Positions 1 through 64,000 of a DNA stretch of 64,000 nucleotides are shown piece after piece. Source of the stretch: Candidatus Poribacteria bacterium (GTDB lineage: Bacteria > Poribacteria > WGA-4E > WGA-3G); assembly GCA_965205015.1 (NCBI GenBank), contig OZ242029.1:5376001-5440000 (forward strand), in the 5' to 3' direction. The notes beneath the pieces were generated by a model. That model had not been told where the DNA came from, made no database searches, and worked only from the letters and a program-made list of their open reading frames with translations. Made by a program: the position numbers and the translations under genes. Within the stretch, counting starts at the first letter, position 1, and each line of letters begins with the position of its first letter.

Positions 1-12
1 TTGCCATTCTAA

Positions 13-3000
13 TCAATCATCAGCCGGGACAGCGACCCCTAACAAGTCTTCCTCTGAAACGGTTCGGAAGCGTTCTTCCGGATTTCTCAGGACGAGACCT
101 CGTAGATCTGTTGTGATTGCGTAAAGCGCAGGCATCACAAACAACGTCATCGTGGTTGCGAGCGCGAGCCCGAAGATGATGGTATACGCCATCGGCATCC
201 AGATCGGCGATTTTCCGCCGAGACCGACTGCCATCGGGATAAGTCCGATAATTGTTGTCAGTGAGGTGAGGATAATCGGACGTAATCGGACATACCCGCC
301 TTTCAGGATCGCATACCACTTGTTATGACCCCGTTCTCGGTAAGAATTGATAAAGTCAATAAGCACAATTGAATCGTTCACCACAATTCCAGAGAGTGCA
401 ACGATCCCAAACATCGCAACCATACTCAGCGTCGCATTGGCAAGGAGTAAACCAACCATCGCACCTATCATCCCGAACGGCACAGCGAACATAATGATAA
501 TCGGTTGTATAAACGATTTAAATTGCGCCCCTAACACAACATAGATTAACAGCAGCCCGACGATGAACAATTTCCACAACTCGGAGAAGGACTCTATAAT
601 CTCATCGAAAAGTCCTCGAAAATCGAGTTGGTATCCAGGATACAAGGATTCCACGTTCGCGAATGTACCGATGAGTACCTGATTTACCTTAAAGGAGGTC
701 GTTTTTGCCCTATCTACAGAGGCATAAACTGTAATCGCTCGTTCACCGTCAAAGCGGCGGATATCAGAATAGCCTTTCTCCTCTGTGATATCGGCGACAT
801 CCTTGAGGGGAACAATCGCACCCGTGGGTGTTGCAATCAATAGATTATTCAGTTCAGAAAGGTTTCCGAGTGTATCTTCTTCGTATTTGACGATGACATC
901 AATTGCCTCGTCTGCTTCACGATACGTTGTCGCTTTGGCGCCTTCAATAGCAGTACGCACTGTTTGGGCAATCTGAAATGTGGTTAACCCGTACTGGTGT
1001 GCTTTTTCCGGTTTCAGGTAGATACGCAGTTCGGATTTACCTGTGCGAAAGTCGTCTCGAATGTCGTAGACACCCTCCATTTGCGACAGTGACGCTTTAA
1101 GGGTATCACTGAGCGCAATAAGTTGTTCAAATCTCGGTCCCTTTACTTTGACTTCAACGTCTTGTCCTTGTGGGGGGCCGCCTTCTTGTGTGATGAAATT
1201 CAGTTCCTCAATTCCACTAACACCTGTGGTTTTCGTCCGTAGGTCTGCGATGATGTCATCCACCCCTCGCGTGCGTTCCTGTTTGGGTGTCAGTTCAACG
1301 ATAACCTCCCCGAAATTTGAGCCGTAGGTGACACCTTCCATCATCCCTGAAGTCGGCGTGTGTAAACCGATGTTGCTGACGATTGCAGCGACTTCATTTG
1401 ACGGAAGTGTTTTGGCGGCTTCTTCAAGTTGCGCGATGACGGCTGTTGTTTCTTGCATGCCATAGGAGGGCGGCATTTCGGCTTTAACGTAGAATTGTGG
1501 GAAATCTTCACCGGGAAACAGCTCCTTGTCGAGAACGACAAACGCACTAACGCACGCGATTAAGCCGATGCAGAGGACACTCCCTACAAAGGTGTACCGG
1601 TGACGAATCGTTATTTTCAAGATTCTAACATATCGGTTCCGGATCAGGTCAAAAACCGTGCCGAACCACGCGAAAAATCCGATGATATAGGCACTCAGGG
1701 CAAAGGTATTCGGGGCTCGAGTGCGAAGACGATCGAATCTGCTCTGTCCTGTCTGGGTTTTCGTCCTGCCCCACTCCGCAACGTGCGCCGGTAAGATCAC
1801 GAACACTTCAAAGAGTGAAGCCAATAGGACAAGAATCGCCATAATTGGCACGACCCGCATAAACTGACCGGGAACGCCGGACATAAACATTAGCGGACCG
1901 AATGCGCAGATCGTCGTCAAACTGGCGGCTAAGACGGGCCAGCCGACCTCTTCTGCCCCGCGAATCGCTGCAACTTTTGGGGGGTCGCCTCTCTCAATAT
2001 GTCGATAAATGTTTTCTATCACCACGATAGCGTCGTCCACAACAATCCCGACGACTAAAATCAGTCCAAACAGGGACACGCCGCTGAGGGAGTAGCCACC
2101 CACAGACATGAACCAAAACGTCGCCATGAACGCAACCGGTATGCCGAGTGCTGCGAATAGGGCGTTCCGCCAGCCGATAAACAGGAGAAGCATCAATACA
2201 ACAAGTATCAAACCGAAAAACGCGTTTGTTTCTAGAATACCCAGTCGCTCTTTGAGGATCACCGAATAGTCGTTAACGGCTGTCAATTCAGCACCTTCAG
2301 GGAGATCGACGCTCCGTTTTTTAACGAGTTCTCGAAGTTCGGCAACTAACGCAATGGTATTTCCTTCGGTCTTTTTTTGGACACTCAAACTAATGGAGGG
2401 GGCTCCATAGATACGGGATAAGGTCCTCGCTTCTTCATAGGTGTCCGAGACGGTTGCGACATCTTTCAGACGCAGCGGGGTCCCTGTCGGTTGCACAGCG
2501 ATGATGGTCTCGCCAATGGTGTCTGGGTTTGTGAATTCGCCCATTGTCCGCACCATGAACTCCGTGCTACCCAGTTCCATCGTGCCAGCCGGGAGATTCA
2601 AATTACTGGCACCGAGTGCAGTGATGATAGATGCAATGGGAATACGATACGCCTTCAACCGATCTGGGTCCACTTCAATCCATATTTCCCGCTCACGGAG
2701 ACCGGCGATTCGGACGGAGGCAATGTTTTTGATGTCTAAGATTTCGTCCTTGAGGTTTTCGGCAATATCCCGCATCTGCGTTTCCGAAATGCTGCCCCCC
2801 ACAACAATCGTCAACATCGGAAAGCCAGAGGAGATATCCAATTCTTCAACTTTCGGATCGTCCAAAATCTCTGCTGGCAATTCGTTCACCTGCTCTACAG
2901 CCGTGCGGAGGTTCTCGAGTTCCTTGTCGAAATCTCGATCACTCATCTCTTCAAAATCGACGGAGATAACGGATCTGCCTTCCGAAGAGTTAGAGAACAG

Positions 3001-3240
3001 CAGGTTGATTTTGCTGACATTTTCTTCGATAGCGTCTTCAATCGGGGCGGTGACGAGTTTTTCAACTTCTTCCGGCGAAGCCCCCGGATACAGCGTTGTT
3101 ATGGTGGCACTCTGTAATGCGATTTCTGGGGTAAGTTCTCGGGGTAGGTTTATCCATGCATACACCCCGAAAGCGATGATGATAATCATTAGCATATTTG
3201 CTAAGACCGGGTTATTCACGGACATTTTGGGGATAGACAT
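13..3240 (-). CDS. RND efflux transporter permease, AcrB/AcrD/AcrF family
   Basis: 1075 aa with N-terminal TM, two large periplasmic loops and motifs GIVVDDAIVVIENI, GIVVNDSIVLID and RLRPIILT. Confidence 0.95.
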   Translation of the reverse strand: MSIPKMSVNNPVLANMLMIIIIAFGVYAWINLPRELTPEIALQSATITTLYPGASPEEVEKLVTAPIEDAIEENVSKINLLFSNSSEGRSVISVDFEEMSDRDFDKELENLRTAVEQVNELPAEILDDPKVEELDISSGFPMLTIVVGGSISETQMRDIAENLKDEILDIKNIASVRIAGLREREIWIEVDPDRLKAYRIPIASIITALGASNLNLPAGTMELGSTEFMVRTMGEFTNPDTIGETIIAVQPTGTPLRLKDVATVSDTYEEARTLSRIYGAPSISLSVQKKTEGNTIALVAELRELVKKRSVDLPEGAELTAVNDYSVILKERLGILETNAFFGLILVVLMLLLFIGWRNALFAALGIPVAFMATFWFMSVGGYSLSGVSLFGLILVVGIVVDDAIVVIENIYRHIERGDPPKVAAIRGAEEVGWPVLAASLTTICAFGPLMFMSGVPGQFMRVVPIMAILVLLASLFEVFVILPAHVAEWGRTKTQTGQSRFDRLRTRAPNTFALSAYIIGFFAWFGTVFDLIRNRYVRILKITIRHRYTFVGSVLCIGLIACVSAFVVLDKELFPGEDFPQFYVKAEMPPSYGMQETTAVIAQLEEAAKTLPSNEVAAIVSNIGLHTPTSGMMEGVTYGSNFGEVIVELTPKQERTRGVDDIIADLRTKTTGVSGIEELNFITQEGGPPQGQDVEVKVKGPRFEQLIALSDTLKASLSQMEGVYDIRDDFRTGKSELRIYLKPEKAHQYGLTTFQIAQTVRTAIEGAKATTYREADEAIDVIVKYEEDTLGNLSELNNLLIATPTGAIVPLKDVADITEEKGYSDIRRFDGERAITVYASVDRAKTTSFKVNQVLIGTFANVESLYPGYQLDFRGLFDEIIESFSELWKLFIVGLLLIYVVLGAQFKSFIQPIIIMFAVPFGMIGAMVGLLLANATLSMVAMFGIVALSGIVVNDSIVLIDFINSYRERGHNKWYAILKGGYVRLRPIILTSLTTIIGLIPMAVGLGGKSPIWMPMAYTIIFGLALATTMTLFVMPALYAITTDLRGLVLRNPEERFRTVSEEDLLGVAVPADD

Positions 3241-3404
3241 GGCGGTAATATTTCTCCTTGCTCTTGCTCTTTTGCCCGCTAAGTCGCTTTAAGCGTTTTC
3301 TTTTGATGCTGTTCGATTTTGATTAAGAGGGACTATGGGGCAATACTTACACTGCCCCATTTTGAATCTGTTGGTGTGTTGGGCGGATTTCAGTCCACCC
3401 AAGA

Positions 3405-4142
3405 TTATCGACTCGTTTTAAGGGTGCTCCATGTCGTCGTTAACTTGCCATTTGGAGCAACTTCCAAGGGTTCAATCCCTTCACCTTCAATGGAGAGTGT
3501 ATCGACAAGGAACGTAACTGTTTGACCGCCCCAACTGTTCATAAAACCGATACCGACGCGTTCTACATCGAACTTGTGGTTCCACGTTTTGTTTCCAGAG
3601 AGGGTCCAGTCATCCTTTTCACTTTCGCGGTAGTAGCCTGAAAACAGATCGTCCTCTTTAACGATCTTAAGATGAAGTGGGACATCAAATCCGGTCTGGA
3701 AGTGTCCTTTGTCTTGCCAACCGCCTTGAACCATGCTGCCGATAAGTGTCTTTTGTGGCTGATTGGCTTCGCCACCGAACAACAGACACGCATAGTTCAA
3801 ATCTTCATCACTGTAGAGGAAAATACCGATCCATGAATCAGCGGGTTTATCCGGTTCGGTGGAAAAGATCCCACTCACCGTTATGTTTTTCGCTGCACTT
3901 TTCGGGATTTCCCGTTCAAGCATCGGTTTGTCGGGTGTTGTATGCCCCCAACCCCCTTTCGGATTGGTCATCTGTAGGAAGCCGTCTTTGACTTCAAACG
4001 TCGTAACTTCATCGCGATAATCACGGAACTCCCATCCCTCAACGAGTTCGGTGCCATCAAAGGGATCCGTCCATACACCAGCGGAAACTGCTCCGACAGT
4101 GAAGCACAGTAGGATTCCGCATACGAGAATCATAATTCGCAT
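3405..4142 (-). CDS. Secreted ConA-like lectin/glucanase-fold protein with C-terminal VxPxGKLxxTW tail
   Basis: Start moved to the ATG at 4142 (AAAAGGAG RBS, signal peptide MRIMILVCGILLCFTVGAVSA). Ends VAPNGKLTTTWSTLKTSR. Confidence 0.7.
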   Translation of the reverse strand: MRIMILVCGILLCFTVGAVSAGVWTDPFDGTELVEGWEFRDYRDEVTTFEVKDGFLQMTNPKGGWGHTTPDKPMLEREIPKSAAKNITVSGIFSTEPDKPADSWIGIFLYSDEDLNYACLLFGGEANQPQKTLIGSMVQGGWQDKGHFQTGFDVPLHLKIVKEDDLFSGYYRESEKDDWTLSGNKTWNHKFDVERVGIGFMNSWGGQTVTFLVDTLSIEGEGIEPLEVAPNGKLTTTWSTLKTSR

Positions 4143-4261
4143 GGTAATTCTCCTTTTCATTTCAGACATTATAGCATATAGCCCAAGTTGCCATTTAAAA
4201 GATTTTAGACAGACATACACCATTTTTGATTAAAAATATAACACACTTCCACAATTGCGGG

Positions 4262-5041
4262 CTATCGGTTCGCTTTGAGCGTTGCCCAAGTTGAGGTTAA
4301 TTTGCCTGCTGGTTCAACGTTTAATCCACCGAGTGCTTTTGCTAATCCATGTTCCACAATGATTGTCAGATCGTCTTCACTGAGAACGGTGTTAAAAATG
4401 GCGGCTTCATCGATAATCCCCACGAAGTATGAACCGCCACCCCATTTACCAATTTCAACGGGATTTGGTGTAACAGCCGTTTTTCCGGGACGTGTGCTCA
4501 CCCCCGCTTTTTTGCCATTTACGTACACAACGAGTTGCTCATTTTTCTCGTTGATGTCATAAGTCGCTGCGAAGTGGATCCATTTTTTTTCATCAGGAAC
4601 GTGTGAGGAGGCTCTCGGTTCCCAACTTCCGCCGGGCTTGACAAACGCTGACATTTTATTGCCTTCCTGTGGCGGATCAATCCGCAAGAGATATTCGTTA
4701 CTTTTCGCAATGAGTTGCCGCCACGTGGAAATATCTGTGGCAAAAAACCATGCCATCATGGTGAGTTCTTCACCGAGTTGTAGTTCCGGTGTTGAGTCGA
4801 TGGACACCCACTGGGCGCCATCAAACTCAAGGGCTTTTCCGATCTTTCCATCTTTCCACTTGGCACCGTTAATTGTGCCGTCGTGTCCGAGTCCTGAAGC
4901 GTCTTTGGTTGTTTTACCCGCCCCTTCATCAAAGAGCCACACACCAACGGCTGTTTCAGGATCGATTTCAGCAGAACAGATCTGTGGGAGTGTCGAAGCG
5001 ATTAAACAAACGACGCCTAAAATCAATATCAATTTTCGCAT
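4262..5041 (-). CDS. Secreted LamG-like jellyroll protein with C-terminal VxPxGKLxxTW tail
   Basis: Signal peptide from ATG 5041 (GGAG RBS). LamG motifs WLFDEG, GKIGKALEFDG, WIHFAATYD, YVNG, FVGIIDE. Ends VEPAGKLTSTWATLK. Confidence 0.85.
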   Translation of the reverse strand: MRKLILILGVVCLIASTLPQICSAEIDPETAVGVWLFDEGAGKTTKDASGLGHDGTINGAKWKDGKIGKALEFDGAQWVSIDSTPELQLGEELTMMAWFFATDISTWRQLIAKSNEYLLRIDPPQEGNKMSAFVKPGGSWEPRASSHVPDEKKWIHFAATYDINEKNEQLVVYVNGKKAGVSTRPGKTAVTPNPVEIGKWGGGSYFVGIIDEAAIFNTVLSEDDLTIIVEHGLAKALGGLNVEPAGKLTSTWATLKANR

Positions 5042-5256
5042 TTTTGTCTCCTGCACGCATTATATCTCGGAGAAGTTCCTTGATAATCAAATTTTGGTAA
5101 GTTGCATTCAGTCTCATAATTATAACACGCTGTCCGCCGCCATAACAAATGAAAATACTGGAAACATTCGCTAAATTTCTAATTGGACATGCAACCAAAA
5201 TTGTGATACACTAAATACAAACGTAATCAGAAATTGCCATGCAGAAGGAATCGATT

Positions 5257-6690
5257 ATGAACCAGAAAGAACAACTCATTGCTGATCTTACTACACTCCT
5301 TGGGTCTAAAAATGTGCTGACGGATGCGACTGCCCTCTCCGTGTATGAATGCGATGCGGCTCCCTCTTTTAAGGCGATGCCGGATGTCGTTGTCTTCGCA
5401 GATACGGCGCAGCAGGTATCAGATATCGTAAAGTTGGCGAATAAATACAACACCCCATTTATCGCCCGTGGCGGCGGCACCGGCTTGAGTGGCGGAATGC
5501 TCTCCGTGCAAGGTGGGATTATCATTGCCCTCAACCGGATGGACCGTATCTTGGAAGTAGATCTTGAAAATGAACGCGCGGTTGTTGAACCCGGTGTGGT
5601 GAATCTCTTGTTGACACAGGCGGTGCAAAGCCAAGGCTATCACTACGCCCCGGATCCGTCAAGCCAGAAGGCATGCACGATAGGCGGGAACATCGCCGAA
5701 AATTCTGGTGGACCCCATACCTTGAAATACGGTGTTACCTCCGACCATGTGCTTGGATTGGAGGTCGTTTTGCCCGATGGTGAAATTGTTGAATTGGGGG
5801 GAGCGGTCGAGGAAACACCCGGCTACGACCTGCGTGGTGTGATGATCGGTTCGGAAGGCACATTTGGGATTGTAACGAAAGCAATCGTTCGGCTGACCCG
5901 GAATCCGCAGGCGTATCAAACCGTTCTCGCTGTCTTTGAGACGATGGACGATGCGTCTAACGCCGTCTCAACGATTATCGGTGAAGGTATTATTCCGGCT
6001 GCCCTTGAAATGATGGACACGCTCGTCATTCGCGCTTTGGAAGAAGCCTTCCAGTTCGGGTTCCCGCTTGATGCTGAAGCGATTCTGATTGTGGAACTCG
6101 ACGGTATTGAGGCAGGCATGCAGAACCAGACTGATCAGATTCTGGAAATATTCAAACAGCACAACGCACGGGAAGTGGATTACGCCAAAGATGAGGCGGA
6201 GCGACAACAACTTTGGAAGGCGCGAAAAAGCGCGTTTGGTTCATTTGGAAGACTCGCACCGAACTACATTACGCAGGATGGTGTCGTGCCACGGACGACG
6301 CTGCCGAAGGTGCTACGACGGATCTCTGAGATATCCGAGAAATATCAGATTCCCATCGCGAATGTGTTCCACGCCGGTGACGGCAATATTCATCCGATCG
6401 TTCTCTTTAACGAACGAGACGCCGATCAGTGCGAACGTGTAGAGCATGTCAACAAAGAGATCCTGACGGTATGTGCGGAAGTCGGTGGCACAATCACGGG
6501 GGAACACGGCATCGGCGTTGAAAAAATGGATTATATGCCCCTCATTTTCAGTTCTGCCGATATGCAAGTAATGGCGACAGTCAAGAAAGTCTTTAATCCT
6601 ACGGGACTCTGCAATCCCGGAAAGATTTTCCCAACCGCCGAATCCTATGAAAAATTAGGTTTGCAACCCGATGGTTTTCTATATTCATAG
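5257..6690 (+). CDS. glcD: Glycolate oxidase FAD-linked subunit GlcD-like
   Basis: ARGGGTGLSGG, YAPDPSSQKACTIGGNIAENSGGPH, VFHAGDGNIHP, GEHGIG, NPGKIF. Confidence 0.88.
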   Translation: MNQKEQLIADLTTLLGSKNVLTDATALSVYECDAAPSFKAMPDVVVFADTAQQVSDIVKLANKYNTPFIARGGGTGLSGGMLSVQGGIIIALNRMDRILEVDLENERAVVEPGVVNLLLTQAVQSQGYHYAPDPSSQKACTIGGNIAENSGGPHTLKYGVTSDHVLGLEVVLPDGEIVELGGAVEETPGYDLRGVMIGSEGTFGIVTKAIVRLTRNPQAYQTVLAVFETMDDASNAVSTIIGEGIIPAALEMMDTLVIRALEEAFQFGFPLDAEAILIVELDGIEAGMQNQTDQILEIFKQHNAREVDYAKDEAERQQLWKARKSAFGSFGRLAPNYITQDGVVPRTTLPKVLRRISEISEKYQIPIANVFHAGDGNIHPIVLFNERDADQCERVEHVNKEILTVCAEVGGTITGEHGIGVEKMDYMPLIFSSADMQVMATVKKVFNPTGLCNPGKIFPTAESYEKLGLQPDGFLYS

Positions 6691-8041
6691 TTTAACCGCT
6701 AAGGAGAAATTTATAAAATTGCACGATGAACTTCAGCGTATTGTCGGCGAATCCGGTATCCTTCCTGAGGAACAGATCGCAGCCTACGCTTTTGATGGAT
6801 ATGTGCCGAAGGCAGTCGTTTTACCGACATCCGCCCAAGAGATACAAGAGGTCCTCCAATTTGCGGTAAAACAAAATTTGTCGGTTATGCCCGCGGGGGC
6901 AGGCACGAAACTTGGTATCGGAAATCTGCCACAGAAGGTAGATATCGTCTTGGCAACAACACGCTTAAATAGTGTGGTGGAATATGAACCTGCAGACTTA
7001 ACCGTAACCGTGGAGGCGGGCATCCGCTTAAGGGACCTCCAGACCGAGTTGGCGAAGCATCGTCAGTATTTGGTGTTGAATCCGCCGTATGCAGACCGAT
7101 GTACCATCGGTGGGATTGTAGCAACAAACGCAAGCGGCTCTTTCCGTTTGCGATATGGGACGGCTCGAAATCAGGTGTTGGGGTTGCGGGTTGTTCGGGC
7201 AGACGGCACCGTTGTCAAAAGCGGCGGCAAAGTAGTAAAAAATGTCGCTGGCTATGATCTTAACAAACTCTATATCGGTGCGTTTGGGACACTCGGTATC
7301 ATTACCGAGGTGACCCTCAAGTTATCCCCCATACCCGTCCGGCAAGCGATACTTACTGCAGATTTTCAGAACGTTCAGGAGGCAGTTGACACGGGTTTGG
7401 CGATTGTCGGTTCACAAACACTACCGATGTTTGTAAATCTGTTCGTTAATTCAGATCCAACACGTCGGGGAACCCAAGGACCCACGGATCAAAATCAGTC
7501 GATGTTAGTCGTTGGATTTGGAGGAGACCCTGAGACTGTGGCGTGGCAATTGACGCAGTGCCAAGGAATTATGGAACGAAACAGTGCGGTCGGTGTGACA
7601 ATTGTAGAAGACGAACCCTTACAGCACCTTCAGGAGACTGTTCAGGAATTCTCAGCGGATAACAGAAATGCCGAAATCGTAGGTGCCAAGTTGAACCTGA
7701 AGCGCACCGATCTCGCAGAATTTGCTTCACAAATTAGGGAGGCGGATTGGACGCGTGATGTACAGATGATGGCGTTGCTCGGGAGCGGTGTGTTATATAT
7801 CACTATTCCTGTAGCATCCGACACCGATTACCCATCGCTTGCGGATACGCTAACGCAACTCCGTCAAACCGCAATATCGAACCAGGGAAATCTCGTCATA
7901 GAAGTCGCACCCCCTGAACTCAAACGGCATATCGACGTTTGGGGTTCCGTCGAAGGAACGCTCAGTTTAATGAAACAGATTAAATCGAAATTCGATCCAG
8001 TCGGTTTGTTGAACCCAGGACGGTTTATTTCGAGTATTTAG
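6671..8041 (+). CDS. glcE: Glycolate oxidase FAD-binding subunit GlcE-like
   Basis: EYEPADLTVTVEAG, GGKVVKNVAGYDLNKL, FDPVGLLNPGRF; directly follows glcD. The true start is probably ATA 6713 or TTG 6719, after AAGGAG at 6701. Confidence 0.85.
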   Translation: MVFYIHSLTAKEKFIKLHDELQRIVGESGILPEEQIAAYAFDGYVPKAVVLPTSAQEIQEVLQFAVKQNLSVMPAGAGTKLGIGNLPQKVDIVLATTRLNSVVEYEPADLTVTVEAGIRLRDLQTELAKHRQYLVLNPPYADRCTIGGIVATNASGSFRLRYGTARNQVLGLRVVRADGTVVKSGGKVVKNVAGYDLNKLYIGAFGTLGIITEVTLKLSPIPVRQAILTADFQNVQEAVDTGLAIVGSQTLPMFVNLFVNSDPTRRGTQGPTDQNQSMLVVGFGGDPETVAWQLTQCQGIMERNSAVGVTIVEDEPLQHLQETVQEFSADNRNAEIVGAKLNLKRTDLAEFASQIREADWTRDVQMMALLGSGVLYITIPVASDTDYPSLADTLTQLRQTAISNQGNLVIEVAPPELKRHIDVWGSVEGTLSLMKQIKSKFDPVGLLNPGRFISSI

Positions 8042-8065
8042 TTTTTATAGGACTTACGCATTCCT

Positions 8066-8098
8066 CTCTTTTGTAGCATAGGAAACCGTTAGCCTGTG
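8066..8098. repeat. GTAG-type REP-like palindromic repeat
   Basis: ctcttttGTAGcataggaaaccgttagcctgtg; related copies lie at the 50987/57968 junction and at about 57985-58008. Confidence 0.6.
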
Positions 8099-8199
8099 TC
8101 AAGAGGGGGACTGCTGATTGCTTCTTTACTGACTGCCGAGAGCCATTCCTCTAACTGCTAAAAACTGACTGCCGACCGCTAATAAAAAGGGGACGTAAT

Positions 8200-9855
8200 A
8201 TGCAGGAAAAAAGATGGCGAATTCTGTGGATTGATAACCAGATAGCTGATGTAGAGCAATCTGACGGGCACCTTAAGAATCAACATTCTGAAAAACAGAC
8301 CCATATAACATCCGGGCCCTACATCCACTTTCTAAAGTATCGAGGATACGACATTTCTTTAACACACACTATTGCTGAAGGCATTGCGCTGCTGCAAGAT
8401 GAAGCGTATCACGCCCTCCTGTTGGATTATAACGGTGCGACGCGAGAGGGGAATCTGCTTTCGTCCATTCGGCATGTGGATGCGCATATTCCTATTATTC
8501 TCCTAACACGCGAGGGTGGACAGGAAGTGCTGCAGCAAGCAAGTCTTTACGGTGTTGACACTGTTTTTATAGGGAGAGCAGACGATCAGGATGAAACTTC
8601 GTCTCGGCAGTTAGAGACATCGCTCGCTTTTGTACTTGAAAAGCAGACGAACCGAGAAGGATATATACCACAGGCTTACGCGCAGCACTTTAACAAAGCA
8701 CAAATATCGGGTGACACTACACCCGGACGCGATGCCACCGACGATTGGCGGACATGGATCGATACTTATGTGCGTCTCGTTGAATGGGATTTGCGACTGG
8801 ATACACTTCATAACGTTGATGAAATTAAATCCATTCATGAGATGGAGAAACGGGAGGCAAATGCTGCATTCGCTGACTATATTCAAGCCAATTATCACAA
8901 GTGGCTTGTGGGTGAAGCATCGCCTGCTTTGTCTGTGGATGTTGTTTACAAATATGTGATTCCTGAGGTTCAGGCGGGAAAGCAGGTCCTGTTTGTTGTT
9001 ATGGATTGTATGCGATTGGACCACTGGTTGAAGATTGAACCCTTGCTGTACCCCCTGTTTAATATAACCACAGATTACTACTATTCCATTCTGCCAACGG
9101 CGACCCGTTATGCAAGGAACGCTATTTTTAGCGGGTTGTTTCCGCTTGAATTTGCTGAACGACACCCCGACCTCTACGCAGAACCCGATACAGCGCACAC
9201 GAGTATCAACCGTTATGAGAAAGAACTGATGCGCTTACAACTTGAGCGGCACGGCATACTTCTCAAGCCGCCTCTCCATTACTTCAAGATTTTTGATACA
9301 CGCGGCGAAATTCAATATCTACACTGGCTGAACGTTACGGATAGAATTAGTTTGACAGCACTTGTTGTTGATTTCCTTGATATGCTGACACATACGCGGC
9401 ATGAGGTGAACTTACTACAGCAGCTTGTGCCAGATGAAGCGGCGTTTCGAACGCTCGCGCAAACATGGTTTCAACATTCACATCTTTATAGAATATTCAG
9501 GATTGCCGCTGCACGCGGTATGACAGTCGTCTTAACGTCTGATCACGGTTCGCTCCTTTGTCAAAATGCAGCGAAGGTGTCCAGTCAAGCTGAACTCACG
9601 ACGGGACTTCGATTTAAAGAGGGGAAGAACATCTCGTGTTTACCTGAAGCCGGGTGGGTCATAAAGGAACCAGGCGCGTATCGCTTACCGGGTGAAGAAG
9701 CACGAAAAAGTTATGTGCTCGCAAAAGAGGACTACTACTTCGTTTATGAAAGACAATTCGATGTCTATAAAGAAATATTTCAAGGCAGTTTCCAACACGG
9801 TGGTGTTTCACTTGAGGAGATGATTTTGCCTTGTGTTGTGCTGGAACCGAGGTAA
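8200..9855 (+). CDS. PorX-like bifunctional response regulator / PglZ alkaline-phosphatase-family protein
   Basis: N-terminal receiver (RILWID, LLLD, PIILLT). PglZ motifs VMDCMRLD, SILPTATRYARNAIFSG, TSDHG, FQHGGVSLEEM. Confidence 0.85.
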   Translation: MQEKRWRILWIDNQIADVEQSDGHLKNQHSEKQTHITSGPYIHFLKYRGYDISLTHTIAEGIALLQDEAYHALLLDYNGATREGNLLSSIRHVDAHIPIILLTREGGQEVLQQASLYGVDTVFIGRADDQDETSSRQLETSLAFVLEKQTNREGYIPQAYAQHFNKAQISGDTTPGRDATDDWRTWIDTYVRLVEWDLRLDTLHNVDEIKSIHEMEKREANAAFADYIQANYHKWLVGEASPALSVDVVYKYVIPEVQAGKQVLFVVMDCMRLDHWLKIEPLLYPLFNITTDYYYSILPTATRYARNAIFSGLFPLEFAERHPDLYAEPDTAHTSINRYEKELMRLQLERHGILLKPPLHYFKIFDTRGEIQYLHWLNVTDRISLTALVVDFLDMLTHTRHEVNLLQQLVPDEAAFRTLAQTWFQHSHLYRIFRIAAARGMTVVLTSDHGSLLCQNAAKVSSQAELTTGLRFKEGKNISCLPEAGWVIKEPGAYRLPGEEARKSYVLAKEDYYFVYERQFDVYKEIFQGSFQHGGVSLEEMILPCVVLEPR

Positions 9856-9872
9856 TTGAGGAGAATTAACCG

Positions 9873-11723
9873 ATGTTGGAAATCATCAGACTTCGTAAAT
9901 ATTTACCCTGTTGCCTATTCGTGCTTGTCATAACGATAGCACCTACGCCTATACAAGCGCAGCTGGCAGATTTCGGATTTGGTGAAAAGCCGCCTGTTGA
10001 AAAACTCTCAGCAAAGGGGTATCTCTCACTTGACAAGGTCCAACCGGGTAGCCAATTCCAAATTGCTGTCGTCGTTGAGATTGCCGAAGGGTGGCATGTC
10101 AACGCCAATCCAGCGGGTGAAGGATTGATCGCCACTGAGGTCGTTTTCCCCGATACGCCGCATCTGACTTTCGGTGAAGTCGTATATCCCAAGGGTGAGG
10201 TCTTGGCACTCGGTTCAATAGGAGAAGCACCCGTCTATCACGATACCATTACGATTGCGGTCCAAGCCGATTTAAGTCAAACCACTCCGCTCGCGCCTAT
10301 GATGTTGGATTTGGAACTCACATATCAGGCGTGTAACGATGAGCAGTGTCTATTACCCGAAGTGCTCGCGCTTGAGGTCCCTATTGAAGTTGTGGGGATT
10401 GAGGACACCATTCAGCGGGTGAATGAAGCGATTTTCGCCAATGTCGAATTCGGTACCCCGCCGAGCGATGGGGCGGACGAAGGGAGCCTCGCACGGGCAC
10501 TCTCGGGGGGACGGGTCTGGCTCGCATTAATACTTGTGTTTGCAGGCGGAATCTTGACCAGTTTGACCCCTTGTGTTTACCCACTCATACCGATCACCGT
10601 TTCCATCTTTGGTGCCAATGAATCTGCTGGTTTTCTGAAGTCTTTTCTGCTCTCCGTTGTGTATGTGCTCGGAATCGTTGTGACCTATTCAATTTTAGGT
10701 GTAGCGGTTGCTTCGACAGGAGCAGTTTTCGGGCAGATAATGGCGAACCCATGGGTCGTCGGTTTCATCAGTCTCATTCTTGTGACCTTGGGATTGTCTA
10801 TGTTCGGTGTTTTTGAGATTCGGTTACCGTATGCGGTGCAGAACCGTCTTAACACCGTTGGGGGTACCGGGTTTGCAGGCGCGTTCGCTATGGGAACAGT
10901 CGCCGGTGTTATTGCCGCACCTTGCACGGGACCGGCGTTAGCCGTCGTGCTAACTTATATCGCAACGACGGGAAGTCTCTTCCTCGGATTCTGGCTCATG
11001 TTCACCTACGCCCTCGGCATGGGACTCCTCTTTATCGGTATTGGTACGTTCTCCGGGTTGCTTTCCGCACTCCCACGTTCCGGTGGATGGATGTATGTTT
11101 TGGAAAACGTCTTCGGTATTGCCATTATTACGATGGCACTCTACTTTCTCAAAGATGTGTTTCCACTGTTGCAGGATTTTCTACAGAACACGCCACGATT
11201 TTTCGCTGTTGCCGGGGGTTTCGTGCTCGTTGGGATATGGCTCGGCAAGTTAACCCAACGTTTCAGCGGTATCTCTCCACGGATGCAATTCCAAAAGGCG
11301 TGTGGTCTTTTGCTGGCGGTATTGGGTGCCTATATGTTTGTTGGAGGGATCCAACAACCGGCCGGACCCCACTTGGATTGGGTTTACGACGAATCCGAAG
11401 GATTTGAAATCGCCAAGCGCGAAGACAAACTCGTCATGCTTGACTTTTATGCCTCTTGGTGTGCCGCGTGTAAAGAGCTCGATCATAAGACGTATGCCGA
11501 TCCCGCGGTTGCTGCAAAACTCGATGATTATGTGAATGTTAAACTCGACTTCACCCGCAGCTCCGAAACGACGCAGGCACTGACTGAGAAATATCAGATT
11601 CCCGGATTACCGGTCGTCATTTTCATGGATGCTGATGGAACGGTTCTCAAACGATTCACCGGATTTGTTGGTCCGGAGGAGATGCTTGGCATTCTTAATG
11701 CCATTGAAAAACGCCCACTGTAG
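9873..11723 (+). CDS. dsbD: Thiol:disulfide interchange protein DsbD
   Basis: N-terminal domain YQACNDEQC, TM domain LTPCVYP and APCTGP, thioredoxin DFYASWCAACK. Confidence 0.92.
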   Translation: MLEIIRLRKYLPCCLFVLVITIAPTPIQAQLADFGFGEKPPVEKLSAKGYLSLDKVQPGSQFQIAVVVEIAEGWHVNANPAGEGLIATEVVFPDTPHLTFGEVVYPKGEVLALGSIGEAPVYHDTITIAVQADLSQTTPLAPMMLDLELTYQACNDEQCLLPEVLALEVPIEVVGIEDTIQRVNEAIFANVEFGTPPSDGADEGSLARALSGGRVWLALILVFAGGILTSLTPCVYPLIPITVSIFGANESAGFLKSFLLSVVYVLGIVVTYSILGVAVASTGAVFGQIMANPWVVGFISLILVTLGLSMFGVFEIRLPYAVQNRLNTVGGTGFAGAFAMGTVAGVIAAPCTGPALAVVLTYIATTGSLFLGFWLMFTYALGMGLLFIGIGTFSGLLSALPRSGGWMYVLENVFGIAIITMALYFLKDVFPLLQDFLQNTPRFFAVAGGFVLVGIWLGKLTQRFSGISPRMQFQKACGLLLAVLGAYMFVGGIQQPAGPHLDWVYDESEGFEIAKREDKLVMLDFYASWCAACKELDHKTYADPAVAAKLDDYVNVKLDFTRSSETTQALTEKYQIPGLPVVIFMDADGTVLKRFTGFVGPEEMLGILNAIEKRPL

Positions 11724-11796
11724 GGCTTCGTTTTGAGGGTCCACCGAAGCGACCGTCCTATTATCTTATCCCTTGGGACAGCATACAGGAGTAAAT

Positions 11797-12903
11797 ATGT
11801 CCTTTAATGCAAAATCCTTAGTCTCCTTACGGAGTTGGCTTTTTTATGCAGAAGTGGTGGCAGTCATCGGTTTTGTCGGACTTGCATTTTTCTATATTCG
11901 ACGGGGTACAGCGGGACCCGAATCCCCACCGCTGTCACAGGTAGAGGCTTTCATTCAGCAGGCAGATATCCTCTATGAGAAACAGGATCTCGCCGATGCT
12001 GCCCTTTACTATTGGCAGGCATTACGAGCGTTGGAAACGGAGGATAAAGTCCAGGATATCCGCATAAACGGCAGCCTCCAGACGGGGGCGGAAGTTCGTT
12101 TACGTGCCAATCTCCGCATTGCGGAGATCTATTCACAGAGTAATTGGTTGAAAGATGCGAAGGCGCGTTTGGAATATGCGGCACGCATTCAACCTGAACA
12201 TGCCGGAGTCCGTCTCTTACGCGGCAAACTGTTTCGTGATGAAGGGTTGCTCGCGGAAGCCACCGAAGAATTCCTTGCTGTGCTCAAAAGCACCCCAAAC
12301 AATGCTGAAGCACACTATCTCCTCGGTGTGCTCTATCAGGGGAGTAAGCAGTTTGAACAAGCCGCTAAACACTATGGAAAAGCAATTGAAAACGATCCGG
12401 AGCTGCTAAGCATCCCTTCTGAAAAAGCCCCTATCGGTATCTTGGCTCGCCTTCAGTTGTCGAGAACGTATGCCAGAATGCTACAGAATTATCAGTTCCT
12501 TGATAGGGAATTCACCGAAGAAGATTTGGCTGAGGTTACGCGCTTGGAATCGGCGTCGATTGCTCTCTTGGAGCAGGCGCATGAAAAGATGCCTGAAATG
12601 AACGAGGTTGTTGACGATCTCGTTCGTCTGCTCTTTTCCCGCGCCTCTGCGCTTGAGCGAGAGGATATCGAAACGCGTCAGTATGTGGATGCGCTACAGG
12701 TTTATGAGAGGATTGTCGAGCTTGATCCCGAGGAAGTTCGGGCGTGGGAACGGATGGGTGAAATTTATGCGAGTTTCCTGGGTGATAAAGAAGCTGCTTT
12801 GGAAGTGTACCGCAAGGTGTATGCAATTGAGCCGCACCCGACTGTTTTAGCAAATGTCAAATCGCTGGAGGAGGATGTCGCCGCTGAAATGGAAAGCCGA
12901 TGA
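11797..12903 (+). CDS. Membrane-anchored tetratricopeptide repeat protein
   Basis: N-terminal TM; TPR motifs such as AEAHYLLGVLY..KAIENDP and AWERMGEIY. ATG 11797 follows AGGAG. Confidence 0.8.
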   Translation: MSFNAKSLVSLRSWLFYAEVVAVIGFVGLAFFYIRRGTAGPESPPLSQVEAFIQQADILYEKQDLADAALYYWQALRALETEDKVQDIRINGSLQTGAEVRLRANLRIAEIYSQSNWLKDAKARLEYAARIQPEHAGVRLLRGKLFRDEGLLAEATEEFLAVLKSTPNNAEAHYLLGVLYQGSKQFEQAAKHYGKAIENDPELLSIPSEKAPIGILARLQLSRTYARMLQNYQFLDREFTEEDLAEVTRLESASIALLEQAHEKMPEMNEVVDDLVRLLFSRASALEREDIETRQYVDALQVYERIVELDPEEVRAWERMGEIYASFLGDKEAALEVYRKVYAIEPHPTVLANVKSLEEDVAAEMESR

Positions 12904-12966
12904 GAGGATTTGAACCTCCGACCTACTGATTACGAATCAGTTGCTCTTCCACTGAGCTACACCGGC
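12895..12966 (-). tRNA. tRNA-Thr(CGT)
   Basis: Reverse complement GCCGGTGTAGCTCAGTGGAAGAGCAACTGATTCGTAATCAGTAGGTCGGAGGTTCAAATCCTCTCATCGGCT folds as a cloverleaf with anticodon CGT. CCA does not directly follow. Confidence 0.95.
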
Positions 12967-12995
12967 TTAGCAAATTATTGTGATTAGAAAGGGAG

Positions 12996-13068
<73 letters not shown>

Positions 13069-13080
13069 GTTAGGTATATA

Positions 13081-13109
13081 ATAATACCATTAAACGGGTG
13101 GGATGTCAA
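13081..13109 (-). promoter_or_regulatory. Sigma70-type promoter of the tRNA-Phe/tRNA-Thr pair
   Basis: TTGACA-17 nt-TATTAT with extended -10 TG, 12 nt upstream of tRNA-Phe. Confidence 0.8.
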
Positions 13110-13233
13110 GTTTTTTTGGAAAAAAGATTATTTCTTTCGATACGTCTGCGCGCACGAACGAAAGGCGCGGAATAACACCTATCTCTATGCTGTAGGGTGA
13201 TGTTTTCGGACCTCGAAACTACGAAATTCGGCT

Positions 13234-14337
13234 TTAGGATTCCAAACGCATCGGCATTACAAGACAGATGTGATTCTCCTCACCGAGCGGTTTAAAGACG
13301 ATAGGCTCTACTTCACTTCTAAATTCTATTGCGATAGATTCCGTCTCAATGTGTCCCAAAGTTCCTATCAACAAGCGGGCATCGATGCCAATCCGTATGC
13401 GTCCAGTGCCGGATTCTACAGGAACGGGCTCGTATGCCTCCCCTAATTCCGGCGTCTTCGCCGAAATCTGGACCTGCTCAGTATTGATTTCCAAAGCGAT
13501 CGCATAGTTCTTCGGATTCGATAGCAACGCAACACGCCGGGTCGCATGCAGCATCTGTTCTTTAGAGACCGCGACGCTGCCTTCCTCAGATTCAGGGATG
13601 ATCTTCTGGTATGGCGGATAATCCCCTTCTACGAGTCGGGTCGTTAAAGTGGCATTCTCATCAGCAAAGAGAATCTGATTTTCAAAAATTGAGATCTGCA
13701 CTGTGTCAGATTCAGCGAAAGTACGAGCGATCTCTTTAACGGCTTTGAGTGGGACGATGAACCCTTTTAGGTTCTCCGACGACGTGAGCGGTTCACAGCG
13801 TGCGAGGGCGAGCCATCTCATATCAGTTGCGACGACTTCCGTTTTATCTGGGAGGAAATTAAAGTAGAGTCCATTTAGGAAGTAGCGAACATCCTCCGTT
13901 GCGGCGGCGAATTCAGTTTTGTGGAGTAGAGCCCGCAGAATATCTCCGTCGATAGTTAATGAGTCTCCGTCAACAGAAGGCAATTGTGGGAATTCTTCGT
14001 CTGGAAGTCCTATGATTTTATAAACGCCGTCCCCACAAGTGAGTTCAACCCGGTCATTCACTGTTGTTGCGAAGTGTATCGGCTTGTCTTCGGGCAATTC
14101 TTTGACGATGTCTGCCAACTTTTTGGCAGAGACAGTGATTGCTCCGTCTTCTTGAATGGCGCCTTCCACTTTCATCTTAATCCCGACCTCCAGATCTGTG
14201 GCGATACATTCAATTTTTCCATCTGCGGCTTGGATAAGAACGTTTGAAAGGATCGGTAGAGTCGTGCGTCCGCTCGCTACGCCTTGTAGCACTTGCAGAG
14301 AATGCAAGAGATCATGTTTTTCAAAGGTTAATTCCAT
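13234..14337 (-). CDS. dnaN: DNA polymerase III beta sliding clamp
   Basis: TLPILSNVL, ATDLE, RYFLNG, RLVEGDYPPY, C-terminal LVMPMR. A TTGACT-17-TAAAAT promoter lies just upstream. Confidence 0.96.
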   Translation of the reverse strand: MELTFEKHDLLHSLQVLQGVASGRTTLPILSNVLIQAADGKIECIATDLEVGIKMKVEGAIQEDGAITVSAKKLADIVKELPEDKPIHFATTVNDRVELTCGDGVYKIIGLPDEEFPQLPSVDGDSLTIDGDILRALLHKTEFAAATEDVRYFLNGLYFNFLPDKTEVVATDMRWLALARCEPLTSSENLKGFIVPLKAVKEIARTFAESDTVQISIFENQILFADENATLTTRLVEGDYPPYQKIIPESEEGSVAVSKEQMLHATRRVALLSNPKNYAIALEINTEQVQISAKTPELGEAYEPVPVESGTGRIRIGIDARLLIGTLGHIETESIAIEFRSEVEPIVFKPLGEENHICLVMPMRLES

Positions 14338-14440
14338 TTCCGGTTCTCCTTACAAGCATTTTTACAATTTTACCAAAAAAACGCGTTAAAGTCAAGCACT
14401 TTTTCAACTTATGTTAAGTAATTTCGACGATGCCGATAAT

Positions 14441-16180
14441 TTAGGTGCCTGCTTGCATGCCCGCGAACTGTTTCTGGAATAGGTCGTGATATACACCGTC
14501 TCGGTGAATCAGTTCGACATGTGTACCGGTTTCAACGAGTTTGCCCTCTTTGAGAACGAGGATTTTATCGGCATCTAAAATGGTTGAGAGCCGGTGTGCG
14601 ATGACGAAACTGGTGCGTCCTTTCATGAGACGTGTGAGAGCCTCTTGGACGAGCGTCTCGGATGCTGCATCCAGAGATGATGTCGCCTCATCGAGAATGA
14701 GGATTTTGGGGTCTCTAATAAGCACGCGCGCAATAGCGATCCGTTGCTGTTCACCGCCAGAGAGTCGAACACCGCGCTCGCCGACTTTGGTCTCATACTG
14801 TTCTGGGAAATTCATGATGAAGTCGTGTGCGTTTGCTAACTTTGCGGCGGCGACGACTTGCTCGTGTGTTACTGCTTCTGGATCTTCCGCACCCAGACGG
14901 ATATTGTAGGCGATGCTCTCAGCGAACAGGTACGGATCTTGAAAAACGATACCGATATGGGCACGTAGAGACTGGATTTGCATCTCTTTGGTAGGAGTCG
15001 TGTCTATCAAAATGCTGCCGTGCTGCGGGTCATAGAAGCGCGGAATTAAGCTAATCAGGGTGCTTTTACCTGCACCACTCGGACCAACTAAGGCAACTGT
15101 CTCACCGGGTTCCGCTTGAAAGTTCATTTCTTGTAAAATGGGTTCTGCTTCGTTATACCCAAAGGAGACGTTCGTGAATTGAACACGTCCGTCGATATGT
15201 TCTATTCGTGTTCCTTCTTGCGATTCTTCTTCGTGCTCATCGAAGAACGCAAAAATACGTCGAGCGGCGACCAGGATCGACGGTATTCCGAGGTGGAGTT
15301 TTACGAGTTGTGACACAGGCGCGTGTACATTGCCAAAATAGTGTATGATAACAAGCAGTTCACCGATGGTGATCGTATCGCGTAGGACATAACCGCCGCC
15401 TATCAGAAATATGAGACCTTGGGCTAACCAGAAGAGGATGATGGTGAACCCGCCGCCTGTCTGTTGGATGAGTCCGTGTCTAATACCGATGGAGATGAGT
15501 CGTTCAATAAACCGGCGTAGGTTCTTTAAATCATAAAATTCTTTTCCTAATCCTTTGAGTTCGCGCGAGCCGGCAATGCTTTCCTGGAGTTTGCTTGACA
15601 GGCGTGCGTTCTGTTCTTGGATGTCCGCACCCATTCGACTGAGCGGTTTATCCAAAACGGCGGGAATGATCATGTTTACGGCGACGAGGAGGAGGGAGAG
15701 AAGACATAACTGATAGTTGATGTATGTGATAATACCGAGTGTCACAATGAGCATAATACCGTTTATGATATAATCACCCGCAAATAGATTAAATCCTTGC
15801 ACCGCTTTTGGCGTGTCGGATGTGAAGGTCGCCATAACTTTTCCAGTCTGGTGCGTGTCGTAAAATTTGAATCCCAATTTGCGTAAGTGGTGGTAGGCTT
15901 CGAGTTGAATGTCTTTCGATCCATTCTCCGAAACCTGCGCTGGGAAGTAAGCGGCGCCAAATCGGAAGAAATACATACCGACTGCTGTCAACGCATAGAA
16001 TCCGCAGGTAGGCAGCAGGAGTTCAGCGTTTTTCGCGATAAAGACATCGTCGATCAGAATCTTCCGAAGCCAGGGCCAAATGAGACTACAGCCTGAATTG
16101 CCCAGTGCGCAGAAGATAAAGAGCAGTTGGAAGTGCCAATACGGTTTTAAATACGACAACAATCGCAGCACGTCTTTCAT
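14441..16180 (-). CDS. ABC transporter fused permease/ATP-binding protein (type IV half transporter)
   Basis: About 6 TM plus NBD: GPSGAGKS, LSGGEQQR, ILDEAT, IAHR. Confidence 0.93.
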   Translation of the reverse strand: MKDVLRLLSYLKPYWHFQLLFIFCALGNSGCSLIWPWLRKILIDDVFIAKNAELLLPTCGFYALTAVGMYFFRFGAAYFPAQVSENGSKDIQLEAYHHLRKLGFKFYDTHQTGKVMATFTSDTPKAVQGFNLFAGDYIINGIMLIVTLGIITYINYQLCLLSLLLVAVNMIIPAVLDKPLSRMGADIQEQNARLSSKLQESIAGSRELKGLGKEFYDLKNLRRFIERLISIGIRHGLIQQTGGGFTIILFWLAQGLIFLIGGGYVLRDTITIGELLVIIHYFGNVHAPVSQLVKLHLGIPSILVAARRIFAFFDEHEEESQEGTRIEHIDGRVQFTNVSFGYNEAEPILQEMNFQAEPGETVALVGPSGAGKSTLISLIPRFYDPQHGSILIDTTPTKEMQIQSLRAHIGIVFQDPYLFAESIAYNIRLGAEDPEAVTHEQVVAAAKLANAHDFIMNFPEQYETKVGERGVRLSGGEQQRIAIARVLIRDPKILILDEATSSLDAASETLVQEALTRLMKGRTSFVIAHRLSTILDADKILVLKEGKLVETGTHVELIHRDGVYHDLFQKQFAGMQAGT

Positions 16181-16181
16181 G

Positions 16182-17915
16182 TTAGGCCCCTTCTTGCATC
16201 CCTGCGAACTGTTTCAGGAATAGATCGTGATATACACCGTTACGCTGAATCAACGCAGCATGCGTGCCGGATTCAACGAGTTCTCCATCGCTGAGTACGA
16301 GAATCTTGTCAGCGTTCAAGATCGTTGAGAGTCGGTGTGCGATGACGAAACTGGTGCGTCCTCGCATGAGGCGTATGAGTGCCTCTTGAACGAGTGCCTC
16401 AGATTCGGCATCCAGAGACGAAGTTGCCTCATCGAGAATAAGGATTTTGGGGTCTCTGATAAGCACGCGCGCAATGGCAATGCGTTGCTGTTCGCCACCC
16501 GATAATTGAACCCCACGCTCACCGACTTCGCTCTCATATTGCTCAGGGAAATTCATGATGAAGTCGTGTGCGTTTGCTAATTTTGCCGCGGCGACGACCT
16601 GCTCGTGTGTTACTGCTTCCGGGTCTTCCGCACCCAGACGAATATTATAAGCGATGCTCTCAGCGAATAGATATGGGTCTTGAAAAACGATGCCGATATG
16701 GGAGCGCAACGACTGGATTTGAATCTGTTTGATGGGTGTGGTGTCGATGAGAATATTGCCGTGTTGGGGTTCGTAGAAGCGCGGAATTAGGCTCACCAAG
16801 GTGCTTTTGCCAGCACCACTGGGTCCAACGATGGCAACTGTTTCGCCGGGTTCGGCTTGAAAACGAATCCGTTTCAAAACGGGTTGTGCATCGCTATATT
16901 CAAAGGAGACATCAGAGAATTGAACGCCGCCCTCAATGTGCGTGATGGGTGTACCGTCTCGAGATTCTTGCTCGTGTTCGTCAAAGAACGCGAAGATCCG
17001 ACGGGCGGCCGCCATGACGGATGGAATGCTGAGATGAAGGGTCACGAGAAAGTGCACAGGACGCTGCAGCGCATTGAACCACATGACTACCGCAAAGAGT
17101 TCTCCCACGGTCATAGCGTCTCGTAGAACATACCCACCTCCCACCAGAAGCACCAGCGCATCGCTGAGCCACCAGATGACTAAGATATCGCCTACCTTTT
17201 GGATCTTTACCTGTTTGATACGGATTGTCACAAGTTGCTTCAGGAAGTGATGGATGTTTTTTAAATCGTAAAGTTCTTTCCCCAATCCCTTGAGTTCTCG
17301 AGAACCGGCAATGCTTTCCTGTAGGTTGCTTGACAGCACAGCGTTCTGTTCTTGGACTTCCTCCCCTATTCGATTGAGGGATTTGTTTAAAAGGATTGGC
17401 ATCGAGACAGTCACGCCGACGAGGAGCAGTGAGAGAAGGCATAACTGCCAACTAACACTCATGACGACAGGGATGGTGATAATAAGCAGGATGATGTTTG
17501 TCGGATAGTCGCTGGCAAATATCTGAAACCCCTCTATCGCCTTTGGCGTGTCTGACGTGAACAGTGCCATGACCTTACCGGTCTGCTGTGTATCATAAAA
17601 TTTGAAGCCTAATCTACGGAGGTGATGATAGGCGGCGAGTTGGATGTCTTTCGCGGCATTTTGTGAAACCTTTATAGGGAAGTAAGCGAACCCCAGTGAA
17701 AAGAGATACATGCCGAATGCTACCAGCATCCAGAGTCCGCACGTAGGCAACAGTTTGTCGGCATCTTTCGCGAGAAAGACATCGTCAATCAGAATCTTTT
17801 CAATCCAGGGGAGGACGATAAACCCACCAAAGTAGCCGAGTTGACAAAGAATGTAAAATCCTTGGAAATACCAATACGGTTTTATGTATGACAGGAGCCG
17901 CAGAACATCTTTCAA
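16182..17915 (-). CDS. ABC transporter fused permease/ATP-binding protein (paralogue of 14441-16180)
   Basis: Same architecture, near-identical NBD, TTG start. Confidence 0.93.
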   Translation of the reverse strand: MKDVLRLLSYIKPYWYFQGFYILCQLGYFGGFIVLPWIEKILIDDVFLAKDADKLLPTCGLWMLVAFGMYLFSLGFAYFPIKVSQNAAKDIQLAAYHHLRRLGFKFYDTQQTGKVMALFTSDTPKAIEGFQIFASDYPTNIILLIITIPVVMSVSWQLCLLSLLLVGVTVSMPILLNKSLNRIGEEVQEQNAVLSSNLQESIAGSRELKGLGKELYDLKNIHHFLKQLVTIRIKQVKIQKVGDILVIWWLSDALVLLVGGGYVLRDAMTVGELFAVVMWFNALQRPVHFLVTLHLSIPSVMAAARRIFAFFDEHEQESRDGTPITHIEGGVQFSDVSFEYSDAQPVLKRIRFQAEPGETVAIVGPSGAGKSTLVSLIPRFYEPQHGNILIDTTPIKQIQIQSLRSHIGIVFQDPYLFAESIAYNIRLGAEDPEAVTHEQVVAAAKLANAHDFIMNFPEQYESEVGERGVQLSGGEQQRIAIARVLIRDPKILILDEATSSLDAESEALVQEALIRLMRGRTSFVIAHRLSTILNADKILVLSDGELVESGTHAALIQRNGVYHDLFLKQFAGMQEGA

Positions 17916-17946
17916 TTCATCTTCCCTTGCGAATTGGGATCTGATT

Positions 17947-20900
17947 CTATTCTAAAATATTTTCAATGCTTAGGGGGCGAGTCATCTTCTGATTTTCGGC
18001 TTCCAATTTCTCACGGCTTGCGACGACGCAAATTGAGGCTTTATCCTTATTTTCCTCCAGCGTTTGAAGCAGGGCACGTTTCACCTCTGTGGGGGTTGCG
18101 CGTCGGAGTTGGGCATATCTTTCTTCGAGCCCTTCATGTGTCTGCCCTGTGAGGTGATGCGTAAGTGCATCGGTTGAGGCTTGACCGGGTCGAATTGTTT
18201 TTTGGTAATCTGTCGCTGTCGCGATGATTGCCCTGTCGATGTCTGCCTGCGTCCATTCTACCTGTTTGATATAATCAGCAGTTCGTTCAAAGACGTTGAG
18301 GGTACGTGCGATGTGCGGATCAGCGCATGATCCTTGGTACAGACAGGCATCAAGCGGATCATACGCGAAGCATGGTAGGTAAGCATTGCCCTTAAGACGA
18401 ACTTCGGTCATAATGTAGCCAAGCCATAAGATCTGTGCCCCGATGCTCAGAAAGGCTGAATCTGGATGTGAGTAGTGCGGTGCCGGTATTGCATATGTAC
18501 AATTGGCTATCTGCATAGGAACCGCCAACCCTTCGCGTGGTGGAGTGTCGAAAGGTTTAAAACCCATTGATGCTGGAGTTATCGGTTCATTACGCATGTC
18601 GCCAATCCATGCAGCGAACTTTTTCTCAAGACTCCCAAAAGCTGCGTCAGAACCGGTAAAGCTGGCAGTCACGCGACCGCGCACTAACAGAAAATCGCGA
18701 ATCTGTTCGATGTAAGCGCAAAGTTCCTCATGAGATTCATCAAAACGGTTGAGCAACGTTTCACTCGTGCGTAGCTGCGGAAGTCCAAAAACAATTTCCG
18801 ATAGATAGGCTTGTGGCGAAAACCCGCGGGCGGCATGATAGGTTGCCGAAGCCAAGCCATAAGGAAACCGCGGTTTATTCATCAGGGTTGTGCGACATTC
18901 TGTTACTGCTTGGTTAAGTACATCGCGAAGTCGTCCAGTATTACGCGGATTCACAGCAAAAATCAGGTCGTGCAAGACATCTAAGGCATCCCCCATTTTA
19001 CCGTCAAGTACTTTAAGTTGAAACTGCATGTTACACAACGTTCGCCCCGTATCGAGTGCGTGTGTGCTAAAGTTAGGGGCGCATTCTAATCCACCGGTAG
19101 CTGCTGCGGTACGCTGCGCCATCTTCGCGTAATCTATACTGCCAGCACCGAGTTTGTGGATAGCATCGGTGTATCTGGGCAGATACTGCCAAAGGTGTTG
19201 CGGCAATCCTTGCAGATCAAAATTTAGGGTAAGATAGTTCACACCGTTGGAAAAGACATTGCTTCGGAGTAGAGGGCGTCCGCTAACCGTTTCAACACTT
19301 GTGGAAATATGCAGCGATTTCTCAGGCAGATCAGCGACGCGCAGTTGCGGCAACTTTGCTAAATCCTCGGATGAATTGGGTTGTTCGTTGAGACGTTCAA
19401 GTTCAGCGGCATCGGCAGCAATGTCTATCATCTGTTCATCGGTGAGTTGTGAGCGGATCGATTTCAGACGTGCGTTTTCATTCGCATTAAGACGCGCCTG
19501 CATACCCGGATCGGGAGAGAGAACAGTTGTCAAACGGTGTTGGTTGTTAAGGAGTTTCTCACGAATTAGCTTATTGAAAATGCGCGGATTTTGCTCCCAG
19601 CGTTGGCGGATAACAGATAGGACTGATCCCATCTTTAAAAAGAGGGTCGGCTCCTTTTCATATATCCACGTGTTTATGACACGCGCCATCATCTGAAACG
19701 GAAATCTCGGCGTAACTTCCTGATAATCATAAGTGATTTGCTGGAACGCAGCGTTCACTGTTTCCGTGTCAATTTCTGTGTCTGCAATTTGAGCCAATGT
19801 ATTAACAACCAATTCTGTGAAAGCCTCAATACGATCTGCTTCACTTCCGGTTAAGCCGATGTGAAAGGTACTGTGCGGACCTATAGTATTAACTCCGGGG
19901 CGCATGAGAAACCTATTATCAAATAAGTCGGTTCCGAGTTTTGAATCAATAATCGACTTACGGAGCGGGGATCCCTCGTTCCCGATCAGAATCAGACTCA
20001 AAATTCGACACAAGACAACATCTTCAGGGTCCGTTGCGTCACCAATAAGCCAGTTGAGCATGAGGTATGTCTTCTCAGCCGTCGATTCATCTGCACCAAT
20101 CAGATAGGTATCATGCCCTGTCCGTGGGGTTTTCCACTTTGAAGGATGTGTAATTTCTGGTCGGAGGGGGTGTAGAAACCCGTTTGTCTCAGTCTTTGGC
20201 ATAGCCGCCAGTTTATCGGCAAGAAACGTGAGATAATCACTTGTTGGAATATTGCCGTAGCAGAAGAAGTAACAGTTCTTGGGATGAAAGTAGGTTTGGT
20301 GATAGGACTTAAATTGTTCATAAGTTAGGTCGGGCATAACCAGTGAGTTCCCACCACTATCAAGGGCATAGCAAGTGTCAGGCAGAAGTCCGCCAGTCAC
20401 GACAGAATACGAGTGGTATTCTGGGTCAGACAAGCCGCTTTTTTGTTCATTATAGACAATCCCATTTATTTTTAAATCTCGTGTGGGTTGCTCCGGATCT
20501 ACAGGTTCAAGATGGTGTCCTTCACGTTTGAAAGTATCCTCTGTCAACAGTGGATAAAAAATAGAATCAAAGTAGACTGCTGCAAGATTAAACAGGTCCT
20601 TTTTGACGTTGCTTGAGGCATAGTAAAAGGCATGGTCGAACCAGTTCATGGCGTTCGCATCGTCAAAGGTGGCGAGGCTCATCTTGATCATCTCAAAGAA
20701 CACCTCTTTTACTGGAAAATTTCGAGATCCTGCCATTACGGAATGCTCAAGGATATGTTGTAGCCCTGTATCGTCGAGTGTTGGGGTTATCGGACTGATC
20801 GAGAACCAGTTTTTGGTGTCATCTGTATAGAGATGCAAGAGTCGTGCACCGCTATGTGGATGCAAGAGTTCTATCGCTACTGCCCGCAACTCGTCAATGG

Positions 20901-21024
20901 GTGTGACGGCTTTCACTTCAAAACCGTGAAGATGTTGCCCTGGGGAAAGGTTAACGGGTGGATGTTGAGAATCTGTTCTGTTTTGTGGAGATGTATTGGG
21001 TGCATTATTCTGTTCTGAATGCAT
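17947..21024 (-). CDS. M16C (PreP/presequence protease-like) zinc metallopeptidase
   Basis: Inverted zinc motif HILEH, TFKREGHH, GIVYNE, YFHPKN, EVRLKGNAY; 1025 aa. Confidence 0.9.
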   Translation of the reverse strand: MHSEQNNAPNTSPQNRTDSQHPPVNLSPGQHLHGFEVKAVTPIDELRAVAIELLHPHSGARLLHLYTDDTKNWFSISPITPTLDDTGLQHILEHSVMAGSRNFPVKEVFFEMIKMSLATFDDANAMNWFDHAFYYASSNVKKDLFNLAAVYFDSIFYPLLTEDTFKREGHHLEPVDPEQPTRDLKINGIVYNEQKSGLSDPEYHSYSVVTGGLLPDTCYALDSGGNSLVMPDLTYEQFKSYHQTYFHPKNCYFFCYGNIPTSDYLTFLADKLAAMPKTETNGFLHPLRPEITHPSKWKTPRTGHDTYLIGADESTAEKTYLMLNWLIGDATDPEDVVLCRILSLILIGNEGSPLRKSIIDSKLGTDLFDNRFLMRPGVNTIGPHSTFHIGLTGSEADRIEAFTELVVNTLAQIADTEIDTETVNAAFQQITYDYQEVTPRFPFQMMARVINTWIYEKEPTLFLKMGSVLSVIRQRWEQNPRIFNKLIREKLLNNQHRLTTVLSPDPGMQARLNANENARLKSIRSQLTDEQMIDIAADAAELERLNEQPNSSEDLAKLPQLRVADLPEKSLHISTSVETVSGRPLLRSNVFSNGVNYLTLNFDLQGLPQHLWQYLPRYTDAIHKLGAGSIDYAKMAQRTAAATGGLECAPNFSTHALDTGRTLCNMQFQLKVLDGKMGDALDVLHDLIFAVNPRNTGRLRDVLNQAVTECRTTLMNKPRFPYGLASATYHAARGFSPQAYLSEIVFGLPQLRTSETLLNRFDESHEELCAYIEQIRDFLLVRGRVTASFTGSDAAFGSLEKKFAAWIGDMRNEPITPASMGFKPFDTPPREGLAVPMQIANCTYAIPAPHYSHPDSAFLSIGAQILWLGYIMTEVRLKGNAYLPCFAYDPLDACLYQGSCADPHIARTLNVFERTADYIKQVEWTQADIDRAIIATATDYQKTIRPGQASTDALTHHLTGQTHEGLEERYAQLRRATPTEVKRALLQTLEENKDKASICVVASREKLEAENQKMTRPLSIENILE

Positions 21025-21231
21025 TCTAACCTCTATCCTTTCGTGTTGCTATAACGTGAATGAGACTTCGGTCTGAAAGGAGAACAGTCTCCCACAGACC
21101 GAAGTCGACCGGAAACAGTCGTATTTCAATCAAACATATTCTTGACCGAGAAAGCTCTATTTCCGGTCCCTCTATGCGCGTATTGTTACTACAAACGAGT
21201 CCCTAAAAGGTTGCCTATTTCCATATACTAC

Positions 21232-21246
21232 GCAATATTTATGCCA
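21232..21246 (-). promoter_or_regulatory. Sigma54 (-24/-12) promoter upstream of the peptidase-ABC operon
   Basis: Minus strand TGGC-ATAAATA-TTGC gives exact GG-N10-GC spacing. Palindromes at 21266-21279 and 21327-21343 lie upstream. Confidence 0.65.
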
Positions 21247-21438
21247 ACGGTAATTGCTTGAAATAGCGGAAATTTCCGCGGATTGTCTGCCAAATTGGCT
21301 ACAATCTTAAAAGGGTGGCAATTTCATAGGTCAATTTGACCTACTATCATCCTTTCTCTTTCTTGTTAGTGACGCGGTTTAGAGCCGAAAAGGGTGCATG
21401 ATTTTGTAAAAAATCGCAAAAAGTGGAAGATCGTGTTT

Positions 21439-22464
21439 TTATTCCTGCCAGATACCGATTTCGCGATAGAAACGGATGGCACCCGGGTGAAAAGACGTGC
21501 CTGTATCTTTGACGACATTTTTCGGATTAATGGCTTTGCCGGCACCGTGCCGTTTCACGACTTCCGCCCGATGCGTATACACGGTCTTCGTGAACTCGTA
21601 GACGATGTTTTCATCTGCGTTTTCAGCGGTGATGAGGTGCATCGCGCCTACGTTCATACTGGCAAACGGCTCCGTCTGTCCTTTGTAGGTATTCGCGGGA
21701 ATAGTTATTGCATTAAAGAAAGGGTAATCTGCGAAGAGGGACTGTTTCGCTGCGTCGTCGAATGGAATGAAGAAGATGTCTTGAGACGTACTGGCTTGCG
21801 TAGCGGCTGGTGTTGGGACCGCACCGCCGACGAATGCAGCGGCAGCGGAACCATCCGCTAACAAATCTACCGCCCCGATATAAGTGCTATTGATCGGTGT
21901 GAAATCGTCGTAGGTGATACCGTGTGCTGCCAGTATCGGTTTAAGGAAGTACTCGAAGCCTGCCCCTGCTGGACCCACAACAATCCGTTTACCGGCGAAG
22001 TCTCGAATGCTACGAACACCGGAGGACTGGGGTGTAAGGAACAGTCCAACATTGGGCGCAAGCGTCATGACGGTTTGGATGGTGTGTTCGGTTGCCCAGG
22101 CACCTTCGCCGCGCACGGCAAAATAAGAAATTGCGGCGTTAGCGAGCGCGAATTCCAGTTCACCGTTCACGATGCGTCGGATGTTTTCCTGTGTGCCTTT
22201 CGTGGCTTCGGCGGTCACTTCCCAGTTCGCTTCTGAGACGTTACCGTCAACGACCTCGGCGATTGCCGAACCGACGACGAAGAACGCACCACCTGCAGGG
22301 GCGGTGCCGATACTGATATAGCGGCGTTTTGTGGAATTATCGTTCACTAACTGGGCAGGTGTATCGCCCTTTTCATTTTCGGCAGCCTTTTGTTTTGCAG
22401 TATTGTCGCACCCGATGGCGAGTATAACGCAGATGATTGACAGATAGGACAGTATTAATTTCAT
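21439..22464 (-). CDS. TAXI family TRAP transporter solute-binding lipoprotein
   Basis: Lipobox LAIGC, ISIGTAPAGGAF, EATKGTQEN, FHPGAIRFYRE. Confidence 0.9.
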   Translation of the reverse strand: MKLILSYLSIICVILAIGCDNTAKQKAAENEKGDTPAQLVNDNSTKRRYISIGTAPAGGAFFVVGSAIAEVVDGNVSEANWEVTAEATKGTQENIRRIVNGELEFALANAAISYFAVRGEGAWATEHTIQTVMTLAPNVGLFLTPQSSGVRSIRDFAGKRIVVGPAGAGFEYFLKPILAAHGITYDDFTPINSTYIGAVDLLADGSAAAAFVGGAVPTPAATQASTSQDIFFIPFDDAAKQSLFADYPFFNAITIPANTYKGQTEPFASMNVGAMHLITAENADENIVYEFTKTVYTHRAEVVKRHGAGKAINPKNVVKDTGTSFHPGAIRFYREIGIWQE

Positions 22465-22519
22465 GAGAGTCTCCTATAGATTATGGTTGCTTCGGGCTTA
22501 TAAGCCTTTCGATTCCATA

Positions 22520-23782
22520 TTAATTCAGCGGCATTTCAGGTGGAAATGGGCACATTTCTGCCATTGCTGGGAAGATGTGCGTTACATCTTTCCTAAACAC
22601 ATCTCCACTCAAGATGTCAACGATGCCTCCCTGATGCTCTGGGTATTCTGACAGGAACCGCGCGAAACTGAATTCCTTTGTATAAAAAGCGTAGACGAGT
22701 TTCCGAAATGCCTCCATCCCCTTTACAAATTCGGGTCCAAAACTTCCAAGTTGCGTTTCGGAGAAGTCATTTTTATCGAACGCTTCGATGATAACATCCG
22801 CTGCCATCTCACCAGATTTGAGTGCAAGAAACAGTCCTGTCGAATAAACGGGATCCAAGAATCCGAATGCGTCGCCTACGAGCACCCAGTTGTTGCCCGC
22901 GATACGACTCGCACGGTAGGAGAAATCTTTCGTGGTTTGGATGGGAAAAAGTTGCTTCGCGCCTTTGAGCCGTTGTTGCAATGGCGTGCACTTCGTGAGC
23001 TCTTCGGTAAAAATTTTTTCGACATTGAGTTTGCCCTCGGTATCCCTTCGATGCTGAAGGAGGTAGTCCAACTCACCCACAACCCCGATGCTCGTGCGGT
23101 TATAAGGGAGCGGAATCGACCAGAACCAAGAATCCTTCGCTTCGGTGTGTAGGATAAGCGTCGCGCCTTCATCAATGCCTTCGTCTCTATGTCCACCTTC
23201 GTAATGTGTAAAGAGCGATGCCATTTTCAGGTTCGGTTCTATCGTATTCAGATTCAGCTGCCTTCCGATGAGGGACCGCTGTCCGGTAGAATCAACAATG
23301 ACGGTGGCGTTAAGGGTTTCACGGGTGCCATCTATACCCTGCGTAACGACACCTGTTGCCGTATCTCTTGCAAAGAGGACTTCTCGCACACCGAGTCCCC
23401 TGCGGATTTCTACACCTTTCTCTTTCGCATTGTCCAAGAGCATCTCGTCGAATTCACTCCGTAAGACCTGCCATGTAACAGCACTTTCATGCGGGTTGGT
23501 TTGAAAGAAGTAGAACGGCGTGGAGGCTTTACCGGAGCGTGAATAGAACTGTACACTGTACTTCTGAGGGAAATGGCTCGTCCGTAGTTTTTCGAGCATA
23601 CCGAGTCGCTTGAAGGTCCAATACGTGGCGGGGATCAACGATTCCCCGATTTTGAATTTCGGTTCAGCTTCCCGTTCAAGAAGCAGCACGCGATACCCTT
23701 GTTCCGCGACGAGCGTTGCCACAGTGCTGCCGGCGGGTCCGCCCCCGATAACGATGGTGTCGTAGGTGTGATGTCTGTTCAT
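22520..23782 (-). CDS. Flavin-dependent halogenase-like FAD oxidoreductase
   Basis: GGGPAG, IGESL, putative catalytic K in FPQK, WxWxIP motif (WFWSIP), GDA.FLDPVYSTG. Start uncertain (23782 or 23836). Confidence 0.8.
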   Translation of the reverse strand: MNRHHTYDTIVIGGGPAGSTVATLVAEQGYRVLLLEREAEPKFKIGESLIPATYWTFKRLGMLEKLRTSHFPQKYSVQFYSRSGKASTPFYFFQTNPHESAVTWQVLRSEFDEMLLDNAKEKGVEIRRGLGVREVLFARDTATGVVTQGIDGTRETLNATVIVDSTGQRSLIGRQLNLNTIEPNLKMASLFTHYEGGHRDEGIDEGATLILHTEAKDSWFWSIPLPYNRTSIGVVGELDYLLQHRRDTEGKLNVEKIFTEELTKCTPLQQRLKGAKQLFPIQTTKDFSYRASRIAGNNWVLVGDAFGFLDPVYSTGLFLALKSGEMAADVIIEAFDKNDFSETQLGSFGPEFVKGMEAFRKLVYAFYTKEFSFARFLSEYPEHQGGIVDILSGDVFRKDVTHIFPAMAEMCPFPPEMPLN

Positions 23783-23848
23783 CTGTACGTTTTCAATGGG
23801 AGATATTCTGTTCTGTCTTAAGATCGCCGCAGTCAATCCACAGCTTCT

Positions 23849-23896
23849 TCATTTAATGATAGCTTCTTGATTATTTGTGATTCTTCCGACAATCAT
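23849..23896 (-). pseudogene. 15-codon stub resembling the N-terminus of a clan AA aspartic protease
   Basis: MIVGRITNNQEAIIK*, translationally coupled (ATGA) to the stop of the 89-aa ORF. Confidence 0.45.
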
Positions 23897-24162
23897 TGTG
23901 TTGGTGCCGAGATCTTAAAGCCGATCCGGTAAGCAGCCGGAAACCCGATCCGTAAACCGTAAACAGTCGCATCCGGGTGCTTGGCAAGAAGGTTGTCTGT
24001 AGCTACCAAATCCTCATCAGCAATCGCATAATCCCCTGTTTTGATGTCAATTGCCAAGAATTTTCCTTTGTGCATGGATTCAACTTTGTTACGTATGTTT
24101 TGCTGATAAAGTGCTTCGCCGCGGGCAGCAATAGTTTCAGAGGTGTTATCAGGGTATGACAT
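23893..24162 (-). CDS. Small hypothetical protein (DUF5678-like; family often paired with a clan AA protease)
   Basis: RGEALY, GKFLAIDIKTGDY, HPDA..YGLRIG pattern; AGGAG RBS. Confidence 0.65.
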   Translation of the reverse strand: MSYPDNTSETIAARGEALYQQNIRNKVESMHKGKFLAIDIKTGDYAIADEDLVATDNLLAKHPDATVYGLRIGFPAAYRIGFKISAPTQ

Positions 24163-24411
24163 CGTAATTCTCCTAACATTTGGGAGTCAGATTGTTTCTG
24201 CTGGAAGAGGCAAGTCACAATTACATAGCGCACCTATTGACAGAATTTCCTTACAACAATTGTAACATAAGGTTGCAGCACGCGTCAACTGTGGCGCGAA
24301 GGTGGATCCTGTGTTAATTTACCAAAGACTCGGCAGAAAGCACCCTTGCTTTAGCTGGGTGATGAATGCCGCCCTCTTGGATTAGACCCAAGCGTGATGT
24401 CTAAAAAACAT

Positions 24412-24440
24412 TTGACTTTGGTAGTGAATTGTGGTATAAT
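24412..24440 (+). promoter_or_regulatory. Sigma70 promoter of tnpB
   Basis: TTGACT-17 nt-TATAAT with extended -10 TG. Confidence 0.8.
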
Positions 24441-24447
24441 ATTGTCA

Positions 24448-24520
24448 TACATTGTGGCGGTGGAGACTACCTCTCGCTTGAGAGTGCCACCGCACCGATT
24501 AGTCTCGGTATCACAATGTA
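24448..24520 (+). ncRNA. Structured 5' leader of tnpB (four stems plus pseudoknot)
   Basis: TACATTGTG/CACAATGTA, GCGGTGG/CCACCGC, CTCTC/GAGAG and ACCGA/TCGGT; bulge GACTA is complementary to loop TAGTC. Confidence 0.55.
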
Positions 24521-24531
24521 AAGGAAAGACA

Positions 24532-25692
24532 ATGTATACCACCACCACAATAAAACACCGTAGAACGGATTTTCTCGATTCCCTTGCCCGTGAGTCGGGG
24601 CGTTGCTATTCCAAAGTTGTCTCGCTTGTGAGAAAAACACATGCAAATAAGGACCTGTGGCTTTCTAAAGGCGGCGTTCAAAAATATCTACGTCACCGCG
24701 GGTATGCACTGCATTCCCAAAGTATCCAAGCGTGTGCGGATTCCTATTTTGATGCACTAAATTCGTATTTTCAGGTTCGCAAGGTCAATCCCGATGCGAA
24801 ACCTCCAAAGCGAACGCCAAAGCATTTCAAAGTCCGTTGGAAGTCCACTGCGATTCGTCATAAAGACGGAAAACTTATACTCTCTAATGGGCGTGGACGT
24901 GACCCGATTGTATTAGAAATAGAAGAAATAGAAACAAAACCTCGCTATGTAGAAATGTATTTTCGCCGCGGTTGCTACTATTTCGCGATTGTTGATAAAA
25001 TAGACGTACCACCAAAACAAGAGACAGGTATAGCAGTAGCAGTGGATATGGGCGAGATACACCCGATTGTCTCTCACGATGGCGAAAAAACCCTCATCTA
25101 TAATGGGCGGCTCCTGCGATCTATCGTTCAATATCGAAACAAAGTCAACGCGAATTTCCAAGCCAGTATGAGTCGGTGCCGGAAGCGTTCAAAACGCTGG
25201 TATCAACTTCTGAAGGCAAAACGCCGAACACTTGATAAAATTAACGCACAACTCAAGGATGCCGAACACAAAATCACATCACGCTTTATATCCGACTGCG
25301 AAAAGGCGAAGGCGGATACGATAGTGATTGGAGACCTAAAAGGCATTCGCGACCGCGCAAAGTTTGGCAAAAAGTCTAATCAGAAGATTCACTAGTGGGC
25401 ATTCTCTCGGATAGCAGAGAAAATCTGCTACAAAGCGGAGATGGCAGGTATTCACGTAATGTTTGAATCCGAAGCGTATACCTCACAGACCTGCCCCAAG
25501 TGTGCGAACCGAAAGAAACCTACAAACCGAAACTATCACTGCAAACACTGCGGTTTGAAGTATCACCGCGACGGTGTCGGTGCTATCAATCTATGGTCAA
25601 AAGTATCAGGATATTTGTTGTATCCTGTAGTCGGGGAACTGGCAGCCCCCTTAGGTGTCAAATTTCATTGGCATCTAAGTCGCTCTGGGTAA
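24532..25692 (+). pseudogene. tnpB: TnpB RNA-guided nuclease interrupted by an in-frame TAG at 25393-25395
   Basis: RuvC-I AVDMGE, RuvC-II IGDL, NQKIH*WAF read through in frame to the zinc finger CPKC..CKHC and RuvC-III HRDGVGAINL. Confidence 0.9.
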
Positions 25693-25751
25693 CCAGAGAA
25701 TTGTCCTATAAGGAACAAAGGAATCCCCCGTGCTTTAGCTGGGGGAGGATG

Positions 25752-25985
25752 TCAACTATGTGTTTCTATATGTGCTCGAAGCACCTTATTTATTTCCGCG
25801 TGATAATCTTGTCCTTGTTTTTTGAACCATTCCAAAATTTCATGTTCAATCTGAAGATAATTTTCAGGAACAATCCGCTGAGCATTTTCCCAAAAATCAT
25901 CATCAAGTTCGGGGATATCTGACGTATCAATCGAGTCCTCAGGAAGGCTCTCAATTTCAGAGAGCCGTGTTTTTGAAAACCTCAT
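25752..25985 (-). CDS. BrnA-family antitoxin
   Basis: IDTSDIPELDDDFW, ILEWFK..G.DY..IN.VLR; overlaps the brnT 3' end. Confidence 0.85.
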   Translation of the reverse strand: MRFSKTRLSEIESLPEDSIDTSDIPELDDDFWENAQRIVPENYLQIEHEILEWFKKQGQDYHAEINKVLRAHIETHS

Positions 25986-26259
25986 GATATTTTCTCCTTT
26001 CCTTGGATGTTGCTTTTCTGGCAGAAATAATTCGTGTCTGATTGCCTCGGTTGGTGTGACAAACTACCAACACTACCCCGTCTCCAAGGGGCCCAATGGT
26101 AATCTCTCTAATCTCTTCTTGACCTTTTTCATCGTAATAATCTCTGGGATCGACTCTTGTGAAGTGTACACTTTCAAAAATAAGCACTGCTTCTTCAAAA
26201 CGAATCCCATGCTTTTTGAAGTTCACTCGGTTTTTGTGTTCGTCCCAGCTAAATTCCAT
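25957..26259 (-). CDS. BrnT-family ribonuclease toxin
   Basis: MEFSWDEHK..N.KKHGIRFEEA..F, RIISARKAT.KER. Confidence 0.92.
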   Translation of the reverse strand: MEFSWDEHKNRVNFKKHGIRFEEAVLIFESVHFTRVDPRDYYDEKGQEEIREITIGPLGDGVVLVVCHTNRGNQTRIISARKATSKERRKYHEVFKNTAL

Positions 26260-26431
26260 AATGCTAGCTTGGCTTATTTATACGGTGTTAATATCATCAT
26301 AATACAATATTATAACACAACTCAAAGGATTACATAAGTCCTAATTGATTAACAAAGAGTGGGGGTATAATCTCAATTCATTGCGTCCCAACGCTCAATG
26401 GGTTGTGCGACTACTAACCGAGGCGTGTTTT

Positions 26432-27682
26432 TCATGAGGTCCGCTCATCCGTAAATCGGTTTGATTTAAGCTCCGACCTCGGTAGCGTTCCGAGTGGGAC
26501 TGACTTCACGACGGCGCGCAAACCTAACTCGTCTCGGATCGCAGCAGCTACGAGCGTAGCGGTTTCAGCAGGATTTGGATGCGTAGATTCAATCTGGATT
26601 TCGAGTTCGTCAAGCGTGCCTGTTCCGTAGATGCGTGCCGCGAACTCGCGGACATCCGAAAACTTGAGGATGATGTTTTCGAGTGTCGCAGGATACACGT
26701 TCAGGCCGCGAATGATAACGGCTTTGTCCAATCGTCCGATAACGCCGCCGTCAAGAACACGACTCGCCCGACCGCATTCACACAGTGCTGGTTTGAGCTT
26801 GACGTAGTCTCCCGTCCGGTAACGGATGACGGGCATGCCAACGCGTCCTAAATTTGTTATGACTAACTCGCCCGCGTCCGCGGGATTTCCAGTTTCTGGA
26901 TCGAGGACTTCACAGATAAACTCGTCTTCGTTGAGATGGACACCCGCCTGCGGTTCGCACATAACACCCCAAGCACCGACTTCCGTTGCGCCGGCATGAT
27001 CGTAGGCACGCGCCCCCCAACGGCTCTCAATACGGTGTTTCGTAGCGGGTAGACTCGCCCCAGGTTCACCGGCATGGATTGTCACCCGAATTGAGGATTC
27101 TTCAGATAGATTGATGCCATCCTGTTCTGCGACTTCAGCGAGCCGCAGCGCATACGTCGGTGTCGCAATTAGGACTGTCACGTCGTTGCTGAGAATGGCG
27201 CGTATCCGCTGGTCGGAGGTCATGCCTCCGTTTGGGATTATGAGTGCTCCGAGTTGCTGTGCACCGTGATAGGCACTCCAGAAACCGATAAACGGACCGA
27301 ACGAAAAGGCGATCATGAGTCGGTCCGCTGAAGTTACGCCAGCAGCGCGATAGATTTCGCCCCAGCATTTTCCCCACCAATCCCACGATTCCGCTGTATC
27401 TAACCATCGCAGGGGTGAACCTGTTGTGCCTGAGGTGCGGTGGAGACAGGTATATCGCTCCAACGGAAAGGTGAGATTTGTGCCGTAAGGGGGATGCGAT
27501 ACTTGATCGGTGCTGAGTTCTTCCTTTGTGGTAAACGGGAGCTGCTGGTAATCTGCGAATGATTGTACGTCGTTTGGATGCGTGACCCCAGCTTCGGTGA
27601 GTTTTTGCCGATAGAAGGCGTTGGTATCCAACACGGGAGCAAGCATCTCGCGGAGGCGGTATAATTGTGTGTCTGTATCCAT
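26432..27682 (-). CDS. Phenylacetate-CoA ligase (PaaK-like) family adenylate-forming enzyme
   Basis: LPFTTKEEL, TSGTTG.P, HAGEPG, AGATEVG, IRYRTGD, IRGLNVYP. Confidence 0.88.
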   Translation of the reverse strand: MDTDTQLYRLREMLAPVLDTNAFYRQKLTEAGVTHPNDVQSFADYQQLPFTTKEELSTDQVSHPPYGTNLTFPLERYTCLHRTSGTTGSPLRWLDTAESWDWWGKCWGEIYRAAGVTSADRLMIAFSFGPFIGFWSAYHGAQQLGALIIPNGGMTSDQRIRAILSNDVTVLIATPTYALRLAEVAEQDGINLSEESSIRVTIHAGEPGASLPATKHRIESRWGARAYDHAGATEVGAWGVMCEPQAGVHLNEDEFICEVLDPETGNPADAGELVITNLGRVGMPVIRYRTGDYVKLKPALCECGRASRVLDGGVIGRLDKAVIIRGLNVYPATLENIILKFSDVREFAARIYGTGTLDELEIQIESTHPNPAETATLVAAAIRDELGLRAVVKSVPLGTLPRSELKSNRFTDERTS

Positions 27683-27771
27683 GTTAATAGGTTTATAGTG
27701 AATTTGAAAAATAAATAGACACCTTGTAGGGGCAGGTCTTGTACCTGCTCGCCAATACTGCCTCTGGTGGT

Positions 27772-29112
27772 TTAGGTATATCGCGTGTTCTGATATTCGG
27801 GGGCATAGAACGCCGGGAGCAGGCTATCGACTTGGAGCAATCCGCGTTGCGTCAGTTGAATCTCGTCCGATGCGGCGTTGACCCGCAACATGCCGTCGTT
27901 TTGAAGTTTTTCGTAGGGTTCGGCAAAAGTATTGAGGATGTCTGCGTCGAACTTCGCTTTGAAATAGGAAGGTCTGATCTTTCCGAGTTTGAGTTGCAGG
28001 ATCATTTCCCGCGTCAACCGTTCCGTTTCCGTCGGTTTCAGTGCCCGATAGACTGGGATCCTATCTTCCTCAAGGTGGTTGAGGTAGTCTCCCCACGAAG
28101 GGGCGTTTTGGAAGTGAATCCCGCTGAGGTGTGAGAAGGAGGCGACACCTGTCCCTATCATATCGCTCCCCTGCCATACGGCATCGCGATAGACAAACTG
28201 GCACTGCTTATCTTTCTTGAGTACCGTATACGCGCTGGATTGTGCGTAACCGGCTTGCGTAAACTGTTCAAAGGCGTATTGATGCCATTCGCGTTTCAGT
28301 TTCCAGTCTGCCACGGGTAGTGTATCGCCGCCGAGAATGTCTTTAGAATAAACGGTATTGAACGGCAATTCCAGCTGATAGACGGTAATACTGTCCGGAT
28401 CAAGTTCAATGGTCTTTTTGACGGTTTCTCGCCAACTCTCCCACGTTTCACCTATCATGCCTGAGATGAGGTCGATGTTGACCTGATCGAACGCCAGCGT
28501 CTTTATCCAGGGGACGATGCGATACACCTCTTTGGAAAGGTGTGCTCTGCCGTTTTCGGCGAGGATCTCGTCGTTGAGATTCTCAACACCGAGGCTCAGT
28601 CGCGTTACACCGATCCCTTTGATCGCCTCTACTTTCTTTTCCGTCAAGGTACCGGGTTCACATTCAAAAGCGACCTCTTCAGCGGCATCCCACGGCATGA
28701 CCCGTTTTACGCTGTCAACGAGAGCCGTTAGGTGTTTGACGCTGATATAGGAGGGGGTCCCGCCGCCGAAATAGACGAATTTCAGGGGTCTCCCTGTGAT
28801 TGCGGGTTGTGCGCTGTAAAGTTCGACCTCTTTCGCGAGCGCGTTCAGATACGTGTCGATTTCCGAGCTGTTTTTATCGGTATAGACGCGGAAATAGCAG
28901 AATTTGCACCGTTTACGACAGAAAGGGATGTGGAGGTATAAGCCGAGTGTAGCATCTGGGCGCGGTTGTTCCCTGAGCACTCGTCGCACTTCTGGGACAT
29001 CGGACTCGCCCCATACAGAATACGGTGGGTAGTTGGAGACGAAAACGCTTCCGACGGTGGTGTCTTTTGAGTCTATACCTGCTGTCGCAGGTTCCGGTTT
29101 TGTTTCAGGCAT
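27772..29112 (-). CDS. HemN-like radical SAM protein (coproporphyrinogen III oxidase / class C methyltransferase family)
   Basis: LYLHIPFCRKRCKFCY (CxxxCxxC), YFGGGTPS, RLSLGV, NIDLI. Confidence 0.9.
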   Translation of the reverse strand: MPETKPEPATAGIDSKDTTVGSVFVSNYPPYSVWGESDVPEVRRVLREQPRPDATLGLYLHIPFCRKRCKFCYFRVYTDKNSSEIDTYLNALAKEVELYSAQPAITGRPLKFVYFGGGTPSYISVKHLTALVDSVKRVMPWDAAEEVAFECEPGTLTEKKVEAIKGIGVTRLSLGVENLNDEILAENGRAHLSKEVYRIVPWIKTLAFDQVNIDLISGMIGETWESWRETVKKTIELDPDSITVYQLELPFNTVYSKDILGGDTLPVADWKLKREWHQYAFEQFTQAGYAQSSAYTVLKKDKQCQFVYRDAVWQGSDMIGTGVASFSHLSGIHFQNAPSWGDYLNHLEEDRIPVYRALKPTETERLTREMILQLKLGKIRPSYFKAKFDADILNTFAEPYEKLQNDGMLRVNAASDEIQLTQRGLLQVDSLLPAFYAPEYQNTRYT

Positions 29113-29197
29113 TATTTTAAGCTCCTCTGATTCTTAGTCAAATTCACAATCGAATAAGTTCACATTATTATAACATGAAACGGTAAATCGCGCCAAT

Positions 29198-30391
29198 TCA
29201 CCCAAAGCAGTAGAGGATTCCATCCTCGGTTCCGATGTAGATTCTGCCATTGGAGACACTGGGTGAGGCGACGATGGATGAACCCGTTGCGAATTCCCAC
29301 ACCGATTCCCCAGTCGTAATATCTAAAGCGATAAACAATCCCCGGGTTGTCCCCACAAAGGCACGCCTCCCGACAATGACGGCGGAAGACTCAATACGAG
29401 ATTTAGCGGTATACGTCCATAGCGACTCACCCGTCGCCTGTGAAAGCGCATGCACCATCTTATCGCGTCCTCCGATAATAACGCTGTCTTCCGTGAGGGC
29501 GGCGGAAGCAAAGAATGGGAATCTGCGTTTCGGATGCCGATACCGCCAAACAATTTCCCCAGTGTCTAAGGCAACCGCCAATATTTCGGTGCCATACGTG
29601 CCACAATAGACCCGATCTTGCGAAATCGCTGGACTCGCACCGACATACGCACCGAGATTTACCTGTTGCGTCTGTGTACCGTCGTCAATATTAATGACGC
29701 GAAGGTAACTGTCGCATCCGGTAACAATCGCGAAGTTCTCTGCCTTTTCGGAATCGCTTGCGACTTGCGTCCAGACGCCAGGGGTGCCGTGGACGTAGCC
29801 TTCAGTCTCTAATTTCCAGACCTGTTTTCCGTTCTCTCGGTTCAGACAGTAGAGGAATCCGTCATACGAGCCGAAAAGCACGCGGTCGCCAATGATGTTT
29901 GCCGATGATATGATTTCACCTTCCGTCGTGAACTGCCATTTCGCTTCTTGGGTGTTGATGTCCACCGCATGGAAAATCCCATCTCCATCACCGAAATAGA
30001 CGACGCCGTCGTGAATAGAGGGAGAGGCTTTGATCTGTGCCCCTGCTTGATACGTCCACCTTTGTTCGCCGGTTTGTGCCTCGATTGCGTAGAGAGTTCC
30101 ATCTAATGCACCAACATACACGCTGCCATCGACGACTGCAGCGGTGGATTCAATCATATCTCCTGCCTGAAAAGTCCAAAGCAATTGCGGATTTTCGGGG
30201 AGTTGGGAATCTGTGACACCCGTGAGTTGCGGGTTACCACGGAAACTTGCCCAGTTACCAAAAGATACATGTGAGGCGAGGAGCAATAGGAAAATTAGAA
30301 AAGTAGCAGGCACACGCCGTTGTGCCGTCGCTTTTAACTGGAAAGAGTTAGGATTGTCCTTGGGCGGTCGTATTTTAGTATACTTGTTCAT
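29198..30391 (-). CDS. Secreted PQQ-binding-like (BamB-type) beta-propeller repeat protein
   Basis: Signal peptide, WASFRGNPQLTG, repeated TGE..W.F/Y and SSP blades. Confidence 0.88.
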   Translation of the reverse strand: MNKYTKIRPPKDNPNSFQLKATAQRRVPATFLIFLLLLASHVSFGNWASFRGNPQLTGVTDSQLPENPQLLWTFQAGDMIESTAAVVDGSVYVGALDGTLYAIEAQTGEQRWTYQAGAQIKASPSIHDGVVYFGDGDGIFHAVDINTQEAKWQFTTEGEIISSANIIGDRVLFGSYDGFLYCLNRENGKQVWKLETEGYVHGTPGVWTQVASDSEKAENFAIVTGCDSYLRVINIDDGTQTQQVNLGAYVGASPAISQDRVYCGTYGTEILAVALDTGEIVWRYRHPKRRFPFFASAALTEDSVIIGGRDKMVHALSQATGESLWTYTAKSRIESSAVIVGRRAFVGTTRGLFIALDITTGESVWEFATGSSIVASPSVSNGRIYIGTEDGILYCFG

Positions 30392-31496
30392 AAAGTTTCA
30401 TAAAGTCTCTAATGTTGAGAGGACGCGGGTTAAACTGTGCTGTCCACTGTGTCGCCGCTTCCTCTGCCAATGTCGGTATATCTGCTGTTCCTATTGTGTG
30501 TTGGATGAGGTGATCCCGAAGTCTATTTGGCAAATTGCCGATCTGTTTTAGGGCTGTAATTCTGTCCGCTAAGTCTCCATCCGGATACAGTTCACGATAG
30601 GCGTCTCCTGCGACAGTACTATTGAATCGGATGACGTGCGGTAACAACAATGCGACGGCGACGCCGTGGGTAACCTCGTATCTCGCTGTCAAAGGGTTGG
30701 CGCAGGCGTGCGCGGCACCGAGCATCGAGTTTTCAATTGCCAGCCCGGCGAGGTAAGCACCAAACAACATTTTGCTTCGGGCGGTAGCGTTTTTGGGGTC
30801 AAGGCATGCCGCAAAATGCGTGTTCAACAATTCCCATGCGTGTTGTGCGAACATTCGAGACATCGGGTTGTGTCGGGTTGAGACGTAACTTTCAACAGCG
30901 TGTGCAATGGCGTCTATACCGGTGATTGCGGCGACGCGTCTCGGCAAGGTTTTCGTAAGTGTGGCATCCAAAATTACAGTCCCGAATCGTGCTTTTTTAT
31001 CGCCACACGCCATTTTGATATGTGTATCCGCCTGTGCGATGAGGGCATAGGACTGCGCTTCGCTGCCTGTGCCGATCGTGGTCGGGATACCGACAGAGGG
31101 GAGCATCGGTTGTGTTGCTCTGTTTGTACCCCAGTAGTCCTCCATCTTTCCACCGTTTGTGAGCAGAAAGTTTACGCCTTTCGCACAATCCATTGAACTG
31201 CCGCCGCCGAGTCCGATGATGATATCTATCGGCGCGTTGATTTTCGCAACTGCAAGCGCGGCGTCAACGTCTTTTGTCGTTGGGTTGGACGTGACATCAG
31301 CAAAAACATAGGTGGCGATCCTTTCGCTTTGCAGTGCTGAGACGGCGCTTGCGAGGATGCCTGCCTTTTCGATACCGGTGTCTGTCACAATAAGGACGCG
31401 ACTCCCACCGCGTTCGCGGGTCAGCGCACCGAGTCTCTCGATTGTGTTATTACCGAAGATGACCTGTTGGTTCAGTTCGCAGTCGAAAGTTTCCAT
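30375..31496 (-). CDS. Iron-containing alcohol dehydrogenase
   Basis: GLGGGSSMDCAKG, IPTTIGTGSE, GIDAIAHAVES, GAAHA, HGVAVA. Confidence 0.92.
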   Translation of the reverse strand: METFDCELNQQVIFGNNTIERLGALTRERGGSRVLIVTDTGIEKAGILASAVSALQSERIATYVFADVTSNPTTKDVDAALAVAKINAPIDIIIGLGGGSSMDCAKGVNFLLTNGGKMEDYWGTNRATQPMLPSVGIPTTIGTGSEAQSYALIAQADTHIKMACGDKKARFGTVILDATLTKTLPRRVAAITGIDAIAHAVESYVSTRHNPMSRMFAQHAWELLNTHFAACLDPKNATARSKMLFGAYLAGLAIENSMLGAAHACANPLTARYEVTHGVAVALLLPHVIRFNSTVAGDAYRELYPDGDLADRITALKQIGNLPNRLRDHLIQHTIGTADIPTLAEEAATQWTAQFNPRPLNIRDFMKLYEQVY

Positions 31497-31775
31497 CTTT
31501 TCAACTATGGCCTCCGATTCGCTCTCCACTCCGTGACGAGCGGGTTTTTAGTTAATTCGTGACTGGGTTAGAACCCATGTAATGGAGAGCAGTCCAAGGG
31601 ATCATAGATAAAAAAACCTCGCTTTTCTGAGGCATGCCAGCGCGGTATTACCTCGTAACAAGCTCCTATAACAGGATACCAGAATTTAAGAGGGAAAATC
31701 AAGGGAAAGGTAAATTGTCTCAGTAGCGAGGTTTTATGAGGGGTAAGAGGTGATTGGATGGTATTGGTGTTAATT

Positions 31776-31908
31776 GTCTGAATCGCGGATTACATGGATC
31801 GCGCAGATTTCGCGGATTGAAAGCGTCTGGCATTGGGGAATGGAGCTGGATATCTGTCAGAATCGCGGATTATCGCGGAGGACGCGAATTGCACAGATTA
31901 CACGGATT
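31776..31908. repeat. Low-complexity 9-nt-periodic intergenic repeat (CGCGGATT / CACAGATT units), two blocks
   Basis: tgtctgaatcgcggatt... and tgtcagaatcgcggatt... blocks; a related tgtcagaatcgc occurs near 34402. Confidence 0.5.
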
Positions 31909-31916
31909 CTGTTGCG

Positions 31917-32510
31917 TTAGGGTAGGTGGCTTCCACCACCGGTTTGCGACCAGAAATCTTCGGCAACTTGTTGATGGTTCTGATGCAGCCAAAGATGAAT
32001 CCGCCTTAGAATGCGAGGCAATCCTTTTTGCGGCAAGTTTTCTACTTCCCAACTCGCCATTTGCCTCCGTAGCGAACTATCAATCGGGTTTTCAACCCCA
32101 ATATCTACTTGATGGCAGGCTTGTATGAGTTTATGGTCATCCGTGGCAAGGATGTTAGCATTACGAGTGAGCGTTGTTTGCACCAGAACTGCATCAGTGA
32201 TGTCAATTTCTAAAGTGTCAGCACTCTGCATTGCGGCGAGCGTAATAGGTAAGTCTACTTCAACAATTTCTATAGGTCCCGCGGAAAAATGGGAAAGTTG
32301 TTGTGAGGCAAGGTTGACATCTACCGCATAAACCTTTGTGAGAATCGCCTTTGCTTCAAGCAGGGTAAGCGTTGTCGTGAACCAACTCGTGTGGTCTCGG
32401 ATAAACGACTCGCACGCGGCAGATGCGGGATGGTTGTCAAGCAAGGAGTAGACAATCAGCATCGCGTCTAAGCCACGCGACGCGAATTGATCAGAAGATA
32501 AGGTCATCAC
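31917..32510 (-). CDS. PIN domain (VapC-like) toxin with C-terminal extension
   Basis: Acidic PIN positions LDAM, TLLE, ITDA, LATDD. Confidence 0.75.
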   Translation of the reverse strand: MMTLSSDQFASRGLDAMLIVYSLLDNHPASAACESFIRDHTSWFTTTLTLLEAKAILTKVYAVDVNLASQQLSHFSAGPIEIVEVDLPITLAAMQSADTLEIDITDAVLVQTTLTRNANILATDDHKLIQACHQVDIGVENPIDSSLRRQMASWEVENLPQKGLPRILRRIHLWLHQNHQQVAEDFWSQTGGGSHLP

Positions 32511-32727
32511 CGCTTACCTCGGACAAGTCTAATGCCGAAGGGTTCCCCATTTTGAGTTTCTCGGCATAAATCTCATCCCACGTCTGGGCAGCGTGGGGAC
32601 GGATTAGGATACCATCATCTGTCCTTTCAAGCACGACCCCCGATTCCAACCCCAATTCTTTCACCCAGTCAAGGGGCAATTTGATCTTATAATCAGTCTC
32701 CAACGCAAGTGTTTTCATGGTATTCAC
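32491..32727 (-). CDS. AbrB/MazE-like antitoxin
   Basis: IKLPLDWVKELGL..GVVLE..DGILIRP; overlaps the PIN gene start. Confidence 0.75.
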   Translation of the reverse strand: MNTMKTLALETDYKIKLPLDWVKELGLESGVVLERTDDGILIRPHAAQTWDEIYAEKLKMGNPSALDLSEVSGDDLIF

Positions 32728-32868
32728 CTCTTCCTATAAATGTTAAAGAAAGTATATCATAACTTGCGTCAGTTATCAACAGTTTTGAGTAGGCTTTTCT
32801 AAGCGGATTGACACTCTGTAACATCAAGTTATCTGCTAAGAGGACGGCTTTGTGTTTTACTGCTATGT

Positions 32869-34236
32869 CTACAACGGGGTTAGCAGTGCGGCAAGGTCTT
32901 CTGGCAACTGAATACCGGTTTTCTGCTCAAAATTTGTAATACTTCCATATATTTGACAAAACGATCCGATGATATCTACCCCATTTTCCTGAACACGGGT
33001 TAGATCTGCTCTGGCTTTATCCCATTTTTGAAAGTGGAACCATACTAAGGCGCGACAGCAATAAGCATTGATAAAACTGGGATTCATTTGTATCGCTTCG
33101 TTATAGTTTTCTATAGCAAGGTCAAATTCGCCTTTTTGACAATAAGCACTTCCACGATTGAAATAGGCCTCAGCAAGTTTTGGGGTAAACCTTATTGCTG
33201 TGGTATAGTCTTCTATAGCAAGACCAATCTCGTATTTTTGAAAGTAAGCATTGCCCCGATTGACATAAGCGTCAACATAACAGGGATCAATCTGTAATGC
33301 TGTATTACAGTCATCAATGGCTTTGTCTACCTGACCTTTTTTGAGGTAGGCATTGCTGCGATTACTATATGCTTCGGTGCAATTGGGATCGAGTGTACTG
33401 CCTCCCTACGACAGATATGTGAGGTGCTGGGTTTCACCCGAAGTAACCTCTATTATCAACCGAAGCAAGACCCGTCTGAAGACATCCTCTGCGATGAAAT
33501 GGAGGCGTTGGACCCTGCGGTATCCGACGTATGGATACAGGCGTATCACACAGCTGCTACAGCGGATGGGATACACCGTTGGGTCTAAGCGTGTTGCGCG
33601 CGTGATGAAAGCAACAAACCTATCAGTCGCAGTCAAGCGTGTCTGTCAGACCTCAACATCGCTTGACGAACCGCTGCCGTGGGTGAATCGCCTTCAGACC
33701 CTTGAGGTTTCACGATGTGATCAGGTCTCTGGGTTGGCGATATGACCTATGTCCATCTGAAAAGCAGGTTCGTGTATGTTGCTCTGCTCATGGATGTCTT
33801 TACGCGCATGATTAGAGGGTGGCATCTGAGTCAGCACTTGACGCAACCGCTGACGCTCAAACCGCTCGAAGAGGCGTTGTACCACGGCGTCCCGGAGATT
33901 CATCATTCCGATCAAGGCGTGCAGTATCTTTCAAAAGCTTATATTACCACGCTACAAGCACATGGCGTTGAGATTTCCGTCGCAGAGCGCGGACGCCCTT
34001 GGAAGAATGGATATGCTGAAAGACTCATCCGCTTGTTTCACATAGCCTACGAACAAGTCATCCAATAAATCGGGATCAGCATCGACTTGCTTTTCCAAAC
34101 GACGGTAAGCACTGCTGGTCACGCGCCACGCCTCGTTTTCTTGACCCCGATAGAGATACGTTATTTCAGGACGTGTTATCTTATCTATTTGGCTAATGTA
34201 GTTTGTTAAATTAGAGATTTCAATGGGTGTATTCAT
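32869..34236 (-). pseudogene. FRG-domain/TPR protein disrupted by an IS3 fragment
   Basis: 5' part YLYRGQ.NEAW.V.SSAYRRL (FRG). The 3' part, from about 33395, reads in frame as TPRs (AYSNRSNAY, AYVNRGNAY, AYFNRGSAY) to the stop at 32869. Confidence 0.75.
33394..34032 (+). mobile_element. IS3-family transposase (OrfB) internal fragment, frameshifted
   Basis: SLRQICEVLG..RS.LYY, YPTYGYRRI, MDVFTR.I.GW, HHSDQGVQY, NGYAERLIR. No terminal inverted repeats seen. Confidence 0.85.
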
Positions 34237-34276
34237 GTATTGTCGTTTCTATCCTATATTCCTCTGACTAATCTCA

Positions 34277-34305
34277 ATTATACAACCGAGGGGTGGGTTT
34301 GTCAA
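34277..34305 (-). promoter_or_regulatory. Perfect-consensus sigma70 promoter upstream of the FRG-TPR pseudogene
   Basis: TTGACA-17 nt-TATAAT. Confidence 0.8.
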
Positions 34306-34708
34306 TCTTAATTTTCAAGATCATTTACCCCCATTTTTAAAAGCGTTGAGAATATAGTTGTTATGGATTGATGTTTATGTTTGGTGGCGAGTTTTTACCA
34401 TTGTCAGAATCGCAGTCTCAGTTTCGGTTACGCGGTATTATGAGTATACCAGCGGACAATCTCATTTTCAGGGAAACTTCGGCTTGGAGTTGCATGTTTA
34501 AGGAGGGAAGTTTGTGTGTTCAGGTGCTGTAATAGCCTTTAATTCCACCAATGTTCTGACGGCTACTACAAAGGGGATTGGGATTGGATATTCCCCTACA
34601 AATATAGTGTGAGGCGAGGTTCGTAAACCTCGCCAGCGAACTATAGAGGACTTCTTGTAATCCGGTGTGATGTATGATGAAACCTGTGGTTCACAAAAAT
34701 GCCCGACT

Positions 34709-35545
34709 TTATTTGTACGCAGATTTCAGGGAACCCCATGTTGTGCTCAGTTTGCCAGCCGGATCAACGCTGGTCGTTGAATCGACAAACGGATCTTCAG
34801 GACCGGTGGCGAGATGTGCAATCTCGTCTTCAGTGAGTGCTCTGTGGAACATCAGGAATTCATCCAAAAGCCCGTTGAATGCCCACGTAGGTCCCACGTT
34901 ACCATCAAAAGCAGGTGCCTCTGAACCGATCCCGATGAACCCGAACCGTGCTGCTCCCGCACCGATGACCTCCGTCGGAGAGTCAATTTTTTCATCGAGT
35001 TTGCCATCAACATAGATACGCTTCTCTTCGCCATCAAAGACTGCGACGAGATGATGCCAGTTGTCATCGGCGACATCCGTTTTGCCATACCAATCGTGAA
35101 TTGGACAGCAGTGATCGAAAGCAACGAAAGTCGTGCCGTTGTTGCCACCCACGTCATCACCGACAGCAAAGCGGAAGAATTCGCTCCGATCCCACGACGC
35201 AATCATCCCTCTTACGCCTGTTTTCGACCAGACAGCAAGACTGAGTGCCGGGAACGGTTCTGCGTAGTTATGATTCCGCACCGAGATATATTGGGCGGAG
35301 TCTCCTGGAAGCTCTATAGCACCTCCCACTTTGCCTGCCACGATCTGTAAATCGTCGCCGTGGAGGAAACCATCATTCCCGTTGCCAGACCCATCGAGGA
35401 CATCATCCCCCTGCTGGGTATCCTCGTTGAAACTGTAGTAGATAACAAGGTCTGCGTCACTAACGCTCTGCGCGTGGCTTGTTAGGACCGCTCCTGTCAG
35501 CATTAGACCCAACATCAAAAATCTGAAGATAAAAGAAGTTTTCAT
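34709..35545 (-). CDS. Secreted LamG-like protein with C-terminal VxPxGKLxxTW tail
   Basis: Signal peptide from ATG 35545 (AGGAG). YYSFNE, DGSGNGNDG, WHHLVAVFDG, YVDG, FNGLLDE. Ends VDPAGKLSTTWGSLK. Confidence 0.85.
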   Translation of the reverse strand: MKTSFIFRFLMLGLMLTGAVLTSHAQSVSDADLVIYYSFNEDTQQGDDVLDGSGNGNDGFLHGDDLQIVAGKVGGAIELPGDSAQYISVRNHNYAEPFPALSLAVWSKTGVRGMIASWDRSEFFRFAVGDDVGGNNGTTFVAFDHCCPIHDWYGKTDVADDNWHHLVAVFDGEEKRIYVDGKLDEKIDSPTEVIGAGAARFGFIGIGSEAPAFDGNVGPTWAFNGLLDEFLMFHRALTEDEIAHLATGPEDPFVDSTTSVDPAGKLSTTWGSLKSAYK

Positions 35546-35875
35546 TGGTGTTCTCCTTGCTATGCAAGCATGTATTTTCAAAGACGCTACTGTGCCAAAA
35601 CCTCAAGTCCTGCGCCCTACACACGACTATAAAATGAGGTTTCCTAACAGTACTGCTTACCATCTTCACACGGAGGGTGCGGTTACGAACTGTCCCCGCA
35701 CAGGAAACAAATGTGTGTAGGTCTTGAAGTTTATGAGATTATATAAGTTATAGGTGAATTTGTCAATACCATTTTTAACTTCTACAATTCAGATGCCTTC
35801 GAATGCATGATAACATGTATCAGGAAATGAACGGGGGTCCGCTACCAGACTGGAGAGGCGTTTTGGCTTGACAGG

Positions 35876-36649
35876 CTAAATGGAGAGCGCGCACAGGTCT
35901 TCGGTGTGCCAACTGACAGTGCGATCATCAATCTTCTCTGCACCCCGTTTCAGGTACCCATCAATTGGTTTGCCTTCGAGCACTCGGACTTCAAACGTAT
36001 AAGGCGGATCAATTTTCAGTGGGGCGATCTCAGTGATGTTTCGGCAAGCCGTCGCGGCAGTCTCTCGAATCAGTTCTCTTGATCGTTGCGGTGATAGATG
36101 CAACGCAAGTTCCTGTCCGAGTCCTTGTTTGGTTTCAACGCCGTAAATGTCGGGTATAAGTTGTTTCGCCTCTGCAACCGCTTTATCGTCGCCGGAGATG
36201 AAAACCGTTGGGACATTGAAACTGCCTGCAAGTGCTGCACGACATCCGAATTCTCCGATCATTTCTCCGTTGAGTTTGTAGTATTCAATTGACAAAGAAG
36301 AATACGTATGACTCAATGGCGCGTTTGGCGTGCCTGCCATAGCGTGTTGCCCTAAGAAAAAGAGGGCGTCGTAGGTTACGTCGAGGAAGTAGGGCGGACG
36401 AATAGGACCCCGCGCAATTAACTTCGCCTTCGGATGGAATTCGAGCACATCAATACCGCCAGTCCCGTGCCCGTCCCAGACCACGATTTCTGCGTCTGCA
36501 TCCACATCAAGGATGCCATCAACGGCAGCATTTAACTCCTGCGTCAACAATTTCATGGCTGTCTGTTTCTGGGGACCTTCTTCACGGGTTTGACTGAAGC
36601 GGGATACCATCGCAACCCCTTCTAAGTCGGTTAAGATATAAATCTTCAT
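35876..36649 (-). CDS. M55 family D-aminopeptidase (DppA-like)
   Basis: MKIYILTDLEGV, DGH, GQHAMAG, LSHT, GEFG, ISGDD. Confidence 0.9.
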   Translation of the reverse strand: MKIYILTDLEGVAMVSRFSQTREEGPQKQTAMKLLTQELNAAVDGILDVDADAEIVVWDGHGTGGIDVLEFHPKAKLIARGPIRPPYFLDVTYDALFFLGQHAMAGTPNAPLSHTYSSLSIEYYKLNGEMIGEFGCRAALAGSFNVPTVFISGDDKAVAEAKQLIPDIYGVETKQGLGQELALHLSPQRSRELIRETAATACRNITEIAPLKIDPPYTFEVRVLEGKPIDGYLKRGAEKIDDRTVSWHTEDLCALSI

Positions 36650-36677
36650 GGTCGGGATCCTGTAAATAGCCCCCTAC

Positions 36678-36790
36678 GGGGTAGGCACAAGACCTACCCC
36701 TACGGTAGGGTAGGCACAAGACCTATTGCTACGGTAGGGTAGGCACAAGACCTATTGCTACGGTAGGGTAGGCACAAGACCTACCCCTAC
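36678..36790. repeat. Tandem array of four 29-nt-period GTAG-type REP units
   Basis: (ggta)gggtaggcacaagaccta(cccc/ttgc)tac repeated four times with no unique spacers. Confidence 0.85.
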
Positions 36791-36842
36791 ACTTTATTGA
36801 AACGCCCAAAATTTGTGAGTAGCAACTTGGGTTATAGGACTC

Positions 36843-37889
36843 CTATGACACAGTCCACGTTTCGCCGTCGTTAAGGAGTGCTTCGAGGTTGCCTTCGCCC
36901 ATCCGTTCTTTTGCGGTGCGGATCTGGTTCGTCATCAGGTCCTCGTAACACGGGTGCCTGATACTGCGGAAAATGCCGATGGGATCCGGCAGGTCAAGCG
37001 TATCACTCATCCGTGCGAGGAAATTCGCCAAAGTGGTGTCCTCCGCATACTGGTCGTGGACGATGAGGTCATCCGTGGAGTATTCGCCGTTTGTGGTTTT
37101 CACGACTTCGGGTTGGAAACCGTTCAGTCGGATACCCTTATCGCGTTCGGCGCCGAAGACGAGAGGTTCATTGTGTTCCAGAACCACCGTGTTGTCAGCC
37201 TTTGTATCTTTTTCCGTGTATTGGAAGAAGGCACCGTCGTTAAACACGTTGCAGTTTTGGTAGATTTCGATAAACGAAGTGCCTTTGTGTTCAAACGCGG
37301 ATTTGATAATGGCTCGGAGGTGATTTGGATCTCTATCCAGCGAGCGCGCCACGAATGTAGCACCGGAAGCCAATGCGAGACTAATCGGATTAAAGGGAGT
37401 ATCTACCGAACCGAGAGGCGTGGATTTCGTCTGTTTCCCTTGCTCGGATGTCGGGGAGTATTGCCCCTTCGTCAATCCGTAGATACGATTGTTAAAGAGC
37501 AAAACGTTAACGTCGAAATTGCGGCGCATCAGGTGGATGAAATGGTTGCCACCGATTGAGAGTGCATCACCATCGCCTGTGATGACCCATACAGAGAGGT
37601 CGGGATTCGCCATTTTTACACCGGAGGCGATCGTTGGGGCTCTACCGTGGATGGTATGGAAGCCGTAGGTGTCCATGTAGTACGGAAATCGACTCGAACA
37701 CCCGATGCCGGAGATAAAGACAATGTTCTCTTTGGGGATGCCGAGTTCCGGCATAATACGTTGGGTCTGCGCGAGGATGGAGTAATCACCACAACCTGGG
37801 CACCATCGGACATCTTGGTCGGATTCAAAATCCTTTTTAGAGAGGGTGGGTGCCCCAGCGGGGATGCGTGAGGATCTTTTTCTTCTCAT
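36843..37889 (-). CDS. korB: 2-oxoacid:ferredoxin oxidoreductase beta subunit
   Basis: WCPGCGD, SGIGCSSR, HTIHGRA, GDGDALSIGGNH, YGLTKGQYSPT. Confidence 0.92.
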   Translation of the reverse strand: MRRKRSSRIPAGAPTLSKKDFESDQDVRWCPGCGDYSILAQTQRIMPELGIPKENIVFISGIGCSSRFPYYMDTYGFHTIHGRAPTIASGVKMANPDLSVWVITGDGDALSIGGNHFIHLMRRNFDVNVLLFNNRIYGLTKGQYSPTSEQGKQTKSTPLGSVDTPFNPISLALASGATFVARSLDRDPNHLRAIIKSAFEHKGTSFIEIYQNCNVFNDGAFFQYTEKDTKADNTVVLEHNEPLVFGAERDKGIRLNGFQPEVVKTTNGEYSTDDLIVHDQYAEDTTLANFLARMSDTLDLPDPIGIFRSIRHPCYEDLMTNQIRTAKERMGEGNLEALLNDGETWTVS

Positions 37890-37975
37890 GGTTTGTTTAC
37901 CGTCTTTTTTCGTAAACCCTATAGGCAGGATTTCCAACCCAACCAGTAGGGGGCGGGTATTGCGGGCGTTAGGAC

Positions 37976-39832
37976 CTAAGCGCGCCCTATTTCTTCAAGT
38001 ATTTCGTCTATTTTCGATGCCAACTCAAAAACATGGAAGGGTTGCCCTTGCACCTTGTTAAAACCGATTGCATCAATAAGATAGGTGCTACGAATGAGCT
38101 GAAGGAGTTGACCACTGTTTTGTTCAGGGATTAAAATCTTTTTGAATCTCTGTAGAATGTCGCCTAAATCTTTAGGAAACGGATTGAGATGTCGGAGATG
38201 AACGTGTGCGATTGGAAGTCCGTCGGCGAAACAGTTTTCTGCTGTCGTTCGGATTGCGCCATAGGTGCCGCCCCATCCAAGGAGCAGGATGTCACCTTCT
38301 GAGGCACCGAAAACCTCTGTCGGGGGTAACGCATCGGCGATGCGTGCGACCTTTTCTGCGCGAATTTCCACCATTCTTTGGTGGTTTTCGGCATCGTAAC
38401 TGACGTGTCCCGTCACATCCGATTTCTCTAAGCCCCCGATGCGGTGTTCTAAACCAGCCGTCCCGGGTTTCGCCCAGGGGCGCGCAAGCGTTTCTGGATC
38501 GCGTAGATACGGTTCAAACCCGTTACGGGTATCTGCGCTCACTGCGAAATCGGGCCTAATGTCCGGGAGTTCAGAGAGTTGCGGAATCTTCCACGGTTCA
38601 GCCCCCATGGCGATGTAGAGATCGGAGAGGAAAATCACCGGTGTCCTGTATTTCACGGCGATACGACAGGCTTCGTAGACCGTCTCAAAGCAGTCGAACG
38701 GACGTGACGGCGCAATAATAGGCAACGGGGATTCGCCGTTCCGACCGTAGAACATCTGCAAGAGATCCGACTGTTCCGTCTTTGTCGGCATCCCTGTTGA
38801 GGGACCCGCACGCTGGATGTTACATATTACGAGTGGAAGTTCGGCAATCATGGCGAGGTTAATCGCTTCCGACTTGAGCGCAAGCCCTGGACCGCTACTT
38901 CCGGTGACACCGAGCGCGCCACTAAATGCGGCACCGATTGCGACCCCGACAGCGGCAATCTCATCTTCCATCTGCATTGTAACGACCCCAAAATTCCGGT
39001 ATTGTGCAAGTCCGTGAAGAATATCACTTGCGGGTGTTATTGGGTAGCTGCCGTAAACGAGGGGTAGACCGGATTGATACGAAGCTGCGACAAGTCCCAG
39101 CACGGTTGCCATGTTCCCTTCGATATTTCGATAAGTCCCGGGTTCAAAGTCGGCAGGTTTCACATCGTAGGAGACAGCAAACTGCTCGGTCGCTTCGCAA
39201 TAGGTATTGCCGGCACGGAGCGCGAGAATATTGGATTCTACATACTGAGGCCTTTTCGCGAACTTCGTCTTGATCCACTTCATCGTGTATTCCATCGGAC
39301 GATTGTAGAGCCAGAGGATCATACCGAGTGCGAAAAAGTTTTTACATCTATCGATTTCCGGCGTGCTTAATTGTGTCGCTTCGAGTGCTTTTCGAGTGAG
39401 TTGTGTTAATTCGACACGGAAAACTTGGTATTTCGTGAGTTTATCGTCTTCGAGCGGATCCGCTTCATATCCTGCGAGGCGTAAATTACGGCGTGCGAAG
39501 TTGTCGGTATTTACAATCAGGATGCCGTTGGGTTTGAGTTTATTGAGGTGTACCTTTAAAGCGGCAGGGTTCATCGCGACGAGGACATCGCAAAGGTCTC
39601 CGGGGGTATGAATTTGTTCGCTTGAGAAGTGGAGTTGGAACCCTGACACCCCTGCTATCGATCCGGCGGGTGCTCGGATTTCAGCGGGATAATCGGGGAG
39701 CGTGGCGACATCGTTCCCAATGAGGGCAGTGGTTTCAGTCATTTGTGTGCCAATGGTCTGCGACCCATCACCGGAGTCGCCAGCAAATAGGATTGTCGCT
39801 TCCTCGATTTGCTCAACTGGTTTGCGCATCAC
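37976..39832 (-). CDS. korA: 2-oxoacid:ferredoxin oxidoreductase alpha (gamma-alpha fused) subunit
   Basis: FAGDSGDG, YPAEIRAP, YPITPAS, EDEIAA, QRAGPSTGMPTK. Confidence 0.92.
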   Translation of the reverse strand: MMRKPVEQIEEATILFAGDSGDGSQTIGTQMTETTALIGNDVATLPDYPAEIRAPAGSIAGVSGFQLHFSSEQIHTPGDLCDVLVAMNPAALKVHLNKLKPNGILIVNTDNFARRNLRLAGYEADPLEDDKLTKYQVFRVELTQLTRKALEATQLSTPEIDRCKNFFALGMILWLYNRPMEYTMKWIKTKFAKRPQYVESNILALRAGNTYCEATEQFAVSYDVKPADFEPGTYRNIEGNMATVLGLVAASYQSGLPLVYGSYPITPASDILHGLAQYRNFGVVTMQMEDEIAAVGVAIGAAFSGALGVTGSSGPGLALKSEAINLAMIAELPLVICNIQRAGPSTGMPTKTEQSDLLQMFYGRNGESPLPIIAPSRPFDCFETVYEACRIAVKYRTPVIFLSDLYIAMGAEPWKIPQLSELPDIRPDFAVSADTRNGFEPYLRDPETLARPWAKPGTAGLEHRIGGLEKSDVTGHVSYDAENHQRMVEIRAEKVARIADALPPTEVFGASEGDILLLGWGGTYGAIRTTAENCFADGLPIAHVHLRHLNPFPKDLGDILQRFKKILIPEQNSGQLLQLIRSTYLIDAIGFNKVQGQPFHVFELASKIDEILEEIGRA

Positions 39833-39902
39833 AATTGTCCTTTGTTATGATAAGTGCATGTTTGGCAACTGCACCCAAGAAATATGAAAAATTTTGAGGT
39901 AT

Positions 39903-40436
39903 TTAGGCACCCTCTCGGGCTTTAAAAGCATCTCGAACCGGTTTCGGGGGTAGCGTTAAGACTTCCTGGAGAAACTCCTCGACGAGATAGGACATTAAGT
40001 CACGAATGGATACCATCCCGATCGGACGATTTTCCGTATCAACAATAGGGACGTGTCGGTAGCCGCCCCGTGCCATGTAGAGGAGGGCAGTGTTCAGCGT
40101 ATCTTCCGGCTGTGCTGTCTGCGGATCTGCGATCATGAATTCCGTAACGTTAATGTCGTCCAAGTCTCCAACGTGTTTATTGAGAATTTTGTTGAGTACG
40201 TCTCGTTCACTAAATATTCCGCGGAGATAATTGTTCTCAACAACAGGTGCTGCGCCGATTTCGTTCGCGAGGAGTAGATCAATCGCCTCATTTGTGCTGG
40301 AGCCGATGTCAATCCGAATGATGGGACGCATCAGATCCTTTAGCGAAACCTGAATCTCTGGCACTCTCCATGCTTTCAGTGCAGCGTCTTCGTCCATCTG
40401 CTCTAATTCTTCATCAATTGCTAGGTCATATAGCAT
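39903..40436 (-). CDS. CBS domain pair protein
   Basis: GIFSERDVL, M..GGYRHVPIVD, GMVSIRD. Start at ATG 40436 after GGAGG. Confidence 0.85.
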   Translation of the reverse strand: MLYDLAIDEELEQMDEDAALKAWRVPEIQVSLKDLMRPIIRIDIGSSTNEAIDLLLANEIGAAPVVENNYLRGIFSERDVLNKILNKHVGDLDDINVTEFMIADPQTAQPEDTLNTALLYMARGGYRHVPIVDTENRPIGMVSIRDLMSYLVEEFLQEVLTLPPKPVRDAFKAREGA

Positions 40437-40447
40437 GGTTAGGCCTC

Positions 40448-40876
40448 CTACTCCTGATTTTCTATAAAGATAGCGATATGTTCTAAGATATCGCGGGTTG
40501 AAATTATGCCGATGGGGTATGCCTCTCCCTTGTCGTCCCAAACACAAAGCGGGAGATGCCGGAAGTGCCCGAGATGCATCAAGTTGAGTGCGAAGGCAAT
40601 TGGGTCACTGGCGCGTAATGTCTCTGGGTCCGCTGTCATCACCTGTTCGACCTTAAATTCCGCGGGAGCAGCGCGCTGCCCACTCACGTGCCGGAGCAGA
40701 TCCCGTTCCGTGATGATCCCGATTAATTGTTCATCTTCATCAACGACGAGAACACACCCGGTTCCTCTCTCTTGCATCATATCAATGACGACAGAAACAG
40801 GGGATCCGACTTGCACGGTGGTGGGTTGCTTGTAATTGAGTGTGCTGATCGGTAAAGACAGCGTTCTTGTGTCCAT
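40448..40876 (-). CDS. CBS domain pair protein
   Basis: GCVLVVD, GIITERDLL, VMTADPET, FRHLP. Confidence 0.88.
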   Translation of the reverse strand: MDTRTLSLPISTLNYKQPTTVQVGSPVSVVIDMMQERGTGCVLVVDEDEQLIGIITERDLLRHVSGQRAAPAEFKVEQVMTADPETLRASDPIAFALNLMHLGHFRHLPLCVWDDKGEAYPIGIISTRDILEHIAIFIENQE

Positions 40877-41092
40877 CGTAACTATTCCTTTAGTATAACG
40901 TCAGAAAACAGTTTTGGGTTTCCTATTGTCTTCCTTAATATAAGGATACCATATTTTTCGCCGATTTGCAAAAAAATCTTCGGCGAAGAACTTCGGTGGC
41001 ATTCTATCCTCGCGGGTTGTTTGGCAGTAGGCACTTGGCTATCAACGGTCAACGTTTAGGCGTCCGAATCCCGCTATCTCTCCCACAGATAT

Positions 41093-42034
41093 TTATACTG
41101 CCAATGTGATCGCGCGAGAGGACCGTGAACCCCATCCGGGGACGACAATCGTCCATCTCCCTGCGGGTCCCCCTGCTACCATCAGTATCAGATCCTCTGC
41201 TGCGTATTGCTTTGTGGTGTCAGCGATGTACTGCCGGATGTCGGCTCTGTTGAACCCGTCCTCTGAGATGGTCTTTGCGTGTTCAACGCCAATGACGAGG
41301 ATGGTTTCACCGACACTGTTACCGGGGGCAGCGATGTTATCCGCGATTGTGTTGAGGATGCCTTCTGCGGTGTTATTACCGTGGTCGTTGACGGTTTGGG
41401 GACCGGCACCCGCAAAGATGGTAACAGTGCTATCGTCCGCTTGGAAACCGCGTTCGACATGCAACGGATCCCAGGGGCTTTCTTCCTCTTTTTCGGCGAT
41501 GCAACAGGTATATTTTCCAGCGTGTCCGAATGCCGATCTATCCAGCTCACCGGGCAATCCGCCGCCGATATTGGTGCAGATGAGTCGTAGCGTGCGACCG
41601 ATGGTTGCGTTCGCTCGCCATCCTTGCCCAAAGAGGTTGAATCCGTCGTTAATGTCTAACTGCTTTCGGATAGGTCCGTTCACAACCAGCACCGGTGAAA
41701 CGTGGGATGTTGTAACTTGAACGCCGTGGAGATTAAATTGCTCAGATGTCATCGCCTCCACTGCGGTGAGAAGCAGCGGTAAATATTCGGGTTTGCATCC
41801 AGCCATGACGGCATTAATCGCGACCTTTTCGACGGTGGCTCTGCCCCATTTTGGCGGGACCGCTGCGATGAGTTCATCCGGATCGCGGTCTGTTCCGCTG
41901 AGCATGCGTTCGACGCGTTCAGGGGTCGGTGGAACGACGGGAAGCCCATCCGTCCATCCGTTCTGATAGCAGATCTCAATGAGGTCCTCGGTTTCGTCAA
42001 TTTCTAACGCTGTAGACTGCCATTCTTGTGCCAT
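41093..42034 (-). CDS. Conserved hypothetical protein of the GWTDGLPVVPPT family
   Basis: GWTDGLPVVPPT, EKVAINAVMAGC, RANATIGR, SPWDPLHVERGF. Confidence 0.75.
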   Translation of the reverse strand: MAQEWQSTALEIDETEDLIEICYQNGWTDGLPVVPPTPERVERMLSGTDRDPDELIAAVPPKWGRATVEKVAINAVMAGCKPEYLPLLLTAVEAMTSEQFNLHGVQVTTSHVSPVLVVNGPIRKQLDINDGFNLFGQGWRANATIGRTLRLICTNIGGGLPGELDRSAFGHAGKYTCCIAEKEEESPWDPLHVERGFQADDSTVTIFAGAGPQTVNDHGNNTAEGILNTIADNIAAPGNSVGETILVIGVEHAKTISEDGFNRADIRQYIADTTKQYAAEDLILMVAGGPAGRWTIVVPGWGSRSSRAITLAV

Positions 42035-42178
42035 GTGTGTTTCCTTTCTGAACCTTATTTGAATACGTGTGTTGAGATATGCTATCATATTAGCATAGAT
42101 TTTATAGGTTTGCAAGGTGCTCTTTATCCTTGTAGGAGGGAACTCCGATTCCCGACGCTTTATTAAAATACATTAGGA

Positions 42179-43150
42179 GTGAAAATGACATCTATTACCC
42201 TTCAAGGAATTATGTCGGCGCGACGCGTTGTATCACAATTTTTAAAGCCCACACCTTTGATTCATTATCCAGAATTGTCCGAAAGACTCGGATTTCAGGC
42301 GTATATCAAGCACGAAAATCATCATCCAACGGGTAGTTTTAAAGTGCGCGGCGGCATCAATTTCATGCACCACCTACCACGGGCGCAACGTGAAAAGGGT
42401 GTAATTACGGCAACACGCGGGAATCATGGGCAGTCGATCGCCTACGCAGCGGCGCAGTACGGTGTTAAGGCTACTGTTGTCGTGCCACACGGGAATAATC
42501 CTGAGAAGAACAGCGCGATGCGAGCGTTTGGCGCCGAACTCATTGAACACGGGGCTGATTTTGATGAAGCACTTACGTTGTGTGAAAAACTTCAAACGGA
42601 ACGCGGGCTTTACTACGTTCATCCGTGCATGGAGCCGGCACTCTTCCACGGTGTCGGTACTTATTCGCTTGAGATTTTTGAGAGGCTCCCAGATGTGGAC
42701 GCAATCATTGTACCTATCGGCGGTGGGAGCGGTTGTTGTGGAGCTATCACAGTTGCCAAGGCGATCAATCCAGATGTCAAGGTCATCGGTGTGCAAGCAG
42801 AAAACGCACCGGCTATCTATCGTTCGTGGAAGACAGGTCAGCGTGTAGAGACCGATTCTTGCGATACCATTGCCGATGGGATCGCGACCCGTGCGCCGTT
42901 TTCGTTGCCGTTATCCATCATCAATAAAGGCGTTCACGACATTGTGCTGCTCAGTGAGGCGGAACTTGTAGAAGGCATCCGTTTGGCGTTAAGGTGGACG
43001 CACAACTTGGCGGAAGGCGCAGGCGCGTCTCCGATAGCGGCAGCGCATAAACTCACGGATACACTGGCAGGGAAACGCGTGGTAATGGTGATGAGCGGCG
43101 CGAATTTGGACACAGAGACGCTCAAGAAGGCGCTCACCTACCAGTTGTGA
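42179..43150 (+). CDS. PLP-dependent threonine/serine dehydratase family protein
   Basis: KHEN..PTGSFKVRGG, ATRGNHGQ, VPIGGGSG, SGAN. Confidence 0.92.
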   Translation: MKMTSITLQGIMSARRVVSQFLKPTPLIHYPELSERLGFQAYIKHENHHPTGSFKVRGGINFMHHLPRAQREKGVITATRGNHGQSIAYAAAQYGVKATVVVPHGNNPEKNSAMRAFGAELIEHGADFDEALTLCEKLQTERGLYYVHPCMEPALFHGVGTYSLEIFERLPDVDAIIVPIGGGSGCCGAITVAKAINPDVKVIGVQAENAPAIYRSWKTGQRVETDSCDTIADGIATRAPFSLPLSIINKGVHDIVLLSEAELVEGIRLALRWTHNLAEGAGASPIAAAHKLTDTLAGKRVVMVMSGANLDTETLKKALTYQL

Positions 43151-43851
43151 ATCACGTAAACCGGTGAGGAGTCGTCAGTCAATTGGACGGTTGCCGATGC
43201 CGCACCTTCTATGAATTCGTTGCGAAGGGCGTTTGTTAAGTCGGGATGGATATGTAGCGATGCCAAGTCCCACCGTAGGTTTTCGCTTTTTTCGACGATG
43301 ACGTTGGGGAATTCCGCAATGAGAGAGACGCGTTGCAGTCCGCGGCTTTTTCGGGTTAGCTGCACGATTGATAGGACATAGTGGATGGTTTGTCTCGGAT
43401 CCCGCATTTCGGCGGTGTAAGATGCATCTGTGGACACACGGTAATGCCCAAAACGCATCAATTTGAGATTACCAAGGAACTGGTCTGTTTCGTATGCTGC
43501 CGGACGCGGTAAACCCCCGTAGATAACAATATGTCGACAATGGAACTGTTCCAAGGCGTAGTCTACGGCGAGTTGTCCATCGGTGTAATCTTTGTCCGTT
43601 TTTCCTACCCATTCCTGAACGACGTGTTTTGCTTTGATCATGCTTTCGGCGCTCGAATCCATGTCACCGATGAGGACATCCGGCACGATGGAGGTGTCCG
43701 AGTGCTGGTTGAGCTCGTCAAATATGCGGATGCCGCCGTCCGCACAGATGAGTGGGCACCCGTTTTCCACCGCTGTTTCGATCTCGTGACGGTAAAAGTC
43801 GAGATACTGTGTGTCGTAGTAGCCGTTGAGGAAAATCAGTGTTATTTCCAT
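43138..43851 (-). CDS. Thiamine pyrophosphokinase (ThiN-like), divergent
   Basis: ICADGG, IGDMDS, DKDYTDGQLA, NLRWDL..NEF. Confidence 0.72.
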   Translation of the reverse strand: MEITLIFLNGYYDTQYLDFYRHEIETAVENGCPLICADGGIRIFDELNQHSDTSIVPDVLIGDMDSSAESMIKAKHVVQEWVGKTDKDYTDGQLAVDYALEQFHCRHIVIYGGLPRPAAYETDQFLGNLKLMRFGHYRVSTDASYTAEMRDPRQTIHYVLSIVQLTRKSRGLQRVSLIAEFPNVIVEKSENLRWDLASLHIHPDLTNALRNEFIEGAASATVQLTDDSSPVYVIHNW

Positions 43852-43855
43852 TTTT

Positions 43856-44773
43856 TTATGCCTCCGCCATAACAATATTGTATGACGGAAGCAGTTCGAG
43901 CGGATGATAAGAACGTTTGACACGCTTTAGATTTTCTAACCCTGAAGCGTCCATCGCGTTAATCCATCTGTAGGTCCCCATCAATTCCTTACAAAACTCG
44001 CGGTAGATGAACTGTGCCAGCCCTTTTATCTCAAGATCCGTAATCTCAAATAGCACACAGAATGTGTCCGCGTTCAGTGGGTAGCCGAAGGTGTAGCCTC
44101 TGATTTCCGCATCAATACGGACAACCCTTCCCAGAAGTCCGAGTGCCTCCGCATGCGCGATCGCGGTTCGGTGTGCTGATCGAGAATCCTCAAGCATCGC
44201 GCAGTAGACTGCGTCATTACATGTCGTTGCGCGTGCGGCATGCCACGCGTCATAGCGTGTGAAACACGCGTCGCTGTCGGCGGGGCAGTAGGGGCTTAAT
44301 TCTGCCGACGGATACCGATCCATAAAAGCGTTATAGGCGTTCCGCTTGCTTTTGAAGCGATTGCCACGCAACTCACTGAGTGCCTCTGTCTCATAGAGGT
44401 ATTCGGTCTCCTTCAAGGTGGCGCGGAATCCATCCTTTTCAAAAAAAGTGAGCAGCGCGTGTGGAACATTCTCGATTCGGGCGATGTGTGGATTCCGATT
44501 TGATGCTAACATAAATTGATATGCCGCGCGGATAACATTTCGGTACGTGCAATTTTCAGGAGTGCACGGCATCGGTAGGATCGGCATGAAATAGTCTTCA
44601 CCCTGTTTTGCGAAGATGCATAGATGTTTCGCGATCAATGCCCAATAAAACTGAAAATGCTCTTTCCACACATAGAGGGGTGCGAAGGCATAGTGGGAAA
44701 GACGCGTGTCTGCCTGACGGGCGTATTCATCAAAAATTGGCTTGTCATTGAGCGTTAGCAGTTGAAGTTGCAT
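43856..44773 (-). CDS. DUF2156 / aminoacyl-transferase (MprF C-terminal-like GNAT) domain protein
   Basis: EYLY...L..LRG..F..KRN..N.F, GLAQFI, INAMDASGLENL...K.SYHP. Confidence 0.8.
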   Translation of the reverse strand: MQLQLLTLNDKPIFDEYARQADTRLSHYAFAPLYVWKEHFQFYWALIAKHLCIFAKQGEDYFMPILPMPCTPENCTYRNVIRAAYQFMLASNRNPHIARIENVPHALLTFFEKDGFRATLKETEYLYETEALSELRGNRFKSKRNAYNAFMDRYPSAELSPYCPADSDACFTRYDAWHAARATTCNDAVYCAMLEDSRSAHRTAIAHAEALGLLGRVVRIDAEIRGYTFGYPLNADTFCVLFEITDLEIKGLAQFIYREFCKELMGTYRWINAMDASGLENLKRVKRSYHPLELLPSYNIVMAEA

Positions 44774-45314
44774 CTGTCAATTGCGCTAAGGTGTGGACAA
44801 TTTTCACCGTGTCCTGATAATCACCGATCAAGCTCCAGTTGGCGATTATCTGCGCCGTGACCGATTCGGATTCGACATAATCAATAACGTGACGGATATG
44901 CTGCTGAAAGGCTTCCGTTTCGAGGTGTGCTTCGCCAAACGGGCAGAGGGTATCCACGCCGAGCACAACCGCGTTGCCATCCTCGCTGCGCATGAGTGCG
45001 AATGGATAGAGTTGGCAGTCAAGCGGACGGATCGGATAGATGGTGCAGTGGCTTGTCTCTGGTTCAAAAAAGGGACAGATATAGAAATCGTTGTGCGGTT
45101 TTAGTTGGATCTGTGCACTCTTTCCGTCTGCCTGTCGGCGGAACAGTGCGGGATCAGCACCCTCTACAATGGCTTTTTCCATCTCTGTTGCTGTAAAGAT
45201 GGGCGCGAGCGGACTGTCTGCCTCTAAAAATCGGCAGCAGACATCACACGAGAAACAGACATCACTGGGGATAATTTGATAGAGGATAGCGTTTGCTGGG
45301 TTAGGTGTGTCCAT
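44745..45314 (-). CDS. YkgJ-family CxxCxxCC cysteine-cluster protein
   Basis: CFSCDVCC, CPFF, CTIYPIRPLDCQLYPF. Confidence 0.85.
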   Translation of the reverse strand: MDTPNPANAILYQIIPSDVCFSCDVCCRFLEADSPLAPIFTATEMEKAIVEGADPALFRRQADGKSAQIQLKPHNDFYICPFFEPETSHCTIYPIRPLDCQLYPFALMRSEDGNAVVLGVDTLCPFGEAHLETEAFQQHIRHVIDYVESESVTAQIIANWSLIGDYQDTVKIVHTLAQLTDATSTANAQ

Positions 45315-45427
45315 CTTAGAGTATATTAAACCACAGTATCCACCGAGGATTTCTGAGCATGATTAGAACCCAAAGCCTGTTTGTAGTAGGGCAATTCATT
45401 GCCCGTTCTTTAGTTCCCAGGACATGA

Positions 45428-46573
45428 TTATGAATCCAAAATCTTTCCTATTTCACCGATTACGATATGAATTTCCTCTTCGGTTAACCCCGGATGGAGG
45501 GGTAGACTCACGACGCGTTCAAACGCTGCCTCAGCACACGGAAAATCGCCGACACGGTAGCCGTATTGCTCCTGATAAAACTCGAAGAGGTGTAGCGGGA
45601 TATAGTGAACACTGCATTCAATGTTTGCCTCGCCCAAGGCTCTGATAAATCCGTCGCGTTCACCGGGTGGAAGTTGAATGATATAGAGATGCCACGAGTG
45701 CTCGCTCGGATTCTCCGGTGCGACGGGTGTGCTGATGTGCGGAAGATTTGCGAGTTCCTTTTGATAAATCTGTGCGAGATCTCGACGGCGTTCGTGTTGT
45801 TTGTTGAGTTTCATGAGTTGGCACAACCCCATCGCGGCTTGGATATCGGTCATGTTATATTTATACCCTTCAGTCGCGATGTCATACCGCCAAATATCGC
45901 GCTGTGACTGACGCGCCCAAGCGTCTTTGTCGATACCGTGGAGTCGCATTGTGTGGAGGGGTTTGGCGAAGGCATCATTGTTAGTCGTAATCATACCGCC
46001 TTCCCCTGTCGTCAGGTTTTTGTTCGCATAAAAACTGAAGGCGGACAGGTCGCCGATACTGCCGATGTATTCCCCTTTGTATTCGGTCGGAATGGCGTGG
46101 GCAGCGTCGTCGATAAGGACGAGGTTGTGGTTTCGACAGATGTCTTGTAACGCATCCATGTCGCACGGGAGACCGGCAAAATGGACAGGCATGATTGCCT
46201 TCGTGCGTGCGGTTATCGCCTGTTCAATTTTGGTTATGTCAATGTTCAACGTATCTGGATCGATGTCCACAAAGACGGGGTTCGCGCCCACATATCGGAT
46301 CGCTTCAGCAGTAGCAGTGAAGGTGTAAGGTGTCGTGATGACCTCATCGCCACTACCGATTTCGGTTACCACAAGGCTTAGATGCAGCGCGGCGGTGCAG
46401 GAACTGACAGCAATGGCGTGCTTGACGCCGAGGTATTCGGCAAAGGCGCGTTCAAATTCGCGGACTCTGTTACCTGTGCTAATCCATTTGGAGGCGAGGA
46501 CTTGGCTAACGGCTTCGATTTCAGTATCATCGATCCAGGGACGACTAAAGGGTATGAAAGGATGCTTTGCCAT
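45428..46573 (-). CDS. DegT/DnrJ/EryC1/StrS aminotransferase
   Basis: SSCTAALHL, TFTATA, IDDAAHA, FSFYANKNLTTGEGG. Confidence 0.93.
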   Translation of the reverse strand: MAKHPFIPFSRPWIDDTEIEAVSQVLASKWISTGNRVREFERAFAEYLGVKHAIAVSSCTAALHLSLVVTEIGSGDEVITTPYTFTATAEAIRYVGANPVFVDIDPDTLNIDITKIEQAITARTKAIMPVHFAGLPCDMDALQDICRNHNLVLIDDAAHAIPTEYKGEYIGSIGDLSAFSFYANKNLTTGEGGMITTNNDAFAKPLHTMRLHGIDKDAWARQSQRDIWRYDIATEGYKYNMTDIQAAMGLCQLMKLNKQHERRRDLAQIYQKELANLPHISTPVAPENPSEHSWHLYIIQLPPGERDGFIRALGEANIECSVHYIPLHLFEFYQEQYGYRVGDFPCAEAAFERVVSLPLHPGLTEEEIHIVIGEIGKILDS

Positions 46574-46607
46574 AGAGGGATTCCTTAAAAGTAGTAGGCA
46601 TACTCCG

Positions 46608-47060
46608 TTATGCCGTGACATTTTGTGCCAATATCTGGATCATTGCCTCAAGAGCAAGGGTATAACTATGCGTTCCGAAACCGCCGATGACACCGACAGC
46701 AATCGCCGATATGTAGGAATGATGCCGAAATTCTTCGCGGGCATAAATGTTAGAGAGATGAATCTCTATGACGGGGAGTGCGACTGTAGAGAGCGCGTCT
46801 CGGATAGCGACACTGGTATGTGTGTAGGCTGCGGGATTAATCAGAATACCATCCGCCCAGTCGATGTGGTCCCCAATGATAGACACAAGTTCGCCTTCGT
46901 GATTGGATTGGAAGATTTTGAGTGTAATCGCGTGAGATGATGCCGCTGCTTGGCGATCAAGTGTATTGTTAATATCCGATAGCGTTTGATGTCCGTAGAT
47001 CTCCGGTTGGCGTTTTCCTAAGAGATGTAGATTGGGTCCGTGGAGGACGAGGATATTCAT
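46608..47060 (-). CDS. aroQ: Type II 3-dehydroquinate dehydratase
   Basis: [49 protein letters not shown]. Confidence 0.95.
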
Positions 47061-47388
47061 GCGCGTGTTTCCTTTTGACTTGAAGTATTGCCTTTCCCGA
47101 AAGAGTATACAATGAATTGGGAAAATTTGCAAAGTTTTTTCATCGGTTCTGGCAGAACCATTCAGTTTTTCTGTAGGAGGGGAAGAAACACCCAAGCAAA
47201 AACACTCCGATTCCCGACAATATTGGCTATCAGAAACCATCGGTTAATCGCTGAATGCCTCTGCGATTTTTGGAGGGATAGGTGGAAAGTTAAATGATGA
47301 ACCCAGACCCCATTTTTAAATAATCCCACCCCGTTCTCGGTTCAAAATCAAACTTATTCGAAGGTACTAACATCGCTGTCATACGCCT

Positions 47389-47541
47389 TTAGTGCGTATG
47401 CATGGGTTTAGGTTCAGGTAAAGAGACCGATTCTTGACCTGAAGGTGTCTCATCTATTTCCCAATGATACGTGAACGTGTTCGCCATGGCAGAAGAAGCC
47501 AGAAAATATATCAAAAATGTATGAAATAGTATTTTCTGCAC
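47389..47541 (-). CDS. 50-aa ORF with signal peptide (probably a truncated secreted protein); absent from the ORF track
   Basis: AAAGGAG RBS, GTG start, MQKILFHTFLIYFLASSAMA-NTFTYHWEIDETPSGQESVSLPEPKPMHTH*. Confidence 0.5.
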   Translation of the reverse strand: MQKILFHTFLIYFLASSAMANTFTYHWEIDETPSGQESVSLPEPKPMHTH

Positions 47542-47883
47542 AGAAGGACTCCTTTCGGATTTTTGACTATTTACTTAAGTAGGGCGCAGTTTTACGACCT
47601 ACCCGGGTCGTGCTTTTGGGGGTTGCTATTTTTGTATTTGCCTTTCAGATCCTATCATTGCTGCGGCGAATCGTACGTTCTTTTCTTTTTCTCCCCCATA
47701 GTGAGCTTTGGGGCTAATCCCAGCGAAATTTCCTATGTCCGCGATTGCTGTGCCGGCGATTGCTCTGTCGTGGTCGCGTGCGTTCGGGTCAATATGGTGA
47801 TGGTATTATCCGCCCAATCGGGTTCAGGCTCAGGTGGGAGTGCTTCGGTGACGTCCTCTAATAGCTCCTCCTCTTCTTCATCG

Positions 47884-48534
47884 TCACCACCGCCACCAAG
47901 AAGAAGATGTTTCCAACTCTTCTAATAAGGACTGATGCAAGAGAACGATCCGATGTTGCGGACTTTCGAGTGTCAGCCAATTCCCTTCTACCTCCCACGT
48001 GTATTCGGTGCCGGCTTTCAATAGCGGCTGTATCTTCTGTTGAAAGAAGTTTGCTGTGTGAGCCCCTAAATCCGATTTGAGTGCCGCGAGTTTCTCTTCT
48101 GTTTCCGGTTGCCCTGCGGCTTCAGGGTTGTGGTAGACATCGACCTGCCGCTGTGTGCTGGCTGTCGTAATCGTCATTTTTTTGCCTGTCAATCTATTGC
48201 CGTGCGTCGTGTAACGCCCCTGGGTTGTGTAAGACACTTCTACCCAAATAACGGCTTCGGGGGATAGCCTAACAGTTCGAGAGGGTCTTAAGACGTGGGT
48301 CAACGCCCCTGTATAAGAGAAAAAAAGGCTGCCGTAAGAGCCGTAAACCAATTCACTCTTTTTTCTATTGAAGTCATTGACGGAGTAAATATCCCACCAC
48401 TCGGTGTAGACATCTGGGTCGTGCGGGTCGTCGTTGACTTCGTGCGGCGAGACAAAATCAGATGACTCTTCACCACACCCGATAATGCTGGCAGCAAATG
48501 CCATGATACAAAGCATCCATCTAACTATTTTCAT
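47884..48534 (-). CDS. Hypothetical lipoprotein
   Basis: MKIVRW..lipobox IIGC; C-terminus resembles lipocalin-like proteins (YTWEVEGNWLTL). Confidence 0.65.
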   Translation of the reverse strand: MKIVRWMLCIMAFAASIIGCGEESSDFVSPHEVNDDPHDPDVYTEWWDIYSVNDFNRKKSELVYGSYGSLFFSYTGALTHVLRPSRTVRLSPEAVIWVEVSYTTQGRYTTHGNRLTGKKMTITTASTQRQVDVYHNPEAAGQPETEEKLAALKSDLGAHTANFFQQKIQPLLKAGTEYTWEVEGNWLTLESPQHRIVLLHQSLLEELETSSSWWRW

Positions 48535-48557
48535 AGGGCTTTCTCTTCCTTGACTGC

Positions 48558-48986
48558 CTATTCTATCGTCAGACACTCATGTTTGGATGTAATTTCAAAG
48601 TGTTTGACAATCCCATTAACATGGACGCTATAACGCCCTGGGAGGAGGCTTCCGAGTGCAAAATACACGGTTTCGTCCCACACAACCGTTGGACAATCAC
48701 CGGGGGCATCCGGGTGAGGTTCTGACGCCTGAACGGTAAGGTAATAGGTATTGCCGCCTTCCCATAAAAGCTCTGTGTCGTGGTAGTTTCTGCACCCATC
48801 GAGAGGTATTGTATACTTAACAAGAACGTATGCCGGTCTCTCAGATGTGGCATACACTTTGACGGAATCTTCATAGACGGGTGCCTCCGTAATAACGGGA
48901 TCATATCTCTCACATCCGGCGGACATGAATAAAATCATGCCTATGAGTCCGAAAAAAAGCGTGGTAACCACCTGTTTTCTATTCAT
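48558..48986 (-). CDS. Hypothetical lipoprotein
   Basis: Lipobox SAGC; DGC...C...LGSLLPGRYSVHVNG pattern; AAGGAG RBS. Confidence 0.7.
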   Translation of the reverse strand: MNRKQVVTTLFFGLIGMILFMSAGCERYDPVITEAPVYEDSVKVYATSERPAYVLVKYTIPLDGCRNYHDTELLWEGGNTYYLTVQASEPHPDAPGDCPTVVWDETVYFALGSLLPGRYSVHVNGIVKHFEITSKHECLTIE

Positions 48987-49001
48987 CGTGATTTTTGCTC
49001 C

Positions 49002-49351
49002 TTAGAAGAGTTCGGTGCATAGAGCAGGAGTGGTGAGTGCCTGATAGTTGAGTGCCTGGGTTCCATCCGTCCAGGTGATCGTCAATACGGACAATTTTGG
49101 GGGAAAAGGACCCGTAATGTCGCTGTATTGCCGGGAACCGTAACCGTTCCAGCACTCACTGTGACATCATGCGGGGCATTATCGAAGATAACCGTAAGTG
49201 TATCACGCATGGGGGAACACGGGTAACCGGGTGGGAGCGCGCTGACGATGTTCGCAATGGGCGTGACTTCTTTAATGGCACGGGAGCAAGCGATGAGCGT
49301 TGTCAGAAAAAGTACTGCAAGGAGTGCAGTCGTGATCCGGATATATTTCAT
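49002..49351 (-). pseudogene. Frameshifted Ig-like lipoprotein
   Basis: Lipobox LIAC. After GNTAT the likely protein continues in another frame (TGPFPP..LTITWTDGTQALNY..*). Confidence 0.55.
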
Positions 49352-49740
49352 ATCGTAGGACCTTCCTTTTCGATTGAAGTGCATACGCTTATTTAGACCA
49401 CAATTTCGCAAATTTAATCCAAGTTTTGTTGCTCGAATTCCATAGGTGTCAAATACCCTAACGCCGAATGTGGACGTTTCTGATGATACACCTGTGTGAT
49501 AAAATGCCCAATGCGGACTCTCGCTTTGATTGGTTCTCCATCCGGGACTCCTTCCAGTGAGAGTGTGATTGTAGCATAATCTTATATTGGAGAGTGGTCT
49601 AAATTTCCGGTGGCAGTACAGAGTCTCATAATGAGGCAGGTGCGGTTAGGGGATTTAGTCTGGGAATAGACTAAATCCGTTTCTTGTATTACATTCCGCA
49701 CCTGCCTTAGATTAGGGAAAACTGGTTCTGTGAATAATTA

Positions 49741-50958
49741 TTACGCATCAATGGCGTGGCCGAATTTTTGGCGGTATTCGTCGTGGACCATCTGCTCATA
49801 ACCCGTCGTTTCCGTTATCGGGAGGTCGATGGGCATCATGCCTGTCCGTGAGGATTCGTATAGCGCGATACACATCTCCACATCTTTTCTGCCGCCGATC
49901 CCGTATTCCGGTGGTTCGCCTGTAAGTGCTGCCCTCGCTGTCGTCATAATCTCCTCAGCAGTGCCGACGTTCCAATCGTCTATCGCATACGTTCTGAAAG
50001 GATTTTCATAGGTAATCTGTGGGTCGGTATGCACAACGATTCTCGAAAGAACATCTACACCATCAACCTGATGTCGTTCCGTTTCGATTGGGATGTCTTT
50101 CATTTCACCGTTGACGAGGGCACGCAGCGGAAAATCGGCTGTCCAGAAATCAACGTCTGTGATCACACCCTTCGTTCCCATAATCTGTCTGTACTTAATC
50201 GTCTCCTCTCCGACTTGGGAGGTTTCATAGATCCCGACAGCACCACTTTCAAATTCAATGATTGCGTGTCCCCAATCTTCGTAAACGTTGTTGTTGGAAC
50301 TCGGCGCGAATTGCTTGGTAATTCCTGTAATTCTTTTCGGTTCGCTTTGGGCATAAAACCGAATCTGGGACATCCGATGAACACCCATGTCGATGCAAAC
50401 GCCGGAGTGGGACGTAAATGTTGAGATAGGAGATTCTATGCCGCGCGGCTTTCCGGCACCGTCCACAAACGGTCTACGTCCGAAAGGTTCGATAAAGTGA
50501 ACCCGCGCAATGTCACCAAGAATACCCTCCTGAATGAGTTTGATGATGATGCGATCCCCCGGCATCCGAAAATAGTTTTCGGCGACCTCAAAGTGAACCC
50601 CATTTTTTCTGCAGCTGTCTATGATCACATCACAACAGGCGAGGGTCGGTGCCATCGGTTTTTCAACGATCGGATGCATCTTGCGTTCAGCGGCGATCTT
50701 CGCGACTGTATGGTGTTCATAGTCACCGGTGCTGATGTCTACAACGTCGATGTCCCTGTGTTTCTCCAGCATCTCTTCGACGTCCGTATAGTACGGGAGC
50801 CCGTATTTTTCACCGGCTTCGCGGGCGGTATCCGCGTCTACATCGCAGACGGCGATGTAATCCAGATCCCCTCTTTTCGTCAATTCGGCGATTGTCGGCA
50901 GATGCCAGCGTTTCGCGACCCAACCGCAACCCACGGATGCAATCTTGGCTTTCCGCAT
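49741..50958 (-). CDS. Gfo/Idh/MocA family oxidoreductase
   Basis: VGCGWVA, VEKPMA, AENY, DMGVH. Confidence 0.92.
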   Translation of the reverse strand: MRKAKIASVGCGWVAKRWHLPTIAELTKRGDLDYIAVCDVDADTAREAGEKYGLPYYTDVEEMLEKHRDIDVVDISTGDYEHHTVAKIAAERKMHPIVEKPMAPTLACCDVIIDSCRKNGVHFEVAENYFRMPGDRIIIKLIQEGILGDIARVHFIEPFGRRPFVDGAGKPRGIESPISTFTSHSGVCIDMGVHRMSQIRFYAQSEPKRITGITKQFAPSSNNNVYEDWGHAIIEFESGAVGIYETSQVGEETIKYRQIMGTKGVITDVDFWTADFPLRALVNGEMKDIPIETERHQVDGVDVLSRIVVHTDPQITYENPFRTYAIDDWNVGTAEEIMTTARAALTGEPPEYGIGGRKDVEMCIALYESSRTGMMPIDLPITETTGYEQMVHDEYRQKFGHAIDA

Positions 50959-51002
50959 TCCTTGTCTCCTTCACTCTTACTAAACTACGGTTTCCTATTC
51001 TA

Positions 51003-51926
51003 ACCCAAGTTGCCAGTTAGTAGGTAGTTGTAAATCCATGGGACCTCCTTTATAGTGTTTTTATACATAAAAAACTCAAAGGAGTATCCCATGGACTTGA
51101 CTATTGTAGAAGTTTACACGATTTGTGACGACTTTTTAATCGCAGCAGGCCACCAAGAGCATCCCTTGGCTAAAATGTCAGATGCTGAAGTCATGACGAC
51201 CGCTCTGATTGCCGCAAGATACTTTGGCGGGAATCAACACACGGCTTGTGCCGCCTTGAAAACCCTTGGATATATTCCAAACATGTTAGGACACTCGCGA
51301 TATAATCGCAGACTTCATCGGATCCGTGGTGTGTTTCAAACGCTGTTTGAACACTTCGCAGAGATATTCAAAGCAGAGAATCCGAATCAGATTTATAGCA
51401 TTGATACGTATCCGGTTTCCGTCTGCGACCCCATTCGCATTTCACGCTCACGCTTGTATCAAGGCGAAGCCTGGCGAGGAAGGATCGCAAGTAAACATCG
51501 CTATTTTTATGGTCTCAAGGCACATCTGATGGTCACTGAAGCCGGACATATCGTTGAAGCGTTCTTCACACCGGGACGTTGCAGTGATGTGCGAGGCTTA
51601 CGGTGTTATGGGTTCGATTTACCGCCGGGAGCCGTCGTCTATGCGGATAAGGCGTATTGCGATTATGCCATCGAAGATGCTTTACAAGAAGCAAGGATTA
51701 CGTTGAAACCCTTACGCAAGAAGAACGCCAAGCGTCAATATCCACCGTGGGAAGTTTATCTGCAACACACCTATCGCAAGCGTGTTGAGACTTCAAACAG
51801 TCTCATTGAACAGTTGCTCCCTAAGTCGATTCATGCGGTGACCCCTGCTGGATTTGAGTTGAAGGTCTTTTTGTTTATCATCGCTACTAATATCAAACAA
51901 CTTTTTACATAGGTAGCAACTTGGGT
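51003..51926 (+). mobile_element. IS982-family insertion sequence (left copy)
   Basis: Terminal inverted repeats ACCCAAGTTGCCA ... GTAGCAACTTGGGT around an intact transposase. Confidence 0.9.
51091..51912 (+). CDS. IS982-family DDE transposase
   Basis: MSDAEVMT, SRYNRR, IDTYP, YFYGLKAH, YADKAY, RKRVET. Confidence 0.92.
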   Translation: MDLTIVEVYTICDDFLIAAGHQEHPLAKMSDAEVMTTALIAARYFGGNQHTACAALKTLGYIPNMLGHSRYNRRLHRIRGVFQTLFEHFAEIFKAENPNQIYSIDTYPVSVCDPIRISRSRLYQGEAWRGRIASKHRYFYGLKAHLMVTEAGHIVEAFFTPGRCSDVRGLRCYGFDLPPGAVVYADKAYCDYAIEDALQEARITLKPLRKKNAKRQYPPWEVYLQHTYRKRVETSNSLIEQLLPKSIHAVTPAGFELKVFLFIIATNIKQLFT

Positions 51927-52075
51927 TATTATAACACAAACACTGGGTGTCTGCAACTTTTTGAGGAGTGCCACCCGCCACCGAGCGACAGCATCTGGTA
52001 CGGGATGCACTGTTCGATGCGCAATTTCACCCGATCAAACGGCACCTGTGGCTGGGGTGGGAAAAAATCATCTTT

Positions 52076-53023
52076 CTATTGTGGATAGACATACAGATGA
52101 AACACATCGCCGGGCGCGATATCCTCACCCATCAGGCGCAAATCTTTCGATTGCTCCTGCGTGATGTCGACATGCTGGATATAGGCGTAATTCCCGCTAT
52201 AACGGAGGTCGGCGTGCGTGAACTCGATCCGCCGACCGAACCGGTTGCGGCGGTGCGGGGCAGAACGTTGCGTCCACGCGAGCCGAAACGCTGCTGGCAA
52301 CCCATCTTGGATGCGTTGACCCGCTGCTGCCCGCAATGTGAGACCGTTTACATCATAGGCAAGACCGGTAAGCGTGAGACTGTAGAGGCGTGTTGACCCT
52401 GACCAGAAATAGCCCGTCTCTGCGATTGCGGTGAACTCTACAGCGTCGTTGTGAGAGGGGTTCGCGCTCGTATCCGCGGGGATACTGCGCTCTACAGGCG
52501 TGTTGTCTATCGGTCTGCCGTCTGTCGAAGCGTTTTGATACATCAATGAGATTTCCCACGTGTTTTCACGCAACTTCAACGCGTCGGTAAAGATAAATCT
52601 GACGTTCTCGTGTCTGCCGACACCAAAACGCTGGAAATCCGATTCGTTTCGGAAGTTCAAAAAGAAGTAGATGAACTGCGGAATCCCGTTATGCGTCCAG
52701 CGGGTCGCATGGGGCGGGTGAGAGCCCGTGCTCAGGCGCACCCACCGATTCTCCCGTTCAGAACGTCTCACACGCCGAGACCTATACAAAACCTCACACG
52801 CTGCGAGTCTGAATTCCTCGCCGGCTATGTCGTCGATACCGACAGCGTGTTTCGCGGCATACGGAAAAATCAACTCGTCAATCGTGATCGCATCGGGCGT
52901 CCATGAGGGTGCAGCGGGGACAGTCTCATCAGTCAGTGGCAGGGTCCTATTGACAACCCCTTCGTCACCGCAGCCTGATAGCAATGTGATGAAAAAAAGG
53001 CACGTGAAAAAGTTGCGTAACAT
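52076..53023 (-). CDS. Hypothetical lipoprotein (transposon cargo)
   Basis: Lipobox LSGC, GGAGG RBS; no recognisable domain. Confidence 0.7.
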   Translation of the reverse strand: MLRNFFTCLFFITLLSGCGDEGVVNRTLPLTDETVPAAPSWTPDAITIDELIFPYAAKHAVGIDDIAGEEFRLAACEVLYRSRRVRRSERENRWVRLSTGSHPPHATRWTHNGIPQFIYFFLNFRNESDFQRFGVGRHENVRFIFTDALKLRENTWEISLMYQNASTDGRPIDNTPVERSIPADTSANPSHNDAVEFTAIAETGYFWSGSTRLYSLTLTGLAYDVNGLTLRAAAGQRIQDGLPAAFRLAWTQRSAPHRRNRFGRRIEFTHADLRYSGNYAYIQHVDITQEQSKDLRLMGEDIAPGDVFHLYVYPQ

Positions 53024-53181
53024 GATGTTGCCTCCAGTTCGGTTAGGGTGGGGGTTGTAACCTCACCTGTTGGGGTATTTCATGAGTGTGTTGCCCCGGG
53101 ATCTTCACCGCACATCGCACTATGCTGGGACGGGCTCAGATCGGTACTATCGTCGGGCACAGGCCCAGGGGTCAATATGTT

Positions 53182-53278
53182 CTTTCATATACGCACAGGT
53201 TCGATTAAAAGGTGGTGAAACGGCTTCTACAGATGCCGGAGGACACGCGTTTCAATTCCAAACGGGTTCAATGAGAAG
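53182..53278 (-). CRISPR. Orphan minimal CRISPR unit: two divergent 30-nt repeats and one 37-nt spacer
   Basis: Minus strand CTTCTCATTGAACCCGTTTGGAATTGAAAC, spacer, CTTTTAATCGAACCTGTGCGTATATGAAAG. The repeats are 20/30 identical ungapped; the ATTGAAAC end is typical of class 1 (I-B-like) repeats. No cas genes in the window. Confidence 0.6.
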
Positions 53279-53309
53279 CCCCAAAGGCAATCTTTTAGAC
53301 GTATCCATC

Positions 53310-53504
53310 TCAAGATTTTCTATATTTTCGGATCAACGCCCCGATACCATAGCAGATCGGCACCCAGACAGCCGTTGCTATCAAATACATTGGCCATCTC
53401 TCAATCGAGTAGATGAAGCCAACAACCCATGTCACGATTGCAACCGTTTTCATCCATCTTTGCTTGAAGGCGACAAAAAGAACCACAGAAATCAGAAAAA
53501 TCAC
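53310..53504 (-). CDS. 64-aa hydrophobic membrane peptide with basic C-terminus
   Basis: TAAGGAG RBS 9 nt before GTG; up to three short hydrophobic segments; ends RKYRKS. Confidence 0.55.
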   Translation of the reverse strand: MIFLISVVLFVAFKQRWMKTVAIVTWVVGFIYSIERWPMYLIATAVWVPICYGIGALIRKYRKS

Positions 53505-53570
53505 GCCAAAAAACTCCTTACGTGCTAAAGACGCTCGCGAAAAACGAGATTTATACAGGATTCGCCTGTC

Positions 53571-53651
53571 GCCTGCTAAAACCGCTTTCCACGGCGGTGG
53601 ATAGCACTCGCAACGGAGATTGTTGCGAGGTGGAAACGCTATCCAACAGGC
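53571..53651 (-). ncRNA. Structured RNA (four stems plus pseudoknot) directly downstream of a consensus promoter
   Basis: GCCTG/CAGGC, GGATAGC/GCTATCC, CTCGCAAC/GTTGCGAG and ACCGC/GCGGT; bulge TTTCCAC is complementary to loop GTGGAAA. Confidence 0.6.
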
Positions 53652-53660
53652 TTATGTCGT

Positions 53661-53690
53661 ATTATACACTGTTTGCGGGGGAACCGTCAA
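53661..53690 (-). promoter_or_regulatory. Sigma70-type promoter
   Basis: TTGACG-18 nt-TATAAT preceded by an A-rich UP-like tract. Confidence 0.75.
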
Positions 53691-53705
53691 GTTTTTGTTT
53701 TATAA

Positions 53706-56700
53706 TCACTGATATGCTTCGTTGTCAAGTAAAGCCAAGTACAACTTATAGAACGCCACGCTTTCTTGAAGTCTCGATCCTGTTAACATTTCATGGAGAG
53801 AATTAATCAAACGTTCGAGAGACTTCGGATCATTCTGCGAACTGCGCAGACTTCTAAACACTTCAAGTGTTTGCTTCCTAAAGTTGTCAAATGCCACTGA
53901 ATTCTCAGCCAATTTTCCCCAATATTGTTCATCGTCAGGAAAAGATTCGATAATTCCACTATCTCCAAGAACATTGGTCGTTAACGTCCCAATGGGTAAA
54001 GCCCCATTTTCTTTCGGGCTAATATTCCCCACCGGTTTTATATGTTCAAAGTAGCCTGATACCTCCTGATTGATCGGGTGAAATAACTCCCGACAGGCTC
54101 GCCAGTGCAACTTTATCTCCTCCAACCGTTGGCTAAATCGACGTTCTTCCTCAATCGCATCCAAATCGAACTTATCAGAATTTTTATCAATGTGAACGGG
54201 GTCTTCATCTCCATTTCGATACCTATCCTGAGCTTTATCATAGGCTTCCTTGAGTTGCTTGCTAACAAGAATATCGTTAATGGTGTAGCCAGCTTCCATC
54301 AGATAAAGCACCTGGAGGCTTGGGACAGGAAAATTACCTTCGAATTCCGCTTGTGTTTTAAATCTCAAATCTTCGTCGTCATTCTCAGGTTGAGCAAAGA
54401 GATAGCGGAAAAGTCTTGTTGTGCCACCTTGTTGCTCGAATTTTAATCGGTAGTTCTCATAGTTGGGAGTGAATTCTTGATAAGGACTTGAACGCTTATG
54501 GGCATCCTTGTCAAAAGAAAAATTGGCAAAAGAAAAATTGGGCGCAACTTCATTAAAAGATTCTCTTAACATATCTCTTACAGCCCACTTGAAAGCATCA
54601 GGTTCAGCCCTGAGTAGGAGATCAATTAACTTTTCAAGCGGTGTTTCCGAAAGGACGCGCTGCCCTAAAACATGAGCTACATTTTTGTCTGAGAAATTGC
54701 GATCTGATCCTACAATTAAACCAAATGCTTGCTCGATAGCAGCGATTTCCGTTGCTACGTTGCTGAGTAAGCCATCAATCTCCGCCAACATACGCTCAAA
54801 AGTTATTGAAATCCAGTGATTAACGAGCCTATCATGATACTCCTGTTGAAGCCACTTCAGTGCCGGTTCAAGTTTATCAATATCAATAACGTCCCGATTT
54901 CGTTTATCCCTTCCAAAGATTCCTGTGCTAATCTCTTCAGTTGCAATAGCACCGTCCACGGCATTATCCGCATCTGTTTTGAGATTAGGATCCGCTGCAG
55001 AGTTCAACCCTTTCTGATTTTTTTCAATAAGGTTTTTAACCTCGCGAAGAAAATCTGACTTTGGCTTGAGTTGACAATACCCCTTGAGATTTCTCAACTT
55101 TTGGTCCAAGTCTTTACGAAATTGACGACGATACTGGTCACTATTTTTTTCAAAGACAGTACCATATGCTCCCTTAGGCGTCCATGAATGTAAATAAGAC
55201 TCAGCTTTCATCTTGGCTGTTTTGCGATCATGTGGATCAAATTTAGGAACGGAGGGGTTAATGGCGTCGTCGGTTTGAGAAATTTTTGCTCTTACATCGT
55301 CGAAAGAAACCAGTGTATTCGGGTCAGCAACACCACCTGCAGGGGGACTTTTTCTCCAGCGATCGCGAAGTATCCGAGTAAACCCTTCAACAGTAGAGGT
55401 AATGGTTGAATATTTAGGTTTCCCAGTGATCTCTACCCCAGAACTGAACATGTACTGGACAAATTCCCCACCCTGCCTCACTTGTCCAAAACGATAGTCC
55501 CGCTTTGGGACATTTGCAAGATCTGCTTCAATGCGTGCATCAATCCCAAGACTCCGAGCGAAGAGGTCCTTCGCTGCCATTTTACTAAGTTGTTCCCTCT
55601 CAAACAAACCTTCTGAGTTTACACAATTCCAGCTTTCCATATTGGTAGCAGAAAGGAATGTGGCAACGTGAAATGGGGCTTCGTATGTGTTAATGTAAGA
55701 ACCATTAGGGAACCGAACTTCATACCGCGTTTCAGGGCGTTTATAGTAGTCTAACTCAACGAGACTTGCGTAGCAGTTTGCTAACAAAATAGCCGAGTCG
55801 CCACCTAAAGCAAGTCCCTCATTATACATTGTAAAGATACCGTAAATTCGAGTATCCGCATTTCCGATGTGCCGGAAGTAATAAGCAATGTCCAACAACA
55901 TCCCGCTGCATGTTCCACCGCAGAGGGTTCCCACAAGAAACACGTTGTGTTTCTGATTATCAACATTGATTGCGCTATTGAAATGGTTCTTTAGAAATCT
56001 CTCGGCTTCGTTCTTATGATCTGGGTGTAAGAAAGCATGATATGCCTGAGTGAGTTTGGGTCTAACCGTATTATTCCATTTTTCCCAGAGCGATAAGCGC
56101 CCTGCCATTCGGAGGTTCCCGGCACCCGCACCCGCAAGCTTTACAGATTCGCTATCCAATATCCTTTTATCCAGCCATTTCGCTAGATATTTATCGTATA
56201 CCGGACTCTCTGGGTCTATTCTTTCACGGATCGGATCGGTATACGGGATAGATGTGTGGACAACATCATTAACTTCGTACGGCTTTGGCTTCAATCCTTC
56301 CTGAATTTTAGGGACGCCGCTTTCATACCAACCTTGAATACGATTCTCACCATCCAAGTGAAGATCTTTGCCATTATTCGTCTCATCGGTCTCAATGGAT
56401 ACATATCTGAAAATAGGAAGTCCTGCCTGTCCATATTCGTTAAGGTTAAGTTCCCGAAGATTCGTTAGAATTTCGACACCTGTTGTTCCTAACCCTACAT
56501 ACAACGTCGGTCTGATTTCCATATTCGCACCTCTATTTACAACGGACTTTGGGGCATTTTCAGAAGATGACTGCCCCTCTGCTTGTATAAAATTATCTTC
56601 TCCCAACACTGCTGTCTCAAATTGAAACTGTGTCATCGGTAAAAAACGACCGTCCCCTTGATTCTCAAAGTATTCCCAATGACTCGGACCTGCTTGCGTA

Positions 56701-57008
56701 TTGGCGAATATCCCATAACGCGTCGCTGTTACGTTAAGGTAAGCCTTTAACTGATCGGGACCGTCTCCGGTGACGCCCTCCCTCTTGCACTCTACAATAA
56801 CATCAAGAAGGACAGGAGGGCTTTTGCCTATATTTTCAGCCTCGATCCTATTTTTTTCCGCAATCAGCACAACATCGGCAGACCCTCGAGAACTAAAACT
56901 CTGAATTTGATGTTCGCACTTGGAATAAAAATCCCTGAATTTGGGTTCATTGAAATAGTTTACAACAACATCAACGACTTTAGCTTCCAGAGGCAGTTTC
57001 TCTTTCAT
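53706..57008 (-). CDS. Fusion of an HsdR-N-like PD-(D/E)xK nuclease domain and a tubulin-like (Tubulin_2/FtsZl) GTPase with helical C-terminus
   Basis: N-terminus ADVVL...IVECKR...QLKAYL..TRYGIFAN; then PTLYVGLGTTG, GAGNLRMAGRL, VGTLCGGTCSGMLLDIAY, ANCYASLVEL. Confidence 0.8.
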   Translation of the reverse strand: MKEKLPLEAKVVDVVVNYFNEPKFRDFYSKCEHQIQSFSSRGSADVVLIAEKNRIEAENIGKSPPVLLDVIVECKREGVTGDGPDQLKAYLNVTATRYGIFANTQAGPSHWEYFENQGDGRFLPMTQFQFETAVLGEDNFIQAEGQSSSENAPKSVVNRGANMEIRPTLYVGLGTTGVEILTNLRELNLNEYGQAGLPIFRYVSIETDETNNGKDLHLDGENRIQGWYESGVPKIQEGLKPKPYEVNDVVHTSIPYTDPIRERIDPESPVYDKYLAKWLDKRILDSESVKLAGAGAGNLRMAGRLSLWEKWNNTVRPKLTQAYHAFLHPDHKNEAERFLKNHFNSAINVDNQKHNVFLVGTLCGGTCSGMLLDIAYYFRHIGNADTRIYGIFTMYNEGLALGGDSAILLANCYASLVELDYYKRPETRYEVRFPNGSYINTYEAPFHVATFLSATNMESWNCVNSEGLFEREQLSKMAAKDLFARSLGIDARIEADLANVPKRDYRFGQVRQGGEFVQYMFSSGVEITGKPKYSTITSTVEGFTRILRDRWRKSPPAGGVADPNTLVSFDDVRAKISQTDDAINPSVPKFDPHDRKTAKMKAESYLHSWTPKGAYGTVFEKNSDQYRRQFRKDLDQKLRNLKGYCQLKPKSDFLREVKNLIEKNQKGLNSAADPNLKTDADNAVDGAIATEEISTGIFGRDKRNRDVIDIDKLEPALKWLQQEYHDRLVNHWISITFERMLAEIDGLLSNVATEIAAIEQAFGLIVGSDRNFSDKNVAHVLGQRVLSETPLEKLIDLLLRAEPDAFKWAVRDMLRESFNEVAPNFSFANFSFDKDAHKRSSPYQEFTPNYENYRLKFEQQGGTTRLFRYLFAQPENDDEDLRFKTQAEFEGNFPVPSLQVLYLMEAGYTINDILVSKQLKEAYDKAQDRYRNGDEDPVHIDKNSDKFDLDAIEEERRFSQRLEEIKLHWRACRELFHPINQEVSGYFEHIKPVGNISPKENGALPIGTLTTNVLGDSGIIESFPDDEQYWGKLAENSVAFDNFRKQTLEVFRSLRSSQNDPKSLERLINSLHEMLTGSRLQESVAFYKLYLALLDNEAYQ

Positions 57009-57039
57009 AAGTATCCTTCACCTTTATTTACTAAAGTTT

Positions 57040-57967
57040 ACCTAAGTTGCCACTAATCTTCAAATTGCATTTTTATATTTGTGGCGATAAGAAATAAAAA
57101 CAGTTTCAACTCAAATCCGTGGGTCTCCGTCACGGCGTGGATGGACTTGGGTAAAAGTTTTTCAACCAGACTATTAGTCACTTCAACGCGTTTCCTGTAA
57201 CGCTGCTGTAAGTATACTTCGTGAGGTGGATACTGACGCTTTGCATTCTTCTTGCGCAAGGGTTTGAACGCAATACCGACATCACCGAGGGCATCTTCAA
57301 TGGCATAGGTACAATAGGCTTTATCGGCATAAACCACCGATCCTTGCGGGAGATCAAACGTATAATATCACATGCCTACAACATCGTTGCATCCGCCCGG
57401 AGTGAAGAACGCTTCAACGATTTCACCCGTCTCGGAAACCCTCAGATGCGCCTTCAGTCCATAGAAATGCCGGCGTTTGCTGGCGATCTTGCCTCGCCAT
57501 GTTTCGCCTTGATACCGGCGACACCGAGAGATACGGATGTTATCACAGACGACGACAAGAAAGGTATCCACCGAATAGATATTATTGATGTTCTCGGTCT
57601 TCGCCGTTTCAACCAACTGTTCAAAGAGCGTCTGAAACAGCGGTCTGATCCGATGAAGTCTACGATTGTAGCGAGAGTGTCGAAGCATATTTGGAATATA
57701 TCCCAGCGTCTTCAAAGCAGCGCACGCGTTTCGGTGGTTGCCTGCGAAGTATCTCGCCGCAACGACTACCGTGGTCATGACTTCAGCATCTGTCATCTGT
57801 GTTTGTGGATGCTCTCGATGTCCGAGTGAAATTAAAAGATCGTCACAAATCGTATAAACTGCTACAATAGTTAGGTCCATGGGAGACTCCTTTGGTTTTA
57901 TCGTGATGTAAAAACTATAAAGGAGATCCCATGGATTTACAACTTTTTTATAGGTAGCAACTTAGGT
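57040..57967 (-). mobile_element. IS982-family insertion sequence (right copy, inverted)
   Basis: Terminal inverted repeats ACCTAAGTTGCCA ... GTAGCAACTTAGGT. Confidence 0.9.
57053..57880 (-). pseudogene. IS982 transposase with an in-frame TGA at 57368-57370
   Basis: VVGM*YYTFDLPQGSVVYADKAY aligns with VRGLRCYGFDLPPGAVVYADKAY of the left copy; an Arg codon has become a stop. Confidence 0.88.
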
Positions 57968-58043
57968 TATTCTACAAAAGAGTGAACAGGCTAACAGCCT
58001 ATTCTACAGCAAATTGTCCAAACTATAGTCACTCTTAATGATA

Positions 58044-59255
58044 TTACTGAGGGGGTCGTATTTTCTCAGTCAATTCTTCGTCAACGGTGATTGCCAGATG
58101 CCCTTGGGGTCCGACCATCTTATTTACCATAATTGACTCAAGTTCTTTATGCTCAAGGGCAGTCAGTTCCTCTGCCAAGGGACTGTTGATAAAGTCTTTA
58201 TAGGGACGACTTGTATCCATAAACGGCATGATGTACATCGGAATGACCGCCTGCAACATCGCTGCTCGCTTATGTGGCGTGCGATTTACACCTGCGCGAT
58301 GCCAAACCCGAGAATCGTAGACGATGTAACTCCCCGGTGGTGCCTCAACGACATCGGCATCCGGTCCGGTGTATGGCAATCCTTTGGACTCACGGTGTCC
58401 GTCCTGCCTTGAGGTATTTCCGTTTACCCACTCGACGGGTGGACCTTGACCGAATGTGTGGGATCCGAGTTTGAAACAGGTCGCCCCGTTTTCCTTACGA
58501 AATTCCGAGACGCAGAGGTTTCGTTGGACTCCCATGACCAAGCCATCAACTTGGTGAATCGGGATTCGGTTGGCAACTTCACTGCCGGCAATACCCCAGA
58601 GATAGGGAAAATCTGAGTGCCACCCTTGAACTTTCCGTCTGCCATCGTCGGGTGGGAGGATTGCAAAGCCTGGCGAGTGGCCGAGACGGATTTCCTGCGT
58701 TCGCATGTACTGACGCATCAGCCATAAGGAGACGGGTTCTGTCGCAATTTTCGCAACCGCTGCAGTCTCATTCAGGGGAGGCATACGTCGCTCGTAAGTG
58801 TCTTCTTCCCAGCGACCCGTGCAGCTCACCCGTTCCAATTCTTCGACAATATCAGGTGCGATGATGGAGGGGAGGCAGGCCCATCCGTTTTGCTCGAATG
58901 ATTTTAGGTATTCGGAGGGCAGATGTGCGGGACCATGTCCTGCAGAAAACACAGCACCTTCAGATGCTATGCTGCCATCCTCCATAAGCAGAATTCCTTT
59001 ATGACGCAGGTAGCAGCCATCTTTAACATCAGCGGGTTCCGCTTCGAGTTGGATTCCGGTAACGACATGACGATAAGTATTGCTGCCTTCAACCTGCTCC
59101 CATATTGCATCATCGTCAACATAATGAAATATTGAAAGTTCGTTGATCTCGGATACACCAAGAAAATCGCCATCGGGGTTCCGAAGTAGTGTAAAGTGCG
59201 CCGACGGCTTTTCAACCCGGACAACGCGTTCCTGAAACATTTCGTCTTTCACCAT
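58044..59255 (-). CDS. Phytanoyl-CoA dioxygenase (PhyH) family Fe(II)/2OG oxygenase with N-terminal extension
   Basis: WHSDF (HxD), ENGAT...GSH, VWHRAGVN..R. Confidence 0.85.
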   Translation of the reverse strand: MVKDEMFQERVVRVEKPSAHFTLLRNPDGDFLGVSEINELSIFHYVDDDAIWEQVEGSNTYRHVVTGIQLEAEPADVKDGCYLRHKGILLMEDGSIASEGAVFSAGHGPAHLPSEYLKSFEQNGWACLPSIIAPDIVEELERVSCTGRWEEDTYERRMPPLNETAAVAKIATEPVSLWLMRQYMRTQEIRLGHSPGFAILPPDDGRRKVQGWHSDFPYLWGIAGSEVANRIPIHQVDGLVMGVQRNLCVSEFRKENGATCFKLGSHTFGQGPPVEWVNGNTSRQDGHRESKGLPYTGPDADVVEAPPGSYIVYDSRVWHRAGVNRTPHKRAAMLQAVIPMYIMPFMDTSRPYKDFINSPLAEELTALEHKELESIMVNKMVGPQGHLAITVDEELTEKIRPPQ

Positions 59256-59301
59256 CGGTGTTAACTCCTGAATAATGATGAGATTCTACGTTTACATATA
59301 T

Positions 59302-60336
59302 CTAATGGACAACGCCTACCTCGGCAAGCCATGCCTCCAGTAGCTGCATGTTGCCGAGCGTATCGTCCCAAGACATCGCCGGTGCTTGCCGGTCTGCGAT
59401 GTGGGCGGCGACTGTATCCGCTTCATAGGTGAAGAGGTCCCGATCAACGTCGACTGTAATTTCTTCCCGACGCTGATGCGCGTCAACGATAATTTTTGTT
59501 GACGGGAAAGTTGTATCGAGTGGTAACGGCTCTCGTGCGTGGCGGCAGAGCGATGAAGGTAACCAAGGGCTTGGGATGGTAATTGAGCCTTCTGTGCCGT
59601 AGATAAAGACGCTGCTCCCAACGCTGCATTCAACGGCGGCGATTATCTCCCCAATGATGCCGTTTTCAAACTTAAGGGTCGCTGCTGCGATATGGTCAAC
59701 ACCCGTCGGACCCACTTTGCCGTTCCCTTTTATTTCGACAGGATTCAGGAACAGCTTGTTTTCAGCGGCACCCGCCATTTTGCGAGTCATTGAAGCCGTG
59801 TAGCATCCGATGTCGAGGATACCGCCGCCCCCCATTTCGCGGTTGAAAATTCGGCTTTGGGGGTTAAAATTCGACCGATAACTGAAAGTTGATCGGATGA
59901 CCCGGACATCGCCGATTGTTCCATCTTGTATCAGTTCAACCACCCTCGCGACCTGTGGATGGGTCCGATACATAAAGGCTTCCATGAGAAACACATCGTT
60001 TGCGCGTGCTGCGTCTACCATCGCAGCGGCTTCGGCGTGGTTCATACTGATCGGTTTCTCGATGAGGAGATGTTTCCCCGCTTCGGCACATTTTATTGCC
60101 CATTCCGCATGAAGTGGATGGATCGTGGCAATATAGACAGCGTCAATATCGTCGTCCGTTAGCAAGCCATCGTAGTCATTATATTGGCGAGGAATGTTGT
60201 AATCGTTAGTGAGTCTATCTATCTTGGATTGGGTGCGACTCGCAACGGCAAGGATCTGCCCGGAGTCCGTAAAACGCATCCCGTTGCAGAAGACATAAGC
60301 GATGCCGCCTGCCCCCATAACGCCCCAGTTTAACAT
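59302..60336 (-). CDS. Gfo/Idh/MocA family oxidoreductase
   Basis: MLNWGVMGAGGIA, IEKPI, EAFMYR.HP, GGGILDIGCY. Confidence 0.92.
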   Translation of the reverse strand: MLNWGVMGAGGIAYVFCNGMRFTDSGQILAVASRTQSKIDRLTNDYNIPRQYNDYDGLLTDDDIDAVYIATIHPLHAEWAIKCAEAGKHLLIEKPISMNHAEAAAMVDAARANDVFLMEAFMYRTHPQVARVVELIQDGTIGDVRVIRSTFSYRSNFNPQSRIFNREMGGGGILDIGCYTASMTRKMAGAAENKLFLNPVEIKGNGKVGPTGVDHIAAATLKFENGIIGEIIAAVECSVGSSVFIYGTEGSITIPSPWLPSSLCRHAREPLPLDTTFPSTKIIVDAHQRREEITVDVDRDLFTYEADTVAAHIADRQAPAMSWDDTLGNMQLLEAWLAEVGVVH

Positions 60337-60352
60337 ATTTTGTCTCCTCCTA

Positions 60353-61555
60353 TTAACTGTTTCGACCCTTTGCTGCTTCAGCGCGCTTGCTTGAGAGCGG
60401 GTGCATAATACCGGCACCGGGGGGCCAGACCCCTGGATCCGCTTTGATCCATTCACACAACTTCTGAGCATGGGGTGTCAAGGTTTCCCAAATTTCGTGC
60501 GGCATGATTCTGCTGAAACCGTGTTGTGAACGCCACGGTGCGGCGTACTCAACGTTTGGTAGTGCGCGAATTTCTCTTGAGAGGTTCGGGGTTGCACCGT
60601 GCCACGCGCGGTTATCCCGGAACACACCGGAACCAGCCGTCGCACCGACGAGTGTTGAGTGTTTCATCCAATCGGGTTCATCGCCGGGAGGTGGCGGGTT
60701 CTGCTGCAGTGTGTGTGACCCCGGAATTTGGCGGATGGGACCGTTTTCCCACGTCAGATCACACATGATGAAGTTAATCGTTACGGTCGGCGGGGTCATC
60801 TCCATTATCATCTTTTGTGATGGGACATCAAGGTTTCCGTTATCATCTCTATGGAGTTGAATGCCGAGGCGTTCCGCTTGCCTGATACGTGCTTCAGTAA
60901 GATGCTGTGAATCCCTACCATCGGAATGCAAGTGTTGGTACTCGACTGCGCCGGGGAGGCAGAGGTCGCCGCCTGAACCCCAGACACGGTAATCTGACGA
61001 ACCGAAGATTTCTTTAACAATAGGGGTTGTCGTCGGCAGATCTATCATGCTTGCCCAGGCGTGGTGGTGTAGCATCTGTCGTGAAGCCGAAGAGGTGCCG
61101 TAGCTATAGCGGTGTGGCAACCGTCCGGTTTCGGTTATATATTTTCTGTTCCCAGGTCCCGGTATGGAGAGGATATCGCGTAGGGCTTCAGCGCAACCCG
61201 CTCTCCAGCGTGCGAGTTGCTCGGCGTTAAGCAGGTCTTTGACGACAGCGAAACCATCGCGATGGAAGATTCGAGCGATTTTCTTGGTTTCGTGAGGTTC
61301 ACAGATCTCGAGTCCGCGGATACCGTTGTGCTGACGTAACTTTTCCCGTAGTGTGTTAACCTCTGGATCGTCGTAAACACGGCGTTTTGGCGAGTTGGGG
61401 TCTGCTACGCCGAACCCTCTTTCGCCGGGGAAGAGATTTCCTTGCGCGTCAACGGTTTCATTGATGGGTGTATTCTCATCCCACCCGACCCGTGTTTCAC
61501 CATAGACTTCCATCTCTTCCAGTTCTGCGGTGAAGGTCCGTCCGTTGTTACTCAT
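60353..61555 (-). CDS. Phytanoyl-CoA dioxygenase (PhyH) family protein
   Basis: QHLHSD, ENGPIRQIPGSH, AWHGATPN..R. Confidence 0.85.
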   Translation of the reverse strand: MSNNGRTFTAELEEMEVYGETRVGWDENTPINETVDAQGNLFPGERGFGVADPNSPKRRVYDDPEVNTLREKLRQHNGIRGLEICEPHETKKIARIFHRDGFAVVKDLLNAEQLARWRAGCAEALRDILSIPGPGNRKYITETGRLPHRYSYGTSSASRQMLHHHAWASMIDLPTTTPIVKEIFGSSDYRVWGSGGDLCLPGAVEYQHLHSDGRDSQHLTEARIRQAERLGIQLHRDDNGNLDVPSQKMIMEMTPPTVTINFIMCDLTWENGPIRQIPGSHTLQQNPPPPGDEPDWMKHSTLVGATAGSGVFRDNRAWHGATPNLSREIRALPNVEYAAPWRSQHGFSRIMPHEIWETLTPHAQKLCEWIKADPGVWPPGAGIMHPLSSKRAEAAKGRNS

Positions 61556-61893
61556 AGCTCTAACTCCTTACTCCCACCTACTGCAAGTGATGGGAAAATA
61601 TTGTTTTTTCGGGGTAAGCAACGCATATAGATACGACTCTGAAATTGGATATAAATGTATCACAATTGTATTTTTTTAGCAAGACGGGATAATTTACACA
61701 ATAAATCCAACTTTGGCACCTTCGGGTAAATTCCACGTTGTATAGTCTTGGCTGAAACCTATCGGTAGATACGTGGTTGAAAACAGGATAAACGTGAAAA
61801 AAATCGCAATTAACTTCGTTTTCACGGCGAGTTTCTCCTTTAGATTGCGTTCAAGTTGTGGACGATTATTGTGCGCGGGTGTCAGTGCGAAAA

Positions 61894-63390
61894 TCAGTCA
61901 GTAAACCAGAAGGCATAAAGTTGTGCCTCGAGCAGAGAAAAGCGAAGGCGCACGGTTCTACCGTGAAGTTCAGAGAAATCCGTCTTCTCCTTCCAGCGCA
62001 TCGGTTCGTCAATACTATCAATCATTGCCGGGATACTCTCGTCGAAGGTGTATCCTGGCAGAGGCCGTCCGTCATCGGCATTGAGGACCTCTACCTTAAC
62101 CCTGCCGCGCCAGGAATCCACATTGACACGCAGTTCTTTGGCTTCCACTACGACAGGCTTGGTCAGTACCGAACCCCATTCAATCCCTCCTTTGAGCGAC
62201 ACAAAACCGTCAACGCGAAGTTTTGCGAGTGACATGGCGAGATTATCAAGGTATTTTCTGTTCATCACATCTACCAGTGACTGGCTGCGGTGTCGAACGC
62301 CGAGATAGTAAAACCATAGTTCATTGTTGCGTCTGAGTGGTCCGTTGACGACCGAGATTTGCCCCGTATCGTAAGCACTGCCATCCCCAACAGGCGATAA
62401 CTCGATAAATGGTGTGCGGTTCGCGACCCGCTCCCACTGTCGTAGATCTCGACTCGAGGCTAATTCTACTGACTTGCGACTGTCTACGTTTTCATAGAGT
62501 GGCGGATGCTTCCCCGTCCAGTGGTGCATCACAGGTAGTCCGAGATACAACCCTTCATAGCGAAACACGGGAAAATTGTAAACGTCGGTGCGCCATTCCT
62601 CAGGTCGGTTGTATATCGGAGTAAGATAATCGGGATCCTCAATAAATTTTCGGATCCGTTCCTCCCCGTTCTCCTGATCAATCTGGTCGGCATGAAAAAT
62701 CAGTTCCAACCCGCTCCAGTTTTCAAAATCCTCACTGGTGCTCAAACAGAAGCTGCGTCCGTAAGGCGATCTACCATCGGGTCCAGCGTGCTTGACGGTC
62801 GCGATAAACAATCCATTTTCTTCGTCATAACCGAAGTGCGCCTCGTCCGAGCTTGGAACAAGTGGCACATCAAGATATGTCCAGTGAAGACAGTCTGGGG
62901 AGATGGCTGGTGTCAGTCCACCGCCTTTTCCCCATCCCATCCCTTTGTAGCGACGCTGTTCGTCAGGGTCATGGGGGTCGTAGATCGGTCCCAGAGGGAC
63001 GCCTGTAGGTAAGATGTTGTTCTCCGTGCCAATTGGGGTTCCCCGCCATGTAAGGGCATCGTAATCGTGAAACCCCAGAGACGGTTTCTCCCAGTTCACA
63101 CCATCTTCCGAAGTCGCATAGCAGATAAAGCTTTTCCCATCCATCGGTGCACCCGTCATGTCGAGCTTGACCTCCGGACTGTCTGCCTCTGAACTGGCAT
63201 AGTAGAGTGTTTTGTATACCGCTTCATCCGGCACCCACGCAGGGGTTGTCCACATCATAATGCCGCAGTTCTCCCAGCGATGCTCAGCCCGAAGCACGAC
63301 ATTCTTCTCGAATTTTTGCAGTGGGTGTAGTTTCCGGGCGAGATTGTCGATTTCCTCAACAATATGGTCATCGATGAATAACGCTTTCAT
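61894..63390 (-). CDS. Five-bladed beta-propeller glycoside hydrolase-like protein (GH32/GH43 fold)
   Basis: LFIDD, YATSEDGVNWEKPSLG, SPDCLHW, SEDFENWS, SRDLRQW, LRVDGFVS. Confidence 0.7.
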   Translation of the reverse strand: MKALFIDDHIVEEIDNLARKLHPLQKFEKNVVLRAEHRWENCGIMMWTTPAWVPDEAVYKTLYYASSEADSPEVKLDMTGAPMDGKSFICYATSEDGVNWEKPSLGFHDYDALTWRGTPIGTENNILPTGVPLGPIYDPHDPDEQRRYKGMGWGKGGGLTPAISPDCLHWTYLDVPLVPSSDEAHFGYDEENGLFIATVKHAGPDGRSPYGRSFCLSTSEDFENWSGLELIFHADQIDQENGEERIRKFIEDPDYLTPIYNRPEEWRTDVYNFPVFRYEGLYLGLPVMHHWTGKHPPLYENVDSRKSVELASSRDLRQWERVANRTPFIELSPVGDGSAYDTGQISVVNGPLRRNNELWFYYLGVRHRSQSLVDVMNRKYLDNLAMSLAKLRVDGFVSLKGGIEWGSVLTKPVVVEAKELRVNVDSWRGRVKVEVLNADDGRPLPGYTFDESIPAMIDSIDEPMRWKEKTDFSELHGRTVRLRFSLLEAQLYAFWFTD

Positions 63391-63411
63391 TTGGGCACCT
63401 CACATCAGAGA

Positions 63412-64000
63412 CTATATCCAACCATCTTCAATCATCAATGTCAACGGCGATTCCATCTCTTCCAGGGGTAGATGAATCCGTTGCCGTTTCCGAGAGGACT
63501 CATAGATCGCCATGAGTAGTTCGTGGGTGGCGTATCCCTGATGACCACTGGAGCGGTGTTCCCGACCTTCCTCAATAGCCTCAATCATGTCTCGCACAGG
63601 GGTGCTTTCTGACGGGAGTTCGGGTGTTACCCACTCTCCACCTGATTCTGCGGTACGGTAACGGATAGAGGGTCCACCGGGAGCAGCGAGTTCAAGCTCG
63701 CCTTCCGTTCCATAACAGTAGATGTGGTGATAACCGGAGGCGGTATCGCTGCCCGATTCAATGATCGCCCGCACATTGTCTTCGAACTTGAAGTAGCCGA
63801 TCGCGAAATCCTCGGAATGCAAGTCATATTTGGTCGGCGTGCCAATGCGTTCAATCTGACCGATCACCCAGCTTACGGGACGGTCGCCATAGACATATCG
63901 CATCAGATCAACCGTATGCGTAGCGTTATCCTTCAGGTCGCCTCCGCCACAGACCCCGTGAATGCGAAAGATATCGCCGATCACACCCGCAGCAATCATC
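63412..64000 (-). CDS. Gfo/Idh/MocA family oxidoreductase, C-terminal part (5' end outside the window)
   Basis: G.IG, DNATHTVDL, ED.A, GTEG, ELLMAIYESSR. Confidence 0.85.
   Translation of the reverse strand, partial: MIAAGVIGDIFRIHGVCGGGDLKDNATHTVDLMRYVYGDRPVSWVIGQIERIGTPTKYDLHSEDFAIGYFKFEDNVRAIIESGSDTASGYHHIYCYGTEGELELAAPGGPSIRYRTAESGGEWVTPELPSESTPVRDMIEAIEEGREHRSSGHQGYATHELLMAIYESSRKRQRIHLPLEEMESPLTLMIEDGWI

What the first reader, a model, noticed from the sequence alone, without database searches (positions are those of the whole stretch)
53182..53278. Orphan single-spacer CRISPR unit in which each repeat keeps the half that ends up in the crRNA
Seen: two 30-nt repeats (20/30 identical) flank a 37-nt spacer, GCGTGTCCTCCGGCATCTGTAGAAGCCGTTTCACCAC on the minus strand. 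The upstream repeat keeps the canonical 3' end GGAATTGAAAC, the source of the 8-nt crRNA 5' handle. The downstream repeat keeps a canonical-looking 5' part, CTTTTAATCGAACC. No cas genes are in the window. Established: mobile elements carry mini-arrays, solitary repeats (RNA anti-CRISPRs) and CreA-like regulatory guides that borrow host Cas6/Cascade. Inference: a functional guide riding on the transposon rather than random decay.
Basis: partly seen in the sequence, partly recalled or inferred. Interest (0 to 1): 0.7.

Follow-up and report, generated by a model that had tools for sequence, protein, structure and literature searches.

The report
Leftover one-spacer CRISPR on a transposon
A real but leaderless one-spacer CRISPR fragment sits inside a jumping-gene insertion in a sponge-symbiont (Poribacteria) genome; it looks like the worn tail end of a CRISPR array carried along as baggage, not a proven working guide.

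Summary
On the minus strand R1 (53278-53249), a 37-nt spacer (53248-53212) and R2 (53211-53182) are as described. R1 against R2 (20/30) is not significant alone: 6 such pairs in the window, mean 1.65 in shuffles. But both match the main 30-nt CRISPR repeat of Candidatus Poribacteria: 26/30 and 23/30 against a background maximum of 18/30. That repeat occurs in 100 of 175 Poribacteria genomes, next to type III-A csm genes, cas6 and cas1/cas2. The unit lies in a ~7.05-kb insertion. The insertion is bounded by two inverted IS982-family copies and an 8-bp target duplication, and is absent from the five nearest genomes. It lacks the conserved leader/promoter found before 8 of 10 real arrays. No cas gene is in the window. 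No spacer target was found. Tiny degenerate arrays and lone repeats are common in this phylum, and one (G069) has the same anatomy. Best reading: the trailer-end remnant of an array, carried as a passenger. A borrowed working guide is not excluded. The host's cas content and any RNA could not be tested.

The parts
53249..53278 (-). R1, a near-intact CRISPR repeat (CTTCTCATTGAACCCGTTTGGAATTGAAAC); its last 8 nt, ATTGAAAC, are the expected crRNA 5' tag
   Evidence: 26/30 to the commonest Poribacteria repeat. Three of its 4 differences are natural variants: pos 4 C in 15/52 variants, pos 9 T in 5/52, pos 15 C in 7/52. Only pos 6 C is private, 0/52.
53212..53248 (-). Single 37-nt spacer
   Evidence: The 67-nt period is within the 62-73 range of real arrays. 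No target was found.
53182..53211 (-). R2, a degenerate terminal repeat: the first 14 nt are identical to the family repeat, and all 7 differences lie in positions 15-30
   Evidence: 23/30 against a background maximum of 18/30. Six of the 7 differences are seen in 0 of 52 natural variants.
53279..53309 (-). 31 nt between the stop of the 64-aa ORF and R1; no leader here
   Evidence: The conserved leader (TTGACA near -51, TATAAT...TTTCATAAAGC) stands before the first repeat in 8 of 10 arrays compared, and is absent upstream of R1.
53310..53504 (-). 64-aa hydrophobic ORF upstream of the unit on the same strand; no family match
53661..53690 (-). Promoter-like site TTGACG-18-TATAAT (11 of 12); the only plausible source of read-through transcription into the unit
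   Evidence: The number of such sites in the region equals the shuffle expectation, so this is a consensus match only.
53146..53175 (-). Weaker promoter-like site (9 of 12) just after R2, before the lipoprotein gene
52076..53023 (-). 315-aa ORF with a lipoprotein-type N-terminus (LLSGC); cargo gene downstream of the unit
   Evidence: The signal peptide is read by eye. No Pfam, NCBIfam or PADLOC family.
53706..57008 (-). 1100-aa tubulin-like protein (Pfam Tubulin_2, E 7.7e-39); cargo gene upstream of the unit
   Evidence: About 40% identical homologues in G058 and G072 have no CRISPR-like repeat beside them.
50995..51935 (+). Left IS982-family copy with an intact 285-aa transposase (51055-51912)
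   Evidence: At least 9 copies at 86% identity in G001.
57038..57975 (-). Right IS982-family copy, inverted, 71% like the left one; its transposase frame is cut to 170 aa
50971..50978 (.). Left copy of the 8-bp target duplication TCACTCTT
   Evidence: G001 has the empty site with one copy.
58029..58036 (.). Right copy of the 8-bp target duplication TCACTCTT
   Evidence: Contigs in runs X1, X4 and X6 join across the insertion.

Best explanation
This is a genuine minimal CRISPR unit: one nearly intact repeat, one 37-nt spacer and one degenerate terminal repeat. It belongs to the 30-nt repeat family that dominates Candidatus Poribacteria. In relatives that family sits beside cas1-cas2, cas6 and type III-A csm genes. 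The unit has no leader and lies in the cargo of a ~7.05-kb insertion bounded by two inverted IS982-family copies. Most likely it is the leader-distal (trailer) end of a former array: the last full repeat, the last spacer and the decayed terminal repeat. It would have been left behind by deletion or rearrangement in a donor genome and then moved with its neighbouring genes as a passenger. Shown: its CRISPR origin, its place on a mobile insertion, the missing leader, and the frequency of similar remnants in the phylum. Inferred: that it is a relic and is not maintained for a function. If the host encodes the cognate Cas6 and Csm proteins, read-through transcripts could still be cut in R1 and yield one crRNA. 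Nothing here shows that this happens or that it matters. The confidence given (0.6) is for the relic reading; the CRISPR origin and the location on a mobile insertion I hold at well over 0.9.
For: CRISPR origin. R1 is 26/30 and R2 23/30 to the family repeat, against a window background of at most 18/30. The family occurs in 100 of 175 genomes with 0 control hits. The period of 67 fits the 62-73 range.

Cas context of the family. csm1-csm5 plus a CARF protein lie beside arrays in G111 and G003. cas1/cas2 followed by leader and array is read in G139. A strong Cas6 (147 bits) and Cas1 lie on the array contig of G003.

Trailer-end anatomy. Real arrays end in repeats degenerate at the 3' end. All 7 differences of R2 lie in positions 15-30.

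No leader. 8 of 10 array starts share a leader with TTGACA near -51 and TATAAT; the window does not.

Mobile insertion. Flanks are contiguous in 5 of 5 nearest genomes. An 8-bp duplication is present. The transposases are IS982-family. Empty-site joints occur in runs X1, X4 and X6.

Background of relics. 15 genomes with only 1-2 repeat hits were examined. Six hold tiny degenerate arrays, 6 hold a lone repeat at the 20/30 threshold, and 3 hits lie at contig ends. One of the 6 lone repeats (G069) has a 19/30 partner that keeps only the first 15 nt, which is the same anatomy as here. G005 has leader, repeat, 38-nt spacer and degenerate repeat in a chromosome with no Csm1 match.

No spacer target.

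Literature. Passages of Shmakov et al. 2023 (bioRxiv 10.1101/2023.03.03.530964) say that mini-arrays near type III loci appear to be degraded non-functional repeats. They also say that many mini-arrays have a degenerate distal repeat, consistent with derivation from the terminal unit of an array.
Against: R1 is close to working repeats: it has one private substitution (pos 6) and a perfect 3' 15 nt including the tag. R2 has 7 differences and none in the first 14 nt. By my own arithmetic a random placement would do this with probability C(16,7)/C(30,7) = 0.0056. This is compatible with past or present constraint on the part that ends up in the last crRNA. The unit lies on the same strand as all three cargo genes, 380 nt downstream of an 11/12 promoter-like site, so transcription is plausible. 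An identical 425-nt contig covering the unit is present in a run of a second study (X4), so the element is not a one-off assembly product. Cognate Cas6 and canonical arrays exist in 2 of the 5 nearest genomes, G002 and G003. The host may therefore have the machinery. The target searches were exact or allowed at most 3 mismatches, while type III systems tolerate more (recalled), so a target may have been missed.
Confidence: 0.6

Rival explanations
1. A working guide borrowed by the mobile element. The transposon carries a one-spacer array that the host's Cas6 cuts at R1 and that host Csm (type III-A) complexes load. This would direct interference against transcripts of a competing element, as virus-borne mini-arrays do.
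For: The unit is on a mobile insertion. R1 has an intact tag and only one private substitution. It shares a strand with the cargo genes and lies downstream of a promoter-like site. The repeat family and csm genes are widespread in the phylum: 100 and 57 of 175 genomes. An identical copy occurs in a second study's run. Mini-arrays on mobile elements that use host Cas proteins are established (passages of PMC11656645).
Against: No target was found in the window, in 175 Poribacteria genomes (up to 3 mismatches), in IMG/VR or JGI metagenome contigs (exact), or in phage and plasmid records, where all hits had E of 1 or more. The unit has no leader or promoter of its own, unlike 8 of 10 arrays. R2 has lost the sequence around the expected cut site. 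The host's cas genes are unknown. Three of the 5 nearest genomes lack the cognate Cas6, and only 1 of those 5 has a Csm1 match. Distant homologues of the tubulin-like cargo gene have no such unit.
Confidence: 0.2
2. A regulatory or decoy RNA. One form is a CreA/CreR/scaRNA-like guide that uses partial complementarity to repress a gene, for instance the lipoprotein gene directly downstream. The other is a repeat mimic (RNA anti-CRISPR) that ties up host Cas6 or Csm.
For: A degenerate mini-array with a better upstream repeat is the anatomy of known regulatory mini-arrays (passages of Shmakov 2023). A promoter-like site for the lipoprotein gene starts 7 nt after R2. Solitary repeats on mobile elements can act as anti-CRISPRs (abstract of PMC10651486 in the listing). 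In G111 a similar one-spacer unit with its own promoter sits directly upstream of cas10/csm1.
Against: The unit is not in or near a cas locus. No match of 10 nt or more between the spacer and anything inside the insertion was found; the 4 ten-mers elsewhere in the window compare with about 3.4 expected by my own arithmetic. The effector seen with this repeat is type III, for which Shmakov et al. found no targets or conservation of mini-arrays. There is no promoter directly at the unit.
Confidence: 0.1
3. Chance resemblance: not CRISPR-derived at all.
For: R1 against R2 at 20/30 is within what the window yields by chance. The short motifs are expected by chance.
Against: Two adjacent 30-mers at the family's own spacing score 26/30 and 23/30 to the phylum's repeat, against at most 18/30 elsewhere in 128,000 positions. 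The reversed-pattern controls gave 0 hits in 175 genomes.
Confidence: 0.01

Closest known systems
Degenerate leader-distal end of a CRISPR array, or an orphan/minimal array
   Same: Direct repeats of a known family at the family's spacing. The last repeat is degenerate towards its 3' end, as in the real Poribacteria arrays and as described for array ends (passages of PMC4869251).
   Different: Only one spacer, no leader, no cas genes nearby, and located inside an IS-bounded insertion.
Mini-arrays near type III CRISPR-cas loci (Shmakov et al. 2023, bioRxiv 10.1101/2023.03.03.530964)
   Same: Two repeat-like sequences around one spacer, with the distal repeat degenerate. The repeat family is associated with type III-A genes. 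No target is detectable.
   Different: Those lie close to cas loci or arrays. This one is far from any cas gene (none in 64 kb) and on a mobile insertion.
Virus- and plasmid-borne mini-CRISPR arrays used in conflicts between elements (Medvedeva et al. 2019, PMC6858448, seen in the search listing only; review PMC11656645, passages)
   Same: A one-spacer array on a mobile element, with repeats like those of the host clade's CRISPR systems.
   Different: The carrier is an IS982 composite-type insertion, not a virus or plasmid. No spacer target in related elements was found. The repeats are not identical to any array seen.
CreA/CreR-type regulatory mini-arrays and Francisella scaRNA
   Same: Degenerate repeat-spacer-repeat, with the better repeat upstream.
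   Different: Those sit inside cas loci, use DNA-binding type I, II or V effectors, and show a seed match plus PAM to a nearby promoter. None of that was found here.
Atypical guides of CRISPR-associated transposons (CAST)
   Same: A very short array travelling with a transposon.
   Different: CASTs are Tn7-like or Mu-like and carry their own cas genes (passages of PMC11656645). Here there are only IS982 DDE transposases and no cas gene.

Membership tests
CRISPR array of the Poribacteria 30-nt repeat family | Two or more direct repeats matching the family repeat | tested here: met
   R1 26/30 and R2 23/30; background at most 18/30; controls 0.
CRISPR array of the Poribacteria 30-nt repeat family | Repeat period within the family's range | tested here: met
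   67 nt against 62-73 in arrays of G130, G132, G111, G097 and G139.
CRISPR array of the Poribacteria 30-nt repeat family | Conserved leader with promoter directly upstream of the first repeat | tested here: not met
   Present in 8 of 10 array starts compared; absent upstream of R1.
CRISPR array of the Poribacteria 30-nt repeat family | cas genes nearby | tested here: not met
   No cas family among 45 distinct ORFs of 150 aa or more. No Csm hit by tblastn.
Mobile-element mini-array that exploits host Cas proteins | Carried on a mobile element | tested here: met
   Insertion with IS982 copies, an 8-bp target duplication and empty sites in 5 of 5 relatives. The exact transposing ends are unresolved: 16 nt and about 50 nt lie between the duplication and the recognisable IS ends.
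Mobile-element mini-array that exploits host Cas proteins | Repeats identical or nearly identical to the host's own arrays | not testable with these tools
   No whole genome is held for the window. Against relatives' arrays R1 is 26-27/30.
Mobile-element mini-array that exploits host Cas proteins | Spacer matches a related or competing element | tested here: not met
   0 hits; only E of 1 or more; nothing above shuffles in the window. The searches were exact or allowed at most 3 mismatches.
CreA/CreR-type regulatory mini-array | Located within or beside a cas operon | tested here: not met
   No cas gene in the window.
CreA/CreR-type regulatory mini-array | Partial (10 nt or more) seed match to a nearby promoter | tested here: not met
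   No 10-mer match inside 50979-58028. Four elsewhere, against about 3.4 expected by my own arithmetic. PAM not assessed.
RNA anti-CRISPR (solitary repeat unit) | Expressed repeat mimic that inhibits the host CRISPR-Cas system | not testable with these tools
   No RNA holder was listed. No promoter at the unit itself.
CRISPR-associated transposon (CAST) | Tn7-like or Mu-like transposition genes plus cas effector genes | tested here: not met
   Only IS982-family DDE transposases. The cargo proteins have no cas or Tns family.

The most novel reading that the evidence does not exclude
An IS982-bounded transposon of sponge symbionts deliberately carries a leaderless, single-spacer type III crRNA gene. 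The gene is transcribed by read-through from cargo promoters. It is matured by the recipient's Cas6 (cut only in R1, 3' end trimmed) and loaded into host Csm complexes. The element thereby attacks transcripts of a rival element, or makes itself useful or addictive to hosts that have the system. This would be the first IS-type composite transposon shown to borrow type III immunity.
Probability: 0.12. Interest if true: 0.7.

Novelty: new member of a known kind. Interest (0 to 1): 0.3.

Why it matters
It shows that fragments of CRISPR arrays in Poribacteria are moved around by insertion sequences, and that one-spacer and lone-repeat remnants are common in this uncultivated sponge-symbiont phylum. 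For annotation, such units should not be read as evidence of an active CRISPR system or of a designed guide. If the unit did turn out to be processed and loaded, it would extend guide borrowing by mobile elements from viruses, plasmids and Tn7-like transposons to simple IS-bounded transposons and to type III systems.

Tried and rejected
Chance repeat: rejected by comparison with the phylum's repeat, although R1 against R2 alone is not significant.

A third, more degenerate repeat in the window: none above 18/30.

Rfam: no family at gathering score in the window apart from two tRNAs. In 52900-53800 at E up to 10 there are only weak CRISPR-DR60 and DR2 matches to R1 (16.6 and 16.1 bits, far below their cut-offs of 45 and 37), plus three matches to animal or plant RNA families that I take as chance.

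Hairpin in the repeat: the family repeat, R1 and R2 fold no better than shuffles, so this is an unstructured repeat type.

Spacer targets:
- Window: best 23/37, equal to the shuffles.
- 175 Poribacteria genomes, up to 3 mismatches: 0.
- IMG/VR, exact: 0.
- JGI metagenome contigs, exact: 0.
- Phage and plasmid records by blastn: only 17-23-nt matches at E of 1 or more.

Relatives of the cargo:
- The tubulin-like protein found no relative in metagenome contigs.
- Cargo DNA has no close match in 175 genomes. The exceptions are 65-66% matches to the tubulin-like gene in G058 and G072, short matches of 70-83% to that gene's 5' end in four genomes, short matches of 85-97% to the first 31-48 bases of the query in three genomes, repeat-to-array matches, and one 91-nt match in G005.
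- The loci of G058 and G072 hold no repeat-like sequence of at least 20/30, and no homologue of the 64-aa or 315-aa ORFs.

Defence annotation of the cargo: no PADLOC or NCBIfam family.

Expression: no RNA holder was listed for the cargo stretch. Only contigs could be laid, so neither RNA ends nor levels could be seen. Parts without cover in X4, X5 and X6 are not interpreted.

Whether a related copy has a longer array at this site: the one diverged contig in X6 (about 92-93% identical over the tubulin-like gene) ends near 53613, before the unit, so this stays open.

Supplementary files of the papers were not opened; the supplementary tables of Shmakov et al. on type III mini-arrays may hold relevant cases.

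Full report
WHAT IS THERE. On the minus strand the sequence reads as follows: R1 CTTCTCATTGAACCCGTTTGGAATTGAAAC (53278-53249), a 37-nt spacer (53248-53212), then R2 CTTTTAATCGAACCTGTGCGTATATGAAAG (53211-53182). By my own count R1 and R2 agree at 20 of 30 positions. This alone is weak. 30-mer pairs with at least 20/30 identity at spacing 55-85 occur 6 times in the window, against a mean of 1.65 in 20 Markov shuffles. The window holds no tandem array of this kind and no Rfam family besides two tRNAs.

WHOSE GENOME. A pyruvate:ferredoxin oxidoreductase of the window is 98% identical to proteins of Candidatus Poribacteria MAGs, so the organism is a sponge symbiont. No whole genome is held for the window. 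Everything about the host's own CRISPR-Cas content therefore rests on relatives.

THE REPEATS ARE REAL CRISPR REPEATS. R1 with up to 3 mismatches hits arrays in 7 of 175 Poribacteria genomes; the reversed control gives 0. The arrays there have 36 to 116 copies of CTTTTAATCGAACCAGTTTGGAATTGAAAC and close variants, at periods of 62-73 nt. This repeat, with up to 3 mismatches, is present in 100 of 175 genomes, control 0. Scanning both strands of the window with it gives R1 26/30 and R2 23/30. The next best scores are 18/30 at 8 places and 17/30 at 31 places. So both halves are independently CRISPR-derived, and there are only two.

I compared R1 and R2 with 52 distinct natural variants (822 copies) in the fetched loci.
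- R1: three of its four differences are ordinary polymorphisms (pos 4 C in 15/52, pos 9 T in 5/52, pos 15 C in 7/52). Only C at position 6 is private (0/52).
- R2: identical to the family repeat in its first 14 nt. It has 7 differences, all in positions 15-30, and six of them occur in no natural variant.

The repeat is unstructured: it folds no better than shuffles.

WHICH SYSTEM USES THIS REPEAT. In G111 the array region is followed by cas10/csm1, csm2, csm3, csm4, csm5 and a CARF-type protein. G003 has csm1-5 followed by four degenerate repeats. In G139 I read cas1 (its C-terminal part), then cas2, then a leader and the array from the printed sequence. In G003 a strong Cas6 (147 bits) and a Cas1 lie on the contig that carries the canonical array. 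Csm1 passes its cut-off in 57 of 175 genomes. The direction of transcription (CTTTT...ATTGAAAC) follows from the leader promoters and from the degenerate far ends. That ATTGAAAC is the 8-nt 5' tag left by Cas6 is recalled knowledge, not tested here.

THE UNIT IS ON A MOBILE INSERTION. In all 5 nearest genomes, window 50000-50980 continues directly into 58030-58980. The ~7.05-kb segment between them is bounded by two inverted copies of an IS982-family element that are 71% alike. The left copy has an intact 285-aa transposase; the right copy's frame is cut to 170 aa. The left type has at least 9 copies at 86% identity in G001. The 8-mer TCACTCTT stands at 50971-50978 and again at 58029-58036, and the empty site of G001 has it once. 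Contigs that join across the insertion exist in runs X1, X4 and X6.

One caveat applies. 16 nt on the left and about 50 nt on the right lie between the duplication and the recognisable IS ends, and part of the right stretch is itself multi-copy in G003. The ends that actually transposed are therefore not resolved.

The cargo reads, on the minus strand:
- a 1100-aa tubulin-like protein (Pfam Tubulin_2);
- a promoter-like site TTGACG-18-TATAAT;
- a structured stretch;
- a 64-aa hydrophobic ORF;
- 31 nt, then the CRISPR unit;
- a weaker promoter-like site;
- a 315-aa lipoprotein-like ORF.

None of the cargo proteins matches a PADLOC or NCBIfam family.

WHAT KIND OF UNIT. Eight of ten array starts that I compared share a leader...AAATTAACTTGACA, 17 nt, TATAAT, about 14 nt, TTTCATAAAGC, ending at the first repeat. 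These include the one-spacer units of G005 and G111. The 90 nt upstream of R1 have nothing like it. The unit therefore does not look like the leader end of an array that collapsed. It looks like the far end: the last full repeat, the last spacer and the terminal repeat. Ends of real arrays in this family decay from the 3' side (G130, G049, G048). Degenerate repeats at the leader-distal end are a known feature of arrays (passages of PMC4869251).

R1 is good at its 3' end and R2 only at its 5' end. It recurs independently in G069: an intact repeat, a 36-nt spacer, and a second repeat that keeps only its first 15 nt.

The distribution in R2 is not random. By my arithmetic, 7 differences that all avoid the first 14 positions have probability 0.0056. 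This says that array ends in this family are or were constrained in their 5' part. It does not say that this copy is in use.

HOW COMMON SUCH REMNANTS ARE. I looked at 15 genomes with only 1-2 repeat hits. Six have tiny degenerate arrays of 2-4 repeats, six have a lone repeat at the 20/30 threshold, and three hits are at contig ends. Examples from the closer look:
- G108: a leader followed by a single repeat.
- G113: the first 22 codons of a cas6-like gene run straight into a lone repeat.
- G001 (a complete chromosome, 98% marker identity to the window): only three degenerate repeats and no Csm1 match.
- G005: leader, repeat, 38-nt spacer and degenerate repeat, with no Csm1 match.

Shmakov et al. 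2023 found mini-arrays near 10-14% of type III loci, with no conservation and no targets. They judged them degraded, and they note that many mini-arrays have a degenerate distal repeat (passages).

TESTS OF FUNCTION THAT WERE POSSIBLE.
- Spacer against the window: best 23/37, as in shuffles. No shared 11-mer. Four 10-mers, none inside the insertion, against about 3.4 expected.
- Spacer against 175 Poribacteria genomes (up to 3 mismatches): 0.
- IMG/VR, exact: 0. JGI metagenome contigs, exact: 0.
- Phage and plasmid records: only E of 1 or more.
- Conservation: cargo DNA has no close relative in 175 genomes. The ~40% identical tubulin-like homologues in G058 and G072 have no repeat-like sequence nearby.
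- A run from another study (X4) holds a 425-nt contig identical over 53043-53467. A sponge metagenome (X6) holds a ~92-93% identical copy of the tubulin-like gene in a different upstream context, but that contig stops near 53613, before the unit.
- Host machinery: among the 5 nearest genomes, the strong Cas6 and canonical arrays are in G002 and G003. G001 and G005 have a weaker Cas6 match beside a Cas1, and G004 has neither. The window's own genome could go either way.

VERDICT. The most economical account is a trailer-end remnant carried as a passenger (about 0.6). A guide that borrows host Cas6 and Csm is possible (about 0.2). A regulatory or decoy RNA is less likely (about 0.1). Chance is excluded. 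It is a new member of a known kind. Interest is moderate to low, unless RNA data or a target turn up.

Noticed in passing
window 53575-53690 (minus strand): An 11/12 promoter-like site is followed by an ~85-nt stretch with nested stems (GGATAGC/GCTATCC, CTCGCAAC/GTTGCGAG) and a possible third pairing (TTTCCAC/GTGGAAA). A related copy in G005 (L114) keeps the promoter box and the stems through changes on both sides. No ORF follows it there on that strand. No Rfam match. It may be an undescribed small RNA or a cis-regulatory leader.
   Followed up: partly
window 53706-57008 (minus strand): A 1100-aa protein with a Pfam Tubulin_2 domain (E 7.7e-39) and a weak N-terminal HSDR_N_2 match (E 0.0048, below its cut-off). 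Carried as transposon cargo. Only ~40% identical homologues were found, in 2 of 175 Poribacteria genomes. No PADLOC family.
   Followed up: partly
L103 7717-7815 (G111, minus strand): A one-spacer unit (repeat, 39-nt spacer, repeat degenerate at the 3' end) with its own TTGACA leader sits directly upstream of cas10/csm1. It is separated from the main 70-repeat array by an IS4-family insertion.
   Followed up: partly
L105 9901-10062 (G034): A family repeat plus 51 nt is duplicated in tandem (81-nt unit, two near-identical copies) with no further repeats. It seems to lie inside an open reading frame.
   Followed up: no
L142 about 1440-1530 (G113, minus strand): The first 22 codons of a cas6-like gene (MRIQVFADVDKQITLPINYNHL) run straight into a lone CRISPR repeat. 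It looks like a recombination scar between cas6 and an array.
   Followed up: no
L129 9909-10085 (G001, minus strand): Three degenerate repeats, two of them preceded by the same ~45-nt GC-rich palindromic segment: a ~147-nt tandem duplication of a repeat-containing unit.
   Followed up: no
window 36679-36790: A tandem array of 3.9 copies of a 29-nt unit (GGGTAGGCACAAGACCTACCCCTACGGTA, 92% matches) between two genes. Each unit holds a short palindrome.
   Followed up: no
window 24394-25395 (+), 8200-9855 (+), 31917-32510 (-): A TnpB-like OrfB_IS605 protein (333 aa), a PglZ-domain protein (551 aa) and a PIN-domain protein (197 aa). These are other mobile or defence-flavoured genes in an otherwise housekeeping stretch (dnaN, ABC exporters, PreP peptidase).
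   Followed up: no
window 57977-58028: The ~50 nt between the right IS982 copy and the target duplication are themselves repeated in at least 5 contigs of G003 (88-91% identity). They may be an extended IS end or a small separate element.
   Followed up: no
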